This document shows, one piece after another, positions 1 to 64,000 of a stretch of DNA of 64,000 nucleotides (position 1 is the stretch's first letter; each line of letters starts with the position of its first letter). Both the position numbers and the translations under genes were made by a program. Origin of the DNA: Octopus sinensis (Eukaryota); assembly GCF_006345805.1 (NCBI RefSeq), contig NC_043021.1:8928001-8992000 (forward strand), in the 5' to 3' direction. The notes below the pieces were generated by a model that had not been told where the DNA came from, made no database searches, and saw nothing but the letters and a program-made list of their open reading frames with translations.

Positions 1-386
1 ACACTCATGCACGCACGCACGTACATACATACACATATCACACATATCACACATATCACACACACTTTACAGACCTAGTAAAACATTATATATATGCTTT
101 TTTCCATTGTAAACCGAATGAAGCGCTAGGGAAAACCAGCGACTCAAGGCTACGTTGGTTAATAGACTTCCCAGAATAAACGGAAGGCCGTTGCCAAACT
201 ACACACATGCGCATACACATGGACACACACACACAGACACACACACACACGCACACACATACGCATATACATATGTTTATATAAAATTATATATATTAAA
301 TCATATACATACAGATATATGTATGTATGTATGCATATATATATACATATATATGTCTATATATGGGTATGCATGCATATATATAA

Positions 387-417
<31 letters not shown>

Positions 418-508
418 ATATGTATGTATGTATGTATGTAAGTATGTATGTATGTATGTATGTATGTATGTATGAATGTATGCATGTTTGTATGTGTTTG
501 TATGTATG

Positions 509-564
<56 letters not shown>

Positions 565-589
565 TATGTCTATACATGGGTATGCATGC

Positions 590-621
<32 letters not shown>

Positions 622-850
622 TTATGTTTGTATGCATGTATGTATGTTTGTATGCATGTATGTATGTATGTATGCATGTATGTATTATGTATGTATATCT
701 GTATGTATGTATGCATGTATGTATTACGTGCATCAATGCCGAAATATTTTCTCAGTGTTGCTGGGGTTACCATATATATGAGATTGCATGTATGTGTATG
801 TGTGTGTGTGTGTGTGTGTGTTTGTATGCGTGCGTGAGAGAGAGGTGCTG
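1..850. repeat. Compound (CA)n/(TA)n/(TATG)n/(TG)n microsatellite block
   Basis: Directly visible simple repeats; they explain the overlapping MYVC/HTYI ORFs. Confidence 0.95.
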
Positions 851-1039
851 AGAGGGAGAGAAGACTATTTAAGGAGAGATGGAAAAGGGGTTTTAATGCA
901 CAAAATACATTTAAAAAAAAAAAGATTAACGACTGGAAATGCCTCAGATTTAAAATTTAAGGAAATGGGAAAATTAACAGGGAAAATATTCATAAAACTA
1001 ACAGACAAGACACACACACACACACACACATATCCACAA

Positions 1040-1325
1040 TCATTGGACGTCGTTATACACCATTGAACACAATGCACTTCCTCGCGTCGTTGTAGCTTTC
1101 GAAGGATGCCACGTCGCTGGCTACGTGAGCAGGCAGGGTAAACATTCTCTGTGAACGGGACACCAGACCGTCGCAGTGCTTACCCATTAACAGCTGAGTG
1201 GACTGGGGCAATGTGAAATTAAGTAGTTTGTTCAAGAACACAACACGCCTCTGGTTTTCGAGTCGAAACGACGGTCTTGCGATCGTGAGTGTAACACCTA
1301 ACCATTCGACCTCAACTCTTCATAC
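1040..1325 (-). mobile_element. tRNA-headed SINE, degenerate; related copy at 22395-22730
   Basis: Minus strand has a tRNA-like head (GGTCGAATGGTTAGG...GTTTCGACTC). It shares a CAGCTGA(G/A)TGGAC...TGAAAT(T/A)AAGT...TTG(T/C)TCAAG body with 22620-22680. Confidence 0.55.
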
Positions 1326-1423
1326 ACACACAAACACACACACGGGTAAGCACATAAATGCTAAAAGAAGGTGGGGAAAAAATAGTACTCGAATACCTAA
1401 GGTACAGTAATATGCATTTTCTT

Positions 1424-1939
1424 CCGAGGTCGACTCTGCCTTTCATCCTTTCGGGGTCGATAAATTAAGTACCAGTTACGCACTGGGGTCGATGTAATCG
1501 ACTTAATCCGTTTGTCTGTCCTTGTTTGTCCCCTCTGTGTTTAGCCCCTTGTCGGTAATAAAGAAATAAATATTTGGCCTGTCGCTACGCTCTGAGTTCA
1601 AATTCCACCGAGGTCGATTTTGCCTTTCATCCTTTCGGGGTCGATAAATTAAGTACCAGTTACGCACTGGGGTCGATGTAATCGACTTAATCCGTTTGTC
1701 TGTCCTTGTTTGTCCCCTCTGTGTTTAGCCCCTTGTCGGTAATAAAGAAATAAATATTTGGCCTGTCGCTACGCTCTGAGTTCAAATTCCACCGAGGTCG
1801 ATTTTGCCTTTCATCCTTTCGGGGTCGATAAATTAAGTACCAGTTACGCACTGGGGTCGATGTAATCGACTTAATCCGTCTGTTTGTCCTTGTTTGTCCC
1901 CTCTGTGTTTAGCCCCTTGTAGGTAGTAAAGAAAGAAAA
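1424..1939 (+). mobile_element. 5'-truncated trimer of a 184-bp SINE body (Deu/Nin-domain-like) with 15-bp TSD
   Basis: CCGAGGT recurs at 1424, 1608 and 1792 (184-bp period). AATATGCATTTTCTT flanks it at 1409-1423 and 1940-1954. The GCCTTTCATCCTTTCGGGGTCGATAAATTAAGTACC core resembles the Deu/Nin SINE domain (from memory). Confidence 0.85.
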
Positions 1940-2179
1940 AATATGCATTTTCTTATTAAGCCTGTAGAAACATCGCAGAAACTGTTACTCAAAGTTTCAC
2001 GTTCCCGTTCGTCGGACGTTTGTGACCACAACTGTCTGACGAACGTAAAAGTCTGAGTAGCAGCTTTTGTGATGCCTTTACAGCTTTAATAAAAATGTGT
2101 GTGTGCGTAGAAACAATTGTAGTGATTTCGAATAAAGCCTGTTCATTTCACCTTCTTGAATTAAATTTCTATTATATAT

Positions 2180-2595
2180 GAAGGCAAGGTGTGGCTGTGT
2201 GGTAAGAAGCTTGCTTTCCAACCACATGGTTCCGGGTTCAGTCTCATTATAAGGCATCTTGGGCAAGCGTCTTCTACTATAGCTTCGTGCCGATTAAAAC
2301 CTTGTGAATGGATCCCCTAGACAGAAATTGAAAGAAACCCATCTTATATCTGTGTTGTGTGTGAGTGTGTCTTTTTGGGTCTGTGTTTGTCCCCCACCAC
2401 CGCTTGACAACCGGTGTCAGTTTGTTTACGTCCCCGTAACTTAGCCGTTCGGCAAAAGAGGCCGATTATAATTGAGAACCGGGCTTAAAGATAAATAATA
2501 AGCTTTGGTGTCGATTCATTCGGATAAAAGCTCTTCAAGGCGGTGCCCCAGCATGGCCGCAGTCAAATTGCTGAAACAGGTAAAAAGGTAAAAGA
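2180..2595 (+). mobile_element. tRNA-derived CORE-type SINE (family A)
   Basis: Head GTGGCTGTGTGGTAAG...GGTTCAGTC, CORE-like CTTGGGCAAG, internal (TG)n, tail ending CTGAAACAGGTAAAAAGG. Confidence 0.8.
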
Positions 2596-3230
2596 TGTGA
2601 GTGTATGTGTGTGTGTGGTGTGTGTGTGTGTGTGTGTGTGTTTGAGTTAGTGTGTTTATGTTTGTGTTAGTCTACCACCACCACCACCACCACTACTTGA
2701 CAACCGCTGTTGGTTTGTTTACGTTCGCATAACATAATGGTTCGTCTCTTTTGCCGACTGTTGTAATAGGTCACAGGCTTTTTTAAAAACAAAATAATAA
2801 GTACTGGAGTTGATTTGTTCGATTGAAATCTGAAATGCTGTGCCCCAGCTTAGCCGCGGTCCCATGACTGAAACGAATCAAATCTAAACACGCATCCAGA
2901 TACGTAAATACGACCCCCGTGTCTCTTATGAATATTTAAGCATTCCTTTTCATTCACATCTATCATACATGATCGATTACCTTCGTCGAATTTCACTCTG
3001 ATCTTTCAGTACGAATATACCAGGGCTACATTTTTATTTCCAATTAGGTAAATTCAATGCAGTTTCAAACCGTAAATTATTAAAGCAAAAATCGTAAATA
3101 GAGGTTGAATGAAAATGAATTTGGAAACTTTATGTGTGCGTACGAAACTAACGCAGAAATGTTAATGTGGCTTTAAATTACAATTACATGGTGAATCTTA
3201 AATATTTCAAGCATAAAGTTCACTGAATAC

Positions 3231-3396
3231 CTGCAAATTCACACTGCTCGTCATCTTCAGCACTGAATAAGCTTTCATAAGCATTCGGGTGATTGATAGC
3301 ATTGTACGGATTCTCTTCATCATCGCTGCCCGTAATTATAGGTTGCGTATCATCTGCTCTTTCTTCTTCAACGTCATCCCACCAGCTATTCTCCAT
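3231..3396 (-). CDS. Candidate first coding exon, acidic peptide MENSWWDDVEEERADDTQPIITGSDDEENPYNAINHPNAYESLFSAEDDEQCEFA
   Basis: ATG at 3396 follows an in-frame TAA. There are 55 open codons plus 1 nt, ending at a possible donor GCAG|GTATTC. Sequence is non-repetitive and protein-like, but no homologue is recognised. Confidence 0.35.
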
Positions 3397-3643
3397 TTAT
3401 ACCAAGCAAACATTCGAAATTCCACATTTCTTCAAATGATTCGATAATCATGTCAGCTTTTCAAGTCCTGCCGTTTATTAACTATCCGTTCAGACAGATC
3501 AAAGGCAGATTTATGATCTGCACTTCTCTGATACACAATCTTGTATCTCTGAAGTACTGAAGAAAATAAGCAATTTCAAAAATTAAATTTTATCCTTTGG
3601 TGTAGTTTTTCTTTAAAAAAAAAAAAATAAAATAATAATAATA

Positions 3644-3679
<36 letters not shown>

Positions 3680-4194
3680 CGGTTTTTAATTTAGTTTCAT
3701 TTGCGATACATGAAAGAACTAAAATACACCGGATGGCCTTTCTTCTTCGAATTCCGATAACAAATTGCTGAAACGCTTAAACTTTATCATCTCGATCAGC
3801 TCCTTGGCAACTTTTGTACAATTCTACATTCTCTGATATTTCCCGAATCTTGGGCCTTAAAATCCATGATTCCGTGTGTTCTTTGCTAGTTTGTTTGGTT
3901 GGGGGGTTTTTTTCTGTTATCTTGTTTGTTGCTGTTGGGTTGTTTTTTTTTTTTATTCCTTTAGTGCAGATTCAGATGGCTTTACGAGTTAAATATTTTC
4001 CATCTTGACGACTTCCGATTACCACCAACTCGACAATCGTTTTCTCCAATCGTAGCCACTTGCAAGCCTGATCTCTATCAGCACAATTTATTTTCGCATC
4101 AGTCACTCACAACCATTTTACAAATAACACCAAATCCTCAAGCTGCCACACAGTTGCCTTTTCAGCAACAGGAATAACTTTTAGCTTGAGTACT

Positions 4195-4444
4195 ATACTC
4201 TTTTACTCTTTTTTACTTCTTTCAGTCATTTGACTGTGGCCATGCTGGAGCACCGCCTTTAGTCGAGCAAATCGACCCCGGGACTTATTCTTTGTAAGCC
4301 TAGTACTTATTCTATCGGACTCTTTTGCCGAACCGCTAAGTTACGGGGACGTAAACACACCAGCATCGGTTGTCAAGCGATGTTGGGGGGAGAAACAGAC
4401 ACACAAACATATACACACACATACAGACACACACACACACACAC

Positions 4445-4488
<44 letters not shown>

Positions 4489-4815
4489 ACTATAAGAGAG
4501 AATCCACTATGTGGACGCTCTAACGCTAGATATAGATCCGCAAAGGGAATCCACCACTAAGAATTGTTCTCAAGAAATAATTCAACACACCAAGAACGTA
4601 AATTCTTGGTGTATTGACTTTAATTATTTTGATTTTATATATATATATACATATATACGACGGGCTTCTTTCAGTTTCCGTCTACCAAATCCACTCACAA
4701 GGCTTTGGTCGGCCCGAGGCTATAGTAGAAGACACTTGCCCAAGGTGCCACGCAGTGGGACTGAACCCGGAACCATGTGGTTCGTAAGCAAACTACTTAC
4801 CACACAGCCACTCCT
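4195..4815 (-). mobile_element. CORE-type SINE (family A) with an extra insert in its internal microsatellite
   Basis: Reverse complement of the family A tail (4195-4420) and head (4655-4815), separated by (CA)/(TA) and about 160 bp of unrelated sequence. Confidence 0.85.
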
Positions 4816-5258
4816 GAGTACTATATTCTAATTCTTTGGCATTTTCTCCCAAATTGAAGAATTTTCAAGATCAAGCCTGCACAGCTGTATTCTGCAAGTA
4901 TTATACGGGGCTCTATAGCATCAACTGACCCATCGAATGAGTCTGTGACCCGACTTCCGTCTAGCTTTCATACAATTTCCCCGGTTGCTGTTGTGGATAG
5001 AAACAATGAACAGTGACACAGATAATGGCGACGTAATTGCTCCGAGAGGTTATTGCCTTTCGTCGTTTATCTCACAACATTGGTTACACTGCTTTGCAAC
5101 TGTATTTACATCTACGATATGTAGCCTGATGGAGTATACTATACTGGTAAGTACTACTTATATCTGTATAAGTACTACGTATATCACACGCACATACGCA
5201 CACATATCTTTTACCTTTTACCTGTTTCAGGCCTACTTAGGGCCTAAATTTCAAATTT

Positions 5259-5573
5259 ATGACTGACCATAGGATTGCACCTAGAAAGTTACCCTCCCAG
5301 GCACAAGTCCAGGCAAGGTTGTTTACAGAAGACCAACAGTCGCCCATGCATACCAGCCTCCCCTCTCCACGCCACCAGTGTTGTCCAAGGGAAAGGCAAG
5401 GGCCGATACAGCTTGGCACCTGTGACGTCGCAACTCATTTCTACAGCTGAGTGAAGTGGAACAACGTGAAATAAAGTGTCTTGCTCAAGAACACAACACG
5501 CAGCCCGGTCCGGGATTCGAACTCACAACCTCACGATCGTAAGCTCGACGCTCTAACCACTGAGCCATGCGCC

Positions 5574-5628
<55 letters not shown>

Positions 5629-6696
5629 TTGAGATCCCCTTCGGTCATGACTGACCATGGGATTGCACCTAGAAAGTTACCCTCCCAGGCACAAGTCCGG
5701 GCAAGGTTGTTTACAGAAGACCAGCAGTCGCCCATGCATACCGGCCTCCCCTCTCCACGCCACCGATGTTATCCAAGGGAAAGGCAAAGGCCGATACAGC
5801 TTGACACCTGTGACATCGCAACTCATTTCTACAGCTGAGTGAACTAGAGCAACGTGAAATAAAGTGTCTTGCTCAAGAACAAAACACGCAGCCCGGTCCG
5901 AGATTCGAACTCACAACCTCACGATCATAAGCTCGACGCTCTAACCACTGAGCCATCCGCCTTCACATACACACACACACACACATATATATATTTGAGA
6001 TCCCCTTCGGTCATGACTGACCATGGGATTGCACCTAGAAAGTTACCCTCCCAGGCACAGTCCGGGCAAGGTTGTTTATGGAAGACCAGCAGTCGCCCAT
6101 GCATACCAGCCTCCCCTCTCCACGCCACCGATGTTATCCAAGGGAAAGGCAAAGGGGCCCGATACAGCTTGGCACCTATGACGTCGCAACTCATTTCTAT
6201 AGCTGAGTGAACTGGAGCAATGTGAAATAAAGTGTCTTGCTCAAGAACACAACACGCAGCCCGGTCCGGGATTCGAACTTACAACCTCACGATCATAAGC
6301 TCGACGCTCTAACCACTGAGCCATCCGCCTTCACACACACACACACCACACACACATATATTTGAGATCCCCTTCGGTCATGACTGACCATGGGATTGCA
6401 CCTAGAAAGTTACCCTCCCAGGCACAAGTCCGGGCAAGGTCGTTTATGGAAGACCAGCAGTCGCCCATGCATACCAGCCTCCCTTCTCCACGCCACCAGT
6501 GTTATCCAAGGGAAAGGCAAAGGCCGATACAGCTTGGCACCTGTGACGTCGCAACTCATTTCTACAGCTGAGTGAACTGGAGCAACATGAAATAAAGTGT
6601 CTTGCTCAAGAACACAACACGCAGCCCGGTCCGGGATTCGGACTCACAACCTCACGATCGTAAGCTCGACGCTCTAACCACTGAGCCATGCGCCTT
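5259..6696 (-). mobile_element. Head-to-tail tetramer of a tRNA-headed SINE (family C), period about 366 bp
   Basis: Four near-identical units, each ending CTCTAACCACTGAGCCAT(G/C)CGCCTT on plus, i.e. a tRNA-like head with A box TGGCTCAGTGG and B box GTTCGAATC on minus (B box mutated in some units). Units are separated by (CA)n. Confidence 0.9.
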
Positions 6697-7040
6697 TACA
6701 TGTTGCTATTGTTGTTGCTGTTGATGTTGTTATTCAGCTAAACTTTTGAGTAAAAGGGTAATTCTTTGTACGTAAATCGAACTTTGTTTCTCTGACTTCA
6801 AAAGAGTAATCATTTACTGAACTTATACATTAAATTCCATGCAATAATCATTTTTATAATGAATAGAAAATAATAAACTTATTTTGGCGTAATTTTTTTT
6901 TTTTTTTTTTTTGCTGTGTCTCCAGTTGTGTTGTGCTGACGATTTTAAAAAGGGATGAAATGGTGCAGTAAATGGCTATCAACGATTGGAAATTTTATGA
7001 TCTTTAAATTGTGTAGGAAAAAGAATTATCCAATATGTAT

Positions 7041-7178
7041 AGGCGCAGAAGTGGCTGTGTGGTAAGTAGCTAGCTTACCAACCACATGGTTCCGGGTTCA
7101 ATCTCACTGTGTGGCACCTTGGGCCGACCAAAGCCTTGTGAGTGGATTTGGTAGACGGAAATTGAATGAAGCCCGTCG

Positions 7179-7250
<72 letters not shown>

Positions 7251-7440
7251 TGTGTTTGTCTTCCCACCATCGCTTGACAACCGATGTTGATGTGTTCACG
7301 TCCCCGTAACTTAGCAGTTCGGTAAAAGAGTCCGATAGAATAAGTACTAGGCTTACAAAGAATAAGTCCTGGGGTTGATTTGTTCGACTAAAGGCGGTGC
7401 TCCAGCATGGCCGCAGTCAAATGACTGAAACAAGTAAAAC
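7041..7440 (+). mobile_element. CORE-type SINE (family A)
   Basis: Full head, (TA)(TG)n centre and tail ending GACTGAAACAAGTAAAA. Confidence 0.9.
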
Positions 7441-7972
7441 AAATATTCTGTACATCTTTTTCTTCACTCTCTGACTTAAGCTTCAAACTTGCAAACCCGC
7501 ATTGCCTTAATCTAAAAAGTATTGTCACCCTTATGGCAACTGACCCCCAGGGGAACACTACGTGTATAATAGCTAACAATTATTGTTTTAATCTGCATAG
7601 GTGCTGCCTACTTTGCCTACACGCCTATCTATGCGTTACGTCCCTCGCCATTTATAGATATACGTGTGGGGGAGGAAGAGGACCGAATTTATCTTTAATT
7701 TTATAAACTATTTCATTTTTTTTTTCTTGTGGCCATTACAATTTTTGCAGCAAATATTCTGTAGCAATAACATTCGTTTAATTTTTACTATAATTAATGT
7801 ATAAATAACTTATTGGAATCTTTTGTAAAAAAAAACTAGCCGAAGATGGCTTCTAAAATTAATGTTCTATTTTTAGACGATGGACAATGTGTTTAATATT
7901 AAAGAATATTTCTTTTAATGAAAGACGTTCTAATATTCCGCCAAGATAGTAACTTGTCCTTGGTATGACTTT

Positions 7973-8072
7973 NNNNNNNNNNNNNNNNNNNNNNNNNNNN
8001 NNNNNNNNNNNNNNNNNNNNNNNNNNNNNNNNNNNNNNNNNNNNNNNNNNNNNNNNNNNNNNNNNNNNNNNN
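7973..8072. other. Assembly gap (100 N)
   Basis: Run of exactly 100 N, typical of a scaffolding spacer. Confidence 0.98.
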
Positions 8073-9095
8073 GTGTTTGTAAATTGCTCTTTTAATAGGG
8101 ACGATTGGGTTTTTTTTTTTGGTGAACAATTTCTCACAAGGCTTACTGGAAGAACAAGAAAAAACGAAAAACGAAACAGAAAACAAACAAACAAACAAAA
8201 ATGGTCGTCCATACTGCTTCTCTGCTCCATGTTCATGACTGCTCAGTGTAGTAAAAAGTCTGTATATGTGTTCTGGCGAAGAAAGGAAAGTACTTAAGTT
8301 TTAAAAACATATGTCCCTGTTTTTTTTTTTAAATATATTCATATATTCATCGTTAGATCCTAGATTAATTCTTAAAACAGAATAATTCTTTCAAAGACGC
8401 CCTCCCCATACAACAACAACAACAACAACAACGACAAAAGCAACACCAACAATATACGAACAAATGAATAGATAAATATTTACCAAGTTCTTAGCAAATT
8501 TCTGCTCTTCTTTGTTCAATCTATTTCCTTTTGAATTCTTTAAGAATGACACATTTTTCAAGACTTCGTATCTCAGTTATTTGCCTTCTTCTCTCTCTCT
8601 CTTTCTCTCTCTCTTTTCCCTCCAACAACGGTTTGACTGTGTTTTCCCCCTTTCATAACACACATTACTCTCACATACCGCTCTACATTGCTGTTGTTGC
8701 TTTCACATACTTTTCTAACATACCACTCTCTTCGTTGCATTAACATCTCACTCAACATAGATCTATTTTACTCTCTCAAACAATGCAGTATATTTACTAC
8801 ACAATGTATTTTGAGCAAATGCACTTACGGTACTCCAATATCAAAATGGAGGTTTCACTCAACGCTGCCCTCACACTACACTCTCTCATTGTCTTCACAT
8901 AACCACTCAATATTTCTTTTGCACTACACTCCATACTGCTTTCATCTTACCACTCCATATTGTTCCACATTGCCTTTTGTCCTCTCGGAATCGATAACGA
9001 AGTGCAAGTATTGTTGCTGTTGTTGTTGTGTTGGTGGTGGTGGTGAGTTTCATCTAATCGACTGATCTCCTCCTTACTGGCCTTATGCCTAAAAC

Positions 9096-9108
9096 ATCAT
9101 CATCATCG

Positions 9109-9158
<50 letters not shown>

Positions 9159-9177
9159 GTCGTCGTCGTCGTCGTCG

Positions 9178-9212
<35 letters not shown>

Positions 9213-9213
9213 G

Positions 9214-9266
<53 letters not shown>

Positions 9267-9315
9267 GTCGTCGTCGTCGTCGTCGTCATCATCATCATCA
9301 TCATCATCATCATCT
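9096..9315. repeat. (CAT)n/(CGT)n trinucleotide repeat
   Basis: Directly visible; source of the poly-S and poly-M ORFs. Confidence 0.95.
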
Positions 9316-9483
9316 TCACCGCCGCCTCCGCTACCTCTACCACCGCTTCCGCTGCCTCCGCTGCGTTGCCTCCACCACCGGAGTTATTGTTCGGACCTTT
9401 ACGTTCTGAGTTCAAATGTCGTCAAGGCCGATTTTCGCCTTTCATCCATCCTTTCGGAGTCCATGAAATATAAGCAGAAGTGG

Positions 9484-9607
9484 ACATCAAGGATCTTCAT
9501 CCAACATCAAGGATCTTCATCCAACATCAAGGATCTTCATCCAACATCAAGGATCTTCATCCAACATCAAGGATCTTCATCCAACATCAAGGATCTTCAT
9601 CCAACAT
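9484..9607. repeat. 20-bp minisatellite ACATCAAGGATCTTCATCCA, six perfect copies
   Basis: Six identical contiguous units 9484-9603 with no spacers. Confidence 0.95.
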
Positions 9608-9667
9608 TATTAAGGACAGGCGGTGAGCGGGCAGAATCGTCGCGCCGAAAGAAAATGCTTATTAAAT

Positions 9668-9986
9668 TTTCTGTCTTTTTGTCGAACCGCTAAGTTACGG
9701 GGACGTAAACACACCAGAATCGGTTGTCAAGCGATGTTGGGGAGGGGGGACAAACACAGATCTCGGTGGAATTTGAACTCAACGTAAAAACAGACAAAAC
9801 ACACACACACATATATACATATATATGACCGGCTTCTTTCAGTTCCTGTCTACCAAATCCACTCACAAGGCTTTGGTCGGCCCGAGGCTATAGCAGAATA
9901 CACTTGCCCAAAGTTCCACGCAGTGGGACTGAACCCGGAACCATGTGGTTGGTAAGCAAGCTACTTACCACACAGCCACTCCTGCG
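9668..9986 (-). mobile_element. CORE-type SINE (family A) with a short family B fragment inside
   Basis: Reverse complement of the family A head at 9830-9986 and body at 9668-9750. CTCGGTGGAATTTGAACTC at about 9762-9780 is family B. Confidence 0.75.
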
Positions 9987-9994
9987 CCTAAGAC

Positions 9995-10583
9995 AATACA
10001 TACATACATACATACATACATACATACATACATACATAAGTACATACATAAGTACGTACGTACATACATACATACATACATGCATACATACATACATACA
10101 TACATACATACATAATACATACATACATACATACATACGTACATACATACATACATACATACATACATACGTACATACATACATACATACATACATACAT
10201 ACATACATACGTACATACATACATACATACATACATACATACATACATACATACATACGTACATACATACATAATACATACATACATACATACATACATG
10301 CATACATACATACATAAGTACATACATAAGTACGTACGTACATACATACATACATACATACATACATGCATACATACATACATACATACATGCATGCATA
10401 CATACATACATACATACATACATACATACATACGTACATACATACATAATACATACATACATACATACATACATGCATACATACATACATAAGTACATAC
10501 ATAAGTACGTACGTACATACATACATACATACATGCATACATACATACATACATACATAATACATACATACATACATACATAA

Positions 10584-10616
<33 letters not shown>

Positions 10617-10675
10617 GCATACATGCATACATACATACATACATACATACATAAGTACGTACGTACATACATACT
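9995..10675. repeat. (TACA)n array with variant units
   Basis: Directly visible tetranucleotide repeat. Confidence 0.97.
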
Positions 10676-10959
10676 GTCATACATACAGACAGACAGATAG
10701 GCAGACATGCACACATATATGAATTACTGAAATTTCTTGGCTTACGATGCTATGACATATCGTTTACTAAAGACAGCATTTATTTTCCCAATTATTCACA
10801 CACAAAACAGACTCGTGTGCAATCAGAAGCTGCCTTCTTGTGACAAGAGCCTAAACAGTAAACAAAACCCGAAAAGACCGAGGAAGGGGTGTGAGTTAGA
10901 CAGGGAGGAGTAAGAACGAGGTACACCGCTGGCTGATGAGGGTGGTGTCAGGGTGGAGT

Positions 10960-11098
10960 TACGTTTGGTGTTGGTGATGATAATGGTCGTACAACTTTTA
11001 GTAGTATTGGTGGTGGTGGTGGTGGTGGTTGTGGTTGTGACAGTAGTATGTAGTATTTATAATTGTGGTATTAGAAGTGGCAGTAGTAGTAGTAGTAT

Positions 11099-11150
<52 letters not shown>

Positions 11151-11292
11151 TATTGTTGCTGTTGTTGTTGTAGTTGGTGGTGAGGGTGTTGTGATTTGGT
11201 GGTGGAGTTGGTGGTCGTGCTGGTAGTGTAGTGATTGTGCCGTGGTAGTGGTTGCTGTAGCGATACTATTGACAGCAGAAATGTTTGTTGTG

Positions 11293-11376
<84 letters not shown>

Positions 11377-11500
11377 TTAGTAGTAGTAGTAGTAGTAGTA
11401 GTAGTGGAGATGGTGATAGTGACGGTGGTGGTGGTGGTGGTGGTGTGGTGGTGGTTCAGGTTTTTAGCCGTAGAGGTGGTGATGGTGGTGGTGGCGGCTG
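10960..11500. repeat. (TAG)n/(GGT)n/(CAG)n low-complexity block
   Basis: Directly visible trinucleotide repeats. Confidence 0.9.
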
Positions 11501-12885
11501 CAACGGCGAAGGACATTGAAACAAGTGGATTTTCCATTTTATTTGATAAAATTGCATGAATAGCTAAATATTTTTGACAGTGAAATCAAAATGGCAATGA
11601 ATAAATACAAAAACAACAACAACAACAACACGAACGACATCAACAAAGGCACAAAAGAGACTCCTCACACTCTTCTCATAAAAATACCCAAAAGAAAAGA
11701 AAAGAAAAGAAAAACAAAACTACAGAACAAAAAAAAGCGAAGTAATAGAATTTTGAAAAAAAAAAAAAATGGCGGATGGATAAAAACATTTTTGTTTTCT
11801 TCAAAATATGGAAATGGTGAAATGACTTCTAACTAACTGTGTTGAAAGATGTATAAGACTTGAGTAAAAGGCTTATAGCACAGCGACAACAACAGCTAAA
11901 ATAACCAGATTTCCAGCATGGAGAAGAAATAAAAATCGATACAGACAGAAATTACATCTTCAACACCGAACAAAAAGCGATTCTATCAGTAATTGAACGG
12001 CGAAGTAATGTTTAGTGCTTAGAAAATTCAACTATTTCTAGAGTGCAATCTAGATTAATAAAGACGTGGCGAATACGACGACAGCAAGCGAAATTAAACA
12101 TGGTTGCCAAAGCTTGCTCAAAGCTTTGTAGTTGTCGCCTTTTGCAGTCGTCGTTGTCGTTGTCGTCGTCGACGACAGGAAGGTTGGTAGTAGGGGCGGT
12201 GCCGGTGGCGTTGGCAGCGGCGTATTTGTCTTCGTTGATGTTTTATGTTGAAGAAAGGGGGGGGGTGAAGAGGAGGAGATCGAGAAGAAGTAAAGAAAGG
12301 AAGGAAGGAGGATGAAGAGAAGACATGATGAACAGCATTAACAGCAATGACGATGTCGACGACGATGATGGCGATGACGGCACGGCACGATTAGAACGAG
12401 ATATGAAAGGTTGATATAATGTTGGTTAGTTCAAGATCAGCCATGATCAAAGAAGACTATGACTACAGGCGTTCCAGCTGCGACCATCCAGTCTTTTTAG
12501 ACATAGTTTATCTCAGGCTCAATTACGCATGTCAACACTTTTTTTTAGGGCCAAAGTGACTTTCTTCGCTCTGATTCTGGAAACTAATTTTCGTGTTTCC
12601 CTAGAACGTATCTTTTTGCGGCCATGGGGGGGCACCGTCCTTGAAGAAATTCTAATCGAATGAATCCACACCAGTACTTACATATTTTCAAAGCCTGGTG
12701 ACTTATTCTATCGGAATATTTTACCGTACCGCTAAGTTACGGAAACGTAACCACACCAGCCTTGATTGTGAAGCAGTGGTGGGGGACAACACAGGCACAC
12801 ACACACAACACACACAAACACACACACACACACACACACACACAACACACACACACACACACACACACACGCATATATATACATA

Positions 12886-13803
12886 CGATTTTCAACCGTT
12901 TTTTTTTTATCTATGGATCCCTTTGATTACTTTTTTTTTTTATTCTAGTGGACCCCATAGTCATTCGAAGTTTAAAAATTAGTTTTATAGATACTTCTTA
13001 CAAAATACATATTTTGTCTTCCACACATTAACTTGTGTATGTTGAACTATGTAAAACGTTTAAGAAAGAATCTTACTGTTTCTTGCAATAAATACAACTA
13101 AGTCAAAATTTTTTCATGGACTCTTAATATACAACTGTGAGTCACCAATTTACCATTTATAAGTGTCTTCTACTATAGCCTCGGGCCGACCAAAGCCTTG
13201 TGAGTGGATTTAGTATATATGTATGTATATATGTATGTATATATGTATGTATGAAAAACAAAATACGTATTTTGTAAGAAGTATCTATAAAACTAAGTTT
13301 TAATCTTCGAATGACTATGGGGTCCACTAGAATAAAAAAAAGTAATCAAAGGTGCAGGAGTGGCTGTGTGGTAAGTAGCTTGCTAACCAACCACATGGTT
13401 CCGGGTTCAGTCCCACTGCGTGGCATCTTGGGCAAGTGTCTTCTGCTATAGCCCCGGGCCGACCAATGCCTTGTGAGTGGATTTGGTAGACGGAAACTGA
13501 AAGAAGCCCGTCGTATATATGTATGTATATATATATATGTGTGTGTGTGTATTTGTTTGTGTGTCTGTGTTTGTCCCCCTAGCATTGCTTGACAATCGAT
13601 GCTGGTGTGTTTACGTCCCCGTAACTTAGCGGTTCGGCAAAAGAGACCGATAGAATAAGTACTGGGCTTACAAAGAATAAGTCCCGGGGTCGATTTGCTC
13701 GACTAAAGACAGTGCTCCAGCATGGCCGCAATCAAATGACTGAAACAAGTAAAAGAGTAAAAGTGTAAAGGGGTCCATAGATAAAAAAAACGGTTGAAAA
13801 TCA
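12886..13803. mobile_element. hAT-like MITE with about 130-bp inverted arms; right arm interrupted by a SINE
   Basis: 12886-13017 is the reverse complement of 13257-13350 joined to 13768-13803. The ends GATTTTCAACC / GGTTGAAAATC resemble the CAGTGGTTCTCAAC-type hAT MITE end at 61383. Confidence 0.7.
13351..13765 (+). mobile_element. CORE-type SINE (family A), full length
   Basis: Complete head, body and GTAAAAGAGTAAAAG tail; splits the MITE arm at CAAAG^GGGTCC. Confidence 0.9.
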
Positions 13804-14039
13804 CGGGTTAGAATTAAAGGGTTTTATTTTAAAAATCTGACAGATCATTTACCCTAACATGGATAGCGAGTTAAATGATGAAACATTGTTCTTACATGTC
13901 CCCAAAGTGGGATCCATTCTGTTGAAGATGAAGTAAATATTGATGAAGTTGCTGATGTTGATGAGGCTTGTAGACTTTTTTCTGATTTTAATCATTTCCC
14001 GGTGGAAAAAAAAATATGTTAAATTATTTTCAGAGAAAA

Positions 14040-15000
14040 ACATTTGAGTGATTTTGTGCGGGAGTTACGACAGAGTTTCTCGCTGCTTGTGAAGAAGAAA
14101 ACCGCTTGGCTGAGTTGATACAGGAAGTGAAGTATTGATTTAAGAGATTATTTCAAAATGGCTGGTCCTCCTTCCAATTACTGTCATGACATTAATGGAT
14201 TTTTAGCAAGTTTGACTGAAAGGCATACTGTAAATGAATGGCGGTTTTTTTATAAACTCATCGCTACAAAGTTTAAAAGCTGCTTTATTGCATAATGGAA
14301 ATTTAAAACTATCTATTCCCATCACTCAATCAGTTAATTCAAAAGAATCTTACTTCAGCATCAAAAAAAATTTTTTAATACGATTCTATACAACAATCAC
14401 CAAAGAATTTTTGTGGAGATCTTAAAGTAATGTTTAATGGGTAAGAGGATTAACCAAGCACTGTTACTTTCTGTGTTTGTGCGACAGTGTCGCCATTGCA
14501 AAGTATTGTAACAGAAGAGAATGGTTAATCTGGTTTTCATATATTCATAGAAGAAATAATATTCAATCAGTTCCAAAAGAAAGCACTTCTACTACCTCTT
14601 CATGTCGAACTTTGCTTAATAAAAATATTTAAGGCAAGGACAAAAAAATATCGAAGACAATATAATTTTCTTTCAGAAATACTTTCACAATTAATCACTG
14701 CAAAAATTATGGAGAAGTTTTATAGGAATTCAAATCCGAGGGGTATTAAAGGATAACACTATTGCTGAAACACCTTCAGTACCTGAACTAAAAGCTTGTC
14801 ATGTTTTCATATGGACCCGTGCAATCATCGTTGGAAATTATAGATCTTCTTTCCGAAATGGGGTTTAAAAGACTAACGGAGGCTTTCAAAAATATAGCTT
14901 ATAGCATGTCAAGTAAATTACGTTTTTACATTTACACTTCTGTTTCTAGTCTGAAAACCTTAGAGTAAACTATGGCAAACAAGGAGAAGAAATATATATT
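14040..15000 (+). pseudogene. Degenerate DNA-transposon transposase, Chapaev(3)-like
   Basis: Frameshifted segments EWRFFINSSLQSLKAALLHNGN..SIPITQSVNSKESY, CGDLKV, TKHCYFLCLCDS and MSSKLRF..ENL..KQGE match the motif order of transposases with GDLKV/TKYxCFLCxWDSR/LHSHLDFF..GERFHQ. Family label from memory. Confidence 0.75.
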
Positions 15001-15365
15001 CATACAAGGTGGAAATCAACTCGTGACAGAATAAAACCACTTCTTAAACCCATCTCACTTCAAGAAACACCTCACATTTGGTTTTGCCATCGCTCACGAC
15101 GTCTCATGTGGTTCCAAAGGCCTGCAAGGGACTAACAAGTCGTTCCACAACGATTATAAGTTATTCCTCAAGCAGGACCCTACAATGCCGGGTGGGTTCA
15201 CTGGCTGACACAGATTCTGCTACATAATATACACCAGAGAACATGCTAGATATCACGTTGGTAGACGAGACAAGCTGACAATTTATGGAAGCTCTAAATC
15301 CTGGTGTTGATTTTCATTCTCGCGCTTCCAGAAAAGATGCATTTTCATAATTTTTGTATACTTAC

Positions 15366-15443
15366 TATGAGATGTAGCCTACTTCAGCAACCATTTTTTT
15401 TATCAGCTGCTCGTGATAATTAGTAGCTGACTCTGTGTCAACA
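15366..15443 (-). CDS. Candidate 78-nt internal exon (VDTESATNYHEQLIKKMVAEVGYIS)
   Basis: TTAATCTGCCAG| acceptor, |GTAAGTA donor, length divisible by 3, open in phase 2; no partner exons confirmed. Confidence 0.25.
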
Positions 15444-15984
15444 CTGGCAGATTAAGATTTTTTGTTGTGTAAAATTAAACGCTTCTTAAACCTTTAAAAC
15501 CAGCATTTACTCGATAGAAGATGTTTTTCATTATACGATTCACCTTCCTTTTTCTGCAAACCATGAGAAAAATTTTTGGATTTGGTTTTTAATTACCATC
15601 GTGATTATCGGCACGATAGTAATTATATCGGTAATTATGTTGTCTGAAACTCGATCCATTAACCCAAGAACCGTTTCATTTTAAGCATCGCGTTAGATCT
15701 ATGAAAAAATAGGGTTGGAGTAGGATATTTGACGTGATTTTTTCTTTCTCGTCAAATATCGTTTCGCTATAAATAATGTTGTAAACTTCACTGTTTTGGC
15801 AATGTGGCTGATTTTTCCTTCCGTATTGAGCCTTCTTGAAACATCAACCTTACTAACCATTGTAATCCTTTATTGGTTTTTTCGTACTACTGCCTTGGAT
15901 TGTACGTGGTGGTTTCTGTCTAGACATCTTACCGGGTTCATGGGCACTTTGCCTCTTGTACTTCTCACGTAAGCCATGTTTATT

Positions 15985-17188
15985 GATAGAAAAAAATATA
16001 GATTTTTAATTACTATATTTGTTGATTATAATTTATTTTTATATATTTATTATTTTATAATTATTATATCCGAACTAAAATCTAAAAATATTAAGAGTGA
16101 TTGTTTTGTAAATTAGTTTGGTAATTAAATATTAGAGTATAACTAGGTTAAAGATATTCTATAGTTTATTAATGTTTTTTTATTAAGTTAAATTATATCT
16201 TCACAGATAAATACATTTTTCTATCTATTTACTCTATTTTTTTACCTTAAATATGTAACATAATAAATGTATTGTTGGAAACTGATCCTAATGTTTTAAG
16301 TTTCAAATTTAGTTAATGGAATTTCTTCTATAAGAAAAATCATTATTTTATTTTTTTAATAAATATTGTTTAACTGTATTTGCTTATTTAATTAACTATT
16401 ATTGTTAACCTGAAGAGTGACTATAATTTTAAATTGAATTGATTTTCGATTAATTTTAAATTTAATTGTAATTCGAATTTAATTATAGCCATGAAACGTA
16501 CGTAGTTTTTTTACTTATATATTGATTATTCATTTTAAAACTTTTTGTGATCTAGTTATATAAAAATCTTTTTTATTTTTATTTATGATTTGGTTTATGT
16601 CTATCATTGTTTGAGTTGCATAATATTGGTTTTTTTCTCTAATTTATATTTTATATATTAATATATTTATATATATAAAATATAATAATATAAATAATAT
16701 ATAAATATATGCATATATATATATATATATTATATATATATATATTATATATATATATATATACATATATGTACATAACTACATCTATATGTATATATAT
16801 GGGTACAGGACATCAAAAAAACGTTGAACACAATGAGAAACGAAAACAAAAAACAAAGACATGGAAACGAACTTGTTTCAAACAACGAAGAAAACAAACA
16901 TAGAAACGAGACATACAACATAAAGAATATTCCCCTTCTTCAGTTGTCCCTGTTTTGGCTACTCCGCGTTACGAAGGTAAGGACAAAACGCGACTTCGTT
17001 GAAACAGTCCTTACCGCAAAGCAAATTAAATAAAATTTGGGATTTTTTGCGGAAGGGCAAATGTGGTAACAAGAGCAAGACAGTAAAAAATAATATATAT
17101 ATGTATATATATATATATGTGTGTGTGTGTGTATGCATGTATATATACCCATATATGCATGTATATATATATATATTATATATATATA

Positions 17189-17257
<69 letters not shown>

Positions 17258-17700
17258 TTGTGTGTATATGTATGTATATATACCCATATATGCATGTATA
17301 TATACATATAGATATAGGTATGTACATATATATATATATATATATCTTTTAGATTTATAAACAATTATAATTATGGTTTAGCAAAATTGCTTCACTACAT
17401 ACTCTGATTATGATTATGCTAAACCTTAATTATAATTATGTTAATAATTATGAAATTATTGTGCAAGTTCACCGATAATGGCTCTTTTAACATACCGAAT
17501 TACTTGGTCAGATTATTAATTATAAATTGATTAATTAATTTTACCCTTTATTATTAGTATTATATATATATATAATATATATAGATATAATATATGTAAA
17601 TATATATATAATATATATGTGTATATATAATATATAAATTTTCATGATGTGTCATATTTAGATACTTCTATTAAATTCATTCAGTTGTTAAACATAAATC
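15985..17700. other. Extremely AT-rich island interrupted by a dispersed repeat (about 16805-17090) and (TA)n tracts
   Basis: Visibly far more AT-rich than flanks, largely non-periodic, with several hairpins. Confidence 0.7.
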
Positions 17701-17749
17701 TTGGAATTAAATGGTTTTGATTTACTGTCACGTGACTTCTGGCCAACCC

Positions 17750-18570
17750 TGTACGTATGTATGCATGCAAGTATGTATGTATGTATGCATGCAAGTATGT
17801 ATGTACGTATGCATGTATGCATGCATGCATGTATGTATACATGTATGCATGTATGCATGTATGCATGTATGTATGCATGTATGTATGCATGCAAGTATGT
17901 ATGTATGTATGTATGCATGTATGTATGTATGTATGCAAGTATGTATCTATGCATGTATGTATGCATGTATGTATCTATGCATGTATGTATGCATGTATGT
18001 ATGTATGTATGTATGCAAGTATGTATGTATGTATGCATGTATGCATGTATGTATGTATGTATGTATGTATGCATGCATGTTTGTATGCATGTATGTATGC
18101 ATGTATGTATGTATGCATGTATGTATGCATGTATGTATGTATGTATGTATGTATGTATGTATGTATGCATGCAAGTATGTATGTATGCATGCAAGTATGT
18201 ATGTATGTATGTATGTATGTATGCATGCATGCAAGTATATATGTATGTATGCATGCAAGTATGTATGTATGCATGCATGCAAGTATATATGTATGTATGC
18301 AAGTATGTATGTATGTATGCATACATGCAAGTATGTATGCATGTATGTATGCATGCAAGTATGTATGTATGTATGTATGCATGCATGCAAGTATATATGT
18401 ATGTATGCATGCAAGTATGTATGTATGTATGCATGCAAGTATATATGTATGTATGCATGCATGCAAGTATATATGTATGTATGCATGCAAGTATGTATGT
18501 ATGTATGTATGTATGTATGCATGTATGTATGTATGTATGTATGTATGTATGTATGCATGTATGTACGTGT
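17750..18570. repeat. (TATG)n/(CATG)/(CAAG) variant tetranucleotide array
   Basis: Directly visible; source of the 170-295 aa artefact ORFs. Confidence 0.97.
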
Positions 18571-18760
18571 ATACTTTTCTCTTTGTGAGCTTTTATAATA
18601 TGTACAGTTCGTCCAAACGTAATAATCGCAATAATTAATCTCTGTTGTATGTAGATAATGTTATGTGCGTGTGTGTGTGTGTGCGTGCGTGCGTGCGAGT
18701 ATGTGTGTGTGTTTAATATTTCTATAATATGGAGGAGACAAGTCAGAAATTTGACAAAGT

Positions 18761-18766
18761 TTTATT
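18761..18766 (-). promoter_or_regulatory. Candidate polyadenylation signal AATAAA overlapping the cyclin double stop (TAATAA)
   Basis: Plus strand TTTATT at 18761-18766; minus reads GTT TAA TAA AAC. Confidence 0.4.
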
Positions 18767-19658
18767 AAACGTTTGAATAGTCAATCTGAGAAATACAGTT
18801 GTTTTCTTCTCCATAGTATCTCGCTTGCGCTGAACTATATTTCGTTTCTTTAGAAGCTGCTTTGAGTAACTCCAGCATACGCTTATGAAGAGATATTAAC
18901 TCCTTCTCTTCTCCAGTGTAAGGAGTTAGAATTGATAAATCAGAAAGCCATTCATGATGAAGCTTCAAAGCTATTATTCCTGTGTGGAGAGCAGCTGTCG
19001 CTATGAGGCTCGGTTTGTATTGAGATTTGACACAGATAATGTCATCATATTGCGATAGTTCTAATATATAATTGGTTATACAATACAAGTCGTGAGTCGC
19101 TTTTAATTTGAGAATAACCCGGAAGTAATTAAAGAAAGTGTAAGGAGTAATGATTAATTTCCTAATATTGAAATGTTCATAGATCAAACTGCGTATCTTT
19201 TTAAGCTTTTCTTTTGACGATTCGGGGTCGACGCTTGACACTAAATTCATAAGCTCCTGCGCATCAGAAGTTTTCCCTTTGTATACCATATCGAATGAAA
19301 CCGAGAGACAACTCGTCGCGATGCATTGCAGTTTTTTTAGGGGAATCCGAGGTAATTTTTTGCAAGACATGAATAAATCAAATAATGAAACAGCTAGGTA
19401 AAAGACTTCCTTAGAAGCCTTGTAACGATCGACGCAAGCTAACATCCAATTGATCAAAGTCAGACGATCATCTTTTCTGAAATCATGGCACTCGAAATAA
19501 TTCTTAGCTTTCTTCTGATGATTTTCAGCTTCATATAGAGCAGATAACTTGAGATTAACAAGATTAAGTGACATTGTTACTCCCATAAAATGTCCAAATT
19601 TCTTCAGCTTATTTTTTAAAGTTTCATCAAACGGTTGAAAACTCGGTTTAAGGTTCAC
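18765..19658 (-). CDS. Divergent cyclin A/B-type protein (cyclin N and C boxes) in one uninterrupted exon
   Basis: Aligns by eye without gaps at the anchors of the cyclin box: LYEAE..NYF, DRLTLINWM (MRAILVDWL), EVFYLAVSLFDLF (ETLHLAVNYIDRF), KLQCIAT (KLQLVGT), ITPYTF (PTxxxF), NYILELSQYD, QYKPSLIATAAL (YxPSxIAxAA), W..L...TPY, KYS..QARY. The track start is a GTG overlapping a TTTCAG acceptor; first ATG is at 19586. Confidence 0.92.
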   Translation of the reverse strand: MNLKPSFQPFDETLKNKLKKFGHFMGVTMSLNLVNLKLSALYEAENHQKKAKNYFECHDFRKDDRLTLINWMLACVDRYKASKEVFYLAVSLFDLFMSCKKLPRIPLKKLQCIATSCLSVSFDMVYKGKTSDAQELMNLVSSVDPESSKEKLKKIRSLIYEHFNIRKLIITPYTFFNYFRVILKLKATHDLYCITNYILELSQYDDIICVKSQYKPSLIATAALHTGIIALKLHHEWLSDLSILTPYTGEEKELISLHKRMLELLKAASKETKYSSAQARYYGEENNCISQIDYSNV

Positions 19659-19811
19659 TGAAAGCTCTTAACTGATTATATATTACAGAGTCTTTTATGA
19701 CGTAGTTGAAACGTGACAATTATTTTTACGGTGTGATAGTTTTTTTCTTTTTAAATAAAAACAAACTTCACTAAATTAATATTTCGATAATGAAACGAAA
19801 TTGTATTTTTT

Positions 19812-20392
19812 TATTTCTTATTTCTTTATTGCCCACAAGAGGATAAACATAGAGGGGACAAACAAGGACAGACAAACGGATTAAGTCGATTACATCGACT
19901 CCAGTGCGTAAATGGTACTTATTTAATCGACCTCGAAAGGATGAAAGGCAATGTCGACTTCGGCGGAATTTGAACCCAGAACGTAGCGGCAGGCGAAATA
20001 CCTATTTCTTTACTACCCACAAGGGGTTAAACATAGAGTGGACAAACAAGAACAGACAAACGGATAAAGTCGATTATATCGACCCCAGTGCGTAACTGGT
20101 ACTTATTTAATCGACCCTGAAAGGATGAAAGGCAAAGTCGACCTCGGTTGAATTTGAACTCAGAACGTAGCGGCAGCCGAAATACCTATTTCTTTACTAC
20201 CCACAAGGGGCTAAACATAGAGTGGACAAACAAGGACAGACAAACGGATTAAGTCGATTATATCGACTCCAGTGCGTAACTGGTACTTATTTAATCGACC
20301 CCGAAAGGATGAAAGGCAAAGTCGACCTCGGCGGAATTTGAACTCAGAACGTAGCGGCAGCCGAAATACCTATTTCTTTACTAATATAGAGC
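19812..20392 (-). mobile_element. Trimer of the 184-bp SINE body (family B)
   Basis: Three tandem units CCCACAAG...GAACTCAGAACGTAGCGGCAG...AAATACCTATTTC, immediately upstream of the cyclin. Confidence 0.88.
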
Positions 20393-20892
20393 CTTGGGCA
20401 AGTGCCTTCTACTATAGCCTCAGGCTGACTGTAGTCTTGTGAAAATATTTAGTGGACGGAAACTGAAAGAAGCCTGTTTTGCGTGTATATGTGCATGAGT
20501 GAGTGTGTGTGAGTGCGTGTGTCTTTGTGTCTGTGTACCCCCACCCCACCCCGTCTGACAACCGAGCATGGCTGCAGCCTAATGACTGAAACAAGTAAAA
20601 ATATAAAAGAAAAGAATATGGAGGTGCCTCGCTTTACAGCCACGTCACGTTACGAGATTTCGTGTTTACGGAAATAGTAGAGCACGACCATTAATTCATT
20701 TTTTTTCTTTTTCTGAAACATGTACAAGATCTCATATTTGATGGAAGGGTGTTATTCGATTACATCAACCCGGTACTTCACTAGTACTTTATTCGAACGC
20801 CTTTTAAAAGCCTGGTTTTCGGAATGAAATACATAACGTTATGAAGTAGCAGACCCCCATCAGTTGAAGTAGAAAGATTTAAATAAAAGTAA

Positions 20893-21057
20893 GGAGTGGC
20901 TGTGTGGTAAGTAGCTTGCTAACCAGCCACATGGTTCCGGGTTCAGTCCCACTGCGTGGCATCTTGGGCAAGTGTCTTCTGCTATAGCCCCGGGCCGACC
21001 AATGCCTTGTGAGTGGATTTGGTAGACGGAAACTGAAAGAAGCCTGTCGTATATATG

Positions 21058-21123
<66 letters not shown>

Positions 21124-21340
21124 TTGTGTGTCTGTGTTTGTCCCCCTAGCATTGCTTGACAACCGATGCTGGTGTGTTTACATCCCCGTCACTTAGCGGT
21201 TCGGCAAAAGAGACCGATAAGAATAAGTATTGGGCTTACAAAGAATAAGTCCCGGGGTCGATTTGCTCGACTAAAGGTGGTGCTCCAGCATGGCCGCAGT
21301 CAAATGACTGAAACAAGTAAGTAAAGTAAAGTAAAGTAAA
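20893..21340 (+). mobile_element. CORE-type SINE (family A), full length
   Basis: Head GGAGTGGCTGTGTGG through a (GTAAA)n tail. Confidence 0.9.
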
Positions 21341-22129
21341 GATTAAATTTCAACAGCATAATCGTAACATATACGTAAACCATAAATCACAACCTTAAAG
21401 CCTTAAGGGTACACTTTAACCCCGAACTGCAACAATAAAAACTTAGATGAATATCTGCCCTATAAACAGAGAGCTTTTGTTTTAAATTTGTTTATGACCG
21501 GAGTTAATATGATATTCTGTTACGTATCCACAATTGATTTCGCCCACTTTTGTGATCTCCATTTCCATAATCTTTATATTGACGCTTTCAAAGAAAATCA
21601 TTTCCTCTCTAGAGAACGAATATGTACTGCATAACCAGGGATATTAATCTACAAACTAGAATAATCTGAATTCAAGTTCTTAAATCCATTGAGACCCTGC
21701 TTAGAAGAAGAAAGATTGTACGAACAACTCACTATCAGATAGGTTTTTCAAGAATTATATAACGCTTCCTGAATGATAACTAGTGAAATGTTTACAAAAT
21801 ATTGGCGAGAAAAACTGACTTGTGAGGAGATAATATCTCACAGAATGTGTAAAAAGAAAAAATGGCTGCCGAAAAATATTCTTAGAGATACAAGTATCGG
21901 TTTCTAATTACTAAATACGAGCAAAACACCCACCGTCCAATGGACGGTGCTGAGTTGTCAAGAAGAAATAAAGATAGACTTTTTTTTCTGTTCCAAAGAA
22001 AAACGATTTTATTCACACAAATATGCAACCGAAGAGTTTAAAGTACCAGTAATGATAAGGCTGTTGACTGGGAGAACACAAACTTGGTTTAAACAGTAAG
22101 CTTGGCAGGAAGGAAACGTGCCTTTAAGC

Positions 22130-22372
22130 AGTACAAAAACAACAAAAAATGGAAGGTGCAGCTACGTACAGGTTGGTGGAAGAAAAGCAGGACAAAAACG
22201 GCTTTATCACCTGGAATCAATTTTTGTAATTTTTTCAAGACTTATACACGCCCTGATACCGTCGGTATCTACATATCAAATTTGAGCGCAATCGGATGGA
22301 GGATGCCCGAGATCCTAGAAGACACACACATAGACAGACAGAAAGGGTTTTATATAATAGATGAGAATAGAA
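22130..22372 (+). mobile_element. Possible non-autonomous Helitron-like element
   Basis: CAAATTTGAGCGCAATCGGATG...ACAGACAGA...TTATATAATAGAT resembles the layout of invertebrate non-autonomous rolling-circle elements (from memory only). Confidence 0.35.
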
Positions 22373-22394
22373 TAAAGAACGTATCACGTAATAG

Positions 22395-22730
22395 CAACGT
22401 TTTCATTACTAAAATAACTGGCGCTCTGTCGGTTATGGCGATAAGGGTTTCATTTGACCCCATCAACGGAACAGCTTTCTCGGGAAATTAACGTGCATGT
22501 GGCTGAGCACTCCACACACATACGTACCCTTAACGGGTACTCTACAAACACGCGTACTCTTAACAGTTTGACACAAGATGTGACAAGGCTGGCCCTTTGA
22601 AATACAGGTTGTACTCATTGTTGCCAGCTGAATGGACCGGAGCAACGTGAAATAAAGTGTCTTGCTCAAGGACGCAACGCGCGGCCGGGAATTGAACTCA
22701 CGATCTTACAAACGTGAGCCGAATACCCTA
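22395..22730 (-). mobile_element. tRNA-headed SINE related to 1040-1325
   Basis: GGGAATTGAACTCACGATC (B box on minus) near 22688-22706; shared body motif. Confidence 0.65.
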
Positions 22731-22819
22731 AATAAATAAATCAAACAATGTCACATACTCAAGGATTTTACTAGCTCTAATCACGAGCTAAGTCACAACT
22801 GTTATAAGTACGAGATAAA

Positions 22820-23055
22820 CCTATTTCTTTACTACCCACAAGGGGCTAAACACAGAGGGGACAAACAAGGACAGACAAACGGATCAAGTCAATTACACTG
22901 ACCCCAGTGCGTAACTGGTACTTAATTTATCGACCCCGAAAGGATGAAAGGTGAAGTCGACCTCGGCGGAATTTGAACTCAGAACGTAACGGCAGACGAA
23001 ATACGGCTACGCATTTCGTCCGGCGTGCGAACAATTCTGCCAGCTCGCCGCCTTA
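22820..23055 (-). mobile_element. Family B SINE monomer with head
   Basis: One 184-bp body plus the head GCATTTCGTCCGGCGTGCGAAC...GCCAGCTCGCCGCCTT. Confidence 0.85.
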
Positions 23056-23296
23056 TAAGTACAAGATAAACCACTATAATAATACTCTTGTGTTTTTCTT
23101 CGTTACAACATATGAATACGAAAGGAAGGGGTGATAGATGAACGGTCACTGTAATTTCATTGGTTTGAACTATTAGTAATTCCAGTAACCGATTTTTTTA
23201 TACACTCATTACCGCAATAGATGTGTATATATAAATAGGTGCTTGGAAGTGTGCAAGTATGAGTGAATGTCTCACACACACACACCCATATATATA

Positions 23297-23346
<50 letters not shown>

Positions 23347-23349
<3 letters not shown>

Positions 23350-24178
23350 CACAAATGGAAGACAACACGTAAGAGATAAATTTTAACAGACATATTAGTT
23401 TAAAGCTTAAAAGAAGGGAAACAGTAATGACGGTTCGGACGATAGTCCTTCATCAGAAAAAAGGTTCTAATGAGTAAAGATGGTGAAAAATTATAAAGAA
23501 TGAGAAAAGGTGATTGGAAAACGTATTAGGGAACCAGGTGAGAATACGGTTCAATGGTAGGTGTGAGAATGAGAAGAGGGGGTAGGATGGTGTGTGTTTG
23601 CATTTGAGATTATCCATGTATAGTGGTGGGGAATGTGAATGAGGGTAGTAGTTTTGTAAGCGTGGAAGTGTGCATGTACGAGAGTTTAGTAGCGCGGATA
23701 ATGCAGAAGGAAGGTGTGAAGCTGTTTTTTGTATGGAGGGCGTATATTTTATGTGAGAGATAAGCGTGGATATGTGTGGGGGTGAGGATTTGGCAGGTGC
23801 GTGAGTGAGGCGGAAGGGAGGACAAGAGGAATGTGGTATTGGAGAAATAAACACGGATGAAAAACATAATACATAGTGAAACAAAAAACAAACATAAAAT
23901 AAATTGTAAAGTGGAAACATTGGTGAAACGTCTGGAGGTTATGTAACGAGTACAATGTCCGGAGAAAATAATAAAAGAAGGATGTGTGTGTGTATTTGTG
24001 TGTGTGTGTGTGTGTGGCTTTGTGCGGGTGTGTGCGTGCGCGCATTTTCGTGCATATGTGTGAGTGTGTATGTGTGTGTGTATGTACGTGTGTGTGGGTA
24101 TGTGTGTGTGTTTGTATATATGAGTATAGGCGTGGTTTAGGTTACGTGTGTCTATATATCTGTTTCTCTCTCTCCCCC

Positions 24179-24220
<42 letters not shown>

Positions 24221-25081
24221 CACAAATGGAAGACAACACATAAGATATCAATTTTAAGATATTAGTTTAAAGCTTAAAAGAAGGGAAACAGTAATGACGG
24301 TTCGGACGATAGTCCTTCATCAGAAAAAAGGTTCTAATGAGTAAAGATGGTGAAAAATTATAAAGAATGAGAAAAGGTGATTGGAAAACGTATTAGGGAA
24401 CCAGGTGAGAATACGGTTCAATGGTAGGTGTTAGAATGAGAGGAGGAGGTGGGATGGTGTGTGTTTGCATTTGAGATTATCCATGTATAGTGGTGGGGAA
24501 GTTGAATGTGGGTAGTAGTTTTGTGAACGTGGAAGTGTGCATGTATGAGAGTTTAGTAGCTCGGATAATGCAGAAGGAAGGTGTGAAGCTGTTCTTTGTA
24601 TGGATGGCGTATATTTTATGTGAGAGATAAGCGCGGATGTGTGTGTGGGGGTGGTGAGGATTTGGCAGGTGCGCGTGTGAGGCGGAAGGGAGGACAAGAG
24701 GAATGTGGTATTGGAGAAATAAACACGGATGAAAAACATAATACATAGTGAAACAAAAAACAAACATAAAATAAATTGTAAAGTGGAAACATTGGTGAAA
24801 CGTCTGGAGGTTATGTAACGAGTACAATGTCCGGAGAAAATAATAAAAGAAGGATGTGTGTGTGTGTATTTGTGTATAAGTGTGACGATTTGTGTGCGTG
24901 TGTGGCTTTGTGCGGATGTGTGCGTACGCGCCTTTTCGTGCGTATGTGTGAGTGTGTGTGCGTCAATGTGTCGGTTTGTGCGTATGTACGTGTGTGTGGG
25001 TATGTGTATGTGTTTGTATATATGAATATAGGCGTGGTTTAGGTTATGAATGTCTATATATCTGTTTCTCTCTCTCCCCCT

Positions 25082-25090
<9 letters not shown>
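23347..25090. repeat. About 871-bp tandem duplication (23347-24217 and 24218-about 25090) of a composite repeat segment
   Basis: Both copies start GAGCACAAATGGAAGACAACAC and are colinear with scattered substitutions. Confidence 0.92.
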
Positions 25091-25116
<26 letters not shown>

Positions 25117-25272
25117 CATACACACATATACACACATATATATATACATATATATATGGACATATATATAGATATATAGATACATATACATATATATATA
25201 TATACATATATGTATGTATATATATATACATACACATATATATATATACATACTTATATATATGTATGTACG

Positions 25273-25303
<31 letters not shown>

Positions 25304-25414
25304 ATATATATATATATATATGCATGTATATATATATATATGTATACATATATATATGTATGTATGTATTATATATATATATATATAATATATATATATA
25401 TATGTGTGTGTGTG

Positions 25415-25460
<46 letters not shown>

Positions 25461-25540
25461 GTGTGTATATATATATATTTAAATGCATACATCACATACA
25501 TTAATATATGCTTTTATGTTACGCAAATCTTCGCGCATGT

Positions 25541-25582
<42 letters not shown>

Positions 25583-25830
25583 CATAGTAAATTGTGAAAT
25601 TATTCTCTTTCTATCTCTTTGTGAGTTGTTCCTGTTTCTGCTTTGAAAACGATTTACTTTGAAATAAAAAGGTTGGTCTTTTTTTGTTGTATTGTTCAGA
25701 ACGTTTAATAATTTGATCTTCAGAGTTGTTTAGTCGTTTCTGCACAGATCTTCACTTTCGTTTCCTTCAAAACATTTTTGAACTCACATATTAGAAATAC
25801 ATCAACAAGAAGGCATCATTTTTTCTCCAG

Positions 25831-25883
25831 CAGTTAGAAACACAAAGAAATAATTTGAATCGCATCCAAGAAACATGGGATCT
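25831..25883 (+). CDS. Candidate 53-nt exon (QLETQRNNLNRIQETWD)
   Basis: TTTTTTCTCCAG| acceptor and |GTAAGTA donor with an open frame; isolated. Confidence 0.3.
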
Positions 25884-26420
25884 GTAAGTACATTTAATAA
25901 TCGTAGACAACAAAATCACGCTTCAAACTACACTAATAAGGTTGGAAATACTAATAGTTCCATTCCAACCAACGAAATTACCGTTACCATTGTTTTATAC
26001 CCTGGCCAGTAGAAGAGTATATATACGCTGAGAAAACCAAATGTAATAAATTTATCAAAGAAGACCTGAACAATACAACAAATCGATAATCTGGTAAAAG
26101 GACTAAAATTTACCCTTGGAGATATATTTAGAAGGAAATTAAAGACGACACTTCAGAGTTTTGTAGAAAATTGCACCTCGCACATATATATAAGAATAAC
26201 GATGATGAATCGCTTGTTAGGAACGAAAGCAATTACTTTTCACCGAAAGGTAGAAGTAAAACATTTGGTTCTTGTGACTACATTTAAAATTTTCTGTATA
26301 AGGATATGTATAAATATTTAGGTCAAACTTCGGTTATTCTGAATGGAAAAGCAGAATTGAATTGAAAAAAGAAAAAAATGACAACGAATTGATTAAGAAA
26401 TCAGATAAAGGCGCAGATAT

Positions 26421-26845
26421 AGGCGCGGGAGTGGCTGTGTGGTAAGTAGTTTGCTTACCGACCACATGGTTCCGGGTTCAGTCCCACTGCGTGGCACCTT
26501 GGGCAAGTGTCTTCTACTATAACCTTGGGCCGACCAAAACCTTGTGAGCGGATTTGGTAGACGGAAACTGAAAGAAGCCCGTCGTGTATATGTGTATATA
26601 TATGTGTGTATGTATGTATATATGTTTGTGTGTCTGTGTTTGTCCCCCCAACATCGCTTGACAACCGATGGTTGTGTGTTTATGTCCTCGTAACTTAGCG
26701 GTTCGACAAAATTGACCGATAGAATAAGTACTAGGCTTACAAAGAATAAGTCCTGGGGTCGATTTGCTCGACTAAAGGTGGTGCTCCAGCATTGCCACAG
26801 TCAAATGACTGAAACAAGTAAAAGGATAAAGGATAAAAGGATAAA
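26421..26845 (+). mobile_element. CORE-type SINE (family A), full length
   Basis: Head through a (GGATAAA)n tail. Confidence 0.9.
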
Positions 26846-26956
26846 GATATAGATATATCTAATCGAATAAATAACTAGAGAAACAAATAATTCCGATCGG
26901 TATCGTGGTTGTAGGTTGTTACTAGCAGAAAAATTCCACTCAACAATAGTGAGAAC

Positions 26957-27277
26957 AAGACTCGATCACTAGAAAAATACGTGTAAAAATAAACACAAAG
27001 ATGAGACTAGACAACAGTCTGACCAAGTCCGAGGAAAAAAATCAGAAGATCAGTTTATTTCTTCGCTTTAACACGTCTTCAATTAACTGTCCATTGGTTG
27101 GGTGAGTTGAATCACGTAAGACTCGATCACTAGAAAAATACGTGTAAAAATATACACAAAGATGAGACTAGACAACAGTCAGACCAAGTCCGAGGAAAAA
27201 ATCAGAAGATCAGTTTATGTCTTCGCTTTAACATGTCCTCAGTTAACTGTCCGTTGGTTGGGTGAGTTGAACCACGT
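26957..27277. repeat. 161-bp direct tandem duplication
   Basis: AAGACTCGATCACTAGAAAAATAC starts at 26957 and 27118. Confidence 0.92.
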
Positions 27278-27994
27278 TAAATGTAGACTAGTTCGAGTTG
27301 GTGAAGTATTGGAAATACAACGGCGTCAGTTTTCTGCTGTTTGACAAACTCTTCAGCGAGAATACTAGGTTTTTAATAAACGTCATATATAAATACAGAA
27401 TTAAGTCTAATTTCAACACTTCTGAATGGAAAAAAAAATGACAACGAATTGACAAGTAACAGAATAGATAAAGCGTTTGTGGACATACGGTCGAAAGCTG
27501 AATATTATAAAAAATTTTAATTCTCCAAGCTTGAAGGTGATATACACAACAAAAACAGTTGTAAGCAACAACCAACGGAAAGTAATGTAAAATCTCACAA
27601 CTACATTTACCGAAAATGATTGACAGATAAAGAAATAATTACACAGCTATTTTCAAATGCAAATTTAGTCTTTTCTATGGCTTACCAATAATTCGCAATA
27701 TTGGCTTACCAATAAATTCTATGGCTTACTAATAATTCGCAAAACGAGCATAAGAATTCACAAGCCTATGTATTAATGCTATATTACCAAACGATTTAAA
27801 ATTAAAACTAACACTAGGTAATCCAAAATGTGAAACCCACCATTTGAGTAACTTTTTTTTTAATATATTTTATTGAAACTATCTCTAAAACACATTAAAA
27901 GATTTATATGAGACGTTCAAGTTAAGTTGACCCACCTTCATAAAATGACCATCGCCTGCACATAAATCAAACTTGTATACAAGCATTCCTTATG

Positions 27995-28175
27995 ACTATG
28001 AAATAGAAGCAATAAAATTCTAGAATTACCAGAACGCCTAGAACTGGGGTCTCCAAAGAAAGAAAGGGGTTTAACGTTTCGGACAAAGCTCTTCTTCAGA
28101 AACAGGAGACAGAGGAAAGTCCACGAGAAAAGGAAGAAGGAGGGGAAAAAATCGCCAACGATTCACATGTGTTTA
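27995..28175 (-). mobile_element. Possible Penelope-like terminal-repeat fragment with decayed hammerhead core
   Basis: Minus 28103-28069: GTTT CTGAAGA AGAGCTTTGTCC GAA ACGT T AAAC. Confidence 0.45.
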
Positions 28176-28517
28176 CATTGACGGGCTTCTTCCTGTTTCA
28201 GTCTACCAAATTCACTCACAAGACTTTGAACGGGCTGGTGCTATTGTGGACGCATTCTGAAAGTGCTTTGTAGTGGTACTGAACCCAAGACCACATGGTT
28301 GAGAAGCAAGCTTCTTACCACACAGCCACGATATAGATGTTGTACTTGTCATAGAATGTGTGTTGGTACATGTACACACATGCATGTGGTGTATATCCCC
28401 ACCACTTGTCTATTTTAGCAAGCCCCTAAATTTTAAACGTAATACTGTTCAACGCTAAACATTGCCCTACAATTTTTAATGAAAATTTTCCTGGTCTTTC
28501 TTCCTCGTACAATTTTA

Positions 28518-29083
28518 TTGGGTTGTCCGGAGAGTTCGTGCCGATTTTTAAAGGAAAGAAAAAGGTCAATAAATACTTGCCATTACATTTTAAATCAGCC
28601 AAATAGGAACCATTTTGTTGCACAATGCATCTCCATCTTTCCTTTAACTTGAAAATACCCTCTTCCCAGAATTGAGGTGGCTTCATGGCAAAGAATTCAT
28701 CAAGGTATCTTTTTACTTCATCCAAGGAATTGAAATTTTTACCATTAAGACTATTCTGCAGAGACTTGAATAAGTGGAAATCCGAAGGAGCAATATCTGG
28801 TGAATATGGAGGGTGGGGTAACACATCCCAGCCGAGCTGCAGCAATTTTTGTCTGGTTCCCAAAACATCAAGTGCCGAAAATGAACTTTCTTATCTTCCA
28901 TTTTAAAGGGTTACAGAATTAACACAGATTATAGGAACATAAACCGTCTTCCACGAAAAGATAGCTTAAACTGTGCTCTAAATGGAGGTGTAGTCAAATC
29001 CTATTTTATGGACTCGACCATGTTGTAAAATAAGTCGAAAGGTAAGCTACTATAAATCGGCACGAACTTTCCGGACAACCCAA
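28518..29083 (-). mobile_element. Internally deleted mariner (DD34D) element, 566 bp, 30-bp TIRs, TA TSD
   Basis: TIR TTGGGTTGTCCGGA(G/A)AGTTCGTGCCGATTT at both ends with 1 mismatch, flanked by TA. N-terminus MEDKKVHFRHLMFW is fused out of frame to C-terminal WDVLPHPPYSPDIAPSDFHLFKSLQN. Confidence 0.93.
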
Positions 29084-29160
29084 TACTTATATCAAACAAC
29101 ATTTTCGTAACAAACTGAAGCGTTGAGAAAATGATTTTGCGTTGAGACAATTGTATAAAT

Positions 29161-29202
29161 GCGAGGATGACGTGCAAATTCGTGAGACGTTCAATATTTC
29201 TA
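29161..29202 (+). pseudogene. U6: 3' fragment of U6 snRNA
   Basis: GCGAGGATGACGTGCAAATTCGTGAGACGTTCAATATTTCT versus U6 GCAAGGATGACACGCAAATTCGTGAAGCGTTCCATATTTTT. Confidence 0.75.
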
Positions 29203-29739
29203 AAGTTGATAATCGCAGACGTGGCCACGGCCATACGGCTCTGGGTTTGGTCCCACAGCATGGCATCTTGGGCAACTGATACATACATGCAAACATACAT
29301 ACGTACATACATACATACATACATATACACAATCATAAATCCTCTTTCTTTTCTTTCCTTTCCTGAGCGTCCAATAACATTGTACTTATATATATATATA
29401 TATAATATATATATAATATATATATATATTATATATATATATATATTGACAAAAATGGGACAAGAAGGCAAAACATCCAGACAGTTAGGTGATACAAAAA
29501 AAAGGGACAACGAAACATCCAAACAGATGATACAACGAAAACAAGGACGGGTCATACGGAGTTTTCTTTCCTCAGTCGAGTTCCAGATTATCTTTGCAAT
29601 TTCGACTGGTTATACTCGAGATTGCTCCAATCTGGCCAGCCCCAAGGAAAAACTAAGCTAAGAGCATTAGATTCCTTGGAAGAAAGCAGCGAATGTATAC
29701 GAAAACAAGGACATATATATATATATACATATACATATG

Positions 29740-29809
<70 letters not shown>

Positions 29810-30134
29810 TACAAGGTGAGGTATATGTGTGCTTGTGTATGTCTTTGTATCTGTTTGTTCTTCACCACTACGTAACAACCTGCGTTGGTTGTTTACATCT
29901 CCATAACTTAACGATTCAGCAAAAACGACCGATAGAATAAGTTCCAGGCTTAAATAAATATGTACTAAAACTCTTCAAGGCGGTGCCCCAGCATGGCCTC
30001 AATCTAATGATTGATACAAGTAAACGACAAAAGATAATAGATATACGTGCATGCATGTATGTATGTATGTATGTATGTATGTATGTATGTATGTATGTAT
30101 GTATGTATGTATGTACGTATGCATTCACGTGCTG

Positions 30135-30460
30135 ATTTTCTGCACTGTAATGCTTTCAGAAGAGACGAACGGTTCCTTTATCAATGTGTTTGTTGGTAAG
30201 AGATTGATGGTGCCGTTGGCACACCACGTAACGGCAACGAGAAGAATTGATTGAAAGCAGACGATAGCTCTGAACTATGAAAAAAAAAAAAACCTTCAGA
30301 GAATGAAAGGGAGAAGAGAGAGTTAGTGGTTGTGTGAAGAGGAGTGAGAATGAAAGAAAGAGGGAGAAAGGGAGATGCTGAGTAGAAGTGGTAAAAGTAA
30401 AATAGGGAGAAAAAGAGAAAGTTAATGAGATGGAGGATGGCAAGAAAAATGTTAGAAAAA
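30135..30460 (+). repeat. Dispersed repeat, copy 1 (copy 2 at 35277-35610)
   Basis: Shared CTTTCAGAAGAGA(C/T)GAACGGTTCCTTTATCAAT...AATTGATTGAAAGCAGACGATAGCT and a purine-rich tail. Confidence 0.8.
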
Positions 30461-32799
30461 ATATGATGAGAAACAGAGGTTGCGAAAGATAAGAGATGAG
30501 TAGCAGAGATGAATAACGGATACATAGAAACCGGAAGAGAGAGGAAGAGAAGTGAGAGGAGTAAGTGATAAAAAGAAAATGAGAAACTGACTGAAGAAGA
30601 GAACAGAGGGGAAAAAAATTAGAAAGGATAGAGTGAGAGAGAGAGGAATAGGAATTGATAAGGAGACGAGGAAAGAGAGGCCATGAAAGACGAAGTGCTT
30701 GAGTGAATGAGTGGGTAATCGAGTGAGTGAGCAAGTGTGTGTGTGTGTGTGTATGAAGGAGAGAATGAAATCAAGATGAAATGATGGCACACAGTAATGG
30801 AGAAGGCGGTAAAAAGAGTGGAAACGATAAAGGCATGAATGATGATACGGTGGGAATTGATGAACAGGGATGAACGAGATAAGGGAAGGAGAAGAAAGAT
30901 GAGGTAAAGGTAGGAAGTAAAAAGACGAGCCGAGATGATGGATTGGATATAGAAAGTGAGAGAACGAGAGAGAGAACGGAAGAGAGAGGTTGAAGGAGAG
31001 AAAAAGAAAATGAGTGTGAAAGCAGATATGATGAATCAGAAGAAATATGAAGCCCGGTGTGCCGAAGATAAAGCATCTCACTTTTCAGAAATCTTCTAAA
31101 ATGAGTCAGCAGACCTCATTTTTGCTTTAAAATCTATGTCAATGGTGTGTTTTTGAGTTAGCTACTTTTAATTTATTTTACTATCATTATTATTTTATTT
31201 TTATTTATTTTAGCTTTATTCTTCTCTTCTCGCGTGTTAAGTGAGTGTGTTTTATAATTACATTGCTAAATCTTTTCAGCACTGAATTCATCACAAAAGC
31301 CAAGCAGAGAGAGAAAATGGCGAGAGCTACCAAAAGCAAAAACAGGAATGAAAGACAAGACCATTATAAATGAAGCAATGCTAAAGGCGTGGGGGGTGGA
31401 GGGAGGTGAGGCGGTGGTGGTGGTGGTGGATTCTGATATGTAGTTGCAATAATACAGCATGGAATGGAAATGGTATGTTGTGATATAGTGTATTGCAGCA
31501 TGGTATGGCGCGGCATTTGCATGGAGTGGTATGTCTGTCATAGTATATACTTAGCAAAGCGTTAGAGAGTCTTGATTTCATCAGAGCCGTAATGGCGGTG
31601 GAACGGACGGAATCTAAGATTTTTCGTCACATATGGAAGAGATAGGGGTTAAAGAGAAAGAGAGAAAGAGAGAGAAAGATGGCGGAGAGAGGGAAATTAA
31701 AGCTTTACGCCTGCCCCTTGCCTTCTTCTTTCTCGTTTGTTCGTTTATCTTACTGGTTTTCCACTTAAGCGTCTTCCTTACACTTACTTACCCCCCTCCC
31801 CCACCATCACCACCACCACCACCACCAACAGTAGCAATAACAATATCATCATCATCATCATCATCATCATCATTATCACCAAAACCATCAAGCACCACCG
31901 CCGCCGCCACCACCACCACCACCTGTACCATTACCATCCCCACCCTACCCACGCTGCCATCGCCACCACCATGTTACCACCGCCAGTACAATTTCCTCTT
32001 TGTTTTGTATTTCCTCCTTCTCCGACATCCCCCGCAACGACCGTACCTCACCTCTCCTCGGTACCTCCAACCACTGCCACCACCACCATAACCACCACCA
32101 CCACCACCAACACCATCACCCACCACCATCGCTGCTACCGTCACTAATCTCACCTTTCTCCTCCTTCACATTTCATCTGTTTCCTCTTTCTCCTCTTACT
32201 TCTCCTCCTCTTCCTTCTTCCCATTAATACCACGGCCATCTCCTCCTCCTCCTCCTCCTCCTCCCTCCCTCCCCGCTGTTCATTCCTGTTCTTTCTTCTT
32301 TGCTGTTGTTATAGTCTCTGCTGCTTTCCTTCTTTCTCCTCTTCCCTTCCCTCTGTGCCACCACCAACTCCACCACCACCACCACCACCACTACCATCTC
32401 TAGCTTATCACCTCCTACTCTCTCCTATTTATCTTTCTCCATTCAAGCCTCTCTCTCTCTCTATTGTTCATACTGTTGCCGTTGTTGTTGTTGTCGTTGT
32501 TGTTGTTGGCGTCGTTGTGGTTGTTGTTGTTAATCTCATTCTTTTCATTCTTCTCATTATCTCATTCCTCCTCGCGAACAACAACCCCCACCACCACCAC
32601 CACCACAACCACCACCACCACCACCACCAGCGATACCGCCATCACCAACAACATGTCCATGGTCTTTCTAAGCCAGAAGATCATTTTAAGTCAGTCTTCA
32701 CACTCAGACAGTTTCACAATGAATTCTTGTTATCAGTGGGCAGTTTCATTTTCTTCTGCATCCCCGACTATTTTCTCATCTTTTGTTCTTGTAGTTGCG

Positions 32800-33348
32800 C
32801 ATACAAACAAACATACAAACAAACATACAAACATACATACATACATACATACATACATACATACACACACATACATACATACATACATACATACATACAT
32901 ACATACATACATACATACATACATACATACATACATACATACATACATGCCATACATACATACATACATGCACACATACATACATACATACATGCATACA
33001 TACATGCATGCATACATACATACATACATGCATGCATACATACATACATACATACATACATACATACATACATACATGCATGCATACATACATACATGCA
33101 TGCATGCATACATACATACATACATACATACATGCATGCATACATGCATACATACATGCATGCATACATACATACATACATACATGCATGCATACATACA
33201 TACATACATACATACATGCATGCATGCATACATACATACATACATACATGCATGCATGCATACATACATACATACATACATACATACATGCATGCATGCA
33301 TGCATGCATACATACATACATACATACATACATACATACATACATACA

Positions 33349-33380
<32 letters not shown>
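32800..33380. repeat. (TACA)n/(TGCA) array
   Basis: Directly visible. Confidence 0.97.
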
Positions 33381-33381
<1 letters not shown>

Positions 33382-33636
33382 TTCTGTGTGTATGTGTTGT
33401 TTTTTGTCTTAAGTTTTTTCTGTTTTCTGTTTTTTCATCTTTCATACATTTTTTTCTGTTGTGGAAATGGCAGAAGTTCGAGAGATGGAAACACAAGACC
33501 AAGACCAAGAGTGAAAGAAAAGGTGATGGTGGTGGTGGTGGTGGTGGTGTTGGTGGTATAGAGAGATGGCGGTAGAAAGGTTTTGCAGAAATGCTTCGAA
33601 TCACTTGGCACTTTCAACCACCAATGTCCTCTCCTT

Positions 33637-33673
<37 letters not shown>

Positions 33674-33916
33674 CTCTGCTTCTTCTCTTTTTTTTTCTCT
33701 CTCCTTTTATAATTCGTTCCTTTTGTTGAAACAGAAGTACGAGAAATGAAGATGAGGAAAGCGAGCGAGAGAGAGAGAAAGAGAGAGTGAGAGTGAAAAC
33801 CTGGAGACAAAAGAGGTTCTTAGAAACCCCTCGAAACATTTGGCACTTACAGCCAACAATTTAATCTCTCCTCCGCCACCTTCTCTCTCCCCCTCTCTCT
33901 CTCTCTCTTTCACTCG

Positions 33917-33948
<32 letters not shown>

Positions 33949-34554
33949 GCTTGTGTTTCCCATTCTCATTCTATGTTTCTCCACCCATACCCTCCTTCTC
34001 GAGTTAGAGTTCTTTGGCAGCAATGACACCATCTGTGTTCCATTTTAAGATTATTTCATCTTGCTTCCCTTAAAACATGGGCCTGCTTGTCTTGAGTGCT
34101 TCTTGGAAACCGAAGGGAAGGAAATAAGGGGGAAAAAGATAAGGATTAAGAGAGTAGTGTGTGTGTGTGTGTGTGGGGGGGGTTATGGATAGGGTGGGGG
34201 TGGGGGTTAGGGTTATGAGGATTTTTGCCTTGTTTCCTTTCCTCTCTTATTATTTCTACCAGCTTCATTTCCACGCAGCCATCACGCAACCCCATCACCC
34301 TACGCTTCCAACTTCACTCAACACTGCGATCATCATCATCACCACTACCGTCGTCGTCGTCGTCGTCGTCGTTATTATCGTCATCATCACCACCACCACC
34401 ACCACCGCCATCATCACCACCATCATCATGATCATCATGATCATCATCATCATCAACAGCAGTAGTAGCTCTACCAGTAACATCCACAAAATGAACGAAA
34501 CAGGTATAGAATGAATGTTTGACACGAAAAGATAGTTAGGCATCAAGGTCAAAC

Positions 34555-34955
<401 letters not shown>

Positions 34956-35216
34956 GTTGCTAGTATGTAAAGGTGTCGTAAGTCCAAAACGTTGCTTTTT
35001 CAGAAAATGAAAAGATAGTTTCACCATTCCATAGCAAAAACTATCCTTTGACAATTTTTGATAACTTGGCATCCGAAAGAGCTGGAGATAAGATAGTTTG
35101 ACTAAAAGAACCGGCTATTTCAAGCAAAAATAAATATTGTAAAATGAAAAAAACGCATTTGACCAAATTTGGACATACAACAGTTTAACATAATAGCAAC
35201 AATGCACACACACACA

Positions 35217-35267
<51 letters not shown>

Positions 35268-35276
35268 GCATGCGTC

Positions 35277-35610
35277 TTTTTTTGCACTGAAATTCTTTCA
35301 GAAGAGATGAACGGTTCCTTTATCAATTTGTTTGGTCGTAACAGATTGATGGTGTCGTTGCCACACCACGTAATGTTAACGAGAGGAATTGATTGAAAGC
35401 AGACGATAGCTGTGAACTTAGAAATAAAAAGAACAATAAAAAAAAAATCAAAGGGAGAAGGGAGAGTTAGAGGTTGTGTGAAGGGGAGTGAGAATGTAAT
35501 ATAGAGGGAGAAAGGGAGATGCTGAGCAGGAGAAGTGGTAAGAGTAAAATAGGGAGAAAAAGAGAAAAGTAATGAAATGGAGAATGGAAGGAAAAATGTG
35601 AAGGGGAATG
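35277..35610 (+). repeat. Dispersed repeat, copy 2 (copy 1 at 30135-30460)
   Basis: Colinear diverged match to 30135-30460. Confidence 0.8.
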
Positions 35611-36121
35611 AAAGTATGAGATAAATTAGAATGAAAGAGAGGTGGTGGGGTGACACATGGTAAAATAAGGAACGAAAGAAAAGTGCATATTGAAAGAAGT
35701 GGTAAGAATGAAATAGAGAGGAAATAGAAAGAGAGATTATGATGAAAGAAAGAAAGCAAGAAGGGAAAAAAAAATCAGCTCGGTTTTACGGCAGCAATCT
35801 CTCTCCACCTTTAGCGAGAACTTATATAACACAATTGCAACTGTCAAAACCATCAGCCCCACCACCACCACCACCACCACCATCGTCACCATCAACGCCA
35901 TGACAATCACCACCACCACCACCACCACCGCCACCATTACCACGAATAGCATGAAACAACATGACAAAAGAATTAATCAACATACGCAGCCAGTGGGAGC
36001 GGTTGTTGGTGGGGTGGAGGAAGGAAAGGAGGTGCAATTGCAAAACGTAACGGCACAACAATAACAACAACCACAACTACAACCGGCAACAATTTGCTTG
36101 TTTTGATCTCTCATCTTTTCA

Positions 36122-36159
<38 letters not shown>

Positions 36160-36457
36160 TTATTATTACTATTACTACATCAATCGGTCCACTGTTTGAA
36201 CTCTTTGTATGACTGGTTGCCGACACAAAACATCACTAAGTTTCCTCAGATTCCACGGTTTTCATACATAAACATTTACACATGTTCTTCCTCTTGTCCA
36301 TCCCCCTCTCTCTCTCTCTCTCCCATCTCTCTCTCTCCCATCTCCCATCTCTCTCCCCTCTCTCTCTCCCATCGCTCTCATTCTCCCTTTCTCCCTTTCT
36401 TTCTGTTATATTTCTCTCATTCTTTGTTCTTCTCCGTCGCTCTTTCCACTATGTGTA

Positions 36458-36527
<70 letters not shown>

Positions 36528-37321
36528 GTGTGTGTGTGAGTATGGCTGTTTGGAAATAGGTCTGCACAAAAGGGGCAAAGTAAAAGTGTACAGGAAAAGC
36601 AAAATGGCATCAAAAAACACAAACAGACTCAAACGTATAACCCCTTCATCAGCTGTCGATCGGATATCACTGCTATTTCGATACATACATGCACACACAC
36701 ATATACATATATATATAAAAAAAATATATATATATATATATATACGCGCGCGCATACACGCACACGTTGTGTTATCCGTGATGTGATGCTAATGTATAAA
36801 CTAGCGGTTCCAAATCTGATGTCTGCAGACACCTGGAAGGTTCACGATAACAGTACGGAATGGAGTGGGCGCAGGTAAAGGGTCGGGGGGAGACTTCATT
36901 GAAATAAGAGAAGTCTGCGTTAGTGTAAAAGGTCGAGAACTACCGCTTATGCTTTTATGAACCGTTTTGATTGGACAACATAAGATTTCGAAATTGGGAT
37001 TATTGGGGGGCTTTGAGATACTACCAAATGTTGCAATTATCGTGCGTTTTGAGTTAGTCGCTAAGTAGAAGAGGAGGAGGAGGAGGAGGAAGAAGAAGAA
37101 GAAGAAGAAGAAGAAGAAGAAGAAGAAGAACAACAACAAGAAGAACAAGAACAAGAACAAGAACAAGAACAAGAACAAGAAGAACAAGAACAAGAACAAG
37201 AAGAACAAGAAGAACAAGAAAAATAAGGAGAAGATGGAGGAGGAGGAGGGGGAGGGGTAAGAACATAAGAATAAGAAGTGGAGGAGAAGAGAAGTGTACC
37301 CGGAGCGGTGGAGGAAAATAA

Positions 37322-37449
<128 letters not shown>

Positions 37450-37897
37450 GGTTTACACTTGTAGCCACAATAGTTACTAGTCATTGGATACCGGTGTATC
37501 TCTTCGTGCCGGAATAGTAATACACTAATTCCTTCTTTCTTACTATTGCTGATAGGTCCACAAGACACCGACTAGAACTGTCGACTCTCGACCCTTTCTT
37601 GACGACCGCCGACTGGTCTATTCATAATGGCTGGCTTTTTACTGGGAAGCTTATAGTTTCACTATATAACACTTATATCTCTACAATACCCCAAAATTTT
37701 AATTTCTTTTATGCAATTCCAAATATTTAATGCTTTTAAAGCATCGAATAATTATGAGGGTCCAACCGAGTAAAATAGAAATCAAAAGGGTCTAGAGATA
37801 AAAACTGTTTTGGACCACTGATATAAAGCAAAGTTAACCTCGGCATGATTTGAACTCAAAATGCAAGGAGTAGGAAAAAATTACCGTCAAGAATTCT

Positions 37898-37999
37898 AAG
37901 AACCTAGCGCTCCCAAGCGGTCACCCATCTAAATACTCACTAGGTTCGGCATTGCTTAACTTCGCTGATCGGACGAGAACCGGTGCATCCAACGTGATA
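37898..37999 (-). pseudogene. 5S: 5S rRNA pseudogene, truncated and diverged
   Basis: Minus reads TATCACGTTGGATGCACCGGTTCTCGTCCGATCAGCGAAGTTAAGCAATGCCGAACCTAGTGAGTATTTAGATGGGTGACCGCTTGGGAGCGCTAGGTTCT, matching the metazoan 5S core. About 10 nt of the 5' end and the terminal stem are missing. Confidence 0.9.
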
Positions 38000-38039
38000 A
38001 TCTTTTAGTTCAAGAATCGTTTCATAACCTTGCAGATAC

Positions 38040-38385
38040 AAGATATAGTTCTGAGTTCAAATTCCGCCGAGGTCGACTTTGTCTTTCATCCTTTCTGGGG
38101 TCGATAAAATAAGTACCAGTTACGCACTGGGATCGATATAATCGACTTAATCCGTTTGTCTGTCCTTGCTTGTCCTCTCTGTGTTTAGCCCCTTGTGGGT
38201 AGTAAAGAAATAGGTATTTCGTCTGCCGCTGCGATCTGAGTTCAAATTCCACTGAGGTCAACTTTGCCTTTCATCATTTCTGGGGTCGATAAAATAAGTA
38301 CCAGTTGAACACTGGGGGTCAATGGAATCGACTTACCCACTCACCCGAAATTGCTGGCCTTGTGCGAAAATTTGAAACCAATAGT
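38040..38385 (+). mobile_element. Family B SINE dimer
   Basis: Two bodies joined at GTAAAGAAATAGGTATTTCGTC. Confidence 0.85.
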
Positions 38386-39277
38386 CCTTCACTGCATAGA
38401 TAATTTTGGTGGATTCAAGGCTGAAGTTATAGGGACCACGAAAAAAAAAACAAAAAAACACCCTACATAACTCGGTTTCATCTGGGAATGTTTAAAATAG
38501 CTACTGTAATGTCAGAGTATTGTATGACTCAGCTCCATTTGATGCGAACCTCAACGAAGACGACCTTTAAAATATAGAACAGCAAGGTGCATACGAGGAG
38601 TTTGATGAACAAGATGGAGAACATGAAGCTGCTGAGACGCGCTAACAAAAGAATTCTCAATTAAAGAAGTCGAAAACTATATTTAGAAAATTTTAAAGAT
38701 GGGAAGCAGATGATGAAAGATGCAGATCCGAATTGAGAGAGAAACGACACAGAGAGTGAGAGAGCGTGTCTATATCTATGTGTGTGTATTAGAGAGAGAT
38801 TGAGAGAGGGGGGAGAAGGAGAGAGAGAGGAAGAGGGAGAGAGGGAGATTGAGAGAGCGTGATGCTAGTCAGAAGGCAAGCTGATAATGCACCCAGCTGC
38901 TGTAAAGTTATGCGCAAAGAGAGGACAAAAGAAAAATCGAAACACACATTCCTTTTAGAATATTTAAAAAAACGAAACCAGAAAAAGAAAAAAACACCAA
39001 AACGGAAAACGAAGAAAATGCATTCATTCTTCTTCTTCTTCTTTTAGCAATATACACAGATGCAAGTCAATAAACTTGAAGCTGCGTCAAATTCATTGAG
39101 TTGGTTATTTTATCAATCTCTAGTTTATCAATCTCCATGCATCGAATGGCTGAGTGAGTGGCGATTTTTGCTTGAGGGGACACGCCCGGCATATCAATTT
39201 ACCACTGGTAAACATTAACACAGATATACTGATAAGTGTGTGTGTGTATAAACATAGATAAATAGATACATATATAT

Positions 39278-39868
<591 letters not shown>

Positions 39869-39903
39869 AAATGTACATACACACACACATATATACATTT
39901 ATA

Positions 39904-40006
39904 TTGCTTCGGCAGTGCATATACTAAAATTAGGGCGATACAGAGAAGATTAGCATGGCCACTGCGCAAGGATGACGCGCAAATTCGTGAAGCATTCCAT
40001 AGTTTT
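39904..40006 (+). pseudogene. U6: U6 snRNA copy, near full length, probably a retropseudogene
   Basis: Matches U6 from TTGCTTCGGCAG to TTCCATAGTTTT, with ACAGAGA box and AGC triad intact and about 8 substitutions. First nucleotides are missing and upstream is microsatellite, not a PSE/TATA promoter. Confidence 0.93.
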
Positions 40007-40010
40007 AAAA

Positions 40011-40420
40011 TAGGCGCAGACGTGGCTGTGTGGTAAGAAGCTTGCTTCCCAACTACTTGTTCGCGTGTTCAGTCCCACTGCGTGGCTTTTCGGGCAAGTG
40101 TCTTTTATTGTAGCCCAGTGTTAACCAAAGACTTGTGAGTGGATTTGGCAACCGGAAACTGAAAGAAGCCCGTCGTGTGTGTATATATATATATATATGT
40201 ATATATCTATGTATGCGTGTTTTTGTGTCTCTCTTTGTCCGCCACCACCGCTTGACAACCGGTGTCGGTGTGTTTACGTACTGTAACGTAGCAGTTTGAC
40301 CAAAGAGACCGAGAGAATAAGTCTAGGCTTTAAAAAAATGTCCCGGGGTCGATTTGTTCGACTAGGACGCTTCAAGGTAGTGCTCTAGCATGGCCGCTGT
40401 CACATGACTGAAACAAGTAA
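40011..40420 (+). mobile_element. CORE-type SINE (family A, older variant) directly abutting the U6 copy
   Basis: TAGGCGCAGACGTGGCTGTGTGGTAAG begins 4 nt after the U6 3' T-run. Confidence 0.85.
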
Positions 40421-40459
40421 GACACCACACACACACACATGCACTGTAAACATATCAGG

Positions 40460-40682
40460 TTAAGGTGGTAAGCTGGCAGAATCGTTAAGACGCGGGGTAG
40501 GATGCTTAGCAGCATTTCGTCTGTCTTTACGTTCTGAGTTCAAATTCCACCGAGGTCGACTTTAACTTTCATCCTTTCGGGGTGGAGGCGATAAAATAAG
40601 TACCAGTTGATCACTGAAGTCGATCTAATCGACCTATCTCCTCCATGAAATTTCTGGCCTTGTGCCAAAAATTCGAAATCAA
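40460..40682 (+). mobile_element. Family B-related SINE monomer with head
   Basis: AAGGTGGTAAGCTGGCAGAATCGTT...GAGTTCAAATTCCACCGAGGTCGAC...AAGTACCAG. Confidence 0.8.
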
Positions 40683-40959
40683 TGTGAATATATTAAGCTG
40701 GAAATAAAATCCCGTCACGTTTTTGGCATGATCATTTTGAGGCTACTTTTCCAATGTTTATGTTAAAATAAGCATCAATTTTTTCTAATGTCTTTTTTTC
40801 CTTTGTCTTTGTTTGTAGACTGCTTTGTAACATGCTCGTTAAATTTATATCGATTTTACCCTTTTAAAATGAACTCAGATCGATCAGATCTATGATAGGC
40901 ACAGCATGCTGCTTGAATTTAAAAAGCATATTTCAACAATGAAACGTTACCCTTTTCAA

Positions 40960-41250
40960 GCCTAGCCAGGCTCATGGGCCTGGCTTCCCGGTTTCTGTGG
41001 CGTATGTGTTCCCCCCATCTGGACGGGACGCCAGTCCATCGCAGCGTTACTCAAGAAACAGGAAGAGAGAGTGAGAGAAAGTTGTGGCGAAAGAGTACAA
41101 CAGGGGTCACCACCACCCCCTGCCGGAGCCTCGTGGAGCTTTAAGGTGTTTTCGTTCAATAAATACACACAACGCCAGGTCTGGGAATCGAAACCGCATT
41201 CCTCTGACCGCGAGTCCGCTGCCCTAACCACTGGGCCATTGCGCCTCCAC
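40960..41250 (-). mobile_element. tRNA-headed SINE (family D)
   Basis: Minus head GTGGAGGCGCAATGGCCCAGTGGTTAGGGCAGCGGACTCGCGG...GTTTCGATTCC; related copy at 51650-51870. Confidence 0.8.
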
Positions 41251-41798
41251 TCAGCAATGAAAGCTGCAAGAAATATATTTTCTGTTCGTGGAAACGAAGC
41301 TTTAAGTGTCTGAACATGTCAACGATGTCTTATCGAGTTTCGCTCGAGTAATTTTTCTCTCGCATGTTAACCTCGATCTAAACGACCAAATTCTGTGAAT
41401 ATTGAACAATTATAAGAGCAATTCTTTTCCCAAATAGGTTGCACTTCATATTCGAAGTTCCGATGAAGCTGTAAGATGTTACTCAGACACTTGACTATGA
41501 GTCCACTGCATAATATAGCAGAAACAGCCGCAAGCTAATGTATTTCATAACATAAATCGTTTCTTCCTTTGTCATCTCATTTCCTTATATGCATACTTTT
41601 ACTCTTTTACTCTCTTATTACTTGTTTCAGTCATTTTGACTGCGGCCATGCTAGAACACCGCCTTTAGTCGAGCAAATCGACCGCAGGATTTATTCTTTG
41701 TAAGCCTAGTACTTATTCTATCGGTATCTTTTGCCGAACTGCTAAGTTACGGGGACGTAAACACACCAACATCGGTTGTCAAGCGATAGTGGGGGACA

Positions 41799-41841
<43 letters not shown>

Positions 41842-41868
41842 GTATATATTTATATGTATATATATATA

Positions 41869-41942
<74 letters not shown>

Positions 41943-42191
41943 CAAAATAAGCAACAAATATATCCAGAGATAATGCAATACGATCGTTTCATACAGCTCC
42001 ATTTAATTGAACAATGCAATCATTACATCAATTTAAAATGTAGAGCAATCTTCAGCTGCACAAAGACATAGAATTTAATTAAATTAGAACAGATGGATAC
42101 ATTAGTATAATTATACCTAAGATCTCCAAGAAGTTAAGGAGATAGACAAAGAGTATGTTATCTTTACTTCAGCATAGAAGTTATATATATA

Positions 42192-43456
42192 TTGGATTGG
42201 CAAGAGCGTAATTTTGGTTTTTTAGTGTGAAATAAAAGTCATTTTTTTCATACAAAGAATGAACTTTAATCAATCATATTTTCCTAATATTTTATTCGAT
42301 GACCTTTTGCCATCTTTCTGGTAACTTCATGATTCTGCGTCCGTGGAACTTCCTGTCCTTAGCCAAAAACTGAAGCAAGTGCGATTTCAGGTCATCATCA
42401 TTATTGAAAGTTTTACCATTCAAAGAATCTTGCAAACTTTGAAATAAATAGGAATCTGATGGTGCAAGGTCAGGGCAATATAGTGGATGTGAGATCACTT
42501 CCCAACCAAGCTCCAGTAATTTTTCATGAGTCAGCAAAGACGTGTGTGGTCTAGCGTTGTCATGGTGGAACACGGTTTCTTTACGATTTGCCAATTCTGG
42601 TTGTTTTTCTTTTATTGCTTCTTCCAGTTTCATTAATTGTTGACAGTAAACATCTGAATTGATTTTTTGGTTCCTTGGAAGCAGCTCAAAAAGCACAACA
42701 CCTTTGCAATCCCACCAAATTGACAGCATGACATTTTTTGGATGCAATTCAGCTTTCGATGTGGTCTGTGCTAGTTCATCACGCCTGAACCATGATCGCT
42801 TTCGATTGATGTTATTGTAAACTATCCACTTTTCACCACCAGTGATGATTCGTTTCAAAAAAAGGGTCAATTTCATTGTGTTTGAGATTCATATCGAAAA
42901 TATTGATTCGTTGTGTTAAGTGAATCTCTTTCAATTTATGGGGAACACAAATATCAAACTTCTTAACGAGTCCAAGATATTTTAAGTGATTTTCAATTGT
43001 TGTGTGTGATACATTCAACCCCTCTGCAATCTTTCACACAGTTATATGACAATCAGATTAAATTATGGCTTCGATTATGTCGACCAGGACGTTGGTCATC
43101 TTTGAGTGAAAAATCTTCAGAACAGAATTTTTAAAACCATTTCTGACATGTGGTTTATGTTAAGCAATCAACACCATAAACTTCACATATCTCTTTGTGA
43201 GCCCCAGCAGCTTTCTTGCCTTTCTGGAAATAAAAAAAAAAGCAAAATATGGCGAAAATGTTCGTTTTTGCACTCCATGTTAAAATTGACTCTGAACTAA
43301 CGGCAGTAAACAAAATTACGCGCAATTTGCTTCTAAAGTAAGCCAAAAGTAACGGCTATCAAATGTCAACACGAAAAAGTCGTAACACTGACAAAAGTCA
43401 TAAAAAAAATCGTAACTCTCTTTGAGAAGAACAAAATTATTTTCTTGCCAACCCAA
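42192..43456 (-). mobile_element. Full-size (about 1265 bp) degenerate mariner (DD34D) transposon
   Basis: Imperfect TIRs TTGG(A/G)TTGGCAAGA...TAATTTTG. Frameshifted transposase with HTTIENHL (HTH), IITGGEKWIVY, FHHDNARPH and HPLYCPDLAPSDSYLFQSL. Confidence 0.93.
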
Positions 43457-43499
43457 TTTTTACCTATCTATCTATCTATATATATATATATATATATAT

Positions 43500-43660
43500 A
43501 TACGACAGAATTCTTTCAATTTCCGTCTATCAAATCCACTCACAAGATCTTTGATCGGTCCGAGGCTATAGTAAAAGACACTTGCCCAAGGTGCCACTCA
43601 GTGGGACTGAACTCGGAACCATGTGGTTGGGAAGCAAGCTTCTTACCACACAGCCACGTA
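43500..43660 (-). mobile_element. Family A SINE head fragment
   Basis: Reverse complement of the head through the CORE region. Confidence 0.8.
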
Positions 43661-44184
43661 TACGAAGTGTGAAGAAGACGCTGCAAGTGAAAGTAGTGAA
43701 TGAAGCGTTGCTTTTTATTCCCACGTCTTCTCACATTGAGCAGACTTAGAATCAAAAGACAACCTAAGCCGTGACCACCTCATCTTCTTTTCAGATATAC
43801 TGTATCAATAACTACATTATTCAGCATCTCTCTTTCTCTTTCTCTTTCTCTCTCTCTCTCTCTCTCCATTCTCTCTCTCTCTCTCTCTCTCTCTCCTTTT
43901 TAAGAAAGTAGAACATGATTTGAGGAAGATTTGGTTGCTGTTCTTTGAAGGCTGGGTGACCACGTAGACGCTCTTTCTCATTTGCTCGTGGATCAACCAT
44001 TAGATAATGTTCTCTTGTGTATACCAACAGGATGTTCATGGATGGAACGTCTTTAATCACAGGGCTAGTATGTTACGAGTGTGTGTGTGCGCGCACGCGT
44101 GTGATTGTGTGTGTGCATGTGTGTGCGTGTGTGTGAGACTGTCTTTCGTTTGCTTGACAGAGGTGAACAGTCAAACGCACACTT

Positions 44185-44592
44185 ATTTATTTATTGCCCG
44201 CAAGGGGCTAAACATGGAGGGGACAAACAAAGGGATTAAGTCGATTACATCGACCCCAGTGCGTAACTGGTACTTAATTTATCGACCCTGAAAGGATGAA
44301 AGGCAAAGTCGACCTCGGCGGAATTTGAACTCAGAACGTAACGGCAGACGAAATACCTATTTCTTTACTACCCACAAGGGGCTAAACACAGAGACGACAA
44401 ACAAGGACAGACAAACGGATTAAGTCGATTATATCGACTCCAGTGCGTAACTAGTACTTATTTAATCGACCCCGAAAGGATGAACGGCAAAGTCGACCTC
44501 GGCGGAATTTGAACTCAGAACGTAGCGGCAGACGAAATACTGCTGAGCATTTCGCCCGGCGTACTAACGTTTCTGCCAGCTCGCCGCCTTCG
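44185..44592 (-). mobile_element. Family B SINE: one head plus two bodies
   Basis: Two 184-bp-type units then the head GCATTTCGCCCGGCGTACTAAC...GCCAGCTCGCCGCCTT. Confidence 0.88.
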
Positions 44593-44603
44593 TCAAACAC
44601 ACA

Positions 44604-44686
<83 letters not shown>

Positions 44687-45168
44687 GCACACACTGGCAC
44701 GCTCCATCATGACTGACGTCATGTACCAATACCGAAAGATTGCCATGGACATCCAAATAGATGGCTTGGTCACGGCTGGATTACCAATTTATGAATGCCG
44801 CAACCTCAGCAAACATTCCACCCCTCCCTGACAGACCAGATAAATCTATTGTGTCGAGATAATATGAAACATTATTCACATTATGGTAATTCATTTTCTT
44901 TCGTCACAGTCGCAGTTTGTTTATTTATTATGTTTATTACTGCAATTGTATTGTCAGTAATTGTTGCCCTGTTACAGTAGTTGCTTTCTTCGTCGTTGTT
45001 GTAAATTGTTGCCATTTTTGTCGTTATTGTTATTGTTGTTGTTGCCGTTAAGATGTTATCTTTTGTCATTGCTGCTGCTGCTGTTGATGTTGATGTTAAA
45101 GGATGTTATTTTTTCTTGTTGTTGTTGTTGTTGTCGCCGCTGTTGATGTTATTGTTGTTACTGTACTC

Positions 45169-45202
<34 letters not shown>

Positions 45203-45429
45203 GCTGGTGTCGTCTGCTTAATAGGTTTTCTCTGATTACTCTATATTGATTTTCATTCGGAAATTACGCATGTATCGTGTGCGAGGGAGAGAGAAAGAAA
45301 CAAAGAGACGAAGGGGAGACGGACAGACAGACAGACAGACGGACAGAAGGAGACAAACAGACAGTATTTGAAGTCTAAAATTTCACAGTCATCACTTCGA
45401 GTTTCTCAAGATCGCTTTGAATTATAAAT

Positions 45430-45616
45430 GCCACTTAGTGTACTACAGAGACACACACACACACACGCACACACAAAGATGCACACGCATACACACACAC
45501 ACACACACAAACATAAACATACATGCATACATACATACATACATATATGCACACACACACACACATATATATATATACATACACACACATACACACACAC
45601 ATATATATATATATAG

Positions 45617-45647
<31 letters not shown>

Positions 45648-45761
45648 CTTTATGTATGTATATGTGTGTATATATACACACATATATATACATATATATA
45701 AATACATATATATAATATATACACAAAAATACGTATATATTATACACAATATATATGTATA

Positions 45762-45802
<41 letters not shown>

Positions 45803-45813
45803 CTCATACACTG

Positions 45814-45856
<43 letters not shown>

Positions 45857-46219
45857 ATGTATATATTTATATAAACATATTTTAACAAACATACGCATGT
45901 ATAACGTATAGGTACATGTGTTTGCGTACAATTCATTCACACACATGTATCTATACACACACACACACAAGCGCTCACGCACACACACGCACACACATAC
46001 ATGCATACGCAGGAACAATCCAACACAAATATATACATATACATACGCACACATACATAAGGATACATGGATATGCATACACACATTTCTACGTTTCTGT
46101 TAATTGTTTAAACACTCTTTATGGGCATATTTATTCATTTACACCCACACATACATCCACACACATAAACACATACATAGAAGCATACATACACATATAT
46201 ATTATATATATATATATAT

Positions 46220-46260
<41 letters not shown>

Positions 46261-46287
46261 GTATATATATATGCATATATGTATATA

Positions 46288-46345
<58 letters not shown>

Positions 46346-46395
46346 GCATATATGTATATATGCATATATTATATATATATATATATAATATATAT

Positions 46396-46459
<64 letters not shown>

Positions 46460-47206
46460 ATCGTATTGCATGATTAGTCAACATGTCTGTATGTAGAAGT
46501 ATATTGAGTAGCTTATAATAATACAATAACAATGGCAGAAACATTTACACTTCTTGTGGTATAATATTGATGATGATGATGATGTTGGTCGTGGTGGTGG
46601 TGATGAAGATGATGATGATGATGATTGATGAATGTGAGATGAGATGATGATGTTGGTCGTGGTGGTGGTGATGAAGATGATGATGATGATGATGATGAAG
46701 ATGATGATGATGATGATGGTTATGATGATGATGGTGGTGGTGGTGATGATGATGATGATGGTGGTGGTGATGATGATGATGGTGGTGATGATGATGATGG
46801 TGGTAGTGATGATGAAGATGATGATGATGGTGGTGGTGGTGATGATGATGATGGATGATGATGATGATGATGATGAAAATGGTGATGATGGTGATGATGA
46901 TGATGGTGGTGGTGGTGATGATGATGATGATGATGGTGGTGATGATGGTGATGATGGTGATGATGATGATGGTGGTAGTGATGATGAAGATGATGATGAT
47001 GGTGATGATGCTGATGATGATGATGATGATGAAGATGATGGTGGTGATGATGCTGATGATGGTGATGATGATGATGGTGGTAGTGATGATGATGGTGATG
47101 ATGATGATGGCGATGGCGATGATGATAACAATAATATTAATCGTGATAACTATTAGTTATAGGGATAATAGTGATAGAGATAACAATAGAAGCAGCGGTA
47201 GCAACG

Positions 47207-47296
<90 letters not shown>

Positions 47297-47322
47297 ACAA
47301 CAACAACAATAATAATAATAAT

Positions 47323-47365
<43 letters not shown>
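45430..47365. repeat. Compound (CA)/(TA)n, (GAT/GGT)n, (CAG)(TAG)(AAT)n microsatellite region
   Basis: Directly visible. Confidence 0.9.
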
Positions 47366-47888
47366 GCTTCTGCTCATAACTGATTGGAAGTGATATCACG
47401 TACAAAGTTTTGTCTTGGTATAAAAGATGGGCTACAGCAAATATTCTGCTCAATAACACAGATTTGCTTGTCATTTGTTTGACCATAACCAGTTGAGCAT
47501 GTCCCTTAGTGGCTGACGATATGTGCATCTCTGATCACGAGCAGAAGTAGTGGGGGAGCATCATAGCCATGTGTTAAGAGGGATTCTTTAGGGTTTAGAT
47601 AATTCAACTCTGGAAGAATGAATGTTTCGTTTAACATCCTTAAACAAACCTCATTCAGGGACCTTTTGAGCGGGATGGGCTACTCGACCTGAGGAAAATT
47701 CTAACTGGGCCTCACCTGCAAGGTCATGTGCTGTTTATCTTGATATGAGATCACCATGTCGGTCGCGCACACATGGATGTGATGCATGTGCCTGGTGTAC
47801 CCTTATTAGATGGGTAATCATGAGGGGTATACTGGGCTTCGTATTTTACTCCAGTGTTACTTTGATGACATGCACTGCTCTCTCACTC

Positions 47889-47958
<70 letters not shown>

Positions 47959-48510
47959 CCCTGATGCAGTACCAGGCAGTGGCTCTCATGGCTTCTGATC
48001 TTAACTGATTGGAAGTGTTATCATGTACATTGTTTTGTCTTGGTATAAAAGATGGGCTACAGCAATATTCTGCTCAATACCACAGATTTGCTTGTCAGTT
48101 GTTTGACCTTAACCAGTTGAGCATGTCCCTTAGTGGCTGACGATATGTGCATCTCTGATCACGAGCAGAAGTAGTGGGGGAGCATCATAGCCATGTGTTG
48201 AGAGGGATTCTTTGGGGTTTGAATAATTCACCTCTGGAAACATGGGTGGTTCTTTCAACATCCTTAAACAACCCTTATTCAGGGACCTTTTGAGCGGGAT
48301 GGGCTACTCAACCTGAAGATATTTCTAACTGGGCCCTACCTGCAAGGTCATGTGCTATTTATCTTGATATGAGATCACCATGTCGCGCACATATGGTTGT
48401 GATGCATGTGCCTGGTGTACCCTTATCAGACGGGTAGTCATGATGGGTATATTGGGCTTCGTATATTTTACCCCTGTGTCTCTTTGATGGCATGAACTAC
48501 TCTCTCACTC

Positions 48511-48512
<2 letters not shown>
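47364..48512. mobile_element. Two tandem copies (about 530-550 bp) of an unclassified (TAA)n-flanked interspersed repeat
   Basis: 47364-47890 and 47957-48512 are colinear (GGCTTCTG..AACTGATTGGAAGTG...CTCTCTCACTC), each bounded by (TAA)n. Confidence 0.8.
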
Positions 48513-48541
<29 letters not shown>

Positions 48542-48543
48542 TC

Positions 48544-48577
<34 letters not shown>

Positions 48578-48696
48578 TGATGACGACGACGACGACGAAG
48601 ACGACAACGACGACGAAGACGACGACGACGACGACGACGACGACGAAGACGACGACGACGATTTCGATGACGATGACGATGACGATGACGATGATG

Positions 48697-49009
48697 ATGA
48701 TTTCAAAGTACAAAGACCTGGAAATAGAGGTAACTCGAATGTGGAATCTAAAAACAGAAACAATTCCTATCATAGTGGGCGCATTAGGTATGATAAAAAA
48801 ATATTCAGACAAATACATAACAAAAACACCAGGACTTACAAATATATATAACATACAGAAAATTGCACTACTGGGCACTGCACACATCCTACGCAAAACA
48901 CTTTCAATACAGTAACCATAAGAGCATCACAGCAAACCACAGCACATACCCAAGGCACACAGAGCTGCGCTCGGTAGTGAAGTGAAAGCACGCTATAAAA
49001 ATAAAACTA

Positions 49010-49073
<64 letters not shown>

Positions 49074-49075
49074 TA
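48697..49075 (+). mobile_element. 3' fragment of an R4/Dong-clade non-LTR retrotransposon (end of RLE domain, 3' UTR, (TAA)n)
   Basis: ISKYKDLEIEVTRMWNLKTETIPIIVGALG...IQKIALLGTAHILRKTL matches the C-terminal RLE pattern KYxxL..W..P.v.GaLG..QK..LLGT..ILR; followed by UTR and (TAA)n. Confidence 0.8.
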
Positions 49076-49304
49076 AGGATGATGATGATGATGATGTGAT
49101 GATGATGATGATACTTATAGTCACTGAAAGTCTTTAAGAAATGGCTTTTCTTTTGTTTTTCATTTTTTTTTTTAGTTATTCACACTGCAGGATCTATAAA
49201 TGTCTTGAATGCAATATCTTCCTGTTTTTGACGCTCATCATCAAACATTTATTAAGGAAATGCGTTGAGTTAAGAGCTGAGATTGTCTGCTTATCGAAGT
49301 CTGT

Positions 49305-49747
49305 GTATATACATACATACATACATACATACATACATACATACATACATACATACATACATACATACATACATACATAAATACATACATACATACATAC
49401 ATACACACACATACATGCATACATACATACATGCATATATACATACATACATACACACATACATACATAGATACATACATACATGCATACATACATAGAT
49501 ACATATATACATACATACACACACATACATACATAGATACATACATACAATCATATATACATAGATACATACATATATACATACATACACACAAACATAC
49601 ATACATACATACATACACACACACATACATACATAGATACGTACATACATACATACACATACATACATACAAACATACATGAATATATATACATATATAC
49701 ACATACATATATATTCATACAGTTATATAATGATGTATACAAATACG

Positions 49748-49815
<68 letters not shown>
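49305..49815. repeat. (TACA)n then (TA)n array
   Basis: Directly visible. Confidence 0.95.
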
Positions 49816-49816
<1 letters not shown>

Positions 49817-50404
49817 AAATTCATAGTAGCTATAGAATAGAATTGATTATCAAAAATCGCGTAAAATAGAATAGAAAAATGCGTATGTATGTACACATAT
49901 GCATATCTAAATGTATGTGCTTGTGTGTGTTTGTGTGTATGCGTGCCTGTGTGTGTTGTATCGGCCATCAAGTTTGTCTCTCTCGTCGCCTTCCCATGCA
50001 CTTATAATACTGTATACAAAGCAATAAATACATCAAATATTACACCTATTAAAAACACACAAATCACACATAATGTACATTATATAAATCAAATACACAC
50101 TAATTATGCAATAGATGATCTCATTATCAAAAAAATCTCGTAAAATAGAACTGAAAAATGCTTTATACCAAACGATCAATGAACATTTATAACATACACA
50201 ATAAACAGTAAAATTGAAATAAAACTTCTTATCAACAAAACACCACCAGCATGTGAAAGAGTGAACCAGCTACTAATGATCAATGCGATTAATAAATTCT
50301 AACACCAAGGTAAAAGTTGTATACTTCCTGACTTCGACTGTTATACTGGCCATTAATATACGACATGGTGCTACTCGGCTCATCATCAGGTGATCACTTC
50401 GTCT

Positions 50405-50795
50405 CCAACAATTCGGTGCGACACCAGTGCAGAATCACTTCCCTCCGACAAGTCATCCTAGCGAGACGTCTGCGTTGGCTGGGTCATGCCCTCCGTCGTC
50501 AACCAGGAGAATTCGTCTACGAAGCAATTGCCCCCAGCTCCCCTTCAAGGTTGGCGAAAACGATGTGGTGGACAACGAAAAACGTGGCTGATGTCAGTCA
50601 AGGCTGATCTGGAACCCAACCTAGGCCCCCATGTCTGCAGTGTTCGCCGCTGGAATAGGGAGTGGTTGGCGATCACGCGGTCGTTAGCCTCAAATCGCCA
50701 GGCCTGGTTGGCGTTTGTGAGAGATGCAGCATTGAGGATGAATGAAGCCAGCTCAACCCACCCCGGGTGAATGCTGTCTCAAGACAAGAAGAAGA
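50405..50795 (+). mobile_element. 3' end of an RTE-type LINE (C-terminus of ORF, frameshifted)
   Basis: ITSLRQVILARRLRWLGHALRR...GWRKRCGGQRKTW...DL...A.NRQAW is the typical RRLRWxGHxxR / GRxxxTW / A.dR..W RTE C-terminus; short CAAGA-type tail. Confidence 0.85.
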
Positions 50796-51649
50796 TCTCC
50801 AGCGGGCACTGAATACGTTCGCTGCCGAGTGCTGCAAGCAGGGATGAGAATTAGTGTTTGCGAAGACTGAGACATTGGTCCTCTCAAGAAAGAGCCAGGG
50901 GTTGTTGTTAAACCGGATGACAGATTCAGTCTACAACCCAGCGTTGTTGTTGTTTTTGCTGTTGATATTTAGCCCCTCTTCGGTTTGAACATACAACACA
51001 TCCGTCGTGACCATTCCGTCCATTTTTCTTTTGTCTCTTTTTGTTTTTTGTTTTTCTCAAACAAGGTGCATCGAAAAGTACATTATCCAATTAAAATCCC
51101 GCTCCTTCATTTAAGTAAAATGGCTGACTTGTGAGCATTGATGGCGATTTGACTGTTATTTCTAACAGGTCCCAGTAACTATGTATCTACTTCCTTGTTG
51201 CTTCGAACTACACGAGTTAGAATTTAATGGTGGCTTATTTTAAGACAGCGTCCAAACAACCACAGTAGCTTATTTTAAGACCATGCTTAAATACCACATT
51301 GTTGAGGTGGCGCGGTTGCTTGTGTGCTTCAATGACCTTGGAAGCTACGTCAGCAGAGCACAAGCTCTTGGAAGGGCCTCCCATGCTAGACATGCCAAAG
51401 GCTAGAGGCTAGATTAATAAGAATTATCTCTTCTCAAAAGTAAAATTGGTTTTGCATAGGGCCAACACTCTTACCTAGAAAAAAGCCAATTACAGAAGCG
51501 TCGATGACAACAATTTAAAACGAAAAAGAGCTGAGACCCCAGAGTTGAAAACAATAGAGAAAAGTCGTCGGTGGCCTATATTCCATAGGGAGTGAAGGGC
51601 TTAAGTAAGACATCTCTGGCGGTTTATTTTAAGATAGTGCTCGAACATG

Positions 51650-51870
51650 GTTCCTCTGCTTTGTGGCAGAAGTAGGAAGAAAGAGTGAGAGAAAGTTGCG
51701 GTGAAAGAGTACAGCGGGGTTCACCCACCCACCCACCCCGCCGGAGCCTCGTGCAGCTTAGGTGTTTTTGCTCAATAAACACTCACAATGCCACCGGACC
51801 GGGAACCGAAACCGCGTTCTTATGACCTCGAGTCCGCTGCCCTAACCACTGGGCCATTGCGCCCCCACTT
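51650..51870 (-). mobile_element. tRNA-headed SINE (family D), partial; extra head fragment at about 51953-51992
   Basis: GAGTCCGCTGCCCTAACCACTGG(G/A)CCATTGCGC(C/T)CCAC occurs twice. Confidence 0.75.
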
Positions 51871-52254
51871 GACTGTTGCTGTCTCTGACTGTTCACCAAT
51901 ATACTTACGTTAAGCATGTGACATAACGATTTCAATTTAGAATTGCTTCTGTTGAGTCCGCTGCCCTAACCACTGGACCATTGCGCCTCCACTGTTTGTT
52001 GTTGTTGCTACACACGTGAACAGATCTTTATGACAGACCCGTTTCATTCATTCGCTCGTTTATTTATTTTGTTATTCCATCATTCTGAATACGAAAATTG
52101 CATTATAGTTTGAAGCAACAAATATGTACATAATAACCATAGAATCGCAATATTTATTTTAATACAATTCATTGTAATTTTAACTGCATTATAGAAACTG
52201 TGTAGAACGGCGACCAATCATGAATAATGCAACAAAATTGTAATAACTTTCGAG

Positions 52255-53465
52255 ATACAGTAACTATGGAAGTGCAAGACTTGTGGAGGTAGAATTATTT
52301 GTGGCGGTACAGTGGATCAAAAACACCAACAGACTCAGAAATTAACAGTGGGTTGTCATTGTCTGGAACCAGATTCCAAACGTAATCGTCCATCAATGTT
52401 TTCATTCTACTTTCCTTAATATCGCTTCTCCGTCTACAGTAACTATAGAAGTACCTTGTGGAGGTACGATTATTTGTGGAGGTACAGTGGATCAAAAACA
52501 CCAACAGACTCAGAAATTAACAATGGACTGTCATTGTGTGGAACTATGTTCCAAACGTAATCGTCCATCAATGTTTTCATTCTACTTTCCTTAATATCGC
52601 TTCTCCGTCCTGATGGAATCGTTCACCATGTTCTTCTGACACGGCACCAAGATTCGGTTGGAAGAACTCCAAATGATAATGCAAATACTGGAACTTAAGG
52701 GACATTTTATACCCTATAATTCTGTAACTCTGATGCAGTTCTTCAATAAGAGTTTTGTAATTCTCTGCTAATATTGCTACCCAGAAACTCATTGACAACA
52801 TTCTTGAATGCGTTCCAAAAACTCTTTTCCTCACCTCTGTCAGTTTCATATCCAGAGTTTTTGTTGTATCTGGTTTCCCTGCGTTCCTTCGAGTACAAAC
52901 AAACACACCAGCAACAACTTTTGCGTTGGACAATTTTGGAAGCATTTCTCGTCTGTTGCAATCTAAAACTGTAAATAATATTTTTATCAAGCCAAGTTTT
53001 AAGTAAGGATGGAGGTAGAAAGATTTTGTCTACGAATGTACGGGTTTTCTGGTTTATATTTTGTGTGCTTGGCTGCAGGGCTGATCTTGTTGGCCATTCT
53101 TGTTTCTCATGTTTTTTCTCAATCTCCGCTGTCTTGCAGCTACAAAAAGCGAGGACCCTTATTAAATCCATCCAGCAATCGGAGAAAGAACTCCAACATC
53201 TTAATATCTCCTCATACATCCTACATGTGGTGGTCATATTTGATCTTCGTGAGCAAAACTTTTATACATTTTGCAGTCTTCTTTCAAGTGTACGGAGGAC
53301 CAACAGGAATAGAAGAATATTGGTTGCAGTTCTGAAGCAGCGGTGCTTTCAGACTTCCCAGACTTCTCGTATAGCTGTCAATCAACAGACGTCATTAATC
53401 AGACTGGCGTCAATCGTTTTAAATAGGTCTCTTTCATCAGTACAGTAGCGCAGTGATTCGGCCGA
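52255..53465 (-). pseudogene. Degenerate Chapaev(3)-like transposase, C-terminal half, with a 3' tandem duplication of about 175 bp
   Basis: KIFLPP(LH), MSLKFQYLHYHLEFFQPNLGAVSEEHGERFHQD, then EKRY*GK*NEN..MDDYVW. 52256-52434 and 52435-52609 are duplicates. Confidence 0.85.
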
Positions 53466-53674
53466 AGAATGGAAATGGGCAAAAGCTTTACACCCTGTTC
53501 GCTACTTCCGAATTGGACCTTTACATCCAGTAGATTCCGTTCTTTCGATGTGGACTACAGCAGCTTTGCTCCAGGTTTGTAGAGAGTGAGGTCTCTTACG
53601 ATATCATCAAATTCTTGTTTAGGAAGTGGGGCCCTTCACATTAGCATGCTGCTTCCTCTTCTTCCCAATGTTCT

Positions 53675-54982
53675 TATTTCTTTATTGCCCACATGGGGCT
53701 AAACATAGAGGAGACAAACAATAACATAGGGATTAAGTCGAATAGATCGACCCCAGTGCGTAACTGGTCCTTAATTTATCGACCTGGAACGGATGAAAGG
53801 CAAAGTCGACCTCGGCAGAATTTGAACTCAGAACGTAACGGCAGACGAAATACCTATTTCTTTACTACCCACAAGGGGCTACACACAGAGGAGACAAACA
53901 AGGACAGACAAACGGATTAAGTTGATTACATCGACCCCAGTTCGTAACTGGTACTTATTTAATCGACCTCGAAAGGATGAAAGGCAAAGTCGACCTCGGC
54001 GGAATTTGAACTCAGAACGTAACGGCAGACGAAATACCTATTTCTTTACTACCCACAAGGGGCTACACACAGAGGAGACAAACAAGGACAGACAAACGGA
54101 TTAAGTTGATTACATCGACCCCAGTTCGTAACTGGTACTTATTTAATCGACATCGAAAGGATGACAGGCAAAGTCGACCTCGGCGGAATTTGAACTCAGA
54201 ACGTAACGGAAGACGAAATACCTATTTCTTTACTACCCACAAGGGGCTACACACAGAGGAGACAAACAAGGACAGACAAACGGATTAAGTTGATTACATC
54301 GACCCCAGTTCGTAACTGGTACTTATTTAATCGACATCGAAAGGATGACAGGCAAAGTCGACCTCGGCGGAATTTGAACTCAGAACGTAACGGAAGACGA
54401 AATACCTATTTCTTTACTACCCACAAGGGGCTACACACAGAGGAGACAACAAGGACAGACAAACGGATTAAGTTGATTACATCGACCCCAGTTCGTAATG
54501 GTACTTATTTAATCGACATCGAAAGGATGACAGGCAAAGTCGACCTCGGCAGAATTTGAACTCAGAACTAACGGCAGACGAAATACCTATTTCTTTACTA
54601 CCCACAAGGGGCTACACACAGAGAGACAACAAGGACAGACAAACGGATTAAGTTGATTACATCGACCCCAGTTCGTAACTGGTACTTATTTAATCGACAT
54701 CGAAAGGATGACAGGCAAAGTCGACCTCGGCAGAATTTGAACTCAGAACGTAACGGCAGACGAAATACCTATTTCTTTACTACCCACAAGGGGCTACACA
54801 CAGAGGAGACAAACAAGGACAGACAAACGGATTAAGTTGATTACATCGACCCCAGTCCGTAACTGGTACTTATTTAATCGACCTCGAAAGGATGAAAGGC
54901 AAAGTCGACCTCGGCGGAATTTGAACTCAGAACGTAACGGCAAACGAAATACCGCAAAGCATTTCGCCCGGCGTGCTAACTT
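53675..54982 (-). mobile_element. Family B SINE concatemer: one head plus about seven 184-bp bodies
   Basis: Repeating CCCACAAGGGGCTACACACAGAGGAGAC...GAACTCAGAACGTAACGG units; single head ...GCATTTCGCCCGGCGTGCTAAC at about 54955-54980. Confidence 0.93.
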
Positions 54983-55412
54983 GTTTTTTTTTCTCTCTGT
55001 AGTTTTAGCCCAGAGCTGCAGCCATGCCGATAACACTTGTAAAACATTACTCTAATTTACTGTTTACAATAGAATGTTCTAGAATAATAAAATCATATCT
55101 AATAATTTACAAATACGTAAGTATATTTTCTCGGGGCTTGTCTGAGCAGTCTGTTGTTTAATGCTCTCTTTATGCTGCCATATTGTCATGTGACTCATTG
55201 TCTGTATGGATATTTCACCGAATCAGCATTAGTAAAGTCAACAATCTTTTTTTGATACTGGAGAGTTTTTCCATAGAAACAGAAGCCTTATACGAGTGTC
55301 ATTTCAATACGGACGCAGCTATACATGATAGAGAAATAATAATATAGTTGTTAGAACTGACAACCTATTGATATTATAAAAAGAATTTTACCATCATGAT
55401 CAGCATGTACAT

Positions 55413-55446
<34 letters not shown>

Positions 55447-55448
55447 AC

Positions 55449-55875
55449 AGGCGCAGGAGTGGCTGTGTGGTAAGTAGCTTGCTTACCAACCACATGGTTC
55501 CGGGTTCAGTCCCACTGCGTGGCACCTTGGGCAAGTGTCTTCTACTATAGCCTCGGGCCGACCAAATAATAATAATAACAACAGTACATAACAACAGGTG
55601 TCTTTCGACTGGGGACGAATTGAATTCAGCTGGCATGTGTGGAAATGCCTTACGGCAGAGATACAAAACTTTCACAAACACAGGGAAGAATATCGAAAGA
55701 CACCTGTGTCTTTATGTGTTTATGTCTCCGAAACCTAGCGTTTCGGCAAAAAGAGAACGATAGAATAAGTACTAGGCTTACAAAGAATAAGCGCCGGGGT
55801 CGATTTCTTCGACTAAAGGTGGTGCCCCAGCATGGCCGCAGTCTGATTGATGACTGAAACGTGTAAAAGAGTAAA
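55449..55875 (+). mobile_element. Family A SINE, interrupted or partly replaced at about 55566-55690
   Basis: Head at 55449-55565, tail at 55690-55875. Confidence 0.75.
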
Positions 55876-55975
55876 AACTAGTAGAGAAATCACGTCATCG
55901 AAATCTTGAAGCTTAGAGATTAATTAATGCGTGATTAATTCAAAGACATGCAAATAAAAGAGAAATACATTCGGC

Positions 55976-56415
55976 GGATCTTTTCGGTTTGAACGGCAGT
56001 TTTTAACAATTTGTAGGTAACTAAAAAATTTTAAACTTCGTATACTGGTAGAATGTGTTTATAAAACATCTTTTTCTCTTGGCTTTATTGAGAAAATTCT
56101 ATAGTTTGTAAGATATTTGTTGTTTTTTTTCTTCAATTTCTGCAATTTCAACCAATCAGTGACGTCCATTAACATAATAAATAACATTCTGTGCCGTATG
56201 AATATGTCCCTCGTTTAAGAAACAGATTGGGTTTATTTACGTTTGTGAAGAAGAAAGATACCCTTCCCCCACCCCATCCCTAACCCTAACCCTAGCTAAC
56301 CCTAAAACAGATTGAAATGCAATAGATCAATACTAGGGTCATAATTATGGGTGACAATTTCATATGACACCGCTAGAAAAAAAACTGAAAACTGCCGTTC
56401 AAACCGAAAAGATCC
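55976..56415. mobile_element. 440-bp MITE with perfect 28-bp TIRs and 8-bp TSD (Merlin-like by GG terminus and TSD length)
   Basis: TIR GGATCTTTTCGGTTTGAACGGCAGTTTT at 55976-56003 and its reverse complement at 56388-56415; CATTCGGC at 55968-55975 and 56416-56423. Confidence 0.88.
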
Positions 56416-57196
56416 CATTCGGCAGATTAATCTGAAAGCTAAAGGGTTATGCTTGGTTTTAACGCAAATAAGCACACACACACACATGCGTATATTCCCA
56501 TGTGCGAATTTGTGCTCTCCTATTTTATACGCGTTCCAAGTGTTTGTTAGTCTATTCTCAGGCGATCGAATATGCTCTCTTGTGTTCCATGAGACGACAA
56601 AGACATGAACTGCACAAAGCGATTTCGAAGACGTCAGTTCACAATGCGATTCATATATAGCTGGGGAAAGAAGACATTCTAAGTAAGTTTCCCCCCATCG
56701 CCATTCGAAACTTCCTCCACAAGCAAAGACAACCATATGAACAAGTGCAAACACACACACACACACACACGCACAATCGCACATACGCATGCAAGCACAC
56801 ACACACCAGAGGAAAGAGATAATAATTCATCAGACACGTGAACGTCAGTTTCAACGAAATTCAAATAAGAAAATCGCCGGCCATTTTGGTTTCTTCTTCA
56901 TCAAGCAGTTTCAAAGTTCGCCGTTCCTTCCTTGATGGCTTCTGCTTTACTGGAGTCGACTGGCGTCGCCGCCGCCTCCGTACCCACCACCACCACCATC
57001 ATCACCACTTCCCCTTCCTCCTCCCCATCCTCCTCCCCCTCCTCCTCCTCCTCCTCCTCCGCCGCTGCTGCTGCTGCTCTTAACTGACATGCCTTACTGC
57101 TGCTATAAAAAGAAACTGCTAGCTCGCTGACAGATGATATAAAAATAAGCGAATGATAATAAGCTCACACACACCTATGCTCACACACCAATAAAT

Positions 57197-57233
<37 letters not shown>

Positions 57234-58097
57234 CTAACAATACGTATTCTTTATATGTGTGAAAAATACACATAATGTGTGCGCGCGTGTGTGTGGGGGG
57301 ATGTACATGTATGTATTGTATGTATATATATATATAATTAGATTTATTTATACATACTGCATATTATTACACATTTGTTGTATATATTACACATACATAA
57401 TATGTCTATATATATATTATATATATATATATATATATTATTTATTTATTACATTTTATTTTATGCCTTTTTAATATTATTATTTTACTGCTAAATATAA
57501 TAACATCATCATTTCGTAAATATCTGGTGTCGCTAATGTATATTTTCCTTCCCCCCTCCTCATTTTCGCTCTCTCTCTCTCTCTCTCTCTCTTTCTTTCT
57601 ATCTGTCTGTCTTCCTATCTCTATTTCTCTCTCTCACACTCCCGATCTTTCTCTCTCTCTCTCTGTCTCTCTACTGCCCCTCCTCCTCCTCCTCCTCCTC
57701 CTATCTCCCTCTTCTTTTTCTCATTTTTCAATAATACTTTCTTTTTTAATTCATTCGTTTTTCAGCGCAGCATCTTCCTTCTCTTTTAAAAGGTTTACAG
57801 ATAAAAGAAAAAGCTAAAAGCAGTTACAACAATGAAAAGAATAAAGAAAAAACAAAAAAAGAAAAGAAAAAAAAGAACCGAAAAAAACAACAACAGAAAA
57901 ATTAAAAAAAACAAAAGAAATAGAAAAAGAAAAGAAAACACTAAATCTTTTTTATTTTCTCAGTTCTGCTTGTTTGTATAGAGACCATCTTTTTTACTCG
58001 CCATTTCTCTCTCTCCCTCTCTCTTTCTCTCCCTCTCTCCCTCTCCCCCTCTCTCTCCCTCTCCCCCTCTCTCTCCCTCTCCCCCTCTCTCTCTAAC

Positions 58098-58128
<31 letters not shown>

Positions 58129-58139
58129 TTATCTATCTA

Positions 58140-58369
58140 TCTATGTACGTACGTATGTATGTATGTATGTATGTATGTATGTATGTATGTATGTATGTAT
58201 GTATGTATGTATGTATGTATATACACGCGCGTGCATGTGCATATATAAATACATACATACATAGATGCATACATACGAACTTACATACACACATACGCAT
58301 ATATATGTGTGTGCATGCATGTATGTAAGTATGCATGTATGTATGTATATGTGTATGTATGTATGTATG

Positions 58370-58403
<34 letters not shown>

Positions 58404-59245
58404 TGTATGTATGTATGTATGTATGCATGTATGTATGTATGTATGTATGTATGCATGCATGTATGTATGTATGTATGTATGTATGTATGTATGTATGCAT
58501 GTATGTATGTATGCATGTATGTATGCATTATGTATGTATGCATGTATGTATGTATGTATGTATGCATGCATGTATGTATGTATGTATGCATGTATGTATG
58601 TATGTATGTATGCATGTATGTATGTATGTATGTATGTATGCATGTATGTATGTATGTATGCATGTATGTATGCATGTATGCATGTATGCATGCATGTATG
58701 TATGATGTATGTATGTATGTATGTATGTAGTATGCATGTATGTATGTATGTATGTATGTATGCATGTATGATGTATGTATGTAGTATGTATGTATGCATG
58801 TATGTATGTATGTATGTATGCATGTATGTATGCATGTATGTATGTATATGTATGTAGTATGTATGTATGTATGTATGCATGTATGTATGTATGTAGTATG
58901 TATGTGTATGCATGTATGTATGTATGTGCATGTATGTATGTAGTATGTATGTATGTATGTATGTATGTATGCATGTATGTATGTAGTATGTATGTATGTA
59001 TGTATGCATGTATGCATGTATGTATGTATGTATGTATGTATGCATGTATGTATTTGTATGTATGTATGTGTATGTATGTATGCATGTATGTATGTATGTA
59101 GTATGTATGTATGTATGTATGTATGTATGCAGTATGTATGTATGTATGTATGTATGCATGTATGTATGTATGCATGTATGTATGTATGTATGTATGTATG
59201 TATGTATGTATGTATGTATGCATGCATGTATGTATGTATGTATGT
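58140..59245. repeat. (TATG)n/(CATG) array, about 1.1 kb
   Basis: Directly visible. Confidence 0.97.
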
Positions 59246-59486
59246 TCTACTTGCCACCCCGTGTATCTCCCGCCCATTCTCGATCTCTTTTCATTTATTT
59301 CCTCACACACCCATATATATTGTAAATACAAAAACGTTAAGTACACAACGCAAACACAGGCGCGCACACACGCACACACACACCTACACAATTATACGCA
59401 ACATTATGCATACATACATACATACATACATGCATACATATATATTTACATATGTATCTTTCGCTCTCTCTATCTCTCTATCTGTC

Positions 59487-59557
<71 letters not shown>

Positions 59558-60234
59558 TATATATATGTGTGTGTGTATAAATATATATACTTATACATTG
59601 ACATAGATTTGTCTATAGATTATATGCACACATAACTTGCATACACCGCACTCACCCATGCACACACACACACATATCAACACACATTCCTGTGAGAATA
59701 ATAGTGCAAACTCTATGAAAACAAAACGCACGCACGCACGCTCATACACACGCACAAAGAAGCTAAAACACACACACTGACACACACACTGACACACACA
59801 CTGACACACACACTGACACAATTCTGGTATAAAAACTCGTAATTGCCCATCACGGATAAAGGAACTTGAGTGCTTTGACGCAAATTTTCTAGAAATGACT
59901 AACAATTTCATGCTATAAAAACTATGGAAGATGTCTTCTGTCAAACACTCAAAGCAGACATGCAAATAATTCAGAAATACAGTGATGTCTTAGGTTCATC
60001 GAACGATACAAAAAAAAAAGAAAAACTCCACTTAATGATTTAGTAATATTTCAATTAAATTCAATTCTTAATTAATAACATTATACGAAAATACAGGGAA
60101 ATAATTACTATTACTTACGACCATGTTGACAACGAGGCCAACCTGAAGTGTCTCGGCGGTGCAGAAATTTGCAAGCTTCCATTATTGCAAATCTTAAAAG
60201 CGGAAATTCGCAGAGACGACAGTTGGTTCTTTCA

Positions 60235-60457
60235 GACCGTATTGGTTTCAAATTTTGGCACAAGGCCAGCAATTTCGAGGGAGTGGGTAAGTCGATTACA
60301 TTGACCCCCTAGTTCTCAGCTGGTACTTAGATTATCGATCACGAAAAGCTGAAAGGCTAAGTCATCCTCGGTGGAACTTGAACTCTGAAGGTAAAGACGG
60401 ACGAAGTGATGCTAAGCACTTTGTCCGGCGTGCTAACGATTCTGCCAGCTCATTTCC

Positions 60458-60498
<41 letters not shown>

Positions 60499-60570
60499 CA
60501 CAGCACATACCCAAGGCACACAGAGCTGTGCTCGGTAGTGAAGTGAAAGCACGCTATAAAAATAAAACTA

Positions 60571-60639
<69 letters not shown>

Positions 60640-61352
60640 CCTTTCCATTATAGGTACAAGGCCTGTTAATTTATCGACCCCCGAAAGGATGAAAGGCAAA
60701 GTCGACCTCTGCGGGATTTGAACTCCACCGAGGTCAATAATAATTTCAAATTTTGGCTGAAGGCCAGTCGATTACATCGATCCCAGTGCTCAAATGGTAC
60801 ATATTTTATTGACCCCAAAAGTATGAAAGGTAAAGTAGACCTCGGCGAAATTTAAACTCAGACTGCAAGGACGAACAAAGTGTCGCTAAGCATTTTGCTC
60901 GGCGTGCTAAAGATACTGCCAGCTCGCCGCCTTAGTCTCAGATAATATTCTTTTCTACGTTATGCTCAAGGCCCGAAATTTTGGCGGGAGAGGAGCACTC
61001 GATTAGATCGACCCCAGTACGCAACTGGTACTTAATATATCTACTCCGAAAGGATGGAAGGCAAAGTCGACCGCGTCGGAATTTGAACTCAGAACATAGC
61101 AGCAGACGAAATACCCATTTCTTTACTACCCACAAGGGGCTAAACACAGAGAGGACAAACAAGGACAGACAAACGGATTAAGTCGATTATATCGATCCCA
61201 GTGCTTAACTGGTACTTAATTTATCGACCCCGAAATGCTGAAAGGCAAAGTCGACCTCGGCGGAATTTGAACTCAGAATGCAACGGCAGACGAAGTACAG
61301 CAAAGCATTTCGCCCGGCGTGCTAACGTTTCTGCCAACCCGCCGCCTTAGAC
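60235..61352 (-). mobile_element. Cluster of family B-related SINE monomers and dimers
   Basis: Repeated GCAAAGTCGACCTCGGCGGAATTTGAACTC and head GGCGTGCTAAC..GCCAGCTC motifs at about 60240-60450, 60660-60930 and 60945-61350. Confidence 0.75.
60497..60640 (+). mobile_element. R4/Dong 3' UTR fragment embedded in (TAA)n
   Basis: CACAGCACATACCCAAGGCACACAGAGCTG(C/T)GCTCGGTAGTGAAGTGAAAGCACGCTATAAAAATAAAACTACTG matches about 48938-49014. Confidence 0.88.
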
Positions 61353-61382
61353 TCAGGCAATATCAACAGCTACAGGTTAGAA

Positions 61383-61641
61383 CAATGGTTCTCAACTGGG
61401 GTCTACATGGCCTTAGGTGGGTCCATATAAGATTTTGCTGTTAAAATGTATGTCCAATGAACTGGCTATATTTCTTCAATGCACAAAATATTTTAATAAT
61501 TTTTTTTATACGATTCCTAATAATATCTAATCAAAAAAATATTATTGGATTTTTTTAAAACATTGAATTGGTATGAGGGTCCAGGTATAGTGAAATACGA
61601 ATCGAAGGGGCCCATAGGCAAAAAATGGTTGAGGACCACTG
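61383..61641. mobile_element. hAT (Charlie-like) MITE, 259 bp
   Basis: Ends CAATGGTTCTCAAC and GTTGAGGACCACTG; 8-bp flanks GGTTAGAA / GGTTACAA (7 of 8 identical). Confidence 0.8.
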
Positions 61642-61677
61642 GGTTACAATAAGGAAATGCTTAAGCGCTAAAACTTT

Positions 61678-61869
61678 TCTATATTTAAGAGATGAGGAAT
61701 TATGTACATTATTTACATTCGATGGATATTTGTCCTCATCTTGTTTGTTGTTAACACAACGTTTCGGCTGATATACCCTCCAGCCTTCATCAGGTGTCTC
61801 GGGGAAATTTCGAATCTGGGTTCTCATTCCTAAGGTATTTTTCGATATTATTATTATTATTATTATTGA

Positions 61870-61949
<80 letters not shown>

Positions 61950-62058
61950 TCACTGCCTGGAATCGAACTCAGAATCTTGGGGCTAGTAGCCCGCGCTCTT
62001 AACCACTATGCCATGGGGTTACTAACCCGAAGATTACAAGTTGGATTCCAGGCAGTGA

Positions 62059-62156
<98 letters not shown>

Positions 62157-62323
62157 TTGAAAAATACCTTAGGAATAAAAACCCAGGTTTGAAATTTCCC
62201 CAAGACACCTGATGAAGGCTGTAGAGTATATCAACCGAAACATTGTGTTAACAACAAACAAGATGAGGACAAATATCCGTCGAATGTAAATAATGTAAAT
62301 AATGTAAATAATGTAAATAATGT
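61678..62323. mobile_element. Inverted (head-to-head) dimer of a tRNA-headed, (TAA)n-containing, hammerhead-bearing SINE with 13-bp TSD
   Basis: Left arm (minus) has A box TGGCATAGTGG and B box GTTCGATTC; right arm (plus) is a 5'-truncated mirror copy. GCGCTAAAACTTT occurs at 61665-61677 and 62324-62336. Confidence 0.85.
61753..61798 (-). ncRNA. Minimal type I hammerhead ribozyme motif
   Basis: GACAC-CTGATGA-A-GGCTG(GAGGGTATAT)CAGCC-GAA-ACGT-T-GTGTT: intact core, 5-bp stems I and II, palindromic mini stem III, GUU cleavage triplet. Confidence 0.72.
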
Positions 62324-62389
62324 GCGCTAAAACTTTATGTTGCAGTACCCACGCACGTAAGTATTAGTTATGCAACAGAGGGAAAATTT

Positions 62390-62930
62390 CAAGTTTTTGC
62401 ATGAGTTGAAATCTATATGGATGAAAAATAACAAAACTTCTGTTCCCAAATATATTTAAGCAGCTGTGTGTAATATGAGAGCCCTTGGGAGAAATAAGTG
62501 TTTCATGTGTGCGCGCATTCCTGCCTGGGAAAGATTTGCAAATTTATTATGACATACTCACATTTCTAATATATAGAAAGGAAGAGCTACTTATGTTTCC
62601 CCGACTTAAAATTTGTAATAAATGCAAGCAGCATCGACTGTTCTTGGGCCACATGTTATAAAACAAGGGCGCTTTTATCATTTTTACTCAAAGAACCGGG
62701 CGAAATTTAAAACCTAGGAAAGACAAAGCCGGAAAGCGGTTCTGAGGAATGTTACATGGTCTGGCATTTGTGCCTGAAAATGAAGTAAAAGAATGCATGA
62801 AATGTTTGAAACATATTCCTGAAGGAATGGTACAGTTGCTTAAATATTTTGATAAGATTTATGTTAAAAGAACTTATGCTTATAGTAGAAAGGACGTTTA
62901 ATATATCCGAGCTCTAGATAAGTGCTGTAT
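62390..62930 (+). pseudogene. Degenerate Mutator-like (MULE) transposase fragment
   Basis: STVLGPHVIKQGRFYH(F)TQ and GMLHGLAFVPENEVKECMKCLKHIPEGMVQLLKYFDKIYV match the MULE GCxFHxxQ and LAFxP...YF..YV motifs; stops and frameshifts present. Confidence 0.7.
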
Positions 62931-64000
62931 ATTTTAACGCGTTTATAATGTCCGCTGAACTCACTTTGCAAAATGTAAGGCGTTTGTAGTTTAGGGAATA
63001 GTAGGAGGTTACAAACGAAACATTTGTTTGTGTCTTCCTCTCTATTGTAAAAAAACATTTCTTAAGCTATGGGTTATTTATAAAAAGGAATTTTCAGGAA
63101 AGGAAGGGTTGCTAAGGGGAAAAAAAAACCAACAAGTAAGAATTACTAAGAAATGACCAACAAGAAAGGATTAATAAGGAAAAAGACTACTAAGAAAGAA
63201 CTAACAAGAGATGATATTGCTAACAAACTGAAGGACAAATGAGTAAGAATTACCAACGAAGAATATAGAAGAAAAGATTGGTAGGAAATGACCGACATGA
63301 AAAGATTGCTGAGAAATGACAGACATTAAATGATTATTAAGAAATAAACAGCAAGAAAGGATCGATAAGGAAATAAAGTATCAAAGGAATGACCCCATCA
63401 CGCCAAGAAAGGGAATGATTAAAAATACAACAAGCGAAGAAGTATTAAGTGGAAGGGATTGAAAATTCATGGCAAGATTATCAGCTACATGATAGACATT
63501 GCGGTTTGCGAGTGAGAGGCGTCGGCTGTTTTAGTCAAACAAACCAAATTCAATGAAACCTGTTCTTAGAAGACAAGTAAACTCGTTAATGAAAGAGAGA
63601 AGCTTATCAACACCCTGCTAGCCAGTTCAACAAACCAATCAACCAATGAATCAGCTAAATCGCCATATTAAACATCACCCCTGCCATCTCTCCGTCTTCT
63701 TCGTCTTATTCTCTGATTCGCTATTGAAATAAAGTGTGGCATAAAAAGAAATTTTCTTCTTTTTTGACTTTTTAAAAAAATTTTTTCAGGTTTTTCGTTT
63801 TTTTTTTAATTTTGTTTTTTTCTAATTTTATTTCATGTTTTGCAAGAAAACTCATTTCCGTCTCGCTTTGTGGAAATACTTTATTTAAAAACGACTGTAA
63901 AAGAAACAAGGATGAACAACAATAACCAAAACAACGGCCAGGACAGAACAACAACAACAACAACAACAGGAGCAACTACAACACTAGTATCGACTCAATA

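What the first reader, a model, noticed from the sequence alone, without database searches (positions are those of the whole stretch)
19191..19292. Cyclin with a reciprocal charge swap of the near-invariant CDK-binding Lys/Glu pair (K266 to D, E295 to R)
Seen: anchored on KLQ, the residue at the cyclin A2 K266 position is Asp123 (codon 19290-19292). Anchored on the PT/ITP motif, the E295 position is Arg156 (19191-19193). The R211-D240 pair (R65/D94, same 29-residue spacing), W217 (W71) and Q254 (Q111) are retained. Established: K266 and E295 are among the most conserved cyclin residues; they pair with each other and contact the CDK N-lobe next to the PSTAIRE helix. Inference: swapping both charges looks like compensatory evolution of a protein still under selection, not decay. 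It may bind an atypical or co-evolved CDK, or act as a CDK-independent or decoy cyclin. The acidic E220/E224 equivalents near the RxL groove are also lost (A74, R78).
Basis: partly seen in the sequence, partly recalled or inferred. Interest (0 to 1): 0.85.

Follow-up and report, generated by a model that had tools for sequence, protein, structure and literature searches.

The report
Octopus-only cyclin lacking CDK-binding residues
This is an intact, selectively maintained, intronless Octopus vulgaris gene for a short cyclin-A-like protein from a small cephalopod-restricted family in which every member has lost the residues that normal cyclins use to grip their kinase, so the Asp/Arg "charge swap" is a late, lineage-specific state and not a conserved compensated pair.

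Summary
The codons are as stated: 19290-19292 is GAT (Asp) and 19191-19193 is CGC (Arg), on the minus strand. The ORF is a real cyclin (Cyclin_N + Cyclin_C; AF2 pLDDT 94; best fold match cyclin A2).

Arg156 at the E295 position is robust. Asp123 at K266 is register-dependent. Four sequence methods delete the "SK" and align Asp123 with E268. Helix register in two AF2 models puts Asp123 where K266 sits in space.

The true start is M29, giving 269 aa.

The gene belongs to a single-exon family of at least four groups (Octopus, Argonauta, two unidentified taxa). All members lack K266, E295 and F304.
- K266 position: D/E/D | T/T/I | D | S.
- E295 position: R/R/H | F/F/L | Y/Y/H/Y | Y.

Arg therefore arose late, by TAC→CAC→CGC. 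This is not a conserved reciprocal swap.

The window's orthogroup is under purifying selection (dN/dS 0.26, p≤4e-6). Two paralogue groups evolve near dN/dS 1, with tandem copies and one stop-bearing copy.

Most likely function: a cyclin-fold protein uncoupled from canonical CDK activation. A private CDK partner is not excluded.

The parts
18765..19574 (-). True CDS: 269 codons plus the TAA stop, single exon, cyclin-A-derived core-only cyclin (group G1 of the family).
   Evidence: ORF. The start at M29 is conserved in O. bimaculoides and species X. It is 90% and 80% identical to the orthologues P0001 and P0002. AF2 gives pLDDT 94.1.
19575..19658 (-). The 28 extra 'codons' of the mechanical GTG ORF. 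This is 5' leader, not coding.
   Evidence: the M25 ATG is ATT in both other species. One- and two-base indels (plus one of three bases) break the frame. The nucleotides themselves are conserved, as expected for a UTR.
19188..19541 (-). Cyclin_N domain (ORF residues 40-157).
   Evidence: Pfam PF00134, E = 5.6e-14.
18783..19148 (-). Cyclin_C domain (ORF residues 171-292).
   Evidence: Pfam PF02984, E = 1e-9.
19290..19292 (-). GAT = Asp123 (Asp95 of the real protein). It is the sequence homologue of cyclin A2 E268 and probably sits at the K266 position in space.
   Evidence: Codon. Gapped alignments. Helix register.
19293..19298 (-). Ser121-Phe122. This is the junction where canonical cyclins carry two extra residues, including the invariant Lys (..A-[SAC]-K-F..).
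   Evidence: The same 2-residue gap appears in MAFFT, hhalign and two HMMER alignments. The Lys column is 22/22 in canonical cyclins and empty in 10/10 family members.
19191..19193 (-). CGC = Arg156 (Arg128 of the real protein), at the cyclin A2 E295 position.
   Evidence: It is the 8th residue of a5 in both models. The family column reads R,R,H,F,F,L,Y,Y,H,Y,Y.
19164..19166 (-). Ile165, at the cyclin A2 F304 position, the third residue of the CDK-binding triad.
   Evidence: canonical F in 19/22; family I,I,I,Y,Y,H,G,G,G,F.
19673..19727 (-). Conserved core promoter block holding a CRE-like ACGTCA (19698-19703) and TATATAA (19676-19682), about 100-130 nt upstream of the ATG.
   Evidence: It is near-invariant across three species while the sequence further upstream is unalignable. 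Promoter function is an inference.
18761..18766 (-). AATAAA polyadenylation-type signal overlapping the stop codon.
   Evidence: Sequence. It is conserved in O. bimaculoides and is ATTAAA in species X. Function is inferred.

Best explanation
The locus is an intact, intronless Octopus vulgaris gene. Its CDS is 18765-19574 on the minus strand and encodes 269 aa.

The protein is a core-only cyclin: an N-terminal helix plus two cyclin folds. It has no N-terminal degron region. Among solved cyclins it is closest to cyclin A.

It is one of at least four paralogue groups of a cephalopod-restricted family. The family spread by DNA-level duplication of a single intronless founder, carried with its promoter and 5' leader. 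The founder was probably a 5'-truncated retrocopy of an A-type cyclin.

The founder had already lost the canonical CDK-gripping triad.
- The Lys266 column went through a 2-codon deletion, which slid the old E268 into its place.
- E295 and F304 went by substitution.

In this orthogroup the E295 position later moved Tyr -> His -> Arg.

Most likely mode of action (inferred): the protein keeps a stable cyclin fold and a family-conserved a1 groove (R65, W71, M72, A74, C75). It uses these to dock partner proteins. It no longer binds and activates a CDK in the canonical way. It would act as an adaptor, competitor or decoy, as the cyclin domain of cyclin F does, rather than as a kinase activator.
For: Gene reality and selection.
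- Pfam Cyclin_N and Cyclin_C both hit.
- AF2 gives pLDDT 94.1 and pTM 0.92, with an N-terminal helix and two five-helix folds.
- The best Foldseek match is cyclin A2, TM 0.79-0.84.
- The family profile scores cyclin A2 at 81 bits, B1 at 60, D at 50-53 and E at 42.
- Orthologues are intact in O. bimaculoides and a third species. dN/dS is 0.26-0.27, with binomial p = 4e-6 and 1e-8.
- Group G4 has dN/dS 0.13. G2 against Argonauta gives 0.24-0.28.

Family.
- An exhaustive profile search of 1.84 billion representatives finds only 5 proteins below 1e-30. Scores then drop to ordinary cyclins at about 1e-17.
- Every copy whose locus was fetched is a single exon.
- 5' leader motifs are shared across groups.

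Loss of the CDK signature.
- The Lys and Glu columns are invariant in 22/22 canonical cyclins.
- In the family these columns are empty, or R/H/F/L/Y.
- The F304 column is I/Y/H/G/F and the L299 column is Y/S/M/I/L/N.
- The would-be CDK face is therefore variable among paralogues, whereas a conserved new interface would be expected to stay fixed.

Literature.
- The Lys-Glu pair hydrogen-bonds the backbone of the loop before PSTAIRE. It is conserved from cyclins A, B, D, E and T to Pho80 (PMC3590450).
- Triple-Ala at K266/E295/F304 is used to stop CDK binding. [quoted passage not shown]

Stepwise origin of Arg: codons TAC, CAC and CGC.
Against: - No binding data exist. A cyclin-CDK interface is large, and an Asp/Arg pair could still hydrogen-bond backbone groups.
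- The N-terminal helix, which contacts the CDK in cyclin A, is retained.
- The canonical substrate-docking patch is also altered (M210->D/N, E220->A). A docking role therefore rests only on within-family conservation.
- I have no expression evidence. The Logan contigs could be genomic.
- The retrocopy origin is inferred from intronlessness and N-terminal truncation only. I found no poly(A) relic or target-site duplication and identified no parent gene.
- The structural placement of Asp123 rests on DSSP helix boundaries. It was not measured from coordinates.
Confidence: 0.55

Rival explanations
1. Re-wired CDK partner. The protein still binds a CDK through a remodelled interface. In this orthogroup an inverted Asp123-Arg156 pair replaces Lys/Glu. 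The partner could be private, such as a co-evolved or atypical CDK paralogue, as proposed for Oikopleura CDK1d with cyclin Ba/b.
For: - By helix register, Asp123 and Arg156 fall at the K266 and E295 positions in space, so they should be neighbours.
- Acid plus base or His is kept in all three G1 orthologues.
- Selection on G1 is purifying.
- The N-terminal helix and the overall A-type fold are retained.
- There is a precedent for co-evolved interface changes in PMC8832800.
Against: - The pair is absent in the other paralogue groups (T/F, I/L, D/Y, S/Y). The other triad and interface columns (F304, L299, P272) vary across the family. No common new interface is therefore visible.
- The human triple mutant at these positions abolishes binding, and cyclin F, which lacks them, binds no CDK (PMC12356897).
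- No atypical octopus CDK was looked for or found here.
Confidence: 0.28
2. A decaying retro-pseudogene or neutrally drifting ORF whose odd residues are simply damage.
For: - It is intronless and sits alone in repeat-rich DNA.
- Sister groups G2 (O. vulgaris versus O. bimaculoides) and G3 show dN/dS of 0.66-1.6 (about 1 on average).
- One G3 copy carries an in-frame stop.
Against: - This orthogroup has dN/dS 0.26 with p <= 4e-6.
- The ORF is intact in three species at dS up to 0.37.
- A promoter block and a poly(A) signal are conserved.
- All structural-core invariants are retained, and the fold prediction is very confident.
Confidence: 0.04
3. A virus-derived cyclin (endogenous viral element) captured in the octopus genome.
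For: The ORF is short, intronless and degron-less, like herpesviral and giant-virus cyclins. Viral cyclins do appear among the fold hits.
Against: - Viral matches are much weaker (TM 0.51-0.67, E >= 1e-6) than cellular cyclin A2 (TM up to 0.84).
- There are no viral-type ORFs in the window.
- Orthologous positions are conserved between octopus species, with flanks that align.
- The family has multiple chromosomal paralogues.
Confidence: 0.02

Closest known systems
Cyclin A (A-type mitotic/S-phase cyclins; PDB 1FIN and others)
   Same: - Same architecture: an N-terminal helix plus two cyclin folds.
- Best sequence-profile hit (81 bits) and best fold hit (TM 0.79-0.84).
- The structural-core invariants R211, D240, W217, Q254, the PS..A motif and the W of the C-terminal fold are retained.
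   Different: - No N-terminal region of about 170 aa carrying a destruction box.
- The K266 column is deleted, E295 is Arg, and F304 is Ile.
- In the MRAIL patch, Met is Asp and E220 is Ala.
- There is a 6-residue insertion that lengthens a4.
- The gene is intronless.
Cyclin F cyclin domain (a CDK-independent cyclin)
   Same: [quoted passage not shown] Its cyclin fold is used for partner or substrate docking.
   Different: - Cyclin F is a large F-box protein in an SCF ligase, whereas the octopus protein is only the 269-aa cyclin core.
- Cyclin F keeps a working hydrophobic patch for Cy/RxL motifs. Here that patch is altered.
Oikopleura dioica cyclin Ba/b with CDK1d (lineage-specific, co-evolved cyclin-CDK pair)
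   Same: Lineage-specific duplication of mitotic-type cyclins, with changes at interface and salt-bridge positions. The authors interpret this as an exclusive pairing (PMC8832800).
   Different: In Oikopleura the partner CDK paralogue is known and also altered. No octopus partner is known. Here the altered positions are not conserved across paralogues.
Viral cyclins (gammaherpesvirus v-cyclins, giant-virus cyclins)
   Same: Short, degron-less, intronless cyclin cores.
   Different: v-cyclin keeps the Lys-Glu pair in its CDK6 complex (stated in PMC3590450). The structural match to the octopus protein is clearly weaker than that of cyclin A2.

Membership tests
Cyclin superfamily (A/B-type) | Two tandem five-helix cyclin folds (Cyclin_N + Cyclin_C) | tested here: met
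   Pfam E = 5.6e-14 and 1e-9. AF2 pLDDT 94.1. Foldseek cyclin A2 TM 0.79-0.84.
Cyclin superfamily (A/B-type) | Structural-core invariants (R211-D240 pair, W217, L253/Q254, PS..A, W in the C-terminal fold) | tested here: met
   R65, D94, W71, L110/Q111, P216/S217/A220 and W237 all match columns that are 20-22/22 in canonical cyclins.
CDK-activating cyclins | Conserved Lys (A2 K266) and Glu (A2 E295) that hydrogen-bond the CDK loop before PSTAIRE, plus F304 | tested here: not met
   Lys column is empty, or Asp by helix register. Glu is Arg. Phe is Ile. The same loss is seen in all 10 intact family members. Role of these residues: PMC3590450 and PMC12356897.
CDK-activating cyclins | Physical binding to and activation of a CDK | not testable with these tools
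   Needs co-IP, a kinase assay or multimer modelling.
Mitotic A/B cyclins | N-terminal destruction box or KEN degron region | tested here: not met
   The protein starts about 2 residues before the N-terminal helix. Canonical relatives carry 100-250 extra N-terminal residues.
Mitotic A/B cyclins | MRAIL hydrophobic patch with an acidic E220 for RxL docking | tested here: inconclusive
   R, W, L253 and Q254 are kept. Met is D/N and the E220 column is Ala/Ser. The replacement residues are conserved within the family, so an altered groove may persist.
Cyclin F-like CDK-independent cyclins | F-box, Skp1 binding and SCF membership | tested here: not met
   Only Cyclin_N and Cyclin_C pass Pfam's own cut-offs. 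The 269 aa are fully accounted for by the cyclin core.
Processed retrogene | No introns; poly(A) relic and target-site duplications; identifiable intron-bearing parent gene | tested here: inconclusive
   Intronless in all species and paralogues. No A-tract follows the 3' end. The parent gene was not identified. The nearest non-family hits are a mix of protist and plant cyclins.
Viral cyclin / endogenous viral element | Closest relatives viral; viral gene neighbourhood | tested here: not met

The most novel reading that the evidence does not exclude
The family is a cephalopod innovation: a rapidly duplicating set of cyclin-A-derived cores that have been unplugged from the common CDK pool. Each group either pairs privately with a co-evolving kinase or other partner, or acts as a decoy. 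The inverted Asp-Arg pair in this orthogroup would then serve as an orthogonal lock. Regulation would run through a conserved CRE/TATA mini-promoter of the kind typical of germline-expressed intronless genes. The near-neutral or positive dN/dS in the tandem G3 cluster would reflect reproductive or conflict-driven evolution.
Probability: 0.12. Interest if true: 0.7.

Novelty: new variant of a known kind. Interest (0 to 1): 0.42.

Why it matters
The Lys-Glu pair is among the most conserved features of CDK-binding cyclins, from yeast Pho80 to human cyclins. A whole family that keeps a very well-formed cyclin-A fold under purifying selection after losing that pair, and F304 with it, is a natural experiment. 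It shows what a cyclin fold can do without canonical kinase binding.

It also adds a concrete, testable case of lineage-specific gene-family birth in octopods: intronless genes, duplicated together with their promoter, with mixed purifying and near-neutral evolution.

For annotation, the automatic names 'G2/mitotic-specific cyclin-A' and 'cyclin-B2-1-like' overstate what these proteins are likely to do. Several public gene models in the family are truncated or stitched across tandem copies.

Tried and rejected
- Tandem paralogue in the window: tblastn of family proteins against the 64 kb finds only the one copy.
- Viral origin: rejected.
- Alternative compensating residues. K127/K129 and E161 ('YEH' resembles 'MEH') could replace the missing Lys/Glu under other registers. 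They are conserved only inside this orthogroup, and no alignment method places them there.
- Measuring the Asp123-Arg156 distance or superposing on 1FIN: model coordinates are not exposed to scripts. I used DSSP helix boundaries from two models as a proxy.
- Complex prediction with a CDK: the structure tool takes one chain and returns no interface metrics, so I did not attempt it.
- Parent cyclin: the best non-family hits are a taxonomic mix (protist cyclin B, plant cyclin A1-4, gregarine-like), so best hits do not identify a parent. Only the PDB ranking A2 > B1 > D > E points to A-type.
- Literature: no paper mentions the gene IDs or the SRA/ENA runs. A text search on octopus, cyclin, testis and intronless gave nothing relevant.
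- Taxon of species X (SRR11869391/84) and of group G4 (ERR12921337/40, SRR9969974, SRR8281680, ERZ21867824): not identified. G4 flanks share no repeats with the octopus loci held here.
- Expression: the Logan contigs end in repeats or lack poly(A) tails, so they cannot be taken as transcripts.

Full report
**What is at the coordinates**

The minus strand carries a 297-codon mechanical ORF, 18765..19658, starting at a GTG. The product hits Pfam Cyclin_N (E = 5.6e-14) and Cyclin_C (E = 1e-9). By phmmer it is closest to cyclin A2 among solved structures.

The window is Octopus vulgaris, assembly GCA_951406725.2, chromosome OX597838.1 near 19.57 Mb. No second cyclin copy lies in the 64 kb. The rest of the window is microsatellites, SINE-like repeats and a mariner-type transposase relic.

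**Gene model**

- In O. bimaculoides and a third species ("species X", Logan contigs), the ATG at M25 is ATT, and indels of one, two and three bases separate the GTG from M29.
- The ATG at M29, in the context ACAATG, is conserved.
- The NCBI orthologue also starts there.

The real CDS is therefore 18765-19574, 269 aa, and the two residues are D95 and R128 in real numbering.

Upstream there is a block that is nearly invariant in three species. It holds a CRE-like ACGTCA (19698-19703) and TATATAA (19676-19682). Sequence further upstream is unalignable. An AATAAA overlaps the stop codon and is conserved. Promoter and poly(A) functions are inferences. The gene is a single exon in O. vulgaris and O. 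bimaculoides.

**Fold**

AlphaFold2 with a 32-sequence alignment gives mean pLDDT 94.1 and pTM 0.92. The model has an N-terminal helix followed by two five-helix cyclin folds. Foldseek against the PDB ranks cyclin A2 chains from CDK2 complexes first (TM 0.79-0.84) and cyclin B1 next (0.81). Viral cyclins match clearly worse, at TM 0.51-0.67. A family profile scored against PDB sequences gives cyclin A2 81 bits, B1 60, D1/D3 50-53 and E1 42. I call it a cyclin-A-derived core.

**The family**

An exhaustive profile search of 1.84 billion representative proteins finds only five below 1e-30. The next hits, at about 1e-17 to 1e-20, are ordinary cyclins. With the word-indexed searches and locus look-ups, I define four groups.

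| Group | Members | Notes |
|---|---|---|
| G1 | this gene; O. bimaculoides LOC106882405 (90% identity); species X (80%) | the window's orthogroup |
| G2 | O. bimaculoides 'G2/mitotic-specific cyclin-A'; an intact but mis-annotated O. vulgaris copy; Argonauta hians | — |
| G3 | O. bimaculoides LOC106879796; three tandem copies within 20 kb in O. sinensis | the middle O. sinensis copy has a single in-frame TAA |
| G4 | two unidentified taxa, from Logan and ENA | 81% identical to each other |

Every copy whose locus was fetched is a single exon. O. bimaculoides G2 and G3 lie 112 kb apart on one chromosome. The 5' leaders of G1, G2 and G3 share short motifs (TTTTCACC.TT, AGTTTCG.T) and CRE-like sites. 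This argues that one intronless founder was duplicated at the DNA level together with its promoter. That the founder was a 5'-truncated retrocopy of cyclin A is an inference. I found no poly(A) relic and no parent gene.

**The two residues**

In 22 canonical A/B-type cyclins, the Lys (A2 K266) and Glu (A2 E295) columns are invariant.

Arg156 = E295 is robust.
- phmmer, MAFFT, hhalign and profile-versus-PDB all agree.
- The spacing from the conserved Asp (A2 D283) is 12 residues in both proteins.
- It is the 8th residue of helix a5 in both the octopus model and a cyclin-A-like control model.

For K266 the answer depends on what is meant by "position".
- All four sequence methods place a two-residue gap exactly at the 'SK' of ..IASKFEEIY.. 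That gives S121=A264, F122=F267, D123=E268, V125=I270 and Y126=Y271.
- Conservation fits this register. Columns 122 and 125 are conserved hydrophobic, and columns 123 and 124 are variable.
- The helix itself is not shortened. In both AF2 models a3 starts 4 residues before the invariant Gln. It runs 15 residues past the Gln in octopus and 14 in the control.
- In a continuous helix, Gln+12 is Asp123 in octopus and the Lys in the canonical cyclin.

The simplest reconciliation is a 2-codon deletion that slid the old acidic E268 into the spatial slot of K266. A compensating 6-residue insertion lengthened the a3-a4 loop and a4 (12 versus 7 helical residues). I could not verify this on coordinates, which are not exposed.

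**Is it a compensated reciprocal swap?**

The family says no. These are the states at the two positions.

| Group | K266 position | E295 position |
|---|---|---|
| G1 | D, E, D | R, R, H |
| G2 | T, T, I | F, F, L |
| G3 | D, D, D, D | Y, Y, H, Y |
| G4 | S | Y |

- Both canonical residues were already gone in the common ancestor.
- The E295 position is mostly aromatic or aliphatic.
- The codons TAC (Tyr), CAC (His) and CGC (Arg) form a single-step series that ends in Arg only in the O. vulgaris/O. bimaculoides G1 lineage.
- The third residue of the experimentally used CDK-binding triad, F304, is I/Y/H/G/F in the family. L299 and P272 are also unconserved.
- K127/K129 and E161, which might substitute under other registers, are conserved only within G1.

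**Selection**

Values are Nei-Gojobori estimates.
- G1 gives dN/dS 0.26 (O. vulgaris versus O. bimaculoides, dS 0.19) and 0.27 (versus species X, dS 0.37). The excess of synonymous changes is significant, at p = 4e-6 and 1e-8.
- G4 gives 0.13.
- G2 against Argonauta gives 0.24-0.28, with dS above 1.
- G2 between the two Octopus species gives 0.97.
- G3 comparisons give 0.66-1.6. Neither the G2 nor the two G3 comparisons tested is distinguishable from neutrality.

The family as a whole shows birth-and-death turnover and fast evolution.

**Mechanism**

Shown:
- a stable cyclin-A-like fold;
- retention of all structural-core invariants (R65-D94, W71, L110/Q111, P216/S217/A220, W237);
- loss and between-paralogue variability of the CDK-contact triad;
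- absence of any N-terminal degron region;
- an altered MRAIL patch (Met->D/N, E220->A/S). The replacement residues WM.AC are conserved in the family.

From the literature:
- The Lys-Glu pair hydrogen-bonds backbone atoms of the loop preceding the PSTAIRE helix. It is conserved in A, B, E, T, D, viral cyclin and Pho80 complexes (PMC3590450).
- Alanine substitution of K266/E295/F304 equivalents is used to prevent CDK binding. Cyclin F, which lacks these residues, does not bind CDKs (PMC12356897).

Inference: the protein most likely no longer activates a CDK in the canonical manner. It would work as a docking, adaptor or decoy cyclin fold through its family-conserved a1 groove and C-terminal-fold surface. 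I put this at about 0.55.

The main rival, at about 0.28, is a re-wired, possibly private CDK pairing. In that case the neighbouring Asp123 and Arg156 would form an inverted pair, in the spirit of Oikopleura CDK1d with cyclin Ba/b (PMC8832800). The pseudogene and viral-capture readings are essentially excluded for this copy.

**Novelty**

The proteins exist in NCBI as 'uncharacterized', 'G2/mitotic-specific cyclin-A' or 'cyclin-B2-1-like' models. No paper in the held library mentions them.

Cyclin-fold proteins without CDK-binding residues are known; cyclin F is an example. This is therefore a new variant of a known kind and not a new category. The specific headline of the finding, a reciprocal compensatory charge swap, does not survive comparison with paralogues.

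The interesting residue of the finding is the family itself: restricted to cephalopod-type sequences, intronless, duplicated with its promoter, with the CDK signature lost in every member, and with mixed purifying and near-neutral evolution.

Noticed in passing
window 19673-19727 (-); also L001, L003, L002, L006, L011, L012, L007 upstream regions: A compact conserved promoter-like block sits upstream of the cyclin, with a CRE-like ACGTCA/TGACGT site followed by a TATA box. CRE-like sites and shared 5'-leader motifs recur upstream of paralogue groups G2, G3 and G4. This suggests the family was duplicated together with its promoter and may be CREB/ATF-regulated.
   Followed up: partly
L011 (O. 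sinensis CM016862.1) 3001-3813, 15142-15954, 22376-23203: Three tandem single-exon G3 cyclin copies lie within 20 kb. The middle copy has one in-frame TAA at codon 35 but is otherwise full length. The NCBI model XP_029634929.2 spans the whole 20 kb and appears stitched across copies.
   Followed up: partly
L012 (O. vulgaris OX597817.1) 2797-3600: An intact 268-aa single-exon G2 paralogue is present, whereas the annotated protein (P0006, 197 aa) is a truncated, spliced model with an unrelated C-terminus. This is probably an annotation error.
   Followed up: partly
G2 and G3 paralogues (L002/L012; L006/L011): dN/dS is about 1 (0.97 for G2 between O. vulgaris and O. bimaculoides; 0.66-1.6 within G3) despite intact ORFs. 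dS for G2 (0.068) is about a third of the G1 value (0.19) for the same species pair. Relaxed constraint, positive selection or gene conversion could each explain this; I did not resolve which.
   Followed up: partly
window 19819-20383: A 184-bp unit is repeated 3.1 times in tandem (93% matches) immediately upstream of the cyclin promoter. The unit recurs elsewhere in the window and in the O. bimaculoides locus, so it looks SINE-like. ARAGORN finds no tRNA in the window.
   Followed up: partly
window 17750-18565 and many other places (e.g. 9888-10716, 32733-33604, 58133-59391): Very long (TGTA)n / (TGTATGCA-like)n microsatellites generate most of the long mechanical ORFs in the window. One of 204 units starts about 200 bp downstream of the cyclin stop.
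   Followed up: no
window 42292-42876 (-) and 28426-28863 (-): Mariner-type transposase relics. The first hits Pfam Transposase_1 at 2.5e-28. The second has the typical C-terminal motif by eye but gets no Pfam hit. A similar Transposase_1 ORF lies 1.5 kb upstream of the G4 cyclin in L014.
   Followed up: partly
window about 7950-8100: A run of N (an assembly gap) shows up as X's inside ORF 7859-8236.
   Followed up: no
L007-L010, L014: Group G4 cyclins come from unidentified taxa (Logan runs ERR12921337/40, SRR9969974, SRR8281680; ENA assembly ERZ21867824, a 226-kb contig). Their flanks share no repeats with the Octopus loci, so the family may extend beyond Octopus and Argonauta. dN/dS between the two G4 sequences is 0.13.
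   Followed up: partly
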